NCBI GenBank assembly: GCA_023515725.1
Contig: JALDTO010000154.1
Location: forward strand, 577,484 to 641,483
DNA from: Amoeboaphelidium protococcarum X5
Lineage: Eukaryota; Fungi; Aphelidiomycota
Direction of reading: 5' to 3'
Length of the DNA: 64,000 nucleotides
Position 1 is the first letter of the stretch, and each line of letters starts with the position of its first letter. Shown one piece after another: positions 1 to 64,000 of the stretch. The notes under the pieces are model-generated. The model ran no database searches and had not been told where the DNA came from. It worked only from the letters and a program-made list of their open reading frames with translations. A program made the position numbers and the translations under genes.

Positions 1-502
1 GGTTGGCAGTGAAGTGCATTGCGGATGAGTTCTCCAACCATTCAGTTGAAGTCTTTAATAGTGTCTTTGCTGGACTATCTGATAATCCTTAAAATAGTCT
101 CTTCAACAACAGCTGACCATCATTGGAGGCAGACATGGTAGGAATCAGGTGTTTGTCAGTTTAATTTGCGGTAACATATGTAGCAACTAGAGACATGCGT
201 CTCACATCCTCCTCAGATACAGATTAAGGCAATCAAATGGAGAATCTCTGAAAGAAGTCTTAAGTAATCAACTTTCCATGACTGGGAACGAGAGGTACTT
301 ATTACTGCGCATTGTTAATTGGTCTCTGATGTACAATCTCGACCGGCGCCGTGGAGTGTGCCTTTGAAGAAGATGACTCTGCCTGAGAAGACTGCTATCA
401 AGCACGACTAACCACTGCGGCTGCAAGCTACATAGGAAGGCCAACCCTTTGAGAAACTTCACAGCAACTGCAATTAAATCAACCTGAATTGATCTTGCTT
501 CT

Positions 503-850
503 TCACGTACTACCATATTGTGCTGCATGCCAATTTTCCAGGAGAGCTGCGGCCAGACATTCAAAAGATACCCATTGCGCGTCCTCAACATCAAGTTTAT
601 ATAAACGACACAGATTTCGGCCAAGGCTAGCATTGAACTCATCAACTTGGTTCTCAAAGGTAAAATCAAGACCAGCAAACTGCAGCATATCACAGTTAAA
701 GCCAGCATTAACGATCTGATTTTGGAGATCACTTTCAGTAGCTTTGGGATCACAGACTCCAACGCGTTCGCCAATAAGTTAAAGTTGCTTTTTATTATAT
801 TTGGACAATTTATGATTCAACTCTTCGAGATCCTCCTTAGATAGAACCAT
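503..850 (-). CDS. Hypothetical helical protein, 115 aa (TAA=Gln)
   Basis: ATG at 850 (MVLSKEDLEELNHKLSKYNKKQLQLIGERVGV...) reads through one TAA into ORF 503..688 and ends at TGA; no family recognised. Confidence 0.5.
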
Positions 851-1830
851 CCTGTTTGTTTGAAGTAGTAGAAGTGATAGTGGGTGAGTGAATTAAAGGA
901 ATCAATGAAATCACCATGTTAAGAGTCAAATTTGATTAGAGGCGTTCTGAAACAGAGAAACGCGTGAAGTAAGATGCCCGAAACGGTTAGTAAAGTCGAA
1001 AACGGAAAAAACATATTCCCCAAAAGTCTTTGTAAAACGCGTACTCTTTGAGTGTGGCTAAATCTAGATAATTAGAGAATAATGAAGTGGGGAAGAACTT
1101 GTCCTCAAACAACCAACATGAGGACGAGTCAGTCCTCATCACCGAACGTCGAATGACTAATTGAGATATCTCACTCAAACTACTCCGGCCTGTAGAGAAT
1201 ACTGTATTTCATACCCAAGATGAGTTTTACGCCGTCAAACTGAGTTTTGGTTGAGCCAGCTCGAATGAGGACACCATGTCCGCAAGTAACAATAAATGAT
1301 AATTTTAACATATCCAGCACACCAAATCTGTTAAAATGAATTATAAAGACGAATGGAACAATAAATAACACACCTGATCGTTGGTGATGCCAGAACAACC
1401 ACCTGTGACAATTGCCGCAGGTTAGTAGAATCTCAAATTGAGCAGGTGATTAGAAACATGGAAACTCCAAGTTTACTAATAAATGTTCAGACAGAGAGAA
1501 CTGCGCGTAGAGATGTTATCACGCATCACTATTTATTTAAGACTATGATCTGAGCATAGTGAAGCCACCATCAAACTCCGCAAAAGAGATACGCTAAAGC
1601 TCGTTCGCGGACAAACAAGCTAAATCACTATGCAGAAGCCCCAATATTAAGTACACATTAATTCATTAAATTTACAAGATTAATCAGTAGGCCTTATATT
1701 TCCTTTATTAAGACCAGCCTTGTTAATCTGTAGTGAGCTGATCAACACGAGGACGAGTTATTCCTAGTTGTTGATGTAGATGGTAGATTTGTTACCTTGA
1801 AAGCTCTGGTCGATAGCTGATTGAAATAGA

Positions 1831-2187
1831 ATGGGAGAATTTTTAATGATGTAATAGTAATCGATGTTTGAAATCTTACACGAGTAACAGTCGACTGCGT
1901 AGCCAGCTTTTCCTGAAGTAGCACGCTGGCTGTAAAATGCTTTTAACCAGCGAGATTTTACTGTAACTTTGCACCATAGTTCCGCTTAGATCTGTTAGTT
2001 GCGCGGTGAGGCAGAGACTGTGATTCAAAATATGACTCCTGCCAGTAAGCGGGCGCTCAGAGCTGTCTGTGAGACTCCGACGCCTCTAAGTACTAATTTT
2101 ACCAGAGGCATGTTTAAAGAGATTCCTCCTCCTCCTAGTCAAAGCAGCGCGCAACCTAAAAAAAAGTAGCGTCGTAAAAAATGTTGA
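1831..2187 (+). CDS. Small hypothetical protein with basic NLS-like C-terminus
   Basis: Open with UAR=Gln: MGEFLMMQQQSMFE...PPPPSQSSAQPKKKQRRKKC-TGA; upstream exons not excluded. Confidence 0.35.
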
Positions 2188-3157
2188 GCCGTAGTATCGC
2201 ATTATTTTGCGATCTGGTTGTACGCGATAGGATTTAATGTAATGGTTGAGAAAACAGGAAGTGATGGCATCAATTTGCTTTAAATTAAGTACAAGAGGAA
2301 GAGCCAAGGTTGTCAATGAGCTACCGCCTTAATGTATCTAGGGTGGAAACTCAAGTGCCATTGGTGAAATGGCGATTAATCCTGTAAAAAAGATGAAGAT
2401 GATTAAACTCTCCATCAATGGTGCTGAAGCAGTACTGAGTGTCCGTCAGAAAATTATAAAACTGACGAAGCCTGTCTGTAGCAGGAGCCAAAGATGATCA
2501 AGTGGGACGCGTGAAGAGCTGTCCAGGTGCTGTGGAAACACTGGGCTTGCTGACTAATCAAACAGCATTTCTTATGCTGTTGCCCGCAAGGTAGTGGTCT
2601 ATATCTTCTTATTTAGAGGGGCCATGAGATTACCAGCCTTGTGATTCGGCTCCCAGATTAAAATAAATTATTGTTATTATTTGCTTAAAATTGGGAATAC
2701 TGAATGAATGTTTTGTTTTGAATAGCGAATATAGCGATTTGCAATTGTAATCTAGTTTCATACTTGTACTACTATTGGGCAGCGATTGTTACAGAACCTG
2801 CGACAATAGCAATAACCGTATTTTGTTTTAAGCCGAATACTCTTTATCAGACTTGTTTATAGTATATATTTCATCAAAACAGGCGCGTAGTTAGCTTTTA
2901 TACAGTATGCTGGTCTCATTAATTTTGCTCTCAGTTTAAGATTATCTCCAAGCACTGACGTTGACACGTCATAAATGTTAGTATGCTCAGAGTAATGCTG
3001 ACTACGCTACTAGCCTCAGCATAAGTTTGTGAAGAATCGATAAAGATCTAGTTTCATTGTTTGTTGATCCTAACGCTTTAGTTTCCTCCCACACCGCCCG
3101 TCTGCTTATCCATCAATCAATTAATTAATCGGCACATTGCCTGATTTCATATCAAGT

Positions 3158-3874
3158 ATGTCTATGGCAAGAGCCTCTGTTGAGAGTGATACTCGAAGAC
3201 GGCAGAGACCGCCAATCGCTCCTATAATTGGTAGTAGTAGTAATGATAATAATCAGCCGCATTAACAAGACTATGGCCACTTGAACCCAAAAAAGAGAAT
3301 TCTATCACAGTAATCCTATGACTTATCCAACTAGTTGCAAGTTCCAAAGAACCTTAGAGTATCCTCATCAATAACAGAGGGATCCGTCAATATAGATAAC
3401 TAGTATGCTAATACAGCCGATACTGAGTAATTTGACTCAATGATGGAGATTGATTGCCACGATCAAGAATCATAGCACAACATCGCAAGGGCGTCCAACA
3501 ATCATCCACACTAGCCGAGATCTTATTCAGTCCCGAGTGCTCATCTGGTGTAGTTAGTGAATCAGTTTTAGACCAAGATGTATGATGATGCTGGCTAGTA
3601 CTTGGACAAGTATTGCAGTCATGACACCACTGAGTGTGAACATGATGTCTCTTGTGATTCTATAATTATTGTCGATGATTATGATGATTTAGTAAATGAA
3701 GAGCTTAACCGCGTATTAGGAAGAGATAGATAGCAGTAGCGCATCGTGAGGAATGCATTGGAGAATATGTCTCAGGCATCATCAAGTGCAATGGCTTACA
3801 ATGACCGATCCTCGGTGCAATTCGAAAGCCTCACAGCTATGGAGGATGAAGTTAACGAAGAATTTTATCAATGA
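3158..3874 (+). CDS. Hypothetical low-complexity/disordered protein, 238 aa
   Basis: ATG to TGA open frame of 717 bp with UAR=Gln (MSMARASVESDTRRRQRPP...EEFYQ); absent from the standard-code track. Confidence 0.65.
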
Positions 3875-3954
3875 ATATCTATTATATAAATTAGAATGTT
3901 ATGTAATGATATGATATGTTTATATCTGATGCATTTCTTCTCGTTCGAGATTTA

Positions 3955-5118
3955 TCAGCATGATGAGGGTAGTCTGGTAATCTTGAACAGAGTCACTTCA
4001 AGGCCAGATACCATCACAGTTCTTTCCCAGTCAATTTAAAGCAGCTTATTAGGAATACTTCTCCGCAACAGCTTCTTTTCCAAAGTCAATAAGAACAGAC
4101 GGGAACTCTATTTCAAAGACAGTTTTTATTCAACGTTGCGTAAGAATTTTGGATAAGTCTTTGCAACCTGCTTGTGCGATCCTTCGCGAACTCCCCAAGG
4201 TAGATCGCTGATTATGACATCTAGTGAATGATCTCGAACTGGCAGTAGACAAGCATCAGCACAGAATGCTCCAAGTAAGCGTTTACTGAGAAATGGTTGA
4301 TTCACGTTGGAGTGGCCCTCATTGTAGAGCGTTTTTTCATACAACTCTGATGCTAGACATAGAGCGCGACATTACCGCATAGATGCTTCAATTGGAATAG
4401 TGCACACACCAGCAAAACAATCCAACACAATCTCACCGGGCTGAATGTCAGCAATGCGTGCAAGACAGTGAGCAATCTGCGGCTTCATCGCTGTCCTGCC
4501 GAATGATACGCGGTAACGATCGTGTTTGAACAGATCAAATACGGGAGGCAATTCCAGTCCAACGACAGCCTAAGCCTTTTACGCGTTTGATGTGTCATTG
4601 TCTATAAAGAGCTAGAAATTGAGATCAAAGTCTATGAGATTAACAGCCAGGCGGGGAAATCGCAATAGAACACCACATCCCACAGTAGAACCCATCACAT
4701 CACTACCAGGTAATTTCAACTTACTTCCACCATTTGATTGAATTAGTTTAGTACAACTAGCGCGAAACTTAAAAACTGGTCTATCCGCCAAAGGTATTCC
4801 GGCTATACATCTCCATGCAATCAACGCCTATGCGATATCACTGTACCGCTAAACACACTGTGATAGAACGATTGTTTCTGCATGACGCGCATCACTAATT
4901 ACATCCTTGTAGATGAATAGATACGCCGACTCAACAGTATGCAAACTACGAATGACTTTAATCAATTTTATATAATTGATATCACCGGATATCCCGCTAG
5001 TCAATATCAAACCATGTCCAATTCGTGACAATGAACAACCGCACAGACGAGTTAACACGTTCAACTCTTACGTCGATACGTCTTCAAATCCAACTGGAAC
5101 TTTAAATATTAGATGCAT
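3955..5118 (-). CDS. THUMP-domain RNA (m2G-type) methyltransferase, THUMPD2/THUMPD3/Trm14-like
   Basis: Three track fragments join in frame across UAR codons: N-terminal VPVGFE, THUMP FRASC, GRTAMKPQIAHCLA, SAM motif VLDCFAGVCTIPIEA, and DVIISDLPWG. Confidence 0.85.
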
Positions 5119-5841
5119 TTTCTACTGAATACAGTTCATATACTTGATAGAAATAAAATAAAATTATCTATGACTAATTTTTAAAGAACGACATCTGATA
5201 ATTGTCGCGTGATTATTGTCATAAAAGTCGCAGAAAGCGATTGTCGTGAAGATGGCAAAGCGCCTCCTAGACTAAAGCAGAGGAGGCGTGACGCGTGTAC
5301 TGTATAAATATTGTAATCATGAGCGGATAGACTTTATTCGAGTGGTTAACTCAAATTTTATTAAAGTCTATAACGTCTTTCTAACAATTATGGAAACTGG
5401 ATGCACGCGATTGCACTGATGGAAATGGCTGGCCGGTAATTGGTATTGCGAATGATGGCATCAATGAGCATAAAAGTTGGAATCGTTCAATGAAATACTT
5501 TATTTGAAGTTATATTGAATAGTTATAAATGAGCATCGTTTAAGGCTTCGTCGACAGTTCTACAATGCGGTAATACCAGCAACAACCTGGGATAATATTG
5601 ATGCTTTTGTTAATGATTGATTTATGAACTTTTTATTGGTTTTTATAAGCAAAAGTGTGCAATATAATGTCGTCTATATGCTCAAAAATTATTTCAATAT
5701 TTGAACCGGTGGTCTCTTTTGCTTTTTCGCCATTGATCTATCTGATGCTTAATCGTGATGTGATGTGATGACGGTTTATGATGTGACTTATAGCAGATAT
5801 AAAAGACACAAACTAGAATCATATTTCTCTATTAGTAAAGG

Positions 5842-6150
5842 ATGTAAAAGTATGGTGCGATTAGCGCGAGTTTGAATGAATATAAGAACATAGCCCATGG
5901 TTCTGACTATAAGCAAGAGAATGGAATCTGTGTCTCCAAACCGTATTATTCTTGTGGGGCTATTAGTAGTGATAATTGGTGCAAAGATGAGAAAGGTTGG
6001 AAATGCTACAGATGCCGAAATTTCGAAATGAGAATCAAGAAGCATTGGACCGGATATAAATATCTAGTGCCGTCCACTGCGCTGAAACTTGTACCAACTG
6101 CGGTATACACGAGACGGAAACGAAGCAGAAAAGGCTTGCGAAATCTGTGA
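5842..6150 (+). CDS. Small hypothetical protein with degenerate GATA-like zinc finger
   Basis: YYSCGAISSDNWCKDEKGWKCYRC followed by a basic tail (RRKRSRK); the first Cys position is Tyr. Confidence 0.35.
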
Positions 6151-6595
6151 AGGACTTCAAGAATCCAGGATGTCGACGATGCGAAAGTTTCTATTAGAAG
6201 AGATCGAAAATGCCACGCTAGGAAATTGGAGACATAAGACATGCTGATATGAGCATGAAGTAGATCCGATTTGAACGCCATGACTGTCTCCTGCGGAAAT
6301 AGCCTCATTGTTCTAGATATTTCACATTCTTGCATGGAGCAAACGTCGCCGCACAAAAAGAAGATTACTTGCGTAACGCACGTTGGAATTCTACAATAAA
6401 AGCGCGCCCTGAGAATCCGCTTGTGAGATTGACGAAAAATCTTCCGCACAATGGATCAAAGCGAGCGACGCGTAACATCGCAAACGGTAGGCAGAAAACG
6501 AAAGCTGCTGTATACTGTACTGATAAAGAAAGCAAAAAATGAAGCTAAATCTAAGTTCGTGACACTAATAATTATATTTTAATTCCTCGATTTTT

Positions 6596-9118
6596 TCAAA
6601 GCTTGTCATAAAACTTATCAAGCGGTGGTATCTCTTCGGACAAGTTCTTTCTCTTTCTGATACCCTTCACAATCTCGTTAGGCTTGGTTCCATCTTCCAA
6701 AGCGTTACCCTTCATCAGCTCCCAATGATCAAAGACACACTGTGGGAAAGCCTGGCCACCAGTGTGAGAACGCAGGTCGGCAGTAAAACCGAAAGACTCG
6801 TTCACAGGCAAGTAAGCCTTGACGTTGTACATTGGAGTACCTGGTCTCTGCTCCTCGGCAATCACCTGACCACGGCGTCTGTTCAGACAACTGTAAATAC
6901 CACCAATAGCATTCTCAGGACACTGAATCTCACAGAGATAGACTGGCTCCTGCAGCGATGGCTCAGCAGTCAGAAGAGATGCATACAACACACGACGACA
7001 AGTTGGAATAATCTAACCACCACCTCTGTGAATAGCATCAGTGTGCAAGGTAACATCCAGGACATTAAATCTACATCCACGCATGTTCTCCTCAGCCATT
7101 GGACCTTCCTTAGTAGCCCACTGGAAAGCAGCAACACAACTATCTTTGATTTCATTCAGATACTGCACAGCCTTAGTGGCATCCACCAACAGATTGGCAC
7201 CACTAGTCTCAGGACCAAAACACCAAATCTTACGCGCCTCAGTCACATCCCATCCGTAATCGTCAGCCAGCATACGGCCACGAATCTTGAAATCATCACG
7301 AGGATGAACTTTACCAGACTCGATGTCAACGCTCAACTGCTCATCCAAAGGCTACGCCTTCATGTAGATACGGTTGTGCTTGTTTGGAGACTTACTCAGA
7401 CAGACAATGTTAGACTCGGCAGTGACAGTCTCACGGTAACTCACAACAGGCTCACTGATACGCAGAGGAACACCAGCGTGATCCTCCTCCAGATCCTTCA
7501 AACAAATTTCCAGATGCAACTCACCAGCACCGGCAACAATGTGCTCACCAGACTCTGCAGTCATGGTCTACACGCACGGATCAGACTTGCTCAGACGCTT
7601 CAAACCTTCGACCAGCTTTGGCAGATCGTTAGCATTCTTCACCTCAACAGCGACACGCACGACAGGAGACACGGAGAACTTCATAACCTTCAAGTTGTGA
7701 GCAGTCTCGGAAGTGGTGATGGTACCAGACTTCAACAAGAACTGGTCAACACCAACCAGACCGACAATGTTACCAGCAGGACAATCCTCAATAGGCTCAA
7801 CGTAACGACCCATCATCAGCACGGTACGCTGAATAGACTTCACAAACAGATCTTCCTTCTTACCAGGAGTGTAGTTTGGACCCTGGATACGAACCTTCAA
7901 ACCAGCCTTGACAGTACCAGAAAAGACACGGCCGAAAGCATAGAAACGACCCTTATCCGAAGTTGGCACCATCTTACTGACGTACAGCATAAGTGGACCC
8001 TTAGGATCACAAGCACGGATACCCTCAGCACACTCGTCATCCAGTGGACCTTCGTACAGAGCATCAGCACGGTACTTCTGAGCAGTGACAGGAGATGGCA
8101 AGTGAATGACAATCATCTCCAACAGTGCCTCACCAGCAGGCAAGAACTTCTTCATCACAGTCTTCAACAGAGGCTTACCCTCCAAATCCTTCTCCTCACC
8201 CTTGAGAGTGATCTCCAACTTGGTCAACATCTCAGCAGTCACGTCCTTCTTGAAATTCATGATTGCGTCAAACAGCTTGTAAATTGGGTCCAGCACGAAC
8301 TGACAGAAGGCACGATCATAAGTCTTTCCATCATCATCAGTAGCCTTCTTCATCCACTTCTTACCCGTGAAGAACACATCACCCCACAGACGGCCCATCA
8401 TCTTCTGACGATCAACACCAAACTTCTTGGAGTAGCGGACGGCAAACTGACGCAGAGTGAAAGCCCAACCGTGCAAACCAGAACCGAAAGCAACGGTACC
8501 CTTCTCAGCGGCAACCATCAAATCACCCAGAGCCTTGTCGTTATAGGTGGAAATGATCACGTTCACACTCTCAATGGTACGACAGAAAGACTGATACAAA
8601 TCTTCCTTGGTAGACTGCAGTTCCAGCAGAGCACGATCAACCTTGTTGATAATCACCACAGGCTTAATCTTTTCAGTCAGTGCTTGACGCAACACAGTCT
8701 CGGTCTGCACACAGACACCTTCAACACAGTCGACAACGACCAGGGCACCATCAGTGACACGCAGAGCAGCAGTAACTTCACTGGAGAAATCAACGTGGCC
8801 GGGAGAGTCGATCAAGTTGATCAGGAAACCATTACCTTCAGTCTTCTACTGAATCTCCTTAACATCCTCTTCATCCATCTCGAAATACATGGAAATGGCA
8901 GTGGACTTGATAGTAATACCACGCTCCTGCTCATCAGCACGCGTATCAGTAAATCTCGCATTACCAGCATTTGCCTAGGCAATAATACCCGCTTTACTAA
9001 CCAGCGAATCAGTCAGAGTAGACTTTCCGTGATCGACGTGGGCAATAACACTGATATTTCTGATATTATAACGAACGTCCATAAGACCTCTAATCTAGTC
9101 AACTGTAAACGTAACCAT
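6596..9118 (-). CDS. EFT2: Translation elongation factor 2 (eEF2), 840 aa, intronless
   Basis: MVTFTVD(TAG=Q)[30 protein letters not shown], diphthamide loop [10 protein letters not shown](TAG=Q)IIPT, C-terminus FYDKL-TGA; six in-frame TAG. Confidence 0.99.
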
Positions 9119-9911
9119 CTTTGCTCACTCACTGTATTATTATTATTACTATTCTACGACTAGACTTGTTTATAAGAAATTGAATAGAACGGCAAAGGCT
9201 AAGTACAACAACACAATGATTGATTATTATAGCAACTAACACAACAATAAGAGAGAGAGAATTTGACTGCCAAAATGACGTGGCGTGTTGGACTGAGCGA
9301 GGCGACGAGAAAGAGATTTTAACATCAAAATGGCAAACCGTAACCGAGGCGCGTGTCATTTCGATCGATTCGCTCTCTTTCTCTATTTGTGCTCTCCATC
9401 TCCCTTTCCTTAAGCTGACCAGTGTGGCGTTTTAGTGATTGCTGCAGTTTCACGCCTAACTGTTTGGGCAATGTCTACAGCATGTCTCATAAACACGTTA
9501 AGTGATATTGAGATTACTCGCTGTGTGTTATTCTGGCTTGATCAATTTATGACAAAGTCACTTTCTTAAGTTTTGCTGATGGTTGTGATATATTCTGCTT
9601 ATTCCTCTTGTAGAGTAATGCACTTTTCTTTATGTGGTCCATGGATCTACAGTATCTGCTGTAATTAAGGCTAGTAATATGCGGCAAATTTAATCTTGAA
9701 GAGATCGTGCTTATAGTAGCTTTTGTTAAGTTTTCGCCATTTCTTTGCGACGTGAGGAATGGTGAGGAATAAAGTCGTTCCGTTTCAGCGATTGTTTCTC
9801 AAACTTTCTCTGGTTTTGGGATTGATTCTCTTTGAACAAATTTCAATTGTTTCACCATCCTTTTCTTTCTGAATTTATTAAACGTCAATTTATATACAGT
9901 ACTACTAAATT

Positions 9912-11702
9912 ATGGGGAATCCACTGTCGAAGGAAATCAATGCATAGAAGAATGCTACTGAAATCAGTTTGGCCAAGCATGATCTCAAGGCTATTCCACC
10001 AGAGTTGAAGAATTGCAAGAAGAGTGTCCGTCTGGATTTGTCCAATAACTCCATCTCTGACATTACTCCTGAACTGAGTAAGTTATAAATTTCATTCATG
10101 TATTAATGTATTTTGCTAGATAAATACATTCACATTATATTATGTAGGATTTTTAACTCAGTTAAAGTCTATTGATCTGTCCAATAATGCTTTCAATCAC
10201 TTCCCACCGGATCTGTGTAAGATGAACCAGCTCACTCATGTTTTATTGTCTAATAATCGCCTATTCTACTCTCCAATGACTCCAATGATTTCTTAATTGA
10301 CCAATATTTTGCGTTTGGATTTGAGTGGAAACCAGTTGGAAGAGTTGCCGATGGAAGTGGCCCAGTTGACAAGTCTGAGGTAGTTGGATCTGCATCACAA
10401 TGACTTCAAGTTGATACCTGACTGTGTGCTCAGTCTTATCGGACTAGAAATACTCAATATACAGAGTAATAAGATCAAGCATATTGGTCAGGAGATTACG
10501 AAGCTAAAGTATATCAGAGAATTGGATTTGAGCGATAATCTTCTACCAAGACTGCCGGATGAGATTTGTCTACTGGAGAGATTGACCAGATTGTGGATCC
10601 AATCTAATGCAATTTCTTAGCTTCCTGATAAGATTGGTCTCCTGACTCGTATCGAGGATTTTGATATTTCTCATAATAAGCAACTGTCACAACTGCCACC
10701 TTCTCTGGCCAACTGTATAAATTTGAAAAGAATGGTCATGCAGGACATCAAGGTTGACTTTTTGCCTGTGAACTTGGTGAGAAATTGGACAATGATGTTG
10801 GACTTTTCCGTCCGCGATAATCCTCAGATTGATGCTATTCCACGTAAGTTTATCTTGATATTATCTACATGATGCTGACTAATTATCGTATTATATTAAG
10901 TGTAGAATCTATTGGTAATCTGACACAGTTGAAGAGACTGGATTGGTAGAATTGCTCCATTTCTTAGATTCCAGAAGAGATTGGATATTTACCCAACTTG
11001 GTGCACTTGGATTTGAGAAAGAATTAGTTGAATGTATCCTCTTTCCCTCAAAGCTTTAAGAACTTGCGATCTCTACAGAGACTTTATCTTGGGTAAGTGT
11101 CACGTTCTCTTGATATATTCATCAAATTCCCTGTTTATATACAATCACAAGCTTCCTGTGTGTAGAAGTAATAGATTGGAGTAGATGCCAGAGGCTTTGT
11201 TGGATTTGCAGAACATCGCTGAATTGGACATAAGTTCTAATTTAATCTACAACATCACTGATGAGATTGGATATCTAGTTGGAGTCGAGAAGTTGTTCAT
11301 GAACAACAACAAACTCGAGAGTATTCCAGCAACTATCTGGTAATTACTCCTTGATGTCATTTTATAGTAATTATAATATATCGATATTTTCAATCATGTA
11401 GTAACCTGACAAAGTTACAAAGTCTGGAGGCTAGATCTAATGCCATCACTCAACTACCTCCTGAATTGTGCTCTATACAGACTATGACCAGGTTGGACTT
11501 GTCGCACAATAATCTGCAGTCTATTCCCCTGGAACTATATACCATGGTGAATCTGGTGACTTTTGATTTGACCAACAATCCATTGATGGGATTCCCAAAT
11601 AATGTTCTCTCCGGTGGCCCAGTGGTATTGAGGGCGTTTTTGAAAGATTAATGGCTGAAGAGGAATCAGGCAGAGAAGTCGAAGAAGGGCAAGAAGAAGT
11701 GA
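9912..11702 (+). CDS. Leucine-rich repeat protein (SHOC2/LRRC-like), probable N-myristoylation, 4 introns
   Basis: Starts MGNPLSK, many LxxLDLSxNxLxxLP repeats, basic tail KSKKGKKK-TGA. GT-AG introns at 10078-10147, 10844-10905, 11093-11165 and 11340-11401 restore the frame. Confidence 0.9.
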
Positions 11703-11828
11703 TTATTATAGTTGGTGCGCACATGATGACTTATTTAATGATGATGATGATGAAGAGAGAATGAATTTTTAGTTTTAGTCAAAACAATTCGAGTTTAATA
11801 ACAACAGCGGTAGATACATAACATGATA

Positions 11829-13226
<1,398 letters not shown>

Positions 13227-13944
13227 CTTAAATTAAACTATATTAATGACTCTGTGTTTTATTGGCTTTCGGCAGATTACAATCAAAAGCTGGAAACAAG
13301 CAACTCAGTATGACGGGAATCCTCCTTTGAGAACTGGATGAAGGAAACCGCGTCTCGTCTAACTCTCAACGTTACGCGTCACCGTTTTGGTAAGGAAAGT
13401 AAGTATAACACTTAAACTGCTTCAGTATTGTATTATTATAAAATTATTTTTAGCATTTATATTCCATAAAATTTCTTTAATTGATAAAACTATAAAGCTC
13501 GTAATATATATATATATATATATCAATGTGATACCAGACATTGTTATAGAAAGGTCATGCTGTAATGTAACGATTTAACGTTTCGGATCGACCAAGTGTC
13601 AATTGGCAATCGGTTTCCGCGGATAGTTTCGATAATTGACACTTCAGCTGAATCTTGTGAGTAATATCACTTTTATTATGCTTGAACACATCGTATGGCT
13701 ATAAAAATAATTTTATTAAATGGATAATTTTACGCCAAACATTCATATGTATTTATCATCTTAATTAATTGGTATATTTATCACCTTCAGACCGACCATA
13801 TCTTATGTTTGAGTGTTAAACACCTGTTATCGCTAAAGACTGTTTCTCGTTCTCAACAATACTAAAGCTCACACATTTAAAGTCTATATAAAATATAACA
13901 TGGGATAAAATAAAATTAACAACTGGAATTCATCATATTGAAAA

Positions 13945-15420
13945 TCATTCACTAAGCATCTTAGAAGCATGACCCTCAATCGCCACCGAGTTTGAATCGC
14001 TTTCAATACCAACACCTTGAGGGACAGATTAAGCACCGGAAATCTGTTACAACTATTATTACACGCGTTACTCCTCTTTAACTTTATCCACAACAGTCTT
14101 TAGTTAATTACGATCCTCCATTAAGCGCTAATCTTCTTCTTCTTCGAGTAACAGCTAGTCCAACTCTGCCATTAACTCATCATCGTCCATGTCTTGCATT
14201 ACACCGGATGGCTGTTGAGAGATGGCAGTGTCAATTTCATTCAAATCTTGACTGAGCTCATTAATCTCATCCATAACACTGTCCACACTGTCAATGTTCA
14301 AATCACTCTACTTCATGATGGACTTTAAAGCAACATTGCCACTTTTTAGCGCATTCACAATAGCCACATCATTAGCCGCCGTCTGAATATTCATCAACAC
14401 AATTTAGAGATTGTGAAGCTTCTCTGTCTATTTGACGGCAGTCTATTCCAACACTTTCTTTTATTTAAGTAACAGGATAGCCATTTATCGATTACCGCGT
14501 TAAAGTGAGGCCTTAATCTAACTTTCATAAATCTGAATCTTTGACGATACATTTTCATTCTACTTCTCCACCAAGTGAACAGCTTACTTAACTACATATA
14601 TTCCCTTATCTGCATCAGTGATATGATTAGAAGTTGACTTTTACAAGGCAGAAGGTTGAATTTTTATGAGGACATTTTACGCGTGCAGAACCTCGAAATT
14701 TACAATTCTATTCCGCTTCAGTCCACTCAGCAATAGTAAAGCATCTTCAAGACTATTTAAAGATGGATATGCTGACTAAATGATCGCCTGAAATTCTTAT
14801 AACGACATTATAGCGTCAACATTAGTTGATTGAAACTAAGCGAGTGAGGACTATATGCGACTCTGAGCATTATCAAATACTTCTTTAATCAAGATACCGG
14901 AATGTGAGTGTTCATTACCAGCATTAGAGGAATGAGACTGGATGCTGCCAGTAAGAGAAGTAAAAGACATGCTGAGCAAATGTGACGCCATAGAGAAGGA
15001 CCAAGAGAGCCAACCAGATGAGGATTAACCAGAGTTTTAATGCAGTAGTTGAGCCAATTGAGGATCTAAAATTGAATCGCTTGCTACCAACTTTCGCTGT
15101 CTCTATAGCTCTTGAATTATATCATTCATCGAGTGTTATACTATACTATCCTTGTACATGAATATCCGCTATATATCAGCTGTATGTGGCAATAATAAGA
15201 GTGAATTAGCTTATGACTATTCCTTCGACAACTACTGTTACTGGTAATTCTTTATCACCTTGTACCAGAAATTCACTCGCTCATCATAAGCGCGTCTATT
15301 ATGGTCCCTGGATGGAGGTAATTTATTCATATTAACTCTCACTGCTGTTTAATCCAAGCCATCGTACCACATATCTTCTCCTGCACCTAATAATAAGGTC
15401 TCGTCAATTTCAACTGTCAT
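13945..15420 (-). CDS. CHMP7: ESCRT-II/III hybrid protein CHMP7/Chm7
   Basis: 491 aa: N-terminal winged-helix-like region (YDERVNFWYKVI, GWLSWSF) plus Snf7 domain (MAILLLKQKK...NLQIVLMNIQTA...VNALKSGNVALK...VDSVMDEINE...DDELMAELDQL). Confidence 0.85.
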
Positions 15421-15574
15421 TTCTTAGCAGCGAAATTGAGGAAGAGAAAAGAGATTCGCGCTGACTCGTCCCTCTAGAGAATCCATAGTCCGCGGTGAAG
15501 CCAAGAAGCATGCAATGACTTTGTAATAAATTAATTATGGTGACTAACTTTTGTAGTTGTATCAAGATATCAGA

Positions 15575-17020
15575 ATGGAATTCAAGAAGGAATTAGCTAA
15601 TCAATTTTAGGATCTAATTGCTCAACATCATGGCAAACTATAGTCAGATGTATTGGTGTAATTGTGCTATATGATCAAGCGCGATCTCTTGTAATTGAAT
15701 AACCAGCACACTAAAGAGCTATTGAGATTTTCTGGATGGGAATTATTTAGACTAATCTGTAGTAGTACTCATTAATAGGCAATAATGTCTGCTGTTGATG
15801 TTGACTTATTACGCGACATTATACAATTATGCTACGAGTACACCAGTAAGAAAGAGTTTCTGATTGCGTGTATGGAAGTTTTACATTACTCTTCTAATCA
15901 GCAATTTTTAAATGATGCCCTTTTTAAATAGATTTTAGAGTTAACTGTTCAATGTGTCGAGTAATTACCAGCGAAGCCTCAAGTGAGATCATTGATGGAA
16001 CTATTAGAGCTACTTGGTACTTTGAATGGCCTCCAGTAATCATTTATGTTTTAAATGCTTTATAGAATATTCACTATTGCTGCTTAGAATTCTCTTGTTG
16101 AGTTTCAAAATTTAATTGTGCATTTTGTAAATGTCATAGAAGAGTTCGTTGAAGAGTGTCTGGTACTTGATTAATGCGACCAAGTCGATTTGTACCAGGA
16201 TATACTGCATAAAATTGATTAGATTATAGCAGTTCTTGATATAAACACGTCTTAGCTGGTAGAACGCGTTTAAGAAGGCAACTAACGCGCTGTGGGCTTT
16301 ATAATAACTAGGCTTGTTGTATTGAAACGGTTAAAGCTCTAATCTGATGATCCGCTGTGTATGGAAGTGTACTATCCATGCATGATGTCTTGCCTATAAG
16401 TTAGTCAAGATACTCCATCTGACCAATGGATGACATTCATGAATTCAGTCTTGGATTGTTCCATTGAATTACTTAATAAATAAGCTGATTATAGTCTTTG
16501 TATTATACCTGATTTAGACTGTCTGCACGGATAGATTCATTTCATGTCTCAGTGTCCTAATCCTTAGCTGAGACACCAATGCTTTTAGTAATTCCCTATT
16601 CTCTGTAATAAACTGAGTAAAGAACATCTTCTTGTGATGCTAAAGCTGTTACTCACTGACTGCCCATATGAGAACTTTAAAGTAGTCTCCCTGTAGTTGG
16701 TGAAGTAAGAATTCTCGAATGCTTTTAAATGTCCTAATTGCTTCCTTAGCGATGAAACGCGTGATATAATTAAGATGCTTACTCCACCATCTAATAGCGA
16801 AAACGTGTCATGGCATATACAATTTCTTAACTTTAACAGGTGGCTTCTGCTTACAGATCGGGAAATGGTGTTATATGATTCTGTCCTTGATCGATACTTG
16901 GAAAAGTTTTATCTCAATCCCTTGAAAAAGGACGTCTCAGATAAGAAATGGACTCATGAACCGCTGTTGGAGTATAATTTAAAAATGTTGTAAGATTTAA
17001 GATCTGACGTGTTTGGATGA
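15575..17020 (+). CDS. Helical protein of the glomulin/Ybp1/ALF4 family (probable)
   Basis: 481-aa frame with UAR=Gln; SGWELF, KEFLIACMEVL, FMSQCPNPQLRHQCF, LLTDCPYENFK resemble family motifs. Possible 5' intron 15523-15556. Confidence 0.65.
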
Positions 17021-17164
17021 TGTGTTAATCGAATACAGTCTCTTCAATTGTTTCAGCCTTCTTTACCCCTTTCATTTCACTCTTTGCCGCGTCGCTTCCT
17101 CAAAGCATTTGACTTTTACCACTCTTGTACGTATAGACAGACGGGTTTAAGTCAGTAAATCATA

Positions 17165-19237
17165 ATGTGGACTACTACTATATGCTTAATTTTGCTCATA
17201 ATATAAATATCTTAATGCTAGTCACTCCTCTTTTTAGATACGAAAATAAAGCTGAAATTGAATCACAGCGATGAATTAAATCTTGCAGAAGAAGAACTTT
17301 AAATTGCAGGTATTAGTAATTCATCCACAGACTCTGTTACAAATGGCGATCATTTACTATTCCAACATAAGTATTTATAATCTATTACTATTGATCATTT
17401 AATTAATTGCACTGATAAAGCCTTGGATTTGTTTTTGAATGAGAGTCTCTCGAATTACGCATTGAACAGTGATATTCTTCTTAAAAGTGTTTAATAACTG
17501 GCGTATGATGTATAAAAGTAGTACAAACTTAGATTTAATGACGATATTAGTGCTGAATAGAACAGACTGTAAGGTGATGGTGAGGCTGACGAAAAAGATA
17601 ATATTGTAGAAGGTGTAATTAAAGGTTTTGATAAGTCTGTTAGTCAGCTGGAAGATACAATACGGGATAAGTAGATGGAAGAAGGGACTAATATCGAGTC
17701 TGTGGAAACTGTTATTAAAATCAAAGAAGACTCCAGTAAAGATTCCATTGATTAACCTGATTATGAAGAGTCTATGTCAGATGATTAATCATCTACTAAC
17801 GCGTAACTATCGAGTACCAATAATGATAATATATCATCTGCGAATGATGAAAGTCAATCAGTAGACGCGCTGAAAGCTGGATAGTCAGGCAAAACTATAA
17901 AACATACATCACCCAAGCATAAAGTGGCAAGCACGTTGATCGATTCATCTAATGATTAATATGTTCTTAGTCGGACGAGTAATCCTACCGAGCACATTCT
18001 TGATATGCGACTGTATTATGATTTGATTTATCTGAGTGTTGGTGCATTCATCGGAGGACTAGTGTTTGATCTATTGAAGCTACCATCATTTTTTGGATAT
18101 ATTCTCACGGGTATAGTCCTCGGTCCTACCACTTCTAACAAGATAAAATCTCTGGTGTAGATTGAAACTATTGCTTAGATCGGCGTGCTCTTCATCATGT
18201 ACGCACTGGGAACAGAGTTTTCAGTTGATAAAATACGGAAACATTGGCGAATAACTGCTTTGGGTGGATCTTTATTTACACTGTTCTTGATAACGATATC
18301 TGTTCTGCTTGGATCTGTGGTTGGACTTCCCGTCACGTAATCTGTGTTAATTGGTAGTTTGATTTCACTATCCAGTACCACCGTTCTACTTAAATGCATT
18401 GGTGGGCTGACTGAAACGATTCTGGGATAATCAGCCGTGGGTATTCTAGTGTTGTAAGATATGGCTCTAGGCCTTTTACTTGCTGTAATGCCGGCTCTCA
18501 CTTAGCCGGTATCATGGGCTTTCGCCTCGAGCATGTTGAAAGCATTTATATCCACAGTGTTAATGATGATTGTCAGCTGGGTCATTGGTCGATGGGTGTT
18601 ACAGCCTGTAATGCGAGTACTCCGCCAGCGATTGTCAGAAGAGCTCTCACTTCTCTCTCATGTGGCTGTTTGTTTCTCCTTTGTTCTCGTAGCTGAGTAC
18701 TTTGACTTGTCCACAGAGGTGGCTGTTTTTATGGCTGGGGTATCTGTGACTAGTCATAATCATACATCATCATTATCATCGATGGTGAGATAAGAAAACA
18801 CTGGTATTGACGCTATCAGAGATTATTTTGCAGCATTGTTCTTCTGTACTCTGGGCTTGCACATATATCCTCAGTTTCTTATTGATCAGGCACCTCTTCT
18901 CATTTTGATGACTGTGATTCTGATGGCTTGTAAGACTATGTGTATGTTCCTATCACTTCATCTCTGTTTGAAAATAAATCCTAAGCTGAGCCTTCAACTT
19001 GGGCTGGGATTGAGTCAGGTTAGTGAATTTGCTTTTATAGTTGCGTCAAGGGCGAAATCGATGGATATTTTGAGCCGTGATTTATATTATGCAATTCTTG
19101 GTACGACATCAATTAGTCTACTGCTGACGCCCTTTGTGTGGAAGGTGATCAAGAGCTCTTACAAGCTCAATGTCCCAATGCAGAACACGTCAAAGAATCA
19201 CGTCTAAGATGACCACTAAGACGCGCATCTCTATTGA
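17165..19237 (+). CDS. CPA2 K+/H+ antiporter, KEA4-6/TMCO3-like, with signal peptide
   Basis: Signal peptide and acidic lumenal region, then TLIDSSNDQYVLSR, GYILTGIVLGP, V(TAG)IETIA(TAG)IGVLF, SLSSTTVL, GLSQVSEFAFIVASRA. Confidence 0.9.
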
Positions 19238-19335
19238 AAATTCGATAAAATTACTATACTGTAAATTGTTTCCCAAAATTTTGATTTATTTAATTTTTAT
19301 TACACTCCAAAGAGTCCATTAATTCGACAGAGGCA

Positions 19336-19866
19336 GAGGACTAGGCGAGCACAAAGGCTCTCAACGTCGCTGAGGCCCCGGAGACGAAGGCGCAGTATCA
19401 CGAGGCCACTAAAATGGCTAAGGCCTAAGAAAAGGCGGTGGTGGTGGAGGAGGAGTTTCTGTTGAGATTAGCGTTGACACAGACAACGGTGATGGTATTT
19501 ACGGCGACGGATGAGGACTAGGCGGACGCAAAGGCTCTTAAGGACGCTGAGGCCCCGGAGACGAAGGCGCAGTATCACGAGGCCACTAAAATGGCTAAGG
19601 CCTAAGAAAAGGCGGTGGTGGTGGAGGAGGAGTTTCTGTTGAGATTAGCGTTGACACAGACAACGGTGATGGTATTTACGGCGACGGATGAGGACTAGGC
19701 GGACGCAAAGGCTCTTAAGGACGCTGAGGCCCCGGAGACGAAGGCGCAGTATCACGAGGCCACTAAAATGGCTAAGGCCTAAGAAAAGGCGGTGGTGGTG
19801 GAGGAGGAGTTTCTGTTGAGATTAGCGTTGACACAGACAACGGTGATGGCAGTAACGGCGACGGGC
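19336..19866. repeat. Three tandem 177-bp coding repeats
   Basis: GAGGACTAGGCG recurs at 19336, 19513 and 19690 (period 177 bp = 59 codons); copies are near-identical. Confidence 0.97.
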
Positions 19867-20059
19867 GCAATGGCTTTTTGGGACGCGGCCGAGGAGGCTT
19901 AGGCTTAGGCGGGAGAGACGTTTCTGTTGAGATCATAGTTGTCACTGAGGTCGTTAATGATGATTTAGCAATTCTCCTTTATCCTTTCTGTTCCAGCTAC
20001 CTATCAGCAAGAGTTGTTATAATCGCGCATAACAGTGACAATAGTAAAAACTTATTCAT
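19361..20059 (-). CDS. Secreted Pro-rich tandem-repeat protein, 232 aa
   Basis: Signal MNKFLLLSLLCAIITTLAD followed by 59-aa repeats (LISTETPPPPPPPFLRPQPFQWPRDTAPSSPGPQRPQEPLRPPSPHPSPQIPSPLSVST); TGA stop inside the last copy. Confidence 0.8.
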
Positions 20060-20194
20060 TTCAATATTACTGCAATATTTTGGTATAATTTGAGTTGAGA
20101 GATAAGGAAAAGAGGATCGATGAAACTTACTGCAATTCCGTCCAGGATTGTGATACGTATAGTCCCAAGATTTGATTAGTAGTTGAGCGATTGA

Positions 20195-20204
20195 ACCAAT
20201 CAGA
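20195..20204. promoter_or_regulatory. CCAAT-box-like motif ACCAATCAGA upstream of secreted gene 19361-20059
   Basis: Identical 10-mer also at 20919 and 28567, each about 110-145 bp upstream of a related secreted gene. Confidence 0.55.
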
Positions 20205-20367
20205 ACAATGGCATATATGTATAAAACCTCTTCAAAGAATCTCCAAAATGACTAACAAGCCACATATCTTTATCAATAGCAGTATGAAAAAAGGTGGCAT
20301 TCATGATAACTAGTGTTAGAAATATGGAATATCTTTATTTTACTTTCAATAAGTGTCAATTTTGACC

Positions 20368-20775
20368 TCAGTTTTTTTATGTATCAGGACTTAAATAACT
20401 TATATTTAGTGTTGCCTCATTAGGTCCTTTTGGGACAGACTCGCGAGATCCAGGTGTCTCTGGTTAATGATACCAGAAGGGAGGCGATGAGTTAGATGGA
20501 GGAGGAGAGGGTATTTCAATTGGCGGGAGAGGACGATGACGGCGATATGGTGGCTTTAGAGGATTAGGAATTTGACCACCTTTTGAAGGCGTACGAGGTA
20601 AACGTGGTCGCCAATAAGTAGGAACTGAAAAGGGGGAAGGATTCAGCGGCGTCTCTGTTGAGATCAGCCTTGGAACAGACTTAGTCATTGATAATGCCCT
20701 GGTCTCTCCTTGCTACGGATCAGCTAGAGTTGAAACAATCGCGTAGAGCAGAGATAGTAACACAAGTCTGTTCAT
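20368..20775 (-). CDS. Secreted Pro-rich protein, 135 aa, paralogue of 19361-20059
   Basis: Signal MNRLVLLSLLYAIVSTLAD, shared LISTETP motif, Pro/Arg-rich body, ends at TGA. Confidence 0.75.
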
Positions 20776-20918
20776 TTCCAGTTTGTCACGCCAATACACA
20801 GTGTGATACAGGATGATTCAGTGTTGAATATAAAGGAATTCAATTGAATGTCGTATCACGCTATTATGCAGCCAATATTGGTGAAACGTTTTGTATAAGA
20901 TTAGAATTTTACAATGGC

Positions 20919-20928
20919 ACCAATCAGA
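20919..20928. promoter_or_regulatory. CCAAT-box-like motif ACCAATCAGA upstream of 20368-20775
   Basis: Same 10-mer, overlapping ACAATGGCA, which also lies next to the 20195 copy. Confidence 0.55.
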
Positions 20929-21100
20929 GCGATGCCAAGGCTTTATTGATACCTGGAGTTATGGGACTACAGCAATTAACAATAATATAATCATATCACA
21001 AGAGAGAGGCTATACTAAACCCGGGGGATGACCCTACAAATAAAATGCTGCATATATCAAAGCTAAAATTTATTTAGAAACTACTGAAGATTCAACCATC

Positions 21101-22951
<1,851 letters not shown>

Positions 22952-23350
22952 TGTTAAAGTGTGTATACAGTACTTCACTGCTGTTATGAAAAGGATATTA
23001 CGAAATTAATAACTTGAAATTCAGTAAGGAAAGACAAAAGAAAGAGCGAACGAATTACGTCACAACGAGCTGTTTCGTCCGTTTGATTTTTCCCTCGCTC
23101 GTGTGACCTTCAAAGCCTTTTCATTGCACGTCTGTGTCTCTGCTGGCAACGAGGTGGGTAATTCCTGGCCTTGCTGGGCGGAAGCTTATATTGGGAGCAC
23201 ACTATTTCGGTAATTGTTAGACGAGTGGAATGTGTCGAAGGTTATTAGTAGAGTTGAGTTCATCAAGGAGTGATCAAGGAGACGCGCCTCTTTCCCAGAG
23301 TGACCGATTAACATGACTTTTAGTGAATATTATGAGTGAATAAAATAGTA

Positions 23351-24734
23351 ATGGAAGCTGTGTCTTCTCTCCGAGCTTGTATGCTCATCGGGGCTGTGTT
23401 TCCCAATCTTCTGGTGTCCTCACTGCTGTGTTCAGTGACCCACCTAACACCTGACAATTTTGGCACTGGAAATTCATACTATCTGGTGGAATTCCTTAAA
23501 TATGTCGCCACACTGGCACCTGTTAGTCTTACTAACGTCTTTCTGGCGTGCATTGGAACCCAGTAAGAGGACGGAAGAGTCGTCAATGGCCTAAATGTAG
23601 TCTGTGCATAGGACATTTGTCTATGCGATGGAGACTGGCCAGTCGACGACAATCAGTACACCCATCTGATGCGATTTTTGTACAGAATGGCATATGGCAT
23701 TCTATACAGAAGGGTCACTGGCAACAACTTGAGCAGAAATTTTACTTCTGACAGCCATCACGTTGTGGCTTACTAGCATGAATTTCAGCAATCCTCCTTT
23801 AACCTCCCATAGCAATCCTCTTCTAGCGTCAGATAGCAATCATCATCTCGCATCCCATAGCAATCCTCCTCTCGACATCCTTGCGACCATCCTGCATGCG
23901 GCGCTGTGTTCAACTCTGCAACTGAGTATAAAGCTCACGTTGCGCAACACTAGTAGAAAGTTGACAAGCCATTTTTTGCCCGGAGAAGAATTGTGACAAG
24001 GCTTACGTCGACAAATGGCATCTAACTCGTCATTGGGATGAAAAGCACGATCCAGACCGTAATAAAAAATTGATCTGCGAGATGTGTAAACACACCTTTG
24101 TGCGTAAGTCGACTTTCTAGGTGCATGTCGCGAGAAAAACCAGTGGCGCAAATTGCTGCAAGTGCCAACAGTAATTCGTAGTCGTCCATTGGTGGCACAT
24201 TTTCTTCCCCAGAAGATCAAACTGTTGTCATTTTAGACTCAAAGTACGCCATCTTGGTAATTGGTTTAGTCGATGACGTCTGTTTCCAGACTGTTGATAA
24301 GTAAGCTGCTAGTTGCGCCTCTGAACGCGGAATTAAAAGTATTGAAGCAGCTGTGTTTACTTACAGGTATGGTTCTGACTCCAGCAGATGTAAAGAACAA
24401 GGGATCTATGTTGAAGGTAGTTGAGGCAAAACTACGCTTCCAATAGCTGGATAAGTTTGGTCTTGGTAAGAATAACATATATGGCAAAGTATCCGTGTTT
24501 GAATTCTACCCTCGTAACTAGATTGATGATTTAGAGGATTTATAAAAGTAATCTGCAGTTTTCAATGGACTCATATTTGGCTAAGAGAAGCTCTCACTGA
24601 AGTACGCGTTATAAGTCAAACCTTTTATTAATTATCATAAGTTTCATTTCTATCATACCCATTTCATCATTGCCAGCTTCTTAGTTGGCCAAGTAGCTGC
24701 CCAGCTCAGATTTGTGACAGACGCCGACTATTGA
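23351..24734 (+). pseudogene. Frameshifted C2H2 zinc-finger gene (probable pseudogene or assembly indels)
   Basis: Finger 1 (CDHPACGAVF...HVAQH) is in frame. Fingers 2-3 (CPEKNCDKAY...HLTRHWDEKH; CEMCKHTFVRKSTFQVH) need a -1 shift in the T6 run at 23972-23977, and a further shift is needed near 24125. Confidence 0.6.
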
Positions 24735-25288
24735 GATAATACATCAGCTAAGACGTTGGCTTACGATTGCTGGGAATCAACCGAACTCGACCACAAACAA
24801 ACTTTACGACAATTACAGTGATCCGACTTGGTATTGACTCAAAGATGCAGAAATATCAAACAACTTCAGCGCTGACGTTGGTTTCGCTGCAATCAAATGG
24901 CGCACCTCCACTTTTCGGTCTAATCTCGTATCGCCAACTTTCCTGCCGCACCTGTCATCAGACTTCAACTTACACTTTCCCGACCTGTCTTTTGTCTGCA
25001 CCAACACATCACAAAGGTGGTTCGGTTATCCAGAATCTAGTCTGTGCACAGCTATAATCTCTTCAGGGACACGAACTCTTTTGCACACAATTCGTTTAGC
25101 TACAGATGGATTCATCGTAGAAGAGTCTAGATGTGAAGGACTATTTGAATCAAGATTGGATAAGAAGAGTCGCCAAGCGAGTTACAGCAACATGGCGTAT
25201 ATGCGCAATGATTAGCAAGATAAATATAATTTTCTTAAATTTATTACAAAAATAACATGCATTTCGATTTCATAATTTCACCGATTCT

Positions 25289-25555
25289 TCAGTCTAGCTT
25301 AGGAGGTCGAACATCCCAGGCAGGACGATTAGACTCCATGTTCTACTTGAGCATTAATCCAATCAGTTCTGATTATGACATTTTACCTTCGCGTTTTCGC
25401 TGCAAGTCTTGCTTTGTGATATCAGCCTGTCGCTCTCTAGGCAGACTCTTTACATATTACTCATCAGATGGTGTCATTGTTTTCATTATTCCATAACCAC
25501 CAATAATTGGAATTACAAGATATAGTATTCTAGGTACATGTAAATTGGGAGCCAT
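25289..25555 (-). CDS. CBP4: Complex III assembly factor Cbp4/UQCC3-like, 88 aa
   Basis: TM segment ending GGYGIMKTMTPSDEQYVKSLP and C-terminal MESNRPAW match the Cbp4 pattern; missing from the ORF track because of UAR codons. Confidence 0.7.
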
Positions 25556-25889
25556 TCTTCTAATTGTAATGACGCTTATAATCAAAAGCTGACGTCTCGC
25601 GTTTAGGAAGAATAGCGAAAAGTCAGAAGACGATGATGAACTAGGGATTGATTGAGAGATGAAGTGATCATCATCATAAGGCAGTCACCATGGTAAAGAA
25701 GTAACGAATATGTTATTGGATTGATTATTTAGCTGCAGTATCCATAGTTGAAGCAACTTAATAAAGTATGAGATCGTGACTTTTCATTTGGCATGATTAC
25801 ATAGCAGTTGAAATGTACTCATTGGTACGATTCACCTGATCTTCCATTCTTTAATACTGATTAGAAATCAAATTAAACGAAGATCTGAT

Positions 25890-26870
25890 ATGAGCGAAAT
25901 CAGCAGTCAAGATAGTTTACAGTCAACCAAGATATTTGCAAGAAAAAGTCATACATCTAGATCGCTACCTCTTACGGAAGGTGAGTAGATTCTCGAATAG
26001 CGTCCCGATGTTGAGCGCGTTGAGAAGTATATCTGTGATGACTCCGTGTACATGTAATACTGGAAAGCCGCGAAAGAATTGGATTGCGGCAAAGTGATTA
26101 TATTTGTTGCTGGTATGGGCGATTACGGCGGTAGATTTGCTCACAGAGCTTAGGTGTACTTGGATGCCGGATTCACGGTAGTGGCATATGATCATCCTGG
26201 CACTGGTCGCAGCGATGGTCTGCACGGTTACATTGAATCTATGGATGTGCTGACCAACACTTTGCACCATGTATTTCTTGAAACAATTAAAGATCTACCT
26301 GACCGCAAATATTATCTATTGTCTGCCTCGATGGGCGGTTTGATATCGCTGCTGTACACTTTAAAGCGGAAAGAGTTGATTCCCGTCTCATCTGCAGATC
26401 TATCCGGTATGGTGTTATTGTGTCCCCTGATTAGATCTCATCCCGCGTCTACACCCAACTCTGTATTGAAGTATGCAGCATACGTACTCAGATATCTGGC
26501 GCCGACTCTCGCTGCTTCGCCTGCGAATAAAGGTAAAAATCATGTTGATCCATCTGTGGAGGAAAGATTCAAGGCGGATGTTGGTACTTATACAGGTTGG
26601 CTTCGCGTTGGCACCGGAATGTCTCTCCTCGAAGGAATGACTGAACTGTAATCGAAATTAGAAGATATTGATGTTCCATTTCTCGCATGCCATGGATTGA
26701 ATGATTTAGTCACGGATGTTGAGGGATCTAAAGAGCTTGTTAGAAGATGTGCACGCCTGTCAGACGCGTAAAAGTCGATCATTCTATATGAGAATGGTGA
26801 TCATGTTCTCTGGATCGGAGCAGGTGAGCGCTGCCTGTAAGATTCTTTGAACTGGTTCTAGTAAAAGTGA
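25890..26870 (+). CDS. Alpha/beta hydrolase, monoacylglycerol lipase/lysophospholipase (Hydrolase_4) family
   Basis: AYDHPGTGRSDGLHGYI, nucleophile elbow SASMGG, LRVGTG, HGLNDLVTD (Asp), GDHVL (His). Confidence 0.9.
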
Positions 26871-26965
26871 TTTACTGACTAGAACAGTGGGTACTCTAAA
26901 AGAATTCATTAATAATAGGATCGATCAAGTAGTTTACGAATGATTATTGGCTATTTTAACATCAT

Positions 26966-28456
26966 TCACCGTTTTCTAAACCAGACATCATCGACTTTAC
27001 GTTTACGACCAAGGCGATCTAGAAAGTCACTCTTCTAGTAGTGACCTATACCGTCTTAATTATCTTCTGGCGTGTCAATATAATCAGCCACATTAATGGC
27101 TTATACATCTCCCAAATCTTCAAGTACACGTACATTGCTATCACTGATGAATCCTAGATCAGAGCCAATCTGCTTCAGACACTCTCTTAATTTATCAGTA
27201 TCTACATAGGTGCCAATCATGTCAATGTAAAGATTACCACATATTGGTGACAATTCGGACACGAGCATTTTCAAAGCTTCAAAGCCATTACGTGCCTAGT
27301 ATGGCTTCTTGGTGAGAGGACTTATTGTTCTATCGCCAAACACCTCCTGGCTATCAATGACCCCGTTTTAATTAGTATCAGACATTGCTAACATCTTGTC
27401 GCCATCAGTGGCCGCACCAACATGCTGATCAATGTCTTCATGATTAAATGAAATGCCAACACCACGCTTGGCACTAACAACACCATCATTATTTAAATCA
27501 AACACCAGAGGGCTACATCTTTTATTGGGACGATTCGGACAATATCCCTGACTAGATGGACGTCGCGATGGCGGTGGTAGTGAAGGGGGAGAAGGAGTTG
27601 GAGGTGGTGGAGTTGATATAGGAGTTGGCGGCTTAACAGGCGGCGGAGTTGCAGTAGGAGGCTTAACAGGAGAAGTTGGTGTCGGAGCAGGAGGTATAGC
27701 AGGTGGTGGAGTAGGAGTTGGTGTCGGAGCAGGAGGTTTAGTAGGTGGTGGAGTAGGAGTTGGTGTCGGAGCAGGAGGTTTAGCAGGTGGTGGAGTTGGT
27801 GTCGGAGCAGGAGGCTTAACAGGCGGCGGAGTTGCAGTAGGAGGCTTAACAGGAGGAGTTGATGTCGGAGCAGGAGGAATAACCGGCGGTGGTGGAGTTA
27901 CTGGTGGGATTCCAGGTGTCTATGTAGTGGTTGTATAAATAGTAGATGTAGTTGCAGTAGTGGTCAAAATTTTAGTAGAAGACTACTTTGAGGATACTAT
28001 AGTGCTCGTTAGGACGGTCGTTGAGGATGCGCGACTTGATGATGTTCCCGGAGTACTCAGAGTGTTCACTTATTTAGTAGCGCTTGTGTTGGAAGAATAT
28101 ATTCTGGTAGAGGCGGAGATAGAATTTATCACATCAGTGGATGTGGTAGAGCAGTCAGAAGAAGTCTATACAGCTGGAGGTTTAATCGTGGTTGATGCCA
28201 CAGTAGTGCAAGGGGTTGTTTCAGCAGTAATAGACGCAGTGGTCGAGCTGTCACTTGATTATGGGGTTTAAATCACAGTTGTAAGCAAGCTACTATCAGT
28301 ACAGGATGATACAGTCAGCGCGACAGTAGAAAACGGGCACGGTGTGCCACTAACCGGACGCAATCTACACTTGACCACTTCCGCCGTCTACTATTGCTGA
28401 TCGGCAAAAGTTAAAGCAATCGCGCTAAGCAGTTTCAAAATCACAAACTTATTCAT
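26966..28456 (-). CDS. Secreted protein, 496 aa: signal peptide, Thr/Ser-rich and Pro-rich stalk, C-terminal FrpC self-processing-module-like Ca2+-binding domain
   Basis: Single frame with UAR=Gln: MNKFVILKLLSAIALTFAD, T/S-rich region, PPAPTP repeats, then CSPLVFDLNNDG...MLAMSDTNQNGVIDSQEVFGDRT...ARNGFEALK...LEDLGDVQAINV...RKVDDVWF-RKR-TGA. Confidence 0.85.
27590..27900 (-). repeat. Imperfect Pro-rich coding repeats (PPAPTP / PPVKPP), extensin/mucin-like
   Basis: Recurrent GGTGTCGGAGCAGGAGG and GGCTTAACAGG units on the + strand. Confidence 0.9.
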
Positions 28457-28566
28457 CGCACCACTATGTCTTAAACTTAAAGAATAATTGTAATGAGAGA
28501 AAGATATAGCTCATACAATGCGATTAGACATAGTGCCAAGATCAGTCAGACTTCTCATATGTACCG

Positions 28567-28576
28567 ACCAATCAGA
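28567..28576. promoter_or_regulatory. CCAAT-box-like motif ACCAATCAGA upstream of 26966-28456
   Basis: Third copy of the 10-mer, 111 bp upstream of the ATG at 28456. Confidence 0.55.
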
Positions 28577-28981
28577 GCTGACAGCCGAGTGCCTTTGTGC
28601 GACAGAGATTGGATGGTGAAACGTTACACGAATCTCAGGTCTCAAAAGAATATCAGTTCAGTAATACAAACGCCTGTTGGAATTATGAATGTATTCCTGG
28701 CTGCATAACAATTTACTGACGATCGCGGAGAGTAAGTATAGTGCAAAAGTCCTCGTTAAAACTTAGTACCAAGTGCAAGACGTTAAGAACAGTCGGCAAG
28801 AACATTTGAACAAATCACAATCAACTCACTTCTCATTCTAGTCATCAGCACTTTTTCCATCAGTATACTAATCAATTATTAAGCCAACACCTCCATAATG
28901 CTCACTGTTAATTAAAAATCGCCATAAGATATCCGTCTAATCATCTTCATTATAGTTCCGTTCCTGAAGCAGTGTTTTAAC

Positions 28982-31675
28982 TAGACCTCTTAAACAAATA
29001 TTTTGCTTTGCTTTGCTTTGATTTGCACAAATATTCCAATTTCCGCTGCCTCAGATATTCGATTGGAAATATTTATAAATATTTACAAATATTAGAAGTT
29101 ATTCGATGACCTTAAGTGGCGCTTTTGAAACGCTATAGAGTTGTGTAAGCCTTCAAACGCTCCTTAGATTTAGATAGGGAGGAGTCGGCGTTTGAACCTC
29201 TCTTATTTCCATTTTACTCAGTCTTGCGCAAGCTCAGAGAAGTAGGAGTCATGAACGGAATCAACAGTCCTCGTAGGTGTAAATCCATAAGCAAGAAGCC
29301 ATAGACTACTTTGGCTCAAAGTTTCGCATATGCAACGTCTGAGCTAGCCCCGGAAGACTCTGTAAGTTAAACGCACTTGAATGTGGAGAATATCCCTCCG
29401 TCTAGTTCGGAGATTATCAATTTAACCTGTCCCTCGCCAATAAAGGCAATTCCTAAGTGCAAGAGTAAGTCTGAATCCAAGAGTCAAGTTTCTTCAAGGG
29501 CGTCTAGATCGATTGTATGGTAATTTTTTGACAAAAATGCTGTGAACCAGTAAGGTAAGATTCAATGTAAAGTTTCAAGCTGCGGTAAATGGTTCAAATA
29601 TAATCCAAGCTCGACTACTACCTAATTGCAGCATATAAACGCTGTCCATGAGAAGATGGCGTTGATTGCTGAAACGTAACCAAGCTTGTTGAATCTTTAG
29701 GATAACGAAGACGTCGTGGCCATGATTAGTCATTAGATTGAGAACCAGTACAGTCCTGAGAAATTCCGTGATGTCCTTATTCGTTTAATAGTCGCCAACA
29801 ATTTATCATTTGAATTTGTCGAGTATCCTGAGGTCAAAGAGATAATCTAATTGGTTCGCCCCACTGTCACTAAAGATCTTATCAGCGCGGACACTGTTCG
29901 TAATGAGATTGCTAAGCGCGCCTAGTAGCGTGATATGTAGGTTAGTTCCTAATTGACGGCGCTGCCATGTAAGTTTGCTACAACGACTGATATGTGGACT
30001 AGTCCTAATAGAATCCCTCTTATGTGTGTGACAGGTCATTCATTACATTGATAAAAATTGGGATTTGTAAAGTGCTCTGATTGATTTTGTTCCTTTCACC
30101 GGGAAGCACTCTGGGGTCAAGATTAGTGAGAAGTTCAGATTGATAGCTTAAGAATCTTTTGGTGGGTTTGAAAAGGTTTTGAGTGTTACGTGCGATAATG
30201 CTTCCAATAATTTGACTTTTGTGGAGTCTTTGATCAGTTTGGAAGATTTCGATGAATCTGGACATATGAGGTGCTTTGCTCATGTAATCAATTTGGCTGT
30301 TAAAGAAGCCTACAAGATATTCGAGAAAGATATCAAAGTCATTCGTGATTTAATCGTCTCATTGAGACGCTCTTCTTTGCTCATGGAGAAGTTCGAGGAG
30401 ATCTGTGTTAAGAAAGAGGTTACTGTTCGGTAACCTTGCTACGATGTCCCAACAAGATGGAATTCAACCTGGGAAATGTTAACGTATGCTGTAGAATATA
30501 AGAAAGTTTTCGACCTATTGTGTTTAGTAGCTACAGGTGACGGATTCAAAGAACAGTATCGCACGATTAAATGGGATGTTTTAGAGCAATTGTGCCTCTT
30601 TTTGAGAAAATTTGCTAAGGCTACTACTACACTAAGTGGATCTAAGTATGGAACCTTGAATCAAGTTTTGCCTATGCATGTGAATCTTACTAATCATTGT
30701 TTGAAAATGAAAACTAGTAGAGTTCAGGTGGTGCGGCAGGCAGCTGATGCTGCTTTATAGAAGTTGAATTAATACTGTACCACTTTCACGGATTACAATG
30801 TGATAGCTACCGTGTTGGACCCTCGTTCTAAAGCGCGATTCTTTGACTAGAACAAGAATCTATTGCATTATGACATTGTTAATGTGGATGATGAATCTCC
30901 AGGGTCTGAAATTGCTTAATCAATAGTCTAGAGATATCTAACTCGCTTATATCAAGATAGAGTCCCCATCGCCGAAGAAGAGCTTAGTGAAGTGGATGAT
31001 TTCGACGCTGAATTGTATGGAGGCGAGGGAGTATCTTCTGATAACGTCGATAATCATTTGACGACGCATCTTAGAGACAGTGCGTCTATTTTTTCTGAAA
31101 ATCCATTGGAGTATTGGAAAATTAGAGAGCTTAAATGGCCGTATTGGCTGCAATGGCGAAGGATTTCCTGGCTATCCCTGCGACTTCAGTTCCATCTGAG
31201 AGTGCTTTTTCTACTGGGCGTCAGATAGTCACTGATTAGCGAGGATCATTGGAGCCAAACACTATTCGCAATGTCATGGTGTTAAGGGATGTCTATCGGA
31301 AACAAGGAAATATACATGTGTATGATTTTGTGGAGTCCACGTATACAGTAGAAGGAATTGAGAGCGTAGATTCTACTTCGGAGGAGGAGTGATTGTGAGC
31401 CATTGGGTTATTAACGTGCTCCATCTATGGAGAAACTTTTTCCCTATGCATTTGTACATCTAATATATACTTTAAACCTCACTATTAGCTTGAATATTCT
31501 CTCGTTTCATTACAGCTGACGGGATGAAGATCAGTAGGAGAGCAAAGTTCGAATATTTGGATATTTGAACAAATATATTTGCACAAATAGTGGCTTCTTT
31601 TCACGGTGAAATATTCGATTGCAAATCGAATATTTGTCGAATATTTACAAATACACTCTTTGTTTAGGAGGTCTA
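28982..31675 (+). mobile_element. Full-length hAT (Ac/Hermes-type) DNA transposon, 2694 bp
   Basis: 17-bp TIRs TAGACCTC(T/C)TAAACAAA with one mismatch; perfect 8-bp TSD GTTTTAAC at 28974-28981 and 31676-31683 (GTnnnnAC pattern); subterminal AATATT-core repeats at both ends. Confidence 0.97.
29251..31392 (+). pseudogene. hAT transposase (BED finger, DDE core, dimerisation domain) with two frameshifts
   Basis: SIVWQFF...CKVSSC...HINAVH, TTDMWTS, TCDNASN, RCFAHVINL, PTRWNST, LDPR, IPATSVPSESAFS. A CATT duplication at 30037-30044 and a 1-bp loss near 31141 break the frame. Confidence 0.92.
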
Positions 31676-32569
31676 GTTTTAACATGCGCCTCAACCGTCT
31701 TCATCCTATCCAAGTGTCTTCCCTCAACATCGTGCCCAGCCTCAAGTCTCAGATAGACGTGCTCGCAGAAATTGTCAACCTCTTCCTACGCAGCGTCATA
31801 AGCGTATTTATCACAAATTTTAAGCATTGTCTACACCATCAACAGACAACCGTCTTCGCTGACCCATGTTTTTAAAAATGTTGTAAATACTGCAGTAGAG
31901 AATTGTCCACATTTAGACTTTACAACTTCAAAGTGCTCCACCAGCACAGTCAACAGCTGATCCATCCATCCCACACCAGCTCAGCCGGCATGTCGGGTTA
32001 GAGTCCCCCTTCTCCCCAAATGTAAACTCTGCTTATCGACAACGGCTTTGATCTATAAGAAACAGGGCTATATAGATAAAACACATGTCCCGAGTTACTA
32101 GGACTCCCTAAATCCTATATGGGTAGGAGGTTGCGTACGCGAATGGCTGCACGTAACAACAAAAGGACCCAGGTCATCCTGAAACGGAAGGCCCAGCGAC
32201 TGAGTCGCCTATGTGCCACCCATAGTGACATGCCGTATCCTAAACGGAAGCGACATGCCAAGTTAACACAATGGAAGTGGATTGGACAAACGAGATGCGG
32301 CAGAAGAGACATTCAGAGGAGACTTAGCAAGGACAGCATATGCAGACATCACTGACGACTTTGTGCCACGGATGAATAAAGAGCCATCGATGCAGCAAGA
32401 CGAACACATAATACCAGGAATAAAAAGCAGAATTAGGCATATTCACAAGCAGCAGCAAGAGCAAGCAACATCTACATAAAATGTGAAGTTAATAAATGTA
32501 TAGTTAAATTTATATAATGACTTACCGCACAAGGAGAAGAAAAGAATAAGGGAGGAGCTATCGCCTTTT

Positions 32570-33109
32570 ATGCTTAGTGATGGCATCATTCCCACGCCAC
32601 CCCAGCGTGAAAAATCAAGTCATCGAATCAAACCGGTTCCAATCCCACCTGATAATATTCAAGCAGCTCTGTATCATGCTATTTTCTTTGCAAAAATACA
32701 TTGGCTCCATCTGCACATTAAGAATTCTAAAAAAATAATGCCTCAACAAACTGAAAAGAATCGCGAAAGAAGGAGAAGGCGAGTATTAAGGCAATTAAGG
32801 GCACCTGTTGTTTCTCCTCAGCGTCAAGGACGTCGTGCAAGCCCGCCTCCAGCTTTAGTTGCTAGTACACATTAATGTTTGTAGGAGTTATATCCAAACT
32901 GCATTGTCAAGACTGCAGCGAGAATGGCCTTGCTGGTTGATGGTATTGTGCCAAATGATCCCGCAACGGTACGTGCTGCGATTGACGAGAACAAGTTGCT
33001 GTCTGGATTTTCGGTTGAAGATGAAGCTGTTGCACCTGCGGCCTAGCAATTCGTAAGTCAGGTAAGAACCAGTGGTAGAAAGCGATAGGATGTCAATTAC
33101 ACAGAATGA
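32570..33109 (+). CDS. Hypothetical basic protein (alternative start 32738)
   Basis: Track ORF extends through UAR codons to TGA at 33109; Arg cluster RERRRRR and C-terminal RTSGRKRQDVNYTE. Confidence 0.4.
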
Positions 33110-33184
33110 ATTGCTACAGAATATAATATTGCATTTTATGATTTTTCAAAGTATCACCAGACTGACTTGACACTATCTTTTACA

Positions 33185-34200
33185 TCATTTCAGTTTAATC
33201 AGCAATTCTGAGCGGCTAAGCGGTTTGACCACTTTTTGTGATAAAGTGAACACTTTGCTTGTAGAGCTATACTTCGAATTATCTCCCGGCAATACTTTGT
33301 TCTTGTCTGTACGGTAGTACCTTGGTTGATGCCAATTAAAACGAGGAGGATATAAGGGTGAAGAGTCTAGTCGTTTTTGAAGCGACTCGTATCGTGGTTT
33401 GATTTCGGCTATCCGTACTTTCCAGACTTCTTCATACAGAGCTGAGAGCAGGCAGTCCGGTCCGCAGAGAAGCCATTGCACCGAGTTCTAAGGCTTGAGA
33501 ATCGCCTTAGCGCAACTGTAGCTATACGAGGATACAATTAAGACGAGGAACTTCTGGCTGACTTCAAGAGCTGGATCTAATCCCATAGCATATGCCAGTT
33601 CATAAAGGTTTAGTAAGAAGTAGAATTTAAAATTGCCAACTAAGCACGCGTTTTTGCTAACCACTAACTCTGTATATGCCATATCTTGTATGGGTGCATT
33701 GTAGAAGATAATCAATTCTTGCTAGTCGTTGCATCGCGGACATATGGATTATCCGTAGACCAATCCTTCTTTTTTAATGACATCGAGAAAAGGTAGAGTT
33801 CTGGTGCAATACCTGATTCCGAACGCCATTTCTTGAGTATATGATGATTCCGTGGCGTACTCAGTGTCGAAGCCAGTTGTAGCCAAGGCGCGTGTCTCTG
33901 GGACCAGAATACTCCTTGTTGAGAAGTGCGATTTACGTATGGTCTGAAAGGATTACGCTAATAGTACTTTCTGCTTTGTCAACTTCAGGAATCACCCAGG
34001 ATTTATGTCGATAGGGATGCAATTCGATACAGTTCTAGTGAGGGAATTATGAGGGAGATGGTGAAGTTTTATAAAATTTTTGATTACTTCGTAACCAGTA
34101 GTATGCATTGCGCTAGGGAGAGGATAAGCTGATAAATACTTGGATTTGAAATCTTTTCTACAGATAGAGAAAACACTGATGATCAATGTTCAGAATCTTA
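33185..34200 (-). mobile_element. Degenerate non-LTR retrotransposon (L1/Tx1-like) 3' remnant
   Basis: Broken frames contain CTRTLPFLDVIKK...YGQSICPRCNDQQE, then in a shifted frame DYLLQC, and later YEEVWKVR. This resembles the zf-RVT cysteine motif and downstream IWxxR of LINE ORF2. No RT core seen. Confidence 0.4.
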
Positions 34201-34600
34201 TTAGACAGATTGACATTTTGAAGAGATCTCCTGCAGTCAAAGATGTCGCTAGAAGCATGTTATAAAAATGATTGACCAGTTTTATTCAAATGAGATTGAT
34301 ATTAAACTAGATTATTTTTAGAGTTCCGGAAGGCAATTTCTGGGCAGATCTAAGCTTCGATACGGATCGAGGCAGACGGGAACTTGCCAACGGAGCACGC
34401 GCGTCATCATGCTCTAATCCCTCTGAAACAATAGTAGTTTCACGTCGGTGAATGTAATTTGAAACACCTCCACATGAGTTTGTCAAGTCTCAGAACGGCA
34501 AGATGTCCACCCAACCAGCTTTTGGTAAATTAGATTCCCACACTTGACCGGGCTTCTGACATAGATTCTAATTCAGATCACGTTCGATATATTACTAAAT

Positions 34601-35905
34601 ATGCCAAAAGTTTATTTTGTCGGATAGGATATCATTGAGTTTGAAAATATCGTAGGTGATTCTATCAGCGAGTCACCTGCTGCAACTTTATCTCTACCGG
34701 AAGAGCCTCTAAGCAATCCTTCACCGATTCCGGATGAAAATGCAGTCATCGCTCCTCCTGTATATTTGCAGCGATAATCCTCATATGATCAACTTGTCAC
34801 CAAGACTAAAAGTAAATGGCAGAGACTGTCTCAATGTCAGCGGGCCATGATTATAACTATACCGCTGGTAATTTTACTGATAATTCTGGTGTGTATCATA
34901 GCTTATGGTAGTGCATATGTCATGATACGCAATTAATTCAACTCTAGAAATGATGGACAGTACAGCAGCATGTAGTTATCAAATGTGACCAATTCTTCAG
35001 TTGAGGCGACGGTGGTATAAAGTCAGTAAATGAGGTCATTCGTGCCTGTGTATTTGGAAGACTTCACCATAACGTACTCCACAGCTTATGGTGATTTCGC
35101 GTCTATAAAAATGCCCGGCTATATGGTCGAGAATGGTATTCTCAATAGATCTTACACTACTCCGTTGAAGATTACTAATATGGACATGCTGGGAAGTTTT
35201 GGTAATGAGGTGATGCGTATACTGACCTCGCAAAGTTCTGAGATTTACAATATCTAGATCCATTAAAGAAGCATTATGAGTGTTCACATTGGATATCCTG
35301 CTCTAGCATTCATTCGCTGGTCCATTCCATACTACAGTAGCTCTCCGTTCAGAGTGACCAGTCTTGGAAATTTTGCATCTCTAAATGCCAAACAGGAAAT
35401 TGCAAATGATACTGAAATACCTGATACCAGCGCTTCAAGTTCGGCGCAGTCTACTGATGCCGATAAGTCTTACACCAGGAATCAAACAATGGTTGAGTAG
35501 TAGAATGAAATGTCTGGGAACGCGTCAATATCCAATGTTCGTCTGCGTATGAAGAACTTTGTATTCGAGGCAACAGTAAATTTCACTAATCCTATTCCCC
35601 TGGCTCTGAACTTACAATTGGTCAAAGGCAAAGTTTATTTTGTAGACAAGCATCTGGCTTATGTATTTGTCTAGAACTGCACAATTGTATCCGGTTTCAA
35701 CTCTATCAGACTCAAGTTTCAAATCAGTAGCTTTGGGGGCTTTATGGATACAGCTGCGAGTGTGATGTTTAAAGGTTTGCGGCCAGAGAAATTCACTCTT
35801 AGAGATATCACGATGATCGGTGATGGTGGCTACATTCAATGGCTCAACGCATGGTTTGAAGGAGTGTAAGTCAGATTGCCCACTACTCCCACGTAGAAAC
35901 GATGA
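34601..35905 (+). CDS. Single-pass membrane protein, DUF3712/LEA2-like beta-rich ectodomain
   Basis: 434 aa: cytosolic N-terminus, TM IPLVILLIILVCIIAYG, VNFTNPIPLALNL...IVSGFN...IQWLNAWF pattern. Confidence 0.65.
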
Positions 35906-35939
35906 AATGTTCAACCTGTAAGTGGATGAGAAGCGAGTA

Positions 35940-37490
35940 TTCAATTACAAGCTATATTATTTATCATGTTTATCTATCTAATCATTTAGTTCTCATTCAA
36001 TATCAATATATCATTGTCAATCTTCCTTCTTCCACCCTTGCATTGCATACAGACGCGCAATCTCTTTTGAGTCCAAGCCATTGCGCCTTCTGCTGAAAAG
36101 AGTCTTGAAAAACTAGTCAGGAACATACTACGGTAGATATTCCGTGTTTTCTATTGCACCAAACTTAACGCGGGCATTTCTCAGCTAATTTCTTAGCACA
36201 ATGAACTTTTAGATTTACTATTTAATTGATTCTGCATCAAGATACAGCTCATACGCATAAATCCAATTCCTCTACTGAGATCAAGTATGTTTCCAAACTG
36301 TCTGCCCGTTAAACCCCGTATATTGGATAATCTGCTTACCATAGTGTTGACTTCATACTGAAAGGTATTGTACCGCAGTTAGTAATCAGATACAGTTGAC
36401 CTCAATTTGTTCGTTACGCGTCCTAATTAGTTTGCTCTACGTCTGCTGATAAATCGTCCATATCGCAATCGGCCAACATTTACAAATCCCGCGGTGTCAT
36501 CATTGAACATAATTCTACATGCTATGATTATATATCTAATGGCTCAGCCTCACTGATTACAGCAATCATGTACGTATGTTCACTCCAATCGAATTTCTAA
36601 ATCACGGCCCAGAAAGCACTACGTCTCTCCTCAAATGTAAACAGAGGACCATCAAACACTTTTAGCCACCCAATAGCGTCACGAAACTGTCTAATATTTA
36701 CCAGACATTGAATAAATTCTGCAACTCCGAATCCAAATAGCCTCTTATTTTTAGCCACAAATTCGGCGATGGTCTTGATTTACATCAAGGCCCGAGTCTC
36801 ATCGTCATTGTAAATGAACTGAGGCCATGCCGACTTAATGAACATCTTGGGTGTGACGTGATTTAGTAACTTACGACCCAGCTAACACCACTTGATAACA
36901 TTGTTACCATCCTATGAAAGATGCCGAAGAAGTACGTTCATATACATTCTCTTCGATTAAACATGGACATGACTAGTATAATTGCGTAGACATTAGTCTT
37001 CCAGTAGTTAAAATCTACCCCAACCTATTTCAGGAAAGCTACCAAAATCCTGAATCTCATCGCATGTACCACTCCAGTCAATGGTGAATGTCATATGCAG
37101 CAATCAAATTAGACCGGAATGAGCTTCTTCACGTTGCTCATAAACCATCGTACGAACATACAAATGCAATGCCACACAATCATGTACTTCATCTTTATGT
37201 AGGAATGTCTCAAACACTTCTTCAAAGGTCCGTATTTCTTCATTAAGACCGTATCTACGAAGGCAAGGAAGATCCTCAAGGCGTGATAGACTCAATATTG
37301 GACCATAATAAAGCCAGTAATATCTCTTCAATATGGATAAGTCTGAAGTCATGACGCGCCAAACTTCATTATTAATAGTACACAGAGAGTGAACATCACG
37401 GGGATCCAAATATTGCAGAATTGACTCAGGTAAATCCGAATGTTTGAGAATGCTCAACATATTAACATTATGCAGTGTACTCAATTACAT
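35940..37490 (-). pseudogene. F-box-like gene with internal TGA and downstream frameshift
   Basis: N-terminal LPESILQYLDPRDVHSLCTI F-box pattern. After the TGA at 37104-37106 the same frame stays open for about 300 codons; another shift and TGA occur near 36280-36350. Confidence 0.55.
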
Positions 37491-37677
37491 AACGCGTATT
37501 GATGCCGTGTTTGGGTGGTTACATGATGGATGTCCATATATAGGAGAAAGAGAAATAGCGGTGCAAGATTATATCCCCTGCTGAAAATCCATGTGTTGGA
37601 AGCATCACTATAATTCAACAGTTAAGATAAGATAAAGATTTATAAACTGTAAACTCTAATTTGATACTAATTGTTGA

Positions 37678-38466
37678 TCATTCTTCTGCGATATCCTCCA
37701 AATTTTGCTTGTAACTATCGACTGGAGGCTGTTGGTTAATATCAGGCGATAATAGCCCATTGAAACGATGCTATTGATTGCATTTCACCACCAAATTGCT
37801 CAAGGATTTGTTATTCTTATTAGGCTTTCCTTTAAGTTCAGCACTATTTCCTGCATCAACTTCCAGTGGTCCAACAGATGTCTTCTTCTAGTGCCGCGAA
37901 TGAATAGCCTTGAACACCTCTGCTTTAATCTACCATGGTAATCTGTCTCCGAGTTACATGAACGCCGCGCTAGCTTGGAAAAAGTTCCAATCCCTCATGA
38001 CGGATAGTACAAACTGTATCTGCTCTTGCAAGGAATACTCCTTCTCATCTTCACACGTACCGACATGCTCCCATCGCATGCAGACTGCATACACTAGCTC
38101 AGCTGTAAATTTAGGCTTCCACTACCGGGAAATGCATGTAATCAAGTACGCCAACTCTTCGGCGTCGACCCATTGTTCGGTTACACCAGTGACAACGGCA
38201 ATGATAGATCGCAGCTTCCAATCAGAGGTCAGCCATTACACTGCAGTCACTATACGGTCGGTATCATGTTCATTGGCAATACGGACAAAGCGCGGTAGAA
38301 TATAAGATAGGTTGAGTTCATTCTTGATTCCCTCTGTAAAAGCAGCATTGAACAGATTGTCCATTGATTTCATAGTTGCAGCCACATCTTACGCGTGTTT
38401 CAGCGGCTGACCACCATTTTCCTTGGATACAAGCACTTGCATTCTGCTAACAAATTTACTCTTCAT
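37678..38466 (-). CDS. Hypothetical protein, 262 aa, with Trp-terminated helical repeats
   Basis: Open frame with UAR=Gln; about six 16-18 aa amphipathic units each ending in W. Confidence 0.7.
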
Positions 38467-38766
38467 CACGTTACTTTCTATGTACTGTATATTATCTATC
38501 TATGTAAATATATAAAGATTCAAGGTATTTAAATTGATTAAGAAAAAAAGAATATACCAAGTGGAAGGTTGCAAGTGCTGGCGACAAGGCTGATTACCAC
38601 CACGAGATTGCACAAGCGTGATCCGCTTCAGCTAATGTCACCTCACGCAGGTCGCGCGGTCACTCCCTGTCAAGCCTTGTGTGTGACGTAAACAAGTTAT
38701 AAAAACGTGGGCTTTTACAAACTGAATTTTTTTTTGATTATATAAATGTGAACAATAAAGAGCTGA

Positions 38767-40395
38767 TCATTAAACAACAATATCGTCATCATGATTTAAC
38801 ACATGCTACTTTCCAACTTAGCTTCCTCCTCCGTCAGTCTCATTCTACTCTTAGTCTTCCTCTTCATCCTACGTCATATATGGCGCAAACTCACTTCTCA
38901 ATTTGGCATCATAACCAAAGGACTTTTCTCTATTAAAACGCTTGGCAACGCGAGCCAGTAAGGCATCATGCTCTTCCAAGAAGGAGTCTTTGTATTTTCT
39001 GACGCGATAACTAACAACCAAATCATCGTCTTCCGTGACCGTATCTAATGATTCTACGGGCTCATCATCTATCAAAGTATCGGTATGAATAATATACTTG
39101 GTTACAAATGGTTTCTCCACTTCATGCTAGCGAGCGTAAACTTTAATACCAGCTTTACCAGCAGCAAAAGAGACAAGCATCTATTGGCCATCATTCGCGG
39201 CCACAATATCATTCAGAATAGTATCAAAGACGCCGAGACTGAGAGTGAACATTTTATCAGCCAGTGCAGTAGAGCCAAATATCGCCAAATCCAACTCTTC
39301 ACGTGATACGTACTAAAAGCCAAATATCTCACGCGTGTTATGGTATGACACAAATAGTCCATCCATATTTCCAATGCGCACCTAGAAATTGTATTTAAGA
39401 AAGGCACTTCGCAGCATATCATAGTACTCTCGCGAGAAAGAGTTGTACCAACCATGAATCTTATCTATTCTATAATTTACAAAATCCTCGTAATTCTAAC
39501 TATTAAGTCTAATGGCTACAGAAGCTCTGGTTTTAATATCGAACACTTTTCGCGGTAAGTGTGGATTCATACAGTCAATCTATGATCTTAACAGCAGACT
39601 CTTATAATTACAATAAGCATATGCACCATTATCCTCACTCTACTCAGTTGTAGCATCTGCCACTTTAGATTTATTCTTTACCAAGAATTTACCGTAATCC
39701 TCCTTGGAGAGAGTAAAGAAGTTTTCCAATATTACTCCCTGCTACATCATTATGGACTCCTTTTCCTTACTCTCCATACTGTAGTAGTCAATACTATAAA
39801 TTCCCTTTGCGATTTGAGACGGTTTAAGTAGAACAGAGGTGGGAAGACGCGTGAGCTCTGTAAACTTTGTATTGGCATTCTGAAAATCAAATCCAAGATT
39901 TTACACCTAGATATCTTTAAATTGAGATATGCCCAAATATATTTATGATAGAGCAGAGGAGACAGAGGAGGTACTTCCAAAGAATCTAGCCTTATTTTCA
40001 GATGCCAACTAAGCCAGAGTTTCATCTTAGGACGGCCTTCTGAACGGGGGAATTCGGCTGAAATCGAAATCTTGAGGTTGAGTGATAAATCGCACATAAG
40101 GGTCAAAATTATACACCTTGGACCTGATATCCCGCAGAAAATGAACACCCGGATTAAATAAGACTCTATCAAGACGATGCTTCAACCTAGGCACTGCCCG
40201 CTCATCAGGAGGTATAAAAGAAGGCCCAGTGGTGGACTAAAGAGCACCTTCTTGGACTATTGAGGATGGCTTTTTCACCGCACTTTTCACCTTCTTTATC
40301 GCCTATACCTTACTACCATCAAATACAGTATCATCCGCTGATAATGATCTTACAGCCTTTACAAAATGAATTTGCCGGTTAATTACTCTTTACAT
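38767..40395 (-). CDS. PET127: Mitochondrial RNA 5'-processing exonuclease Pet127
   Basis: LDRVLFNPGVHFLRDIRSKVYNFDP, LLRSQIDC, FDIKTRA, SFEREYYDMLRSAFLKY, RIGNMDGLFVSYHN, FGFQY; alternative ATG at 40401. Confidence 0.93.
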
Positions 40396-40554
40396 TATCA
40401 TATTGAGCAAAATTTTATTCAATGAAGTTTCGCAGCAAAAGGGTCAAAACGCATAAAAGGAAAATGGAGAGAAGAGTGAAAAGTTCAGAGCGATAGAAGC
40501 GTAAAGTCATGCTGATATGAACCAAAAATATCAATTCACTCGGGTGGAATTTAT

Positions 40555-43500
40555 TCAAATTTACTTTCTAGTCAACTTCTTCGACTTTGTATCATTTTGA
40601 CCAGCATCTTCTTACGTCGCCTTCTTTCTGACAGCGATAGCAGGAGAAGGTAGTGGGAGCGCAGAGGACACGCCAGTGTTGGTGGAATGCGGCGTCTATT
40701 ACTATTGCAGATTAGCAGAGATTGGTACATCTGGCCTCAATTTTGCCATTTTCGTATCAATTTGAGGTGGCAATGATTCTTTATGCTATGTGTCTGAAGT
40801 GCCAGTTTTTGTGGAGGCAGACTTTTGCATCGCCTCTGGCTTCCTATCGAAGAACCTGTGAATGAAACCCTTGCGTTTATTACTCTGCCCATACTTGGTT
40901 AATCCATCAGATGATGCCAATACCTTTCCGAAAGGATCATCCATTTTCTATTCAGACAACTGTCTACGTCTTTCTCTTTCCCACTCCATCCATAATTTGG
41001 TATCAATGGTGGCGCTATTTTTACTAGTTTCGTCTTCACCACCGTGGCCATGAGCATCACCTCCCTTCTTCTCTCCGGCCACTTGGCGAGTCTATCCCCA
41101 AGAGAAATCGTCAAAATGCCAGAAAGCATAAACGGGCAGCACGAAGTTCCATACAGGCAAAGCGAGTAGATATATAAGCATATAATAGATGTAGATGGTC
41201 TTACCAGCGGTAAGCATGATCAACACAGCAGGCAAACCCAAGATAGCGGCCAGCAATCCAAGAGGTACCCATTACGGCTCACTAATGGCCGATCTTATAA
41301 TCATAACTAATGTGAATATAATTGCAGCAGGTAGAGTTGCAGTACCTACAAGTCCTAAAAACACGACAAACTGCATGGAGAAACAGAAAGTCCCGCACAG
41401 CTCCCTCACCAATATCAACTCCATCAAGTTATGTACAGTAGAGTTGATCCAGCGACGTCTTTGTGAAAGTAATACCTAAAACTCTGCAGGCACCTGAGTT
41501 TTACACAATGCTTTTGGGACAAACATCATCTTCCGCTTAGGGAACGTTCTCAACATTAACGTGGTCAAATACCGATCTTCACCAAGCAAGAGGAGATTTT
41601 TCTTATGCAAAGTGTCAACATTAGACTCGCTATAATCTGCAACGATATCTGGATTAGATATTATTGGAATCCAATCGCATAATTCCTCTGCGTTAGGCTC
41701 GTCTCTAAGATGTAACGGCAGAGGCTTTGGAGCTTTGATTCTATACATACAGAAGCACCCAGGCAGACAAGTGACACCTCCAAATATAGACTCAAAAGCC
41801 TTGTCCAAATGATGACTGGTGTAATATTCAAACACCTGGATCATGGAGACCCAACTCTCATTTTTGTTCATAATCCTCGTCTCTCCACACAAGCCCATTA
41901 CAGAGGGATCACGCTGCATGACACTTACCATTCTAGAAAGGGAATCTGGTAGAACTTTGGTGTCTGCATCAACCATCAGCACAATCTCAAACATGTCCGG
42001 AGTGACTTTAACCACAGAATCATTCTATACGGTCATGATGTGGGACCATTTAAGAAATAGATCATATTAAGCCGCTGATAGTGGTTCGTTGAGCATAATT
42101 TTTGATAAGAAATCCATGAGGACAATTTGTGAATCTCTCTTGCCACGATTACCAGCTTTTGCACCACTTTACTCTGCTGGGGTCCCGCACTTGTAGACCA
42201 AAATCATGGCAACACGTCTATTTCCAGTCAAGTAAGTGCCACAGTAAATCTTGGCCATATTATGCTACTTGGATCCGGCTCCAATCGCTTTATAACTCTG
42301 AGGCTCAGCATTTCTACACTTCAAAATTTTCTTTTCCTCTTTCGTTTTCTCATCTATAACGGTCTCATAAGTGACAGGTCCATGCATAGCTTCATCTAGC
42401 TGCATCATATCAAGCACAATATCTCCAGTTGGTTTAGGATTACCCGCACCTTAAACAACTCCATCAGCAACTACAAAAATCAGTTTATAGTTATCGTGAT
42501 AATCAGTCTAAGCCAAAGAGTCTATAGTAGTTCTAAGACCAGCTTCACCCTCAGAATATGCGGTAACTAGACACAAAGTATACAATTCTCTATACCGAAC
42601 GTCAAAGTCCACAACATGAAAAAGAGAAAACGATTGTGGATGAGTGGCTGCAGTTACTCCAGTACCAACTGATTAAACGTGCTTGTTCTCAACATCAGAG
42701 CCGGCGGCAACTTGGAATAGGGATCGAGATGCTTGAATCTTACCAAGCTACCATGACAAGAACCATCCGAAAAATACAGCCAATATAAATCTAACCATGA
42801 CCAATGAGCAAATCATGATAAGAGCAATATTCAAGATTGTATTGGCAGCAAGACACAGGATAGGATCCTTCTCTATTGTACCGGCTGTATACATTGCGGC
42901 CATACAATCTCCAATCTACTTTAATTCAGGACTCTTTCCAAAGTATGAAGATGCATCACTGCCTAAGGCTCTACGGACTAATAAGTCAACTTCAGGACCA
43001 AACTACTACTCGCCACTCAAGTATCGACCCATATCAAGCACAAGGCCATTATAAACCATGTAATTAGATTTGGAACCAGAAGGATCTTACTCAGTAACAC
43101 TCTCCCAGGTAAAATAAACATCTCCAACTCGCAAAGGACTAAGGACTGATTCAGATGAACTCAGTTTATGACAATGTTTAAGACCACTTTTACCAGAAAA
43201 TTATTTAGAGAAAATCTTCGCATAATCGCACTCAGGCTTAACATTTGAAAACTACGAGCAGGCACCGTTATCCTACTCAAACATTCCAGATATATCGTAG
43301 GGAGCACCTTCTGATATGAGCTTACTCATACTCTAAATACCTTATATAGCTGGATGCTTTTCATTAAACCAAGATTTGATGTCATAAACTTGTCCATAGA
43401 CTACCACTTTCCCGGCAGGTAAATAGTTTCCACCTTTAATGTCCTTAAAATTATACTGGGAACCATTCGGTGGAGGACAAGAGCTGGACTGGTAGAAGAA

Positions 43501-44103
43501 TGTGAAGAAGCACAAGAATATACACATGAGCGCAGATATAGTACATAGAGCCACCTTCTCGCGGTATGCCTGCTTCACGCCAGGATCAGTCTTCTTCAAC
43601 ACTTTTTCAATGTAAACATTGGGAATGTAACAACTAAGAACCAATGCAGCAACTTCCCACACCCTCTGACATTTTCCATCACTATTCATCAACCTGTTCA
43701 CTTTGGGTAATTGAGATACCGGAACTCCAGCTTAAATCTACTGCCTCACATAATGCTATGATTTTGAACGATCAGTCTTGCTCAGCGATAATCCAGTCTT
43801 TGCCGTGGAAGCCTTAGACACAGCAGCCGATGGCTACAGATTGGAGACACTCATGATGCTATTGAGCTTCGTGCTGGATATATTAATAGGAGATGCTTTC
43901 GCACTACCAGTACCTAGAGTTGCTGGTGTTTGAGTGATCGAAACACTGACATCTGCAGGTTACGCAGTGTTCATCAACTTATTACGCAAAGTGGACTTCT
44001 TCTCACTCTGGAGCTTTGGTGAGCCAGGAGCCAATTTTTAGTCTTGAAGACTATTCTTTTTGCTGTGGTCCCTATTCTAAGATGACTTATTATCTTCAGG
44101 CAT
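40555..44103 (-). CDS. Chitin synthase, division 2 (class IV-like, cytochrome b5-like region, no myosin head), 1182 aa
   Basis: [84 protein letters not shown]. Confidence 0.96.
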
Positions 44104-44665
44104 GTGCTTATCCGAATAAAAAATTGCTAGATAGAGTACTACAATATGTACGTTAGTTAATACTGAAGATCAATGACAAGGGGAAAGTAACAAACAATTT
44201 CTGGAAAGATCCGTTTCAGAGTTGAAACAAAAAGAGATTCGCCGATTCATTTCATCACACATTGAATGTCAGCAAGATCAGTCAGTTTGAATGGCACTTT
44301 TCTGTAAAGTCGACTAATTAGAAGCTAATCATAATATTTGTGCATTGTGACGAAATGTAAACTGACTAAAATGATAGAATAAAAAATGGACGTTGAAATG
44401 CTGAGCTTTATAAACTTGTGAAAAACCGAATAGTAGTCTATAACCACTTTGTTATCTTGTATAAAACGCGATGAAGTTGTAGCAGTGAATGAATAAAAAT
44501 TTCAGGCAATGTACGATGTAAGTGCGTCATAAGCAGCAGTGTTTCTGTAATTAGCGTTTGAGACCGCCATAGAGTTCGTGTTAAATGTTTCAAAACCGTT
44601 TCACCAATTCGTGATTTCCTTCTTCTGTTTCAGACTTTGGACATTCTGTTAATATCTGCAACATC

Positions 44666-47094
44666 ATGCTAAACTACAACAACAAGTAGGCTGGTTAGTA
44701 GTCTTCCAGTAGCAAGTTCTCTTTCCAGAACGTGGTTGGTCAACAAAAGTAATCTCATTTGCCTCTGGGTACGCGTTAATCTTCATCCAGTGACATTATC
44801 ACCATCACTGATGATGAGGAAGCTAACAAACAGTTTGGACGTAGTAATGCTCAAATGCCTCCACCACCTCTGGGTCCTCGTATTTCTACACGTCAACAAC
44901 ATGGTAAGTGTTATACAAAACATGCAATTGCGGATTTGAAAATGTTATTCAACTATTCGTAGTGTCTGAAATTCCTAAATCTGTGCCAAGTAATAGTGAG
45001 CTGTTTCAGAACGCGTCGGCTTCGTCAAGCTTTAACAGCAAGACTGAATCTGAAAACTTCCCGCCCTCTCCAGCTCAATCTTAATTGTCTCAGCATTCAC
45101 TGATTGCTGAACCACTTGCTTCATTTCAGTTGGAGAATTTGAATGAATCTTTGCAATTGCCGGTGGTTGCTGCAGCTTCTCCCCAGTAGTCAGGCTAAGC
45201 ATCTGGTAAGAAATCCAAGTCTGGTGACGGTGATCTGCTTTCTTAGTTGTATTCATTGATCAAGTCTGAAAGCAAGCGCAAGGATAAGGATCTAGTTGCA
45301 AAAGATAATGAGCTTCGCGAAGCTAATCGCAACATTGATTACCTGAGATCTGGCAATAGGGAGCTGATGGCCGCGTCCGTTCGCCATGCTGAACACTTGA
45401 ACATCTGGGGCTCTATTGAGATGAATTACGCGCAACTGTAAGTTTTATCTGTGTCTGTGCTTATAGTCGAAAGTCTTATTCTATCTGAATTGTAGAATAA
45501 ACTCAGTAAATGATAAGTTGGCTAAACAGGAGAGTAGGTTGGACGAGTTAAAGTCATTGCCAGTCAAGCTATAGGAGGCGCACACCAATTACAAGCTCTT
45601 GAAGAAAGGTATGATATATTTTCATTGTCACAATGCATAAACTGAATTATAAAGTAGATCTAGCTCTAAAAGAGTTCTAAGTGAGTTAATTAGCGGAGAA
45701 ATGCTCAGAGCTGAATGCCAAACGTAAGAATGCTTTTGATTTCGCTAAAACTCAGTCTGATTACTTATCATGTAGTTCAAGATTCAGATACGCGCTTGGA
45801 ATTGACCATGTCTAATAGCAAAGACTAGTTGGAAAAGTTGCGCAGCGAATAAGAAGTCGTGAAGATGTCATATGAGTCCACAATAGCTGATTTGAGCTGT
45901 GAAGTCAAGGAGCTGGAGAAGACGAAACAGGATTTAGTCGTCCAAAAGGGTATGCTTAATTCTTCAGCTTCGGTATAGGATGTTTATTAAATAGTGTAGC
46001 TGCTCGAGACGCTGAAGTTGAATCTCTGTCTATGCGATATGAACACCTTGAGTCGTTATTTGCCGAATTTCAAATGGCCTTTGATAAACTCAATAACAAC
46101 ATTAGTAAAGATGGCTCGACTCATAGGGATGCTATCGCTAAGCAGCTGGAACAAATGTCATCGTTTACAAAATCCAACTTTGAATTGCTGTCTTAACAAT
46201 TATCTGCTGGCCAGAAGGATGAGCAAGATGGAGAGTCTAGTAATTTTCAACAGCAATTGGCCATGTTGTAAAGCATATTGGCGTAATTAAAGTCTCGTAG
46301 TTCTGACTCTGAGGAACAGCAGTAAATGCGTGATCAATTGCAGGCTTTACACGATGCATTGATGACAGTCAAGCAATAGCTGGCCGTTAAAGCAAATGAT
46401 GACTCTGCCGCGGTCAAAGAACTACGTGATCAATTAAATCAAGCATCCAAGGAGAATCAAAAGTTGAAACAGAATGTTGAGTATCTGTAGTCTGCAGTGC
46501 GTGATTCAGAGAGTCTCAAGGATAACTCTGATGCTGTAGAGTAGCAGAAAAATGAAATCAAAGGCTTGATGGATAGGAATATGTATCTAGTAAGTGAGAT
46601 TGAGTCTTTGAAAGAGCAAATCGCGTCACAGTAAAAGAGTGGTAATGATATTACTGCAATCAAGAAGCTGAGTCAGACGTCCATCAATAGTAAAGATCGT
46701 CCCAATGTTTCGGTGATTGAGAATAATCGTGGAGGGTTGTTCAAGAAACCGCAGACGTCCAACTTGACTGTTGAAGAGGATTCCGTTGAATTTAGTGACG
46801 CATCCGTGTACCGTGAAGTTGCGCTGCAGAAGAAGTCCAAGACTAAGGTAAGTTTGAATACTTGGAACAGTGAATATCATCTTTATCAACGTGTTGTAGA
46901 AAAAGCTGATTGAGAACTCTGCTTAACACGCTGTAGTCGCCAAGAAATCTGAAGGTCTAAGCTTTGCCAATCCCAGTCCGTCTAAAGTGGCTCAGAATAA
47001 AACAAAGGTAAGTCTATTTGCGTAATATATGTATCGATAAACAAGTATGTAGAACACGTACACCTCCACCAAGAAACGCCCTCGCTTTTATTGA
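44666..47094 (+). CDS. Long coiled-coil protein with disordered ends, 7 introns
   Basis: Introns 44904-44962, 45438-45495, 45609-45657, 45724-45775, 45950-45999, 46848-46899 and 47008-47052 give one frame ending NTYTSTKKRPRFY-TGA. Confidence 0.8.
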
Positions 47095-47609
47095 TTGACT
47101 ATTGCAATGTCGAATAATTTGAATTGATTAAATGTTTAAGATATGAATTATTAGGAAACTGGGTAGGATCTAATCTCTATTAAAACGTAGTTCAAGTATA
47201 AGAAATCGGCACATATTCTCTATTTACACCATCATAACACCCACTTGGAATTTCAATCACTTTTTAGCCTTTTTCATTGAATCCAACGCGTCAACAACCT
47301 GACTCAATTAGATCTGGATATCTTGTGAGAGACCATCATTAGACGCCACCATCTACTATATCATTTACTTGGCATTCTTATTAGTGATAGGCCCCTTCTT
47401 CTTTAAATTAAATCGCATAGTAGACTACATTTCAATTTATTTGGCTATAATTAGATCTTTTTATCGTCTCAAGCGCGAATCGTTGAAGAGTAGGAGGAGT
47501 GAGGTGAGATTTAGCGACGCTAATGTCTTCCTCATCAGATTCTTTTATGATAATAGTATAAAAGTTGAGGGGATTCCGAAATATTTTAATTTTTTCTATA
47601 AAAGTAATA

Positions 47610-49574
47610 ATGTTTACTAATTTAAAGAATATTTTGGCTTAGGTGGTTGCACCTATTAATGAAAAGTTAACACCTCTGGAGACTTTGATGGCACACTACA
47701 ATCACATTGAAGCGTACTATGCCAAGAGCGACGTGCAGTATAGACTGATTGCTCACACCAACATCCCTATACACGTTGATGGCATTCGGAAATACTTGAA
47801 GGAGCAATACTGCATGGAGTTCTTTCTATCTCATCAGATATTTGCATACCTGGTGGAGAAAGCATTGTAGAATAATCCCGTCGGAATGGACGTTCTGGTA
47901 TGTAGATTCACCAGTAGTCTGTTGGGCGCGTAGCGAAATGCTCAGCTTTTGCCTGAAGAGTCGTTCCGTTCACCTCTGGAATAGTTACTGAGGCATTGCG
48001 ATGAAAAGTTACACACGCAGGATAACTAGGAACTTTTATGGGAACTGGTAAAGCTGTTAAATGCCCTGTCCAAGCAATTTGAGTAGAATCCTCCCCTGCT
48101 AATCTTGTTCTTCAAAGAGACTGGTGAATTTGAGTTGTTCGATCTAATCTTATCATACTCTTTTGATATCACTAATAAAGAGGTTGTTCTGACTGCATCG
48201 AGAGAGGCGTTATTAATAGTCATTGGTGTTGTATGCTCACAGTACTATTCTAATGCAAAAATCTAATCCCAGTATCAGCGATACATCTCGCAGTCTCAAT
48301 TGTCGAACCATATCGTTGATATATTCACAGAGCTATTTGTTAAAGTGTCCGCTGTAATAGATTCTTCTCAATCTTTGGATGAAGTTAAATCTGATTATGA
48401 TATCCCACGCCTGTTTGATTATATTCTATTCATTATTGATCTTTTGAATGTCTCTTCTGCCAAGGATCCTATTGGAGAAGGGGATTTGATTGCTCATACG
48501 CTTATTGAAGCTTTTAAGTAGGAAATGCTGAGGAATATTGTATTTAAAAAGATCATGTTGGTGTTATCTAGCGATTCGGTAAAGTATTAGACTCGACAGC
48601 GATTATGGCTCGACTTTCTGGCTGGTTTTATACTGGAGATTGGCGGCACGGACTTGTTGATGGCCCCTTTTCTGAACTGCTTTATTGATGCCCAATTATC
48701 GGATAAGCTGTACAAGTACTGTTAATCAGAAGAGCCGTTAATCTCTATTCACGCTTGGAAAGTGTTTGATGCCCTATTCACCACTTATAATAGCTCCGTT
48801 TATACACGTCTCGTTCTTCATCCTATATTTACAGAGTCTTTGGATGGAGGTGCAAGTTCCTAGATAATGTATTCAAGACGGTAGAGCTCTTTGTACAAGA
48901 TTATCTAAAAGATTCTTTTGTAAAGTCCACCTAGTCAGTTGTAGATGCGTCCAGATAGTCCATTCAAACTTTTAGTTGATAATGAAAGTAAAGACCGGGA
49001 TTTTACAACTTAAGAAGGTTAAGATCTGATTGTTCCTAATTCGCGTGATATCGATAGCTATCTGGAAGAGGCATATGTAAAGAGTGTGCAATGCTTCAGG
49101 ATTGTCAATCAGTGGAATCTTACAGTTGATGCGTCTCCGTCTCGAGAAACTGTTGATATTCTCGAGCTTATAATGGAAAAATTCAGTTCATTCTATAGAA
49201 ATTCACCCGCTCTCAATCTGGTCCTCACTAGTATATTATCTAATCTTGCCATGATCCCACAGCGATAGATTTAGAATTGGATTTTATCCATTGAAGATTA
49301 GGTGGATGTCAAATCTCCAGTGTTGCAGCACTCTATTGTATAGACGCTCCTGAAAGTTCTTCAAGAGTCACACAGTCTCAAGGAATGTATCCCAGATATC
49401 GAATAAAGACTTGAACAGTGGAATGGCAATCCTAAACATGGGAATGCAGCAGAAGACTCTTTGCTGTACAATTACGCGATTCTGATGGAATTCTCCAAAG
49501 AACTATGCTCCATTTTATTCATCGTTAATAGAACTCTTAACATGATTGAAAAGTATGATAAGTATCAGTAATGA
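47610..49574 (+). CDS. FHF complex subunit FHIP/FAM160 (RAI16-like)
   Basis: CMEFFLSHQIF, NNPVGM, NPPLLILFF, ASREALL, FYRNSPALNLVLTSILSNLA, C-terminal NYAILMEFSKELCSI. Confidence 0.85.
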
Positions 49575-49710
49575 TAATCTTAATACTCAGTCATTTTCAC
49601 ACGTTTAACCTTGCGTCTACCACAGTTTGTTATCTTGAAGAGATTCGCGTGAGATCTCTCTCTTTTCCCCAATACTGTAGAGATTGTTCAATCAGTGAAG
49701 CAGCGAAAAA

Positions 49711-51077
49711 ATGACGGGAGGATCGATTAAAGATGTCAAGTCAGCTATTGAAGTATTATCGGCTAGAATTCGACGAAGGTATGCGTAGTGCTATATACAC
49801 AATTACATTTCTATTTCTTTGATCACTTTTGCTTGTGTGTAGAGAAGTCAATGGAGCATATACATGCGCGATTGAAGTGTTATACGTTATGCGCGCCCTG
49901 GTGTCTAACGGGAGATGGGCCAATGTTAAAGAACTCTTAGAACTAGTGAGAGAAGCTGGTTATCGCCTCAGTCTTGTTAATCCTGCAGGTATTTATAAAG
50001 ATCGAAGAGGGTTTTATAATGCGATGAATTCTATATATGATTTGAGAAAATGTGAGTGTAGAGTTTACTATTGCTAATACGGCTAGGCGTGTAATGCATT
50101 TAATTCGCGAAGAGTATCATGATATTATTACTCATGAGCAGTAGAGTGAACGGGAGCAGCATCGTGGTGGTGGTGGATAATAGTAGCAGTCCTTCTCTGG
50201 AGCCACCACCCCGCTATTGATCGGCAGTATGCCAACTTCACCTAGCTTTAGTTCAGCACTCAGCGGTATCCTATAGTTGTCTGATTCCATGATGAACTAC
50301 ATTGATTACACTCAAGGTGATTTATACGCGCTGAAGCCGGCCTTCATTCAGGGGATCAATGATCTGATTGAGGAACTTGGCTCTGTGGGATAGACTATAG
50401 CCGCCCAAGCTTTGGACCATATCCACGCCAAAGATGTTATAATGACTATTGGACGTTCAAAGACTGTGGAGTCGTTCCTGAAGGCGGCGCGTAGAAAGCG
50501 AGAGTTCCAGGTGATTGTGGCAGAGTGTGCACCTCAACTATCCGGGCATGAAATGGCTTAATCTCTTGCCAAGAGCGGTATCGACACCACTTTGGTGCCG
50601 GACTGTGCCATACACGCAATGATGATGTCTCGTGTGAATATGGTCATGATTGGGTGTCACGCTATTCTAGCTGACGGATCAATTGTAGCACCTGTAGGTA
50701 CTCTGAATGTTGTGGCTGTGGCCTAATCTGCGCGGATCCCTGTGGTGGTATGCACTGGATTATACAAGTTATCTCCCATATTCAAAGGTGATGAGGTGGC
50801 CACCATATGCGCAGATCCATCCAATATGCTCAGCTTTCAAGACCCGTTGATGTAGAATGTACAAGTTGTCAATCCGCTCTATGATTTTATCAGTGCCGGC
50901 AGTATGAATTTGTTCATAACCAACACGCAGGGATGCTCTCCTCAATACATGTACCGGTACTTGAGTGAACTCTATCACCCTCATGACTATGATATTACAC
51001 CGTCCAACTTGCATCAAAGTTATGGCAAGAGCGATACTAATGATACTTCAGATTTTAACTAGTAATAAATACAATGA
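49711..51077 (+). CDS. GCD7: Translation initiation factor eIF2B beta subunit, 2 introns
   Basis: Introns 49779-49842 and 49989-50061; [59 protein letters not shown]. Confidence 0.93.
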
Positions 51078-51200
51078 TATAACACTCTTCATATTATGAA
51101 CTTTTTACCTTCTCAATCAATCGCTCTCCTAAAAATTAAAATCCAGTTGACTTGATTTTCTATAGTTACTAAAAATAATATAGAATCCAACTGATTTAAC

Positions 51201-52109
51201 ATGCAAGTGAGCAGATCGCTGGATAGAGTGTTCCTACTATTAGCCTCAAAAACTGGTTATCAAGAACTCAAGGCTATGAAGAATAAAGTTCTGGCACTGG
51301 AGAACGAGTATGTTATGGCCAGAAATCAGTTAAAGAGCACCAAGGCTGAGTATTAGAAATTGGTCCAAGATCGATCGCGAATCTAACGTGATATGAACTC
51401 TCTTCTCCAGCGAAAGCATAACTGGTCACCGGATGATGTCAATCACTTCACGCAGCTATACTCTCGCGATCATCAGATTGAGTAGATGGAAGGTGACTTG
51501 GAGTAGAGATTGAATGCCACTGAGTAGACTCATGACCAAGCTCACTCTGCGTGGATCGACGCGTTACGGGATCGCTTCAGGGAAGAGTCGCTATGGAGTG
51601 ATCACATTCGAATGATCAACACCTACTGGACCATGGCTCTGGTTGGCGTGAATATTGTGACTGCTGTCGGAGTTTACTCTTTCATTGAGCCTCGGAAGCG
51701 ATAGATGATGTTGGACTAGATTAAAGTGCACTTTGACTAAACTGTACTGCCTTCATAATCTTAGAAGCACGCTGCAGATAAGACGTCTGATAGTGCTATA
51801 TAATAAGATCAATCTTAATCAGAAGTGACCAAGCTCTTGGATTCGATAGACTCTAAACTTAACCAGGTCTTGTTAGAACAGCGCGATAATAACAACAAAT
51901 TCGCCGCCAACTATCAGCAGAGTAATAAGATATAATAGTAAGAAGAGTCGCGATGGTAGAAATCTCTGCATTATTGTAGAAATTACGCTCTCTCACTTTG
52001 GAACGGTCTCAGTTCATTGGACAGTAAAGCTGACTCTCGTCTGTCTGAAGCTGGCTTCGTTCTAATCAGTGGTCTCATTGGACTATGCTGGGGTCTCACA
52101 TTAAGCTGA
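51201..52109 (+). CDS. SHE9: Mitochondrial inner membrane protein She9/Mdm33
   Basis: TGYQELKAMK, QRDMNSLLQRKHNWSPDDVNHFTQLYSRDH, RFREESLWSDHIR, TM segment then EPRKR, C-terminal TM. Confidence 0.92.
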
Positions 52110-52333
52110 TTATATAATAAACTAGATTGTATGATTTATTTCATTATAAAACTTTTATTCCTATTATCTTAGTTGAGTGGAGTATTTATGCTTTGAATGT
52201 TGAATGAAGTTGAGTCATCGAATTGTTATAAAATGCAAAGTTTTGACACGCTGATCGAATTTGCCATTTCTTCTCTTAACAGTCAATCAGTACGGCGTCA
52301 TTATAAAAAAAAGAGAAAATATTATTTTATAAA

Positions 52334-53914
52334 ATGCTGTCCAATTATTATTAGTACATTCTATAGAACCAAGTGGATTCACTGATTTAGTAAAAGAAGT
52401 AGTGGTCTCAGTAGATGGAGTAGTTTGTGGGTAGATAAAAGATTGCGTAAGTCACTCTTTAATAGTAGATCAATGAACACTCTGTAGATGATCTTAATAA
52501 TAATGACCGTAAGTTGGCGTATCTGGGTATGGAGTATTATGCATGCCTGGATTAGAATGAGTTTAGATTGATGATGGAGAGGAGATAGTAGTATTGCGAT
52601 TAATAAATTGAATCTATTCAGCGAGAGATTGAGTCCATCCAGCGTAAAGTTGAAAGCGTGAGATAAATGCAGTCTGCATTAAATGACCAGTCTGAATAAT
52701 AATAAATGATGATGGAAGGGAATATCTAAGAATTTGAGAATCTCTCTATTGATGATATTGATAATAACAATAACAATATGCCAGAAGTAGCAATCTCAAC
52801 TGATCCTAATGATATTGTCTCTGCAGATTAGAAAGTGGGATTGGATGAGCAGGATATGGATGATATTCAAGCTTTATTAGACGCGGCGGAAGCTGAAGAG
52901 TAGGACGATTTAGTATAGAGGGATGAGTAAAGTTTATAATCTAATGATAATGGAATGAATAGCAACTATGCTCACTTGCAAGAAGTGATAAATGGTGGTA
53001 ATGCTGAAACTTAGAAGAATACATCTCAAGACTTAAATGTTGGTGAAGACTTGAACAAGGCTGATAATTATCTTAAAGAAGAAAGTGTATAGGACCCTAA
53101 TCAGGAAATGTATAAAGTGATTGATAGAACAGATGAGAATGATGAATATGGTTATTCAGTCCATGGACAAGTGTCTGAGGATGAACGTTACAGTTCTGGC
53201 TAGGATGATGACACGGATTCTGAGGATGAGGACTGGTACGATACTTCAAATGTTATGGGTATTCCGGCTCATCTCCTGGAAAGATATTGGAATTACGCGC
53301 CTGGTGAGACTGAATTGGGTCTTGACGCGTCTGTGTAGTTGAAAGAGATAATGTAGCACTAATAGTCGCTGGATGATCGGGTCATACCATAATATGATAT
53401 GGATGATGATGGTGATATTAAGCCTGTGAACAAGTCTCTAAGTACGGCTAGTAGTCAAAAGAGTGTCAGATTTGATGACAATTTGCAAGTTCACGAGTAT
53501 GTAGATGATCGTGTTGGAAATGGCCGAGGTTATAATAAAGGTGGTGGTAATGACGATGGTGACGACAATGAATTTGGATAGAATGCGGAGATGACTGCCC
53601 ATGAATTATCTCGAATGGCCACGCGTAACGATTCACCAAGGCCACAATAGTCAATCATTGGAGATATTAGAGTGAGGCGGAAGAAGACTAATAGCGGATC
53701 ACCTTTTAACAATTCTTATAATAATAATAATAATAATGAATTTGCATAGCTGTAACAGTAAGCGAAAACTGCATATTAATAGAAGAAGGCTGAGCGATTG
53801 TCTGATATTTAGATGACAGAGACCGCTATGACGGGTGCAGAAGATTCTGTAATATAAGAATAGCCAGGTAGAGTAAGTAAATTCAGATCCAAGTTTAAAT
53901 CTTCGCGTTAATGA
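52334..53914 (+). CDS. BUD27: Unconventional prefoldin URI1/Bud27-like protein
   Basis: Prefoldin-alpha-like N-terminus (AYLGMEYYA...MERRQQYCDQQI), long acidic middle, KSVRF, C-terminal URI-box-like RVSKFRSKFKSSR. Confidence 0.75.
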
Positions 53915-54190
53915 ATAATAAAAGTCACTATAACCATCATTGCCGATGTCTCCTTCACTCAAAGCGGCTACTCTGCTACAAAAGACAACACCTAGATATA
54001 TTATCCTTAGGTGTCTTTCTCTTACTCATTATTATTGTTATTATTATTTCTTGGTTAGTATATTCTCCGAGATGAGCATTGAGAGTTACTATATATATAT
54101 GTATTCTATTTTTGTACTTTTAGATGTCTAAATAAACACCAAGATTCTAATTCAAGATTCCGGTGATACTATTTACAGCATCAGCTGCAC

Positions 54191-54198
54191 TATAAAAG
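54191..54198 (+). promoter_or_regulatory. TATA box TATAAAAG
   Basis: Canonical TATAWAWR about 90 bp upstream of ATG 54282, followed by a pyrimidine tract and an A-rich leader. Confidence 0.5.
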
Positions 54199-54281
54199 GC
54201 CTATATGGCTATCCATCTTTCTCTTCCTCACCAAAAACAAATACCTAAAAGTAAAAATAATATCTAATCTAATCTACTAAA

Positions 54282-54956
54282 ATGCAAACTAAAATCGTCT
54301 TGTCTGTCCTGGCTACTATCGCTGCTCTGAACGCGTCTGCTGTTGTTTTGAACAATGTTGGATCTGCATCTATTGGTGATTAGATGGTTCAGGCCAACGC
54401 CACTGGTGCAATCGTCGGTAATGGTGTCTACAATCCTCCAGTCTCTGAGATTAACTATGTTGCTGCCAATGGTTAGGCTGAGTTGGATTTCATGACCCCT
54501 GTTGGCCACGTTGATGCTGCTGGTGCCATCACCGGTACAGGTAAGTAGGATGAGAGTGCCATTGGATCCGTCTCTGGTCGTGTCACTGGTCCTCATGGTG
54601 CTGGCTTTGAAGGTGCTGCTCACGGTGGTGCTGCTTATGACAAGGATGCTCACACTGTCGATACTCAAGGTTCGATTACCGGTCGCGGTACTTTTGATGG
54701 AAACTCTGTCGAGGGTTCTGCTCAAGGTAGCGGTAAGTATGCTGATGGTCACATCTCCGGCTCTGGCTCCTACAATGGTTGTATCACTCTGAAGGATGGC
54801 GGCAGAGTTTGTGGTGTTGCTGCTAACGGTGAGAATTCTGTATCCACCACTGATCCTGCCACTACTGAGGCTTCTACCAGCACTAATGATGCCTCTGTCA
54901 TTGCTTTGGGTGGATGGTCCGCTATTGCAGCTGGTGTTTTGATGCTTATGTTCTGA
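54282..54956 (+). CDS. Gly-rich, probably GPI-anchored surface protein, 224 aa
   Basis: Signal MQTKIVLSVLATIAALNASA, Gly-periodic strands, S/T linker, C-terminal hydrophobic tail NDASVIALGGWSAIAAGVLMLMF; strongly biased codons. Confidence 0.8.
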
Positions 54957-55159
54957 TCGCTTTATCCAAAGCTATAGAAGTATTTATGAATTGAGTATAA
55001 TAGATAAACTTTTTTGATCTGTAAAATGATGTTGATTGCTTTCGATTTTGTTCGTTCTTTGTATTCCTCTTTCTTCTTTGATTCTGAATTACTCTTTATA
55101 AGAATTCAGCACAATACTCTGTATCAAGATTAGTGGGATAAGAGTATAAATAAGATAAG

Positions 55160-56251
55160 ATGGAAGGTTCTGATACAGAATAAAATTAAATATTGAATAA
55201 TGATATTGATTTAGAAGATTAAATATCAATGGAGGAACAGGAAGAAGATGATGATGAAGTGGAAATTACTGATGGACAGTAGGTATCACCTGGCTAATAG
55301 TAATTAAACTAAAATATTCGGTCATACTTGAACAAGTAGACTGCAGATATGACCAAGGCTGGCAATAAAGTGTGGCTAGTGAAAGTTCCGGATTTTCTTA
55401 TGGACGTTTGGAGTAAAACTAAGGCTCATACTGAACTTGGACATATCTCGATTGATGCTGTCTAAGTTTAGAATTCAATGCCCAAGATTACCCTAGAAGT
55501 GAATAAAAATCTGAATCTTTTGTCTAAAAGTGAATTTGATCCTGCTATATTGCCAAAGAATTATAGTCTCCAAATATCTAATAATCCACCCGGGAACGTA
55601 TTCACCTTCTCCACTGATACTGTAGTCGCTGAGGGTGCAGATCGTGTCAAGACTATGCGCGGTGGAGTTCGTCTCGCTGCCACACAAGAGTATACTGTCG
55701 GTGTTGAGGGATGTGTGCAGCATGAGTGTAATGTAATTCCCGTGATGGATGCTGATTATAGAAATATTCTGCGACTGCGAAAGGAGAAGGCTGAGTAGCC
55801 AGTTAGAGTTACCAAGAAGATTGGTGATTATGAATCCGAGACGTAAAAGGATGGGTAACCGTAGTAGAAAAAGTCTCTGTTGAATCCCACGATACAAATG
55901 TCAGATAGCTATACGATGGGTAGTATGGCCGGTTTATAATTTGGCTCTGCTGCAGCACTGTCAAAGGCGAGTAAGAAGCGCAAGTAGGAGCAGATGGAGA
56001 ATCGGTATGAGAAATTGCCGCGTGATGAGGTGATCAATATGATGTTCAAGGCCTATGAATAGACTCCTGCCTGGTCAGTTCAAGGAATGTCTGATCATAC
56101 GCGGTAGCCAGTTACATATGTCAAAGAACTGTTAAATCAGATTGCATTCTACATCAAGAGTGGTCAGCACAAGGGCATGTATGAGCTGAAGGATGAGTTT
56201 AAACAACAATCGTCGCAAGATCCATAATCTTCATTACAATAATAAAAGTGA
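55160..56251 (+). CDS. TFG2: Transcription factor TFIIF beta subunit (RAP30)
   Basis: VWLVKVPDFL, PKNYSL, GCVQHEC, winged helix LPRDEVINMMFKAYE...RQPVTYVKELL...GMYELKDEF. Confidence 0.92.
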
Positions 56252-56305
56252 CCAGGCGTCTGTAATGATAAAGCTAATTATGTACAATATTACATTCTCT
56301 ATTGT

Positions 56306-59029
56306 TCACATTTCATAGTCCATATCATTTAAAACATCTGGATCTATATTATCCATCAGAGCGTCTTGATCTTTCTGCTAGTACTACGACTGTGTGCTAT
56401 TAGAGTTTTCTATTGTTGCATGACCACCAGAGAACCACTTCACAACATCCTCCTCACGCCATAAACTGACTCCGACCTAACCAGCACTGCCCAGCTCTTG
56501 GCCCATCTCGCGCAAAAACTTCTTCACAATCATAATACACTCATCCGTACTTAGGCCTATTAGAGAAGCACTACTGGCTCCGACTAATCCACTGCCACCA
56601 CCACCACCAGACTTGCCACCACGTTCTGTAATGCCCAACTGAATGGAACTCGCTCCTTTCTGTATCCATAGTGGTAACTTGCCCCATTTATCTTATCGCG
56701 CGTACCTTTTATCGGCAAATATCATCAGACCATAATCAGTCTTGCCTCTTAGTGCACGGCCAACACACTAGGCAGCTTGTCTAATGGCATCAAACGTGAG
56801 GAAATCATTTTCCCGTATCTAATACTTCTCCCTGATATACTCCAATCTTGCCTTCAGTATTCTTGACTCAGTGTACTGATATGGTATGCCACACATAAGG
56901 ACGGCTCTACCATAGTTGTGGTCAAAATCTATACCCTCTGCCACCTTTCCTCTAGCAACACTGAACAGTATAGCACCTCTGCCATAGTCGCAAGCTTTAC
57001 GGTAGTTCTATAATGCAATAGTGGTCTCTGTGCCATCAGGCGTCTCGATAAATACCAACTTGTTCTACAGCAACTAATCAATAACTGATTACCCGCCAGC
57101 CAGCGACTGTGTCCATTAATGTACAATAGATTCCAAGTATATATAAGACGGGAAAAATACGACAATACCATCAGGTACAATTTTGGACATTGATATCAAC
57201 AGATTGCCATAATTTCTAACCACCGATGGATCGTTCCTAACCTCGAACTTGGAAGATAATGGCACTTGATCAGATCCTCGAGAGATCACAAGAGGTAGAA
57301 AACAATTTCTAGTCAGCGTCATACTAAAAGATTTTGAAGTCACAACCTGATGCCTGAAATCCAGAATCTTGGGATACATATCAAGCGGCGACAATGTACC
57401 CGATGTAATGATAACAGTCTTGAATCGATTCAGGACAGGCTTGATGGCGATGGAGGCATCTAAACACACGAGATGAAGAATTGGATTGTAAATTGCATTG
57501 CCCATTCCTTCAAATGGCTCCATCAATAGCAGAAACCCCTCCAAATACGTGCCCACTATAGTTGCAAAGTTGGCCACTCTACCTAAAGCACTAAAATCCT
57601 CCGGTCTACCTGCACCACCCGCGACTCCTTACTCGGGAGACTGTTACTATTACTGTGCTGATGCATTGGAAGAGGGAACAATTTCCAGAGTGCGCAATAA
57701 AGAGCCTAAACGTTCAGAACAGAACCTCAAAGCTTTTCTCTCAATCGCACATTCAGCCTTGATATTATGCAAGAAACTCAACGGGGACTGGGAGACAACC
57801 TATTGAATTTTCAACCGCGTCTTCAAATACTCAACCAACCGCTTCATAAATGCTACAAAATGCTCAGCTTTACGAATGTTACCCGGGACCGCTTCCTCAA
57901 GGATATCATCAGGCAGCGCAGGATTAGCCAGAATCAAGTCAGTCTACCTCTGCAAATGCTACTCACGCAGCCCGTCGACAAGGCGTATATACTCATTCTC
58001 CAGCTTTTCTTTATTAACCTACCTGATACTACGAATCTCGGAATTTAGCGACTCCAATGCCCGATTAGCACCAGCCAAGGTGGAACGACCAATCTCAAAG
58101 CTCATCGAATCGATACACACATTGTCGATATTGTGAGCCTCATCAAATACGACGATACTATTAGATGGAAGATCTTTGCTGACGAGCGATGCAATTTTAG
58201 GATCCAGCAAGTAATGATACGAATAGATGAGAACATTGGCCTTCTTGATCAAGTTCCTGGATAGAAAGTACGGACACACGTTCTACTTCTCACCATGCAA
58301 TTTAATATCTTCAATGCCATACACACCTGATGATGGAACGGCATCCGCATTGTAATCTGCGATAGTTAAAGAATCTTCTATATCCTTGGGAGGATTTATA
58401 TGTTTATCCAAATTCTCATAGAATGTACACCGTCTACCGCCATCCTTCTATCTAACCCAAGAGGCTGTCAAACTCTAGCACAAAGCATCAACAACCTGAC
58501 CCCTTCTGTCACGATTAACAGCAGGATGGATGCACATGTTCTTACGCGCAGACAAGCCAACGGCCAGAAACGACTACTCCAGTTAGACCTTGACTTTTAA
58601 CTCTTCAATCATCTTTATATCCAAATGATTGGCAGATGCCTAGTCAAGTTGCTACTGATAATAGCTAGCTCTGTATAAAATCAACCGATCTAATTCTGCA
58701 AGAGCCTTTTCAATCTCTTACACTGTTCTTGACGCATAGATCAATTATCGAGGTCCATCAAATATTCCAACATTACCACTAACATCACCATTTGAATCAC
58801 CACTTATCTAACGCAACCTCAATCTTTACTAATACGCGACAATAAGAGCTAAAAGTGTTATAGTTTTACCAGTCCCAGAAGGCATTTCCAAGACTCCATG
58901 ACCGACTGCACCGTGTCCAGTGACGTGATGATCCAAAGTGATCTTCAAATGATACATATAGTCCACCTACTCTGGATACACGTATTCATACGGGAAAATA
59001 ACCTCTAAATCTTCCACCATAAACTTCAT
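56306..59029 (-). CDS. RAD3: TFIIH helicase XPD/Rad3 (ERCC2), 907 aa
   Basis: [20 protein letters not shown](TAG=Q), [16 protein letters not shown], Fe-S cysteines, [44 protein letters not shown]. Confidence 0.98.
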
Positions 59030-59617
59030 AATTTGATTCGACGCCTAAATTTTCCAATAACAAATCACTTTATAGAATGGAGTATGGACATGAATGATAC
59101 AAGAACAGGAAAGAAATAGAGCACCGCCTTGGAATGATCAGAAGAAATGATCACAAAACGCGCCATTGTTTAAGGCCGCTGGAAGGTTAATTTCCTCACT
59201 GTCATCCTTTATTTAAAAAAACCCATAGGTATATACTACATAGTACATAGTCCAGAAAGTACATTAATAGACGTAAGATTTACAATGATATGATTCTAAA
59301 TGCGAGTATGCACCTTCACCATTGACTTTCATCGCCAATGATCATTGAAAGAATTACTGCCCGTTTCATCATTCAGATTCAGATTCCGTAAAGTCAAGCC
59401 TCATTCCTGATCTACGGTAAAGGAAAGCGGGGAATCAGACACGTCGTGAAAATGGATAGTGGCGCCAGGCCAGTTTCCGAATACTTATCGTTTCACTTCC
59501 CCCGAAAAAGAGACGTTTCGTCGGCTCATCGTCATCATCGATCATCATCAACACGAACGAATTCGTTTCCAATTTCACAAACGCCGCGCCGGTGTCAGTT
59601 GCCGCTTTGTTTGTTCC

Positions 59618-59670
59618 TTCTCGCTCTCTCTCTCGCTTGTCTGTTTATCCTCTCTCTCTCTCTCTCTCTC
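59618..59670. repeat. (CT)n microsatellite tracts upstream of GSIII
   Basis: Two CT runs, the longer about 10 units at 59650-59670. Confidence 0.85.
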
Positions 59671-59783
59671 GTTATCTCTGTTGTTGTACAGTACGTCTTA
59701 GCCGAGTTTAGCAAGTATATTCATCTCTTTGACATTAAACTTATATCAACTACCAGTTATATAGAATTACTTTATACTAAAAC

Positions 59784-62042
59784 ATGTCAAGTCAGTAAGC
59801 TAGAATTAGTGCAGTGTTGGATTAAACTTCAAGATCTGCAAGAAGTGTGCCTTATCCAAAGGATTCACAGGGGCGTCCGTTGACAGTGTCTGAAGTGTTT
59901 GCAGAGAATGTGTTCACTCTCAAGACTATGCAGCAACATCTTCCAAAGCCTGTCTTCAATGACTTTATTCATTAGATGAAGGGTAACAAGTGTCTGAGCA
60001 AGGCCACCTCTGATGCTATTGCTCATGCTGTTAGAACTTGGGCCAGCTAGAGAGGAGCTACCCATTTCACTCATCTCTTCCAGCCTTAGACTGATACTAC
60101 TGCGGAGAAGCATGATAGTTTTTTGACTCTGAAGTCTGTGATCGGTTCTTATGGTGAGGAGGTTGTGGCTATTGATGCGTTCTCTGGAAGCCAGTTGTTG
60201 CAGGCTGAGCCGGATGCTTCTAGCTTTCCTAATGGTGGTGTTAGAAACACTTTTGAGGCTAGAGGTTACACTGTCTGGGATACCACTAGCCCGATGTATT
60301 TGCAGGATGGTCCTAATGATACTAAAGTGTTGTACATTCCATCCGTGTTCATCTCTTATAATGGTGAGGCTCTGGATGAGAAGACTGTCTTGTTGCGTTC
60401 CGTCGATGCCATCAACAAGAGTGCGGTGAAGCTGCTGAACTTGATTGGCCATAAGGATGTCAAGAGAGTTATTGCTACATTGGGAACTGAGCAGGAATTC
60501 TTCCTTTTGGATCGTAATCTGTATGCTCTTCGTCCTGATCTGAAGATTGCCGGCAGAACTCTGATAGGTTCTCTTCCACCAAAGCATCAGCAGATGGAGG
60601 ACCATTATTTTGGTCGTATCCCATCCCGTGTGCTGTCAACTATTAGCGAGGCAGAGTTGGAGCTGTACAAGCTGGGTGTTCCAATTAAGACTCGTCACAA
60701 TGAAGTTGCACCTGCTCAGTTTGAGGTTGCCCCAATCTTTGAGGAGGCTCCGCTCGCTGTGGATCACAATTTGCTCACCATGGAGGTGTTGCATCGTGTC
60801 GCTCATCGTCACAAGTTGAAGGTGTTGTTCCATGAGAAGCCATTTAGTGGTATCAATGGATCCGGAAAGCACTGCAACTGGTCCATGTCGACTGATACTG
60901 GTGTAAATCTCCTGGATCCAACTGCCAATCCTAGAGACAATCCAGTATTTTTGCTGTTCTTGGTTGCTGTCATTAATGCTGTGCACAACCACTCTGCATT
61001 GCTTCGTTGTGGTATTGCCTCAGCTAGCAATGATCATCGTCTGGGTGGTAATGAAGCACCTCCAAGTATTATCAGTGTGTTCTTGGGCGAGCAGTTGACT
61101 GAGGTTTTGGATTCTATTGAGTAGAATCGCGAGGTGAAGAAGGAGACTTAGCCAAAGTTCCGTCACATCAAGGTTGGTGGAACTTCATTGGACGTCAAGG
61201 TGGCAACTTTGCCTGAGATTGCTCGTGACTTGACCGATCGTAATAGAACTTCTCCATTTGCTTTCACTGGTAACAAGTTTGAGTTCCGTGCCGTGGGTGC
61301 CAAGCAGTCTCCATCGTTCCCTGTGACTCTGGTCAATGCTGCTGTGGCTGCATCGATCACTGAGATTACCGACGTGTTGGAGAAGAAGGTTGGCGCTGGA
61401 AAGACTCCAACCACTGCTGATATCATGGCTGTGTTGAAGGACTACATCGTCAAGACCAAGGCTATTAGATTCGAGGGTGACGGTTACTCTGCTGAGTGGC
61501 ATGCAGAGGCTCAGCGTCGTGGATTGCCAAACATTCGTTGCGCTCCTGAAGCTTTCCGTGTTCTCTTGGATCCTAAGCACTAGAAGATGTTGACAGAAGT
61601 GTCTTAAATCTTCTCGCCCGAGGAATTGAACTCCAGATACCACATCTTGAGTGAGAAGTATGCCAAAGATATCTTGATTGAGGCTAATACTTTGAAGAGT
61701 ATGCTGTTCACCGCCATTCTGCCAATGACTTTTGATACTCGCAAGTAGATGGCTGAGTCTGTGTGCAAGTTGAAGGACGCTGGTGTCGATTACAATACCG
61801 AGAAGAAGGTGTTGGTCCAATTGGGTGAGCTGTTGAACTAGCTGAGCGAGAATGGGGACAAGTTGGTGAAGAACATTGATGCTATTGCTTAGTCTCACGA
61901 GGAGGACGCTGACTTGACTGCTGCAAGAGATCTGCTGCCGGTGATGAACTTGATCCGTCAGCAGGTTGACAACTTGGAGGGCATTGTCAATGACAAGAAT
62001 TGGCCATTTCCAAAGTACATTGAGCTGCTGTTCAGTATTTGA
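59784..62042 (+). CDS. Glutamine synthetase type III, 752 aa
   Basis: [125 protein letters not shown]. Confidence 0.97.
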
Positions 62043-62306
62043 GCGGGAAGAAGACGTCGTACTATAAGTACTATACTTGGATTATTGGATATGTTTAGGA
62101 ATTTACTTGAGTGAAAGAGTAATAGTTATACCGGAATGTAGTGGAACTTATTTATGCTCATTTACTTTTAGCTTTCTTGCTATGTTAATTTATTCTACTA
62201 CAATAGTATCATAACGAATTTATAGAATCACAGAATCATTTTTATCATCATCATCATCATCAAAAGTAACATTAACAATATCTCTCGACGTCTGTGTGTA
62301 TAGTAA

Positions 62307-64000
62307 TCAAGACATTTCAGAGCCTTGAGTTTGACTACCACCAGTCATCATATTCTGCCTCTCGTCAGAGTCGGTGGGCGCATAATACGAACTGTGTTTG
62401 TCCAAATGTCCCTGTGAGCCAGATTTCATTCTGGTAGGACTTTAGCTTCTAAAAGTGTTGAACAAGTTCTTGGCTGCTTTGGTAGGGGATAGGCGATTAA
62501 ATTTAGCAGACAGTGACTTGTCGTCCTAATTCACAGATCTTTCATCTCCAGACACTGCACCGCCACCACTCGCATTAAATGAAGAGTAATTATGATGTTG
62601 ACCATTTGCAGAAGAGCCGCCATGCTAATCATAATCAGGAGTCATCCCAGGGTCGGGCAACTGACGATCTGGCGCATTCAGATCTGTGGATGAAGTTCGG
62701 TGAGTCAGCTCACTGTTAGCCGTAGTGCTGACAGATGGCGGCAATCCAATCATGGTATCGCGCTATGGTGCCTTCTTGGCAGGCAAACTCTCCTCCAACT
62801 CAAATTAATGCAGTCTGATCATGGTCACCAACTGCGGATCTCCCTTATCTAATGCCAAATCAATTGCCAACTTTCCACCGGCATTCTTGATGCTACAATC
62901 AATTCTTCTCTTCAGCAGATACTAAACAAACTTTTAATCACCGCTCATAATAGCATAATGTAGCGTACTATTACTATCCCGGTCCACGACTTTAATATCG
63001 GCATTCCACACCAAGGCAAAATGCTTCATCAACTAATCATTTCTCTCAATTGCAGCCAACAGAATTGTCTATCCACTACTATTGCGCGTATCTACCGGGC
63101 AACCTTATGCAATACATGTCAGCAGACGGCCGATATCTTTGACATCAAACGCCTACCACAAACTTTATTACAATTCTGCGATTGGCGCCTAATTAACAAA
63201 TTTCTTATTAACATACTTGGCAGCAATCCACTTCTCTTTTTCTAAACGGTCAGATTTGACGGTGGCCTTCTTGACAGAAGATGTCTCTGGAGAATACTAG
63301 GCCTCGTAGATTTCATTAAGTTTCTAATTACCCAACATGATCATCATATCATACGATTCCTGTTCCCATTTATCGAGCAAAAGAGATCTAACCTTGGACA
63401 CCTAGACACCCAAAGATCGATGAATACCAGAGCACTCGATACACAGGAGAATACCCAAATTAATACTTGACCACTCGGCTTAATCATTGCCACAATCAGC
63501 ACAACAACTATTGCCGGGAATAGACTTAATCTACTCAGCCATCTCCCTATTGACTTCAGGTATCTGATCCTTATCCAAGTCGAAAAAGTCATCATCGAGC
63601 TTCTCCTTTGAATGCATATTGCGCAATAAATGATCGGCAGAGTCATCACTATTCAATGCCAACCCAATAGCATTCTATATAACTTCCATCCAATCTTTAA
63701 GATCCTTCTCATTCTCTGCCTGAAGAACATAAGACTTCATGGGGGAGATTAGTTCAAAGCAGAATCTTCTCTCTGGTACTTCAACCAACTTCACTGTGCA
63801 TAGTTTAAGTGCAGCAGCTAAAGTCGCAGGCTCATCCTTGCCCCTGGTGGTGTAAACAAAGTATCCATTCCTGACCACGAACCATCTCCTGGACCAAACT
63901 TGGGTAATTTTGCCTGACCCCTTCTTGATCAAATATCCAGCTTTTGTGGCCACCGGTATCTATTTAATCTTACTAGGATACACCGGACGGGTCAGAGGAT
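62307..64000 (-). CDS. ArfGAP with PH and ankyrin repeats (ACAP/centaurin-beta/Age1-like), 5' end outside window
   Basis: PH domain (KAGYLIKK...WSRRWF...LQAENEKDLKDW), ArfGAP CADC...CIECSGIHRSLGVQVSKVRSL, ankyrin repeats, TGA at 62307. Confidence 0.95.

What the first reader, a model, noticed from the sequence alone, without database searches (positions are those of the whole stretch)
26966..27520. Bacterial FrpC-type self-processing-module-like domain on a eukaryotic secreted mucin/extensin stalk
Seen: after a signal peptide and about 290 aa of Thr/Ser/Pro stalk, the protein ends in a ~185-aa domain, C-S-P-L-V-F-D-L-N-N-D-G ... MLAMSDTNQNGVIDSQEVFGDRT ... ARNGFEAL ... LEDLG ... VDDVWF. It is invisible in the standard-code track. 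Known: the motif order D-P-L-x-L-D-L-D-G-D-G ... DxNGNGxIDxGxELFGDxT ... GYxAL ... LxELG ... D defines the Ca2+-dependent self-processing module of Neisseria FrpC and related RTX proteins. That module cleaves an Asp-Pro bond and cross-links the released fragment to lysines of other proteins. Inference: this could be a horizontally acquired module, now using UAR=Gln codons, displayed on a stalk for adhesion or wall cross-linking. Caveat: the scissile Asp is Ser here (C-S-P) and the later DxNxDG loops look eroded, so the chemistry may be altered or reduced to Ca2+ binding. I know of no eukaryotic description but could not search.
Basis: partly seen in the sequence, partly recalled or inferred. 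Interest (0 to 1): 0.9.

Follow-up and report, generated by a model that had tools for sequence, protein, structure and literature searches.

The report
Bacterial SPM domain on aphelid stalk
A secreted, mucin-like protein of the alga-parasitising aphelid Amoeboaphelidium protococcarum ends in a true relative of the bacterial FrpC self-processing module, most likely gained from Melainabacteria-like bacteria and multiplied to 27 genes, but it has Ser or Cys where the known self-cleavage needs Asp.

Summary
Window 26966-28456 (minus strand) is one 496-codon ORF once UAA/UAG are read as Gln, the organism's own code. It encodes a signal peptide, a Thr/Ser-rich stretch, a Pro-rich stretch and a 181-aa C-terminal domain. 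The organism is Amoeboaphelidium protococcarum.

The domain is a real relative of the FrpC self-processing module (SPM):
- Family profile against the PDB: E 1e-34. Aphelid-only profile: E 3e-7.
- AlphaFold model: pLDDT 92.8. Its only structural matches are 6SJW/6SJX (Z 14.3).
- Precomputed Pfam hit: PF26745 'SPM'.

The genome holds 27 full-length copies. The nearest relatives (41-50% identity) are C-terminal SPM domains of Gastranaerophilales/Melainabacteria MAGs, not RTX proteins. Transfer from bacteria to the eukaryote is the likeliest history.

Kept: the start Pro, Ca sites 1 and 2, and the D478 and D579 equivalents. Lost: the scissile Asp (Ser here; Ser or Cys in all 26 copies read), Ca sites 3 and 4, and the Trp pair. 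The bacterial relatives share these losses, so they are inherited, not eukaryotic erosion. Classic Asp-anhydride clip-and-link is therefore unlikely.

Across 242 domains the residue before Pro is almost only S, D, C or T. Function remains inferred.

The scan had already flagged paralogues elsewhere in this genome, and one follow-up reached the same reading.

The parts
26966..28456 (-). Whole gene: 496 codons plus TGA stop, with 13 in-frame UAA/UAG read as Gln. Database protein P0172.
28403..28456 (-). Signal-peptide-like N-terminus (aa 1-18: basic start, hydrophobic core, small residues before D-Q-Q).
   Evidence: read directly; no signal-peptide predictor was available
27917..28396 (-). Thr/Ser-rich mucin-like stalk (aa 21-180; T 27%, S 21%).
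27542..27916 (-). Pro-rich stalk (aa 181-305; 51% Pro). It includes 42-bp tandem repeats at 27656-27889.
27512..27541 (-). Short basic, Cys-containing linker ending in Cys314-Ser315. Ser315 (27512-27514) sits where FrpC has the scissile Asp414.
26969..27511 (-). SPM-fold domain, aa 316-496, starting at the invariant Pro316 (equivalent to FrpC Pro415).
27482..27499 (-). Ca site 1 loop D-L-N-N-D-G (aa 320-325), equivalent to FrpC D419/D421/D423/G424.
   Evidence: alignments; residue roles from PMC7078468
27344..27379 (-). Ca site 2, a canonical 12-residue EF loop D-x-N-x-N-G-x-I-D-x-x-E (aa 360-371), equivalent to FrpC D462-E474. Gln363 is encoded by TAA.
   Evidence: weak Pfam EF-hand hit at 353-372
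27332..27334 (-). Asp375 in E-V-F-G-D, equivalent to the structural FrpC Asp478.
27179..27241 (-). Cys406 and Cys426, invariant in the 7 aphelid sequences of alignment A2. They flank the region that replaces FrpC Ca site 3. A disulfide is inferred, not shown.
26987..26989 (-). Asp490 in V-D-D-V-W-F, equivalent to FrpC Asp579 and invariant in the 47-sequence alignment.

Best explanation
The gene encodes a secreted protein of Amoeboaphelidium protococcarum. A signal peptide is followed by a long Thr/Ser-rich and then Pro-rich stalk, probably heavily glycosylated, which carries an SPM-fold Ca2+-binding domain at its very C-terminus. That domain belongs to the same family as the FrpC self-processing module. 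It falls in a subfamily with a C-terminal position, two rather than four EF-type Ca sites and mostly Ser-Pro at the start. That subfamily is abundant in Melainabacteria (Gastranaerophilales, Vampirovibrionales, Caenarcanum). The most likely history is one transfer from such a bacterium into an aphelid-lineage ancestor, fusion to a eukaryotic secretion signal and stalk, adaptation to the UAR=Gln code, and expansion to 27 genes, most of them in groups on a few contigs. Shown here: homology, fold, copy number, closest relatives, and which residues are kept or lost. Inferred: because the nucleophilic Asp is absent in every copy read, the protein does not perform the Asp-anhydride clip-and-link reaction. 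The domain more likely acts as a Ca2+-dependent folded head at the far end of a surface or wall stalk, for adhesion to the algal host or for cyst-wall assembly.
For: Code and ORF. Organism: A. protococcarum names on paralogues, with two 100% identities to loci of this genome.

Homology:
- A stop-free paralogue domain against the PDB hits FrpC SPM at E 1.8e-8 over its full length.
- The aphelid-only profile gives E 2.7e-7.
- The 47-sequence profile gives E 1.1e-34, with calmodulin next at 2e-3.

Fold: AlphaFold pLDDT 92.8, pTM 0.89. Foldseek finds only 6sjx/6sjw (E 3.5e-7, TM 0.59-0.63), and everything else has E above 2. VIA-align gives Z 14.3, rmsd 3.0 A over 143 residues, with model Pro17 on chain residue 1. 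Precomputed Pfam hit PF26745, named SPM.

Family: 27 full-length copies, all at the C-terminus of 380-610-aa stalk proteins.

Relatives: 41-50% identity to proteins and loci named Gastranaerophilales, Melainabacteria, 'Cyanobacteria bacterium' MAG, Vampirovibrionales or Caenarcanum. The two groups share motifs (GDKMLAM, LGFISD) and share the loss of sites 3 and 4.

Trees: the eukaryote clade has support 99 (SH-aLRT), 0.996 (FastTree) and 99 (UFBoot). It lies inside the C-terminal-type clade (100) and is nested with P0039 (100) and the pilin-like bacterial P0068 (85).

Not contamination: 13 UAR codons, eukaryotic neighbours (SDHA, a lipase) and an 820-kb contig.

Residue before Pro: Ser or Cys in all 26 copies read.
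Against: - No expression data: no RNA run holds the stretch.
- No biochemical evidence on Ca2+ binding, cleavage or location.
- The window's own subclade is diverged. Its near-identical proxy alone did not reach FrpC in the PDB search, so homology rests on paralogues, profiles and the fold.
- Nesting inside bacteria is only moderately supported: backbone UFBoot is 20-82, FastTree puts the eukaryote clade near the unresolved base of the subfamily, and P0039 is of uncertain origin.
- The site-heterogeneous 'careful' tree did not finish.
- The residue before Pro is restricted to S/D/C/T (241 of 242), with at least 10 D/S switches. This argues that the position has a chemical role, so a purely passive Ca-binding head may be too modest a reading.
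Confidence: 0.72

Rival explanations
1. The Ser/Cys-Pro module is still an autoprocessing device with different chemistry. Ca2+-driven folding would strain the bond at the start of the module as in FrpC. Then either Ser/Cys attacks the preceding peptide bond (N-to-O or N-to-S acyl shift, as in SEA, GAIN or Hedgehog domains), or water hydrolyses the twisted Ser-Pro amide. Either way the stalk is released, or its new C-terminus is transferred onto a wall or host polymer.
For: The residue before the invariant Pro is S 189, D 37, C 13, T 2, A 1 of 242, while the residue before that takes all 20 types. At least 10 D/S switches occur on the tree, each needing two nucleotide changes (codon reasoning is mine). 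Pro, the D478 and D579 equivalents and most 'port' residues (V-F-G, N-G-F, D-V-W-F) are kept. FrpC cleavage is attributed to a strained, twisted amide (PMC7078468). With the module at the extreme C-terminus, cleavage would free the whole stalk.
Against: No experiment. Ser or Cys cannot form the anhydride. An acyl shift would cut a different bond from the one the fold is known to strain. The fifth, transient Ca site loses one carboxylate. Trp451 of the port is Ala here, and Ca sites 3 and 4 are gone. S/T/D/C also suits a simple capping or hydrogen-bond role.
Confidence: 0.17
2. The transfer went the other way, or the family is ancient in eukaryotes: an aphelid-lineage invention later picked up by Melainabacteria.
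For: FastTree places the eukaryote clade near the unresolved base of the C-terminal-type clade. Backbone support is low.
Against: The module occurs across many bacterial lineages and in two architectures, internal in RTX proteins and C-terminal. Among eukaryotes only one tight clade appeared in a library built from about 15 billion proteins. IQ-TREE nests that clade with a pilin-like bacterial protein.
Confidence: 0.06
3. Ordinary eukaryotic EF-hand protein or chance motif resemblance, or bacterial contamination of the assembly.
For: Pfam sees only sub-threshold EF-hand matches (19.7 bits against a cut-off of 25.4). The separate pieces between UAR codons hit nothing.
Against: Full-length profile and fold matches go to SPM alone, with calmodulin about 30 orders of magnitude weaker. 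The gene has 13 in-frame UAR=Gln codons and a eukaryotic stalk. It occurs in 27 copies on large contigs beside eukaryotic genes, and related (>=90%-identity) proteins are recorded under two NCBI locus-tag series (MP228, MIR68) of the species.
Confidence: 0.02

Closest known systems
[quoted passage not shown]
   Same: Same fold and family. Shared features: start at an invariant Pro followed by L-x-[LF]-D-x-[DN]-x-D-G, Ca sites 1 and 2, the F-G-D and D-[VL]-[WL] structural aspartates, and N- and C-terminal strands paired.
   Different: Ser (Cys in paralogues) replaces the nucleophilic Asp414. Ca sites 3 and 4 and the Trp451/Trp519 pair are absent, and a conserved Cys pair is added. The module is at the extreme C-terminus rather than inside an RTX protein. 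There are no RTX repeats and no type I secretion context. It is eukaryotic, with a signal peptide and a mucin-like stalk.
C-terminal SPM proteins of Melainabacteria/Gastranaerophilales MAGs (e.g. PHV37_07080 = P0020, A2039_02285 = P0240; loci L044-L109)
   Same: 41-50% identity over the whole domain. Same C-terminal position, same two-site layout, same GDKMLAM and LGFISD motifs, mostly Ser-Pro, several copies per genome.
   Different: The N-terminal parts are unrelated: Asn/Gly-rich repeat regions, DUF3060, some RTX repeats, one type IV pilin-like leader. There is no signal-peptide-plus-Thr/Ser/Pro stalk. They have one Cys rather than the aphelid pair and use the standard code. None has been studied.
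Autoprocessing modules with a Ser/Thr/Cys nucleophile (SEA, GAIN/GPS, Hedgehog/Hint)
   Same: Only a possible analogy in mechanism: a folded module strains a bond next to Ser, Cys or Thr. This comes from my own knowledge and was not tested.
   Different: No sequence or fold relation. Foldseek shows none of them.
Mucin-like, stalk-borne adhesins of fungi and parasites; plant and algal extensins
   Same: Signal peptide plus a long Ser/Thr/Pro low-complexity stalk presenting a globular domain; multigene family with variable stalk length.
   Different: The globular head is C-terminal, and no hydrophobic GPI-type tail follows it (the protein ends ...W-F-R-K-R). The Pro-rich part is T-P/K-P-P based, without Ser-Pro4 or Tyr cross-link motifs of true extensins (read).

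Membership tests
SPM (FrpC self-processing module, Pfam PF26745) | Significant sequence similarity over the whole ~170-180-aa module | tested here: met
   PDB 6sjw_A: E 1.8e-8 (paralogue alone), 2.7e-7 (aphelid-only profile), 1.1e-34 (47-sequence profile). All alignments run from the start Pro to the C-terminal strand. Precomputed PF26745 hit on P0172. The model itself is not in the local Pfam copy.
SPM (FrpC self-processing module, Pfam PF26745) | The SPM fold, reported as unlike any other PDB fold | tested here: met
   Model pLDDT 92.8. The only Foldseek hits are 6sjx/6sjw, E 3.5e-7, TM 0.59-0.63. VIA-align gives Z 14.3 and 12.8. Uniqueness of the fold: PMC7078468.
SPM (FrpC self-processing module, Pfam PF26745) | Invariant Pro as first residue of the module (Pro415) | tested here: met
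   Pro316 is invariant in 47 of 47 aligned sequences and aligns to chain residue 1.
SPM clip-and-link activity | Asp immediately before that Pro, the nucleophile that forms the anhydride | tested here: not met
   Ser315 in the window. Ser or Cys in all 26 paralogues read; none has Asp.
SPM (FrpC self-processing module, Pfam PF26745) | Ca sites 1 (D419/D421/D423/G424) and 2 (D462-E474) | tested here: met
   D-L-N-N-D-G at 320-325 and D-T-N-Q-N-G-V-I-D-S-Q-E at 360-371 align to them. The site-1 partner D456 aligns to Lys, with an invariant Asp one residue earlier.
SPM (FrpC self-processing module, Pfam PF26745) | Ca sites 3 (D499-D511) and 4 (D521-E532) and the Trp451/Trp519 pair | tested here: not met
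   The region is replaced by a helix with a Cys pair and an L-G-F-I-S-D segment, and Trp451 aligns to Ala. The Melainabacteria-type relatives are the same.
SPM (FrpC self-processing module, Pfam PF26745) | Structural aspartates D478 and D579 next to the cleavage site | tested here: met
   Asp375 (F-G-D) and Asp490 (D-D-V-W-F); the latter is invariant.
SPM clip-and-link activity | Ca2+-dependent cleavage and isopeptide cross-linking | not testable with these tools
   Needs protein biochemistry.
RTX proteins | Gly/Asp nonapeptide repeats and type I secretion context | tested here: not met
   No HemolysinCabind hit on P0172, whereas the distant relatives P0111 and P0117 have 10-21 repeats.
EF-hand proteins (calmodulin-like) | Paired helix-loop-helix EF-hands above the Pfam threshold | tested here: not met
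   EF-hand_1 scores 19.7 bits against a cut-off of 25.4. The predicted fold is mostly beta.

The most novel reading that the evidence does not exclude
Ser/Cys/Thr-Pro SPMs, the majority form in the bacterial sample and the only form in the aphelid copies read, are active Ca2+-triggered processing modules using a nucleophile other than Asp. The aphelid would then use them to clip its stalk proteins and covalently fix them to its own cyst wall or to the algal host wall, a eukaryotic clip-and-link adhesin system borrowed from bacteria.
Probability: 0.15. Interest if true: 0.85.

Novelty: new variant of a known kind. Interest (0 to 1): 0.6.

Why it matters
The SPM is a rare fold, known from a few bacterial RTX proteins and used as a protein-ligation tool (NeissLock).

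- **First eukaryotic case I could find.** It is domesticated and expanded in a parasitoid of green algae, a sister lineage of Fungi. That marks a candidate surface or adhesion family for aphelid-host contact.
- **A wider family than described.** In the 242 domains sampled around this query, Ser-Pro is five times as common as Asp-Pro. The residue before Pro is restricted to S/D/C/T, which raises a directly testable question: do these modules carry an unrecognised self-processing chemistry?
- **A possible ecological route.** The closest relatives are Melainabacteria. By my own knowledge that class includes the Chlorella predator Vampirovibrio, which hints at gene flow between two kinds of algal parasites. 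This is speculative.

Tried and rejected
- **Separate pieces between UAR codons.** They gave nothing in the PDB or Pfam because they are too short. I then used a paralogue whose domain has no UAR codon (L025) and the database's own translations (P0172, P0005).
- **P0005 domain alone against the PDB.** It is 97% identical to the window's domain. No FrpC hit.
- **PF26745.** It is absent from the local Pfam copy and from papers.
- **Expression.** No RNA runs were found, so it is unknown.
- **Trees.** The 'careful' PMSF tree did not finish in three runs, and a 95-row IQ-TREE run timed out. I report the quick PMSF tree, FastTree and a 65-row LG+G4 UFBoot tree. Rows left out of the last two are listed: fragments, long branches and redundant rows.
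- **The second eukaryote (run SRR28148137).** Not identified. Its Rpb2 is only 64% identical to the aphelid's.
- **Contamination and an ordinary EF-hand protein.** Both rejected (see rivals).
- **Reading UAR as Gln.** The gene is not broken. UAR=Gln is the organism's code, so translating with table 6 in local scripts restores nothing.

Full report
**What is there.** On the minus strand, 28456 down to 26966, there is a single reading frame of 496 codons ending in TGA. It is interrupted only by 13 TAA/TAG codons, five of them in the last 181 codons. Reading UAR as Gln is right for this genome. Code 6 yields 70 ORFs of at least 150 aa in the window, against 6 with the standard code. Database records for paralogues, named Amoeboaphelidium protococcarum, are translated that way, and two are 100% identical to loci of this assembly. 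The gene is therefore not broken. The window's own product is in the protein collection as P0172.

The protein has four parts:
- a signal-like N-terminus, aa 1-18;
- a Thr/Ser-rich stretch, aa 21-180;
- a stretch of 51% Pro, aa 181-305, partly built from 42-bp tandem repeats;
- a short basic linker ending Cys-Ser, followed by a 181-aa domain that begins P-L-V-F-D-L-N-N-D-G.

The neighbouring genes are ordinary eukaryotic ones, a succinate dehydrogenase flavoprotein and a lipase-like protein.

**Is it an SPM?** The pieces between UAR codons are too short to hit anything. The genome holds 27 full-length copies of the domain. Each sits at the C-terminus of a 380-610-aa stalk protein.

- One copy (L025) has no UAR codon in the domain. 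Alone, it hits the FrpC SPM structures 6SJW/6SJX at E 1.8e-8, aligned from the start Pro to the last strand.
- A profile of seven aphelid sequences gives E 2.7e-7.
- A 47-sequence profile headed by the window's domain gives E 1.1e-34, with calmodulin next at 2e-3.
- An AlphaFold model of the window's domain is confident: pLDDT 92.8, pTM 0.89.
- Foldseek finds only 6SJX and 6SJW (E 3.5e-7 and 6e-7, TM 0.55-0.63). Every other chain has E above 2.
- VIA-align gives Z 14.3, rmsd 3.0 A over 143 residues, with the model's Pro on residue 1 of the solved module.
- The SPM fold was described as unlike anything else in the PDB (PMC7078468), so the match is specific.
- Precomputed Pfam hits label these proteins PF26745, named 'SPM'. 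That model is missing from the local Pfam copy, which sees only sub-threshold EF-hand matches.

**Which features are kept.** The residue roles come from the FrpC NMR paper and the mapping from the alignments.

Kept:
- the start Pro (invariant);
- Ca site 1 (D-x-N-x-D-G);
- Ca site 2, a canonical 12-residue EF loop;
- the Asp478 equivalent (F-G-D);
- the Asp579 equivalent (D-D-V-W-F, invariant).

Not kept:
- the scissile, nucleophilic Asp414, which is Ser here and Ser or Cys in all 26 paralogues read;
- Ca sites 3 and 4;
- the Trp451/Trp519 pair.

Two Cys residues that are invariant in the aligned aphelid sequences lie in the region replacing site 3. A disulfide is my inference. The protein is thus a member of the SPM fold family, but it fails the defining feature of the clip-and-link reaction.

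**Relatives and origin.** An exhaustive HMMER search of 1.84 billion cluster representatives found 268 relatives. They fall into three groups:
- the aphelid paralogues;
- about a hundred clusters of 300-800-aa proteins with the domain at the C-terminus;
- further off, long RTX proteins with the domain inside, carrying HemolysinCabind and HCBP_related repeats.

The named members of the second group are Gastranaerophilales or Melainabacteria MAGs. A scan of species-representative genomes gave 66 loci at 38-53% identity, nearly all 41-50%. Nearly all are labelled Gastranaerophilales, Melainabacteria, 'Cyanobacteria bacterium' MAG, Vampirovibrionales or Caenarcanum, and there are often several per genome. 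A few carry Desulfobacteraceae or other labels.

These bacterial domains share with the aphelid ones the C-terminal position, the GDKMLAM and LGFISD motifs and the absence of sites 3 and 4.

In trees, the aphelid sequences and ten unnamed environmental sequences form one clade. Its support is SH-aLRT 99, FastTree 0.996 and UFBoot 99. The clade lies inside the C-terminal-type clade (100). IQ-TREE joins it to P0039 (UFBoot 100; origin unclear) and then to P0068 (85). P0068 has a type IV pilin-like leader and is therefore bacterial (the pilin reading is mine). FastTree leaves the position near the base unresolved, and the careful site-heterogeneous search did not finish.

The wide bacterial spread, set against a single tight eukaryotic clade, makes bacterium-to-eukaryote transfer the likeliest history, at about 0.8.

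One environmental member (P0026) sits on a contig with IFT80/122/172 genes, and P0047 from the same run sits beside a split Rpb2 gene. That organism uses the standard code, and its Rpb2 is 64% identical to the aphelid's. P0026 has the same signal-stalk-Pro-linker-SPM layout. So at least one other flagellated eukaryote has the family. Several other environmental members are short fragments that begin at an internal Met, which is what UAR-truncated gene calls would look like.

**The residue before Pro.** Over 242 domains it is S 189, D 37, C 13, T 2, A 1. The residue before that takes all twenty types. On the 115-row tree, D and S exchange at least 10 times. Each exchange needs two nucleotide changes, and the one-step intermediates are almost unseen (my reasoning).

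Among RTX-type domains, Asp goes with F-G-D (5 of 5) and Ser mostly with F-G-N (45 of 55). In the C-terminal type there is no such link.

This pattern points to a chemical or precise structural role for that side chain. It keeps open the rival that Ser/Cys modules process themselves by another route. I found no paper on Ser-Pro SPMs or on eukaryotic SPMs.

**How it most likely works.**
- Shown: a secreted-type architecture with an SPM-fold head that retains two Ca sites.
- Inferred: outside the cell, Ca2+ folds the head at the tip of a glycosylated stalk. Without the Asp, no anhydride forms, so the head serves binding or assembly at the parasite surface, cyst wall or host wall.
- Consistent with that: the multigene, clustered family with variable stalk lengths resembles a surface or adhesin family.
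- Limits: expression could not be checked, because no RNA run holds the stretch.

**Novelty.** This is a known domain family in a new kingdom, a new architecture and a non-canonical active-site variant. NCBI annotates the proteins as hypothetical.

**Earlier notes of this scan.** The scan's own notes show that paralogues on other pieces of this genome were flagged before. One follow-up (s1-563802) reached the same reading. I saw it only after my own tests.

Noticed in passing
window 19361-20059 (-): A 232-aa secreted-type Pro-rich repeat protein whose signal peptide (M-N-K-F-L-L-L-S-L-L...) closely resembles that of the SPM gene. It has no SPM domain.
   Followed up: partly
window 20195, 20919, 28567: The 10-mer ACCAATCAGA occurs three times in the window. 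One copy lies 111 bp upstream of the SPM gene's start, on the opposite strand, where it reads as an inverted CCAAT-like box.
   Followed up: partly
L041:612-2633 and L042 (Logan run SRR28148137): An unidentified flagellated eukaryote has a 673-aa protein with the same signal / Thr-Ser stalk / Pro linker / Asp-Ser-Pro-Leu SPM layout. It uses the standard code, its GC is 44%, and its contigs carry IFT genes and an intron-split Rpb2 that is 64% identical to the aphelid's.
   Followed up: partly
P0068 (JGI metagenome 3300014838, L111:548-1843): A bacterial protein with a type IV pilin-like leader (G-V-A-L-V-E-Y) fused to a C-terminal SPM with Thr-Pro. It is among the closest bacterial relatives of the eukaryote clade.
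   Followed up: no
242 SPM domains: The residue before the invariant Pro is S/D/C/T in 241 of 242, with at least 10 D/S switches on the tree. In RTX-type modules, Asp pairs with F-G-D and Ser with F-G-N.
   Followed up: partly
G000 contigs C155, C264, C214, C146: Most of the 27 SPM genes lie grouped on a few contigs, 13 of them on C155. Several come as near-identical pairs on different contigs (C207/C233, C155/C146, C214/C264), as expected if the assembly holds two diverged genome copies.
   Followed up: no
P0020 and similar Gastranaerophilales proteins: Their N-terminal 400 residues are Asn/Gly/Thr-rich short repeats with no Pfam match. Some relatives carry DUF3060 or RTX repeats. The function of this whole bacterial family is unknown.
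   Followed up: no
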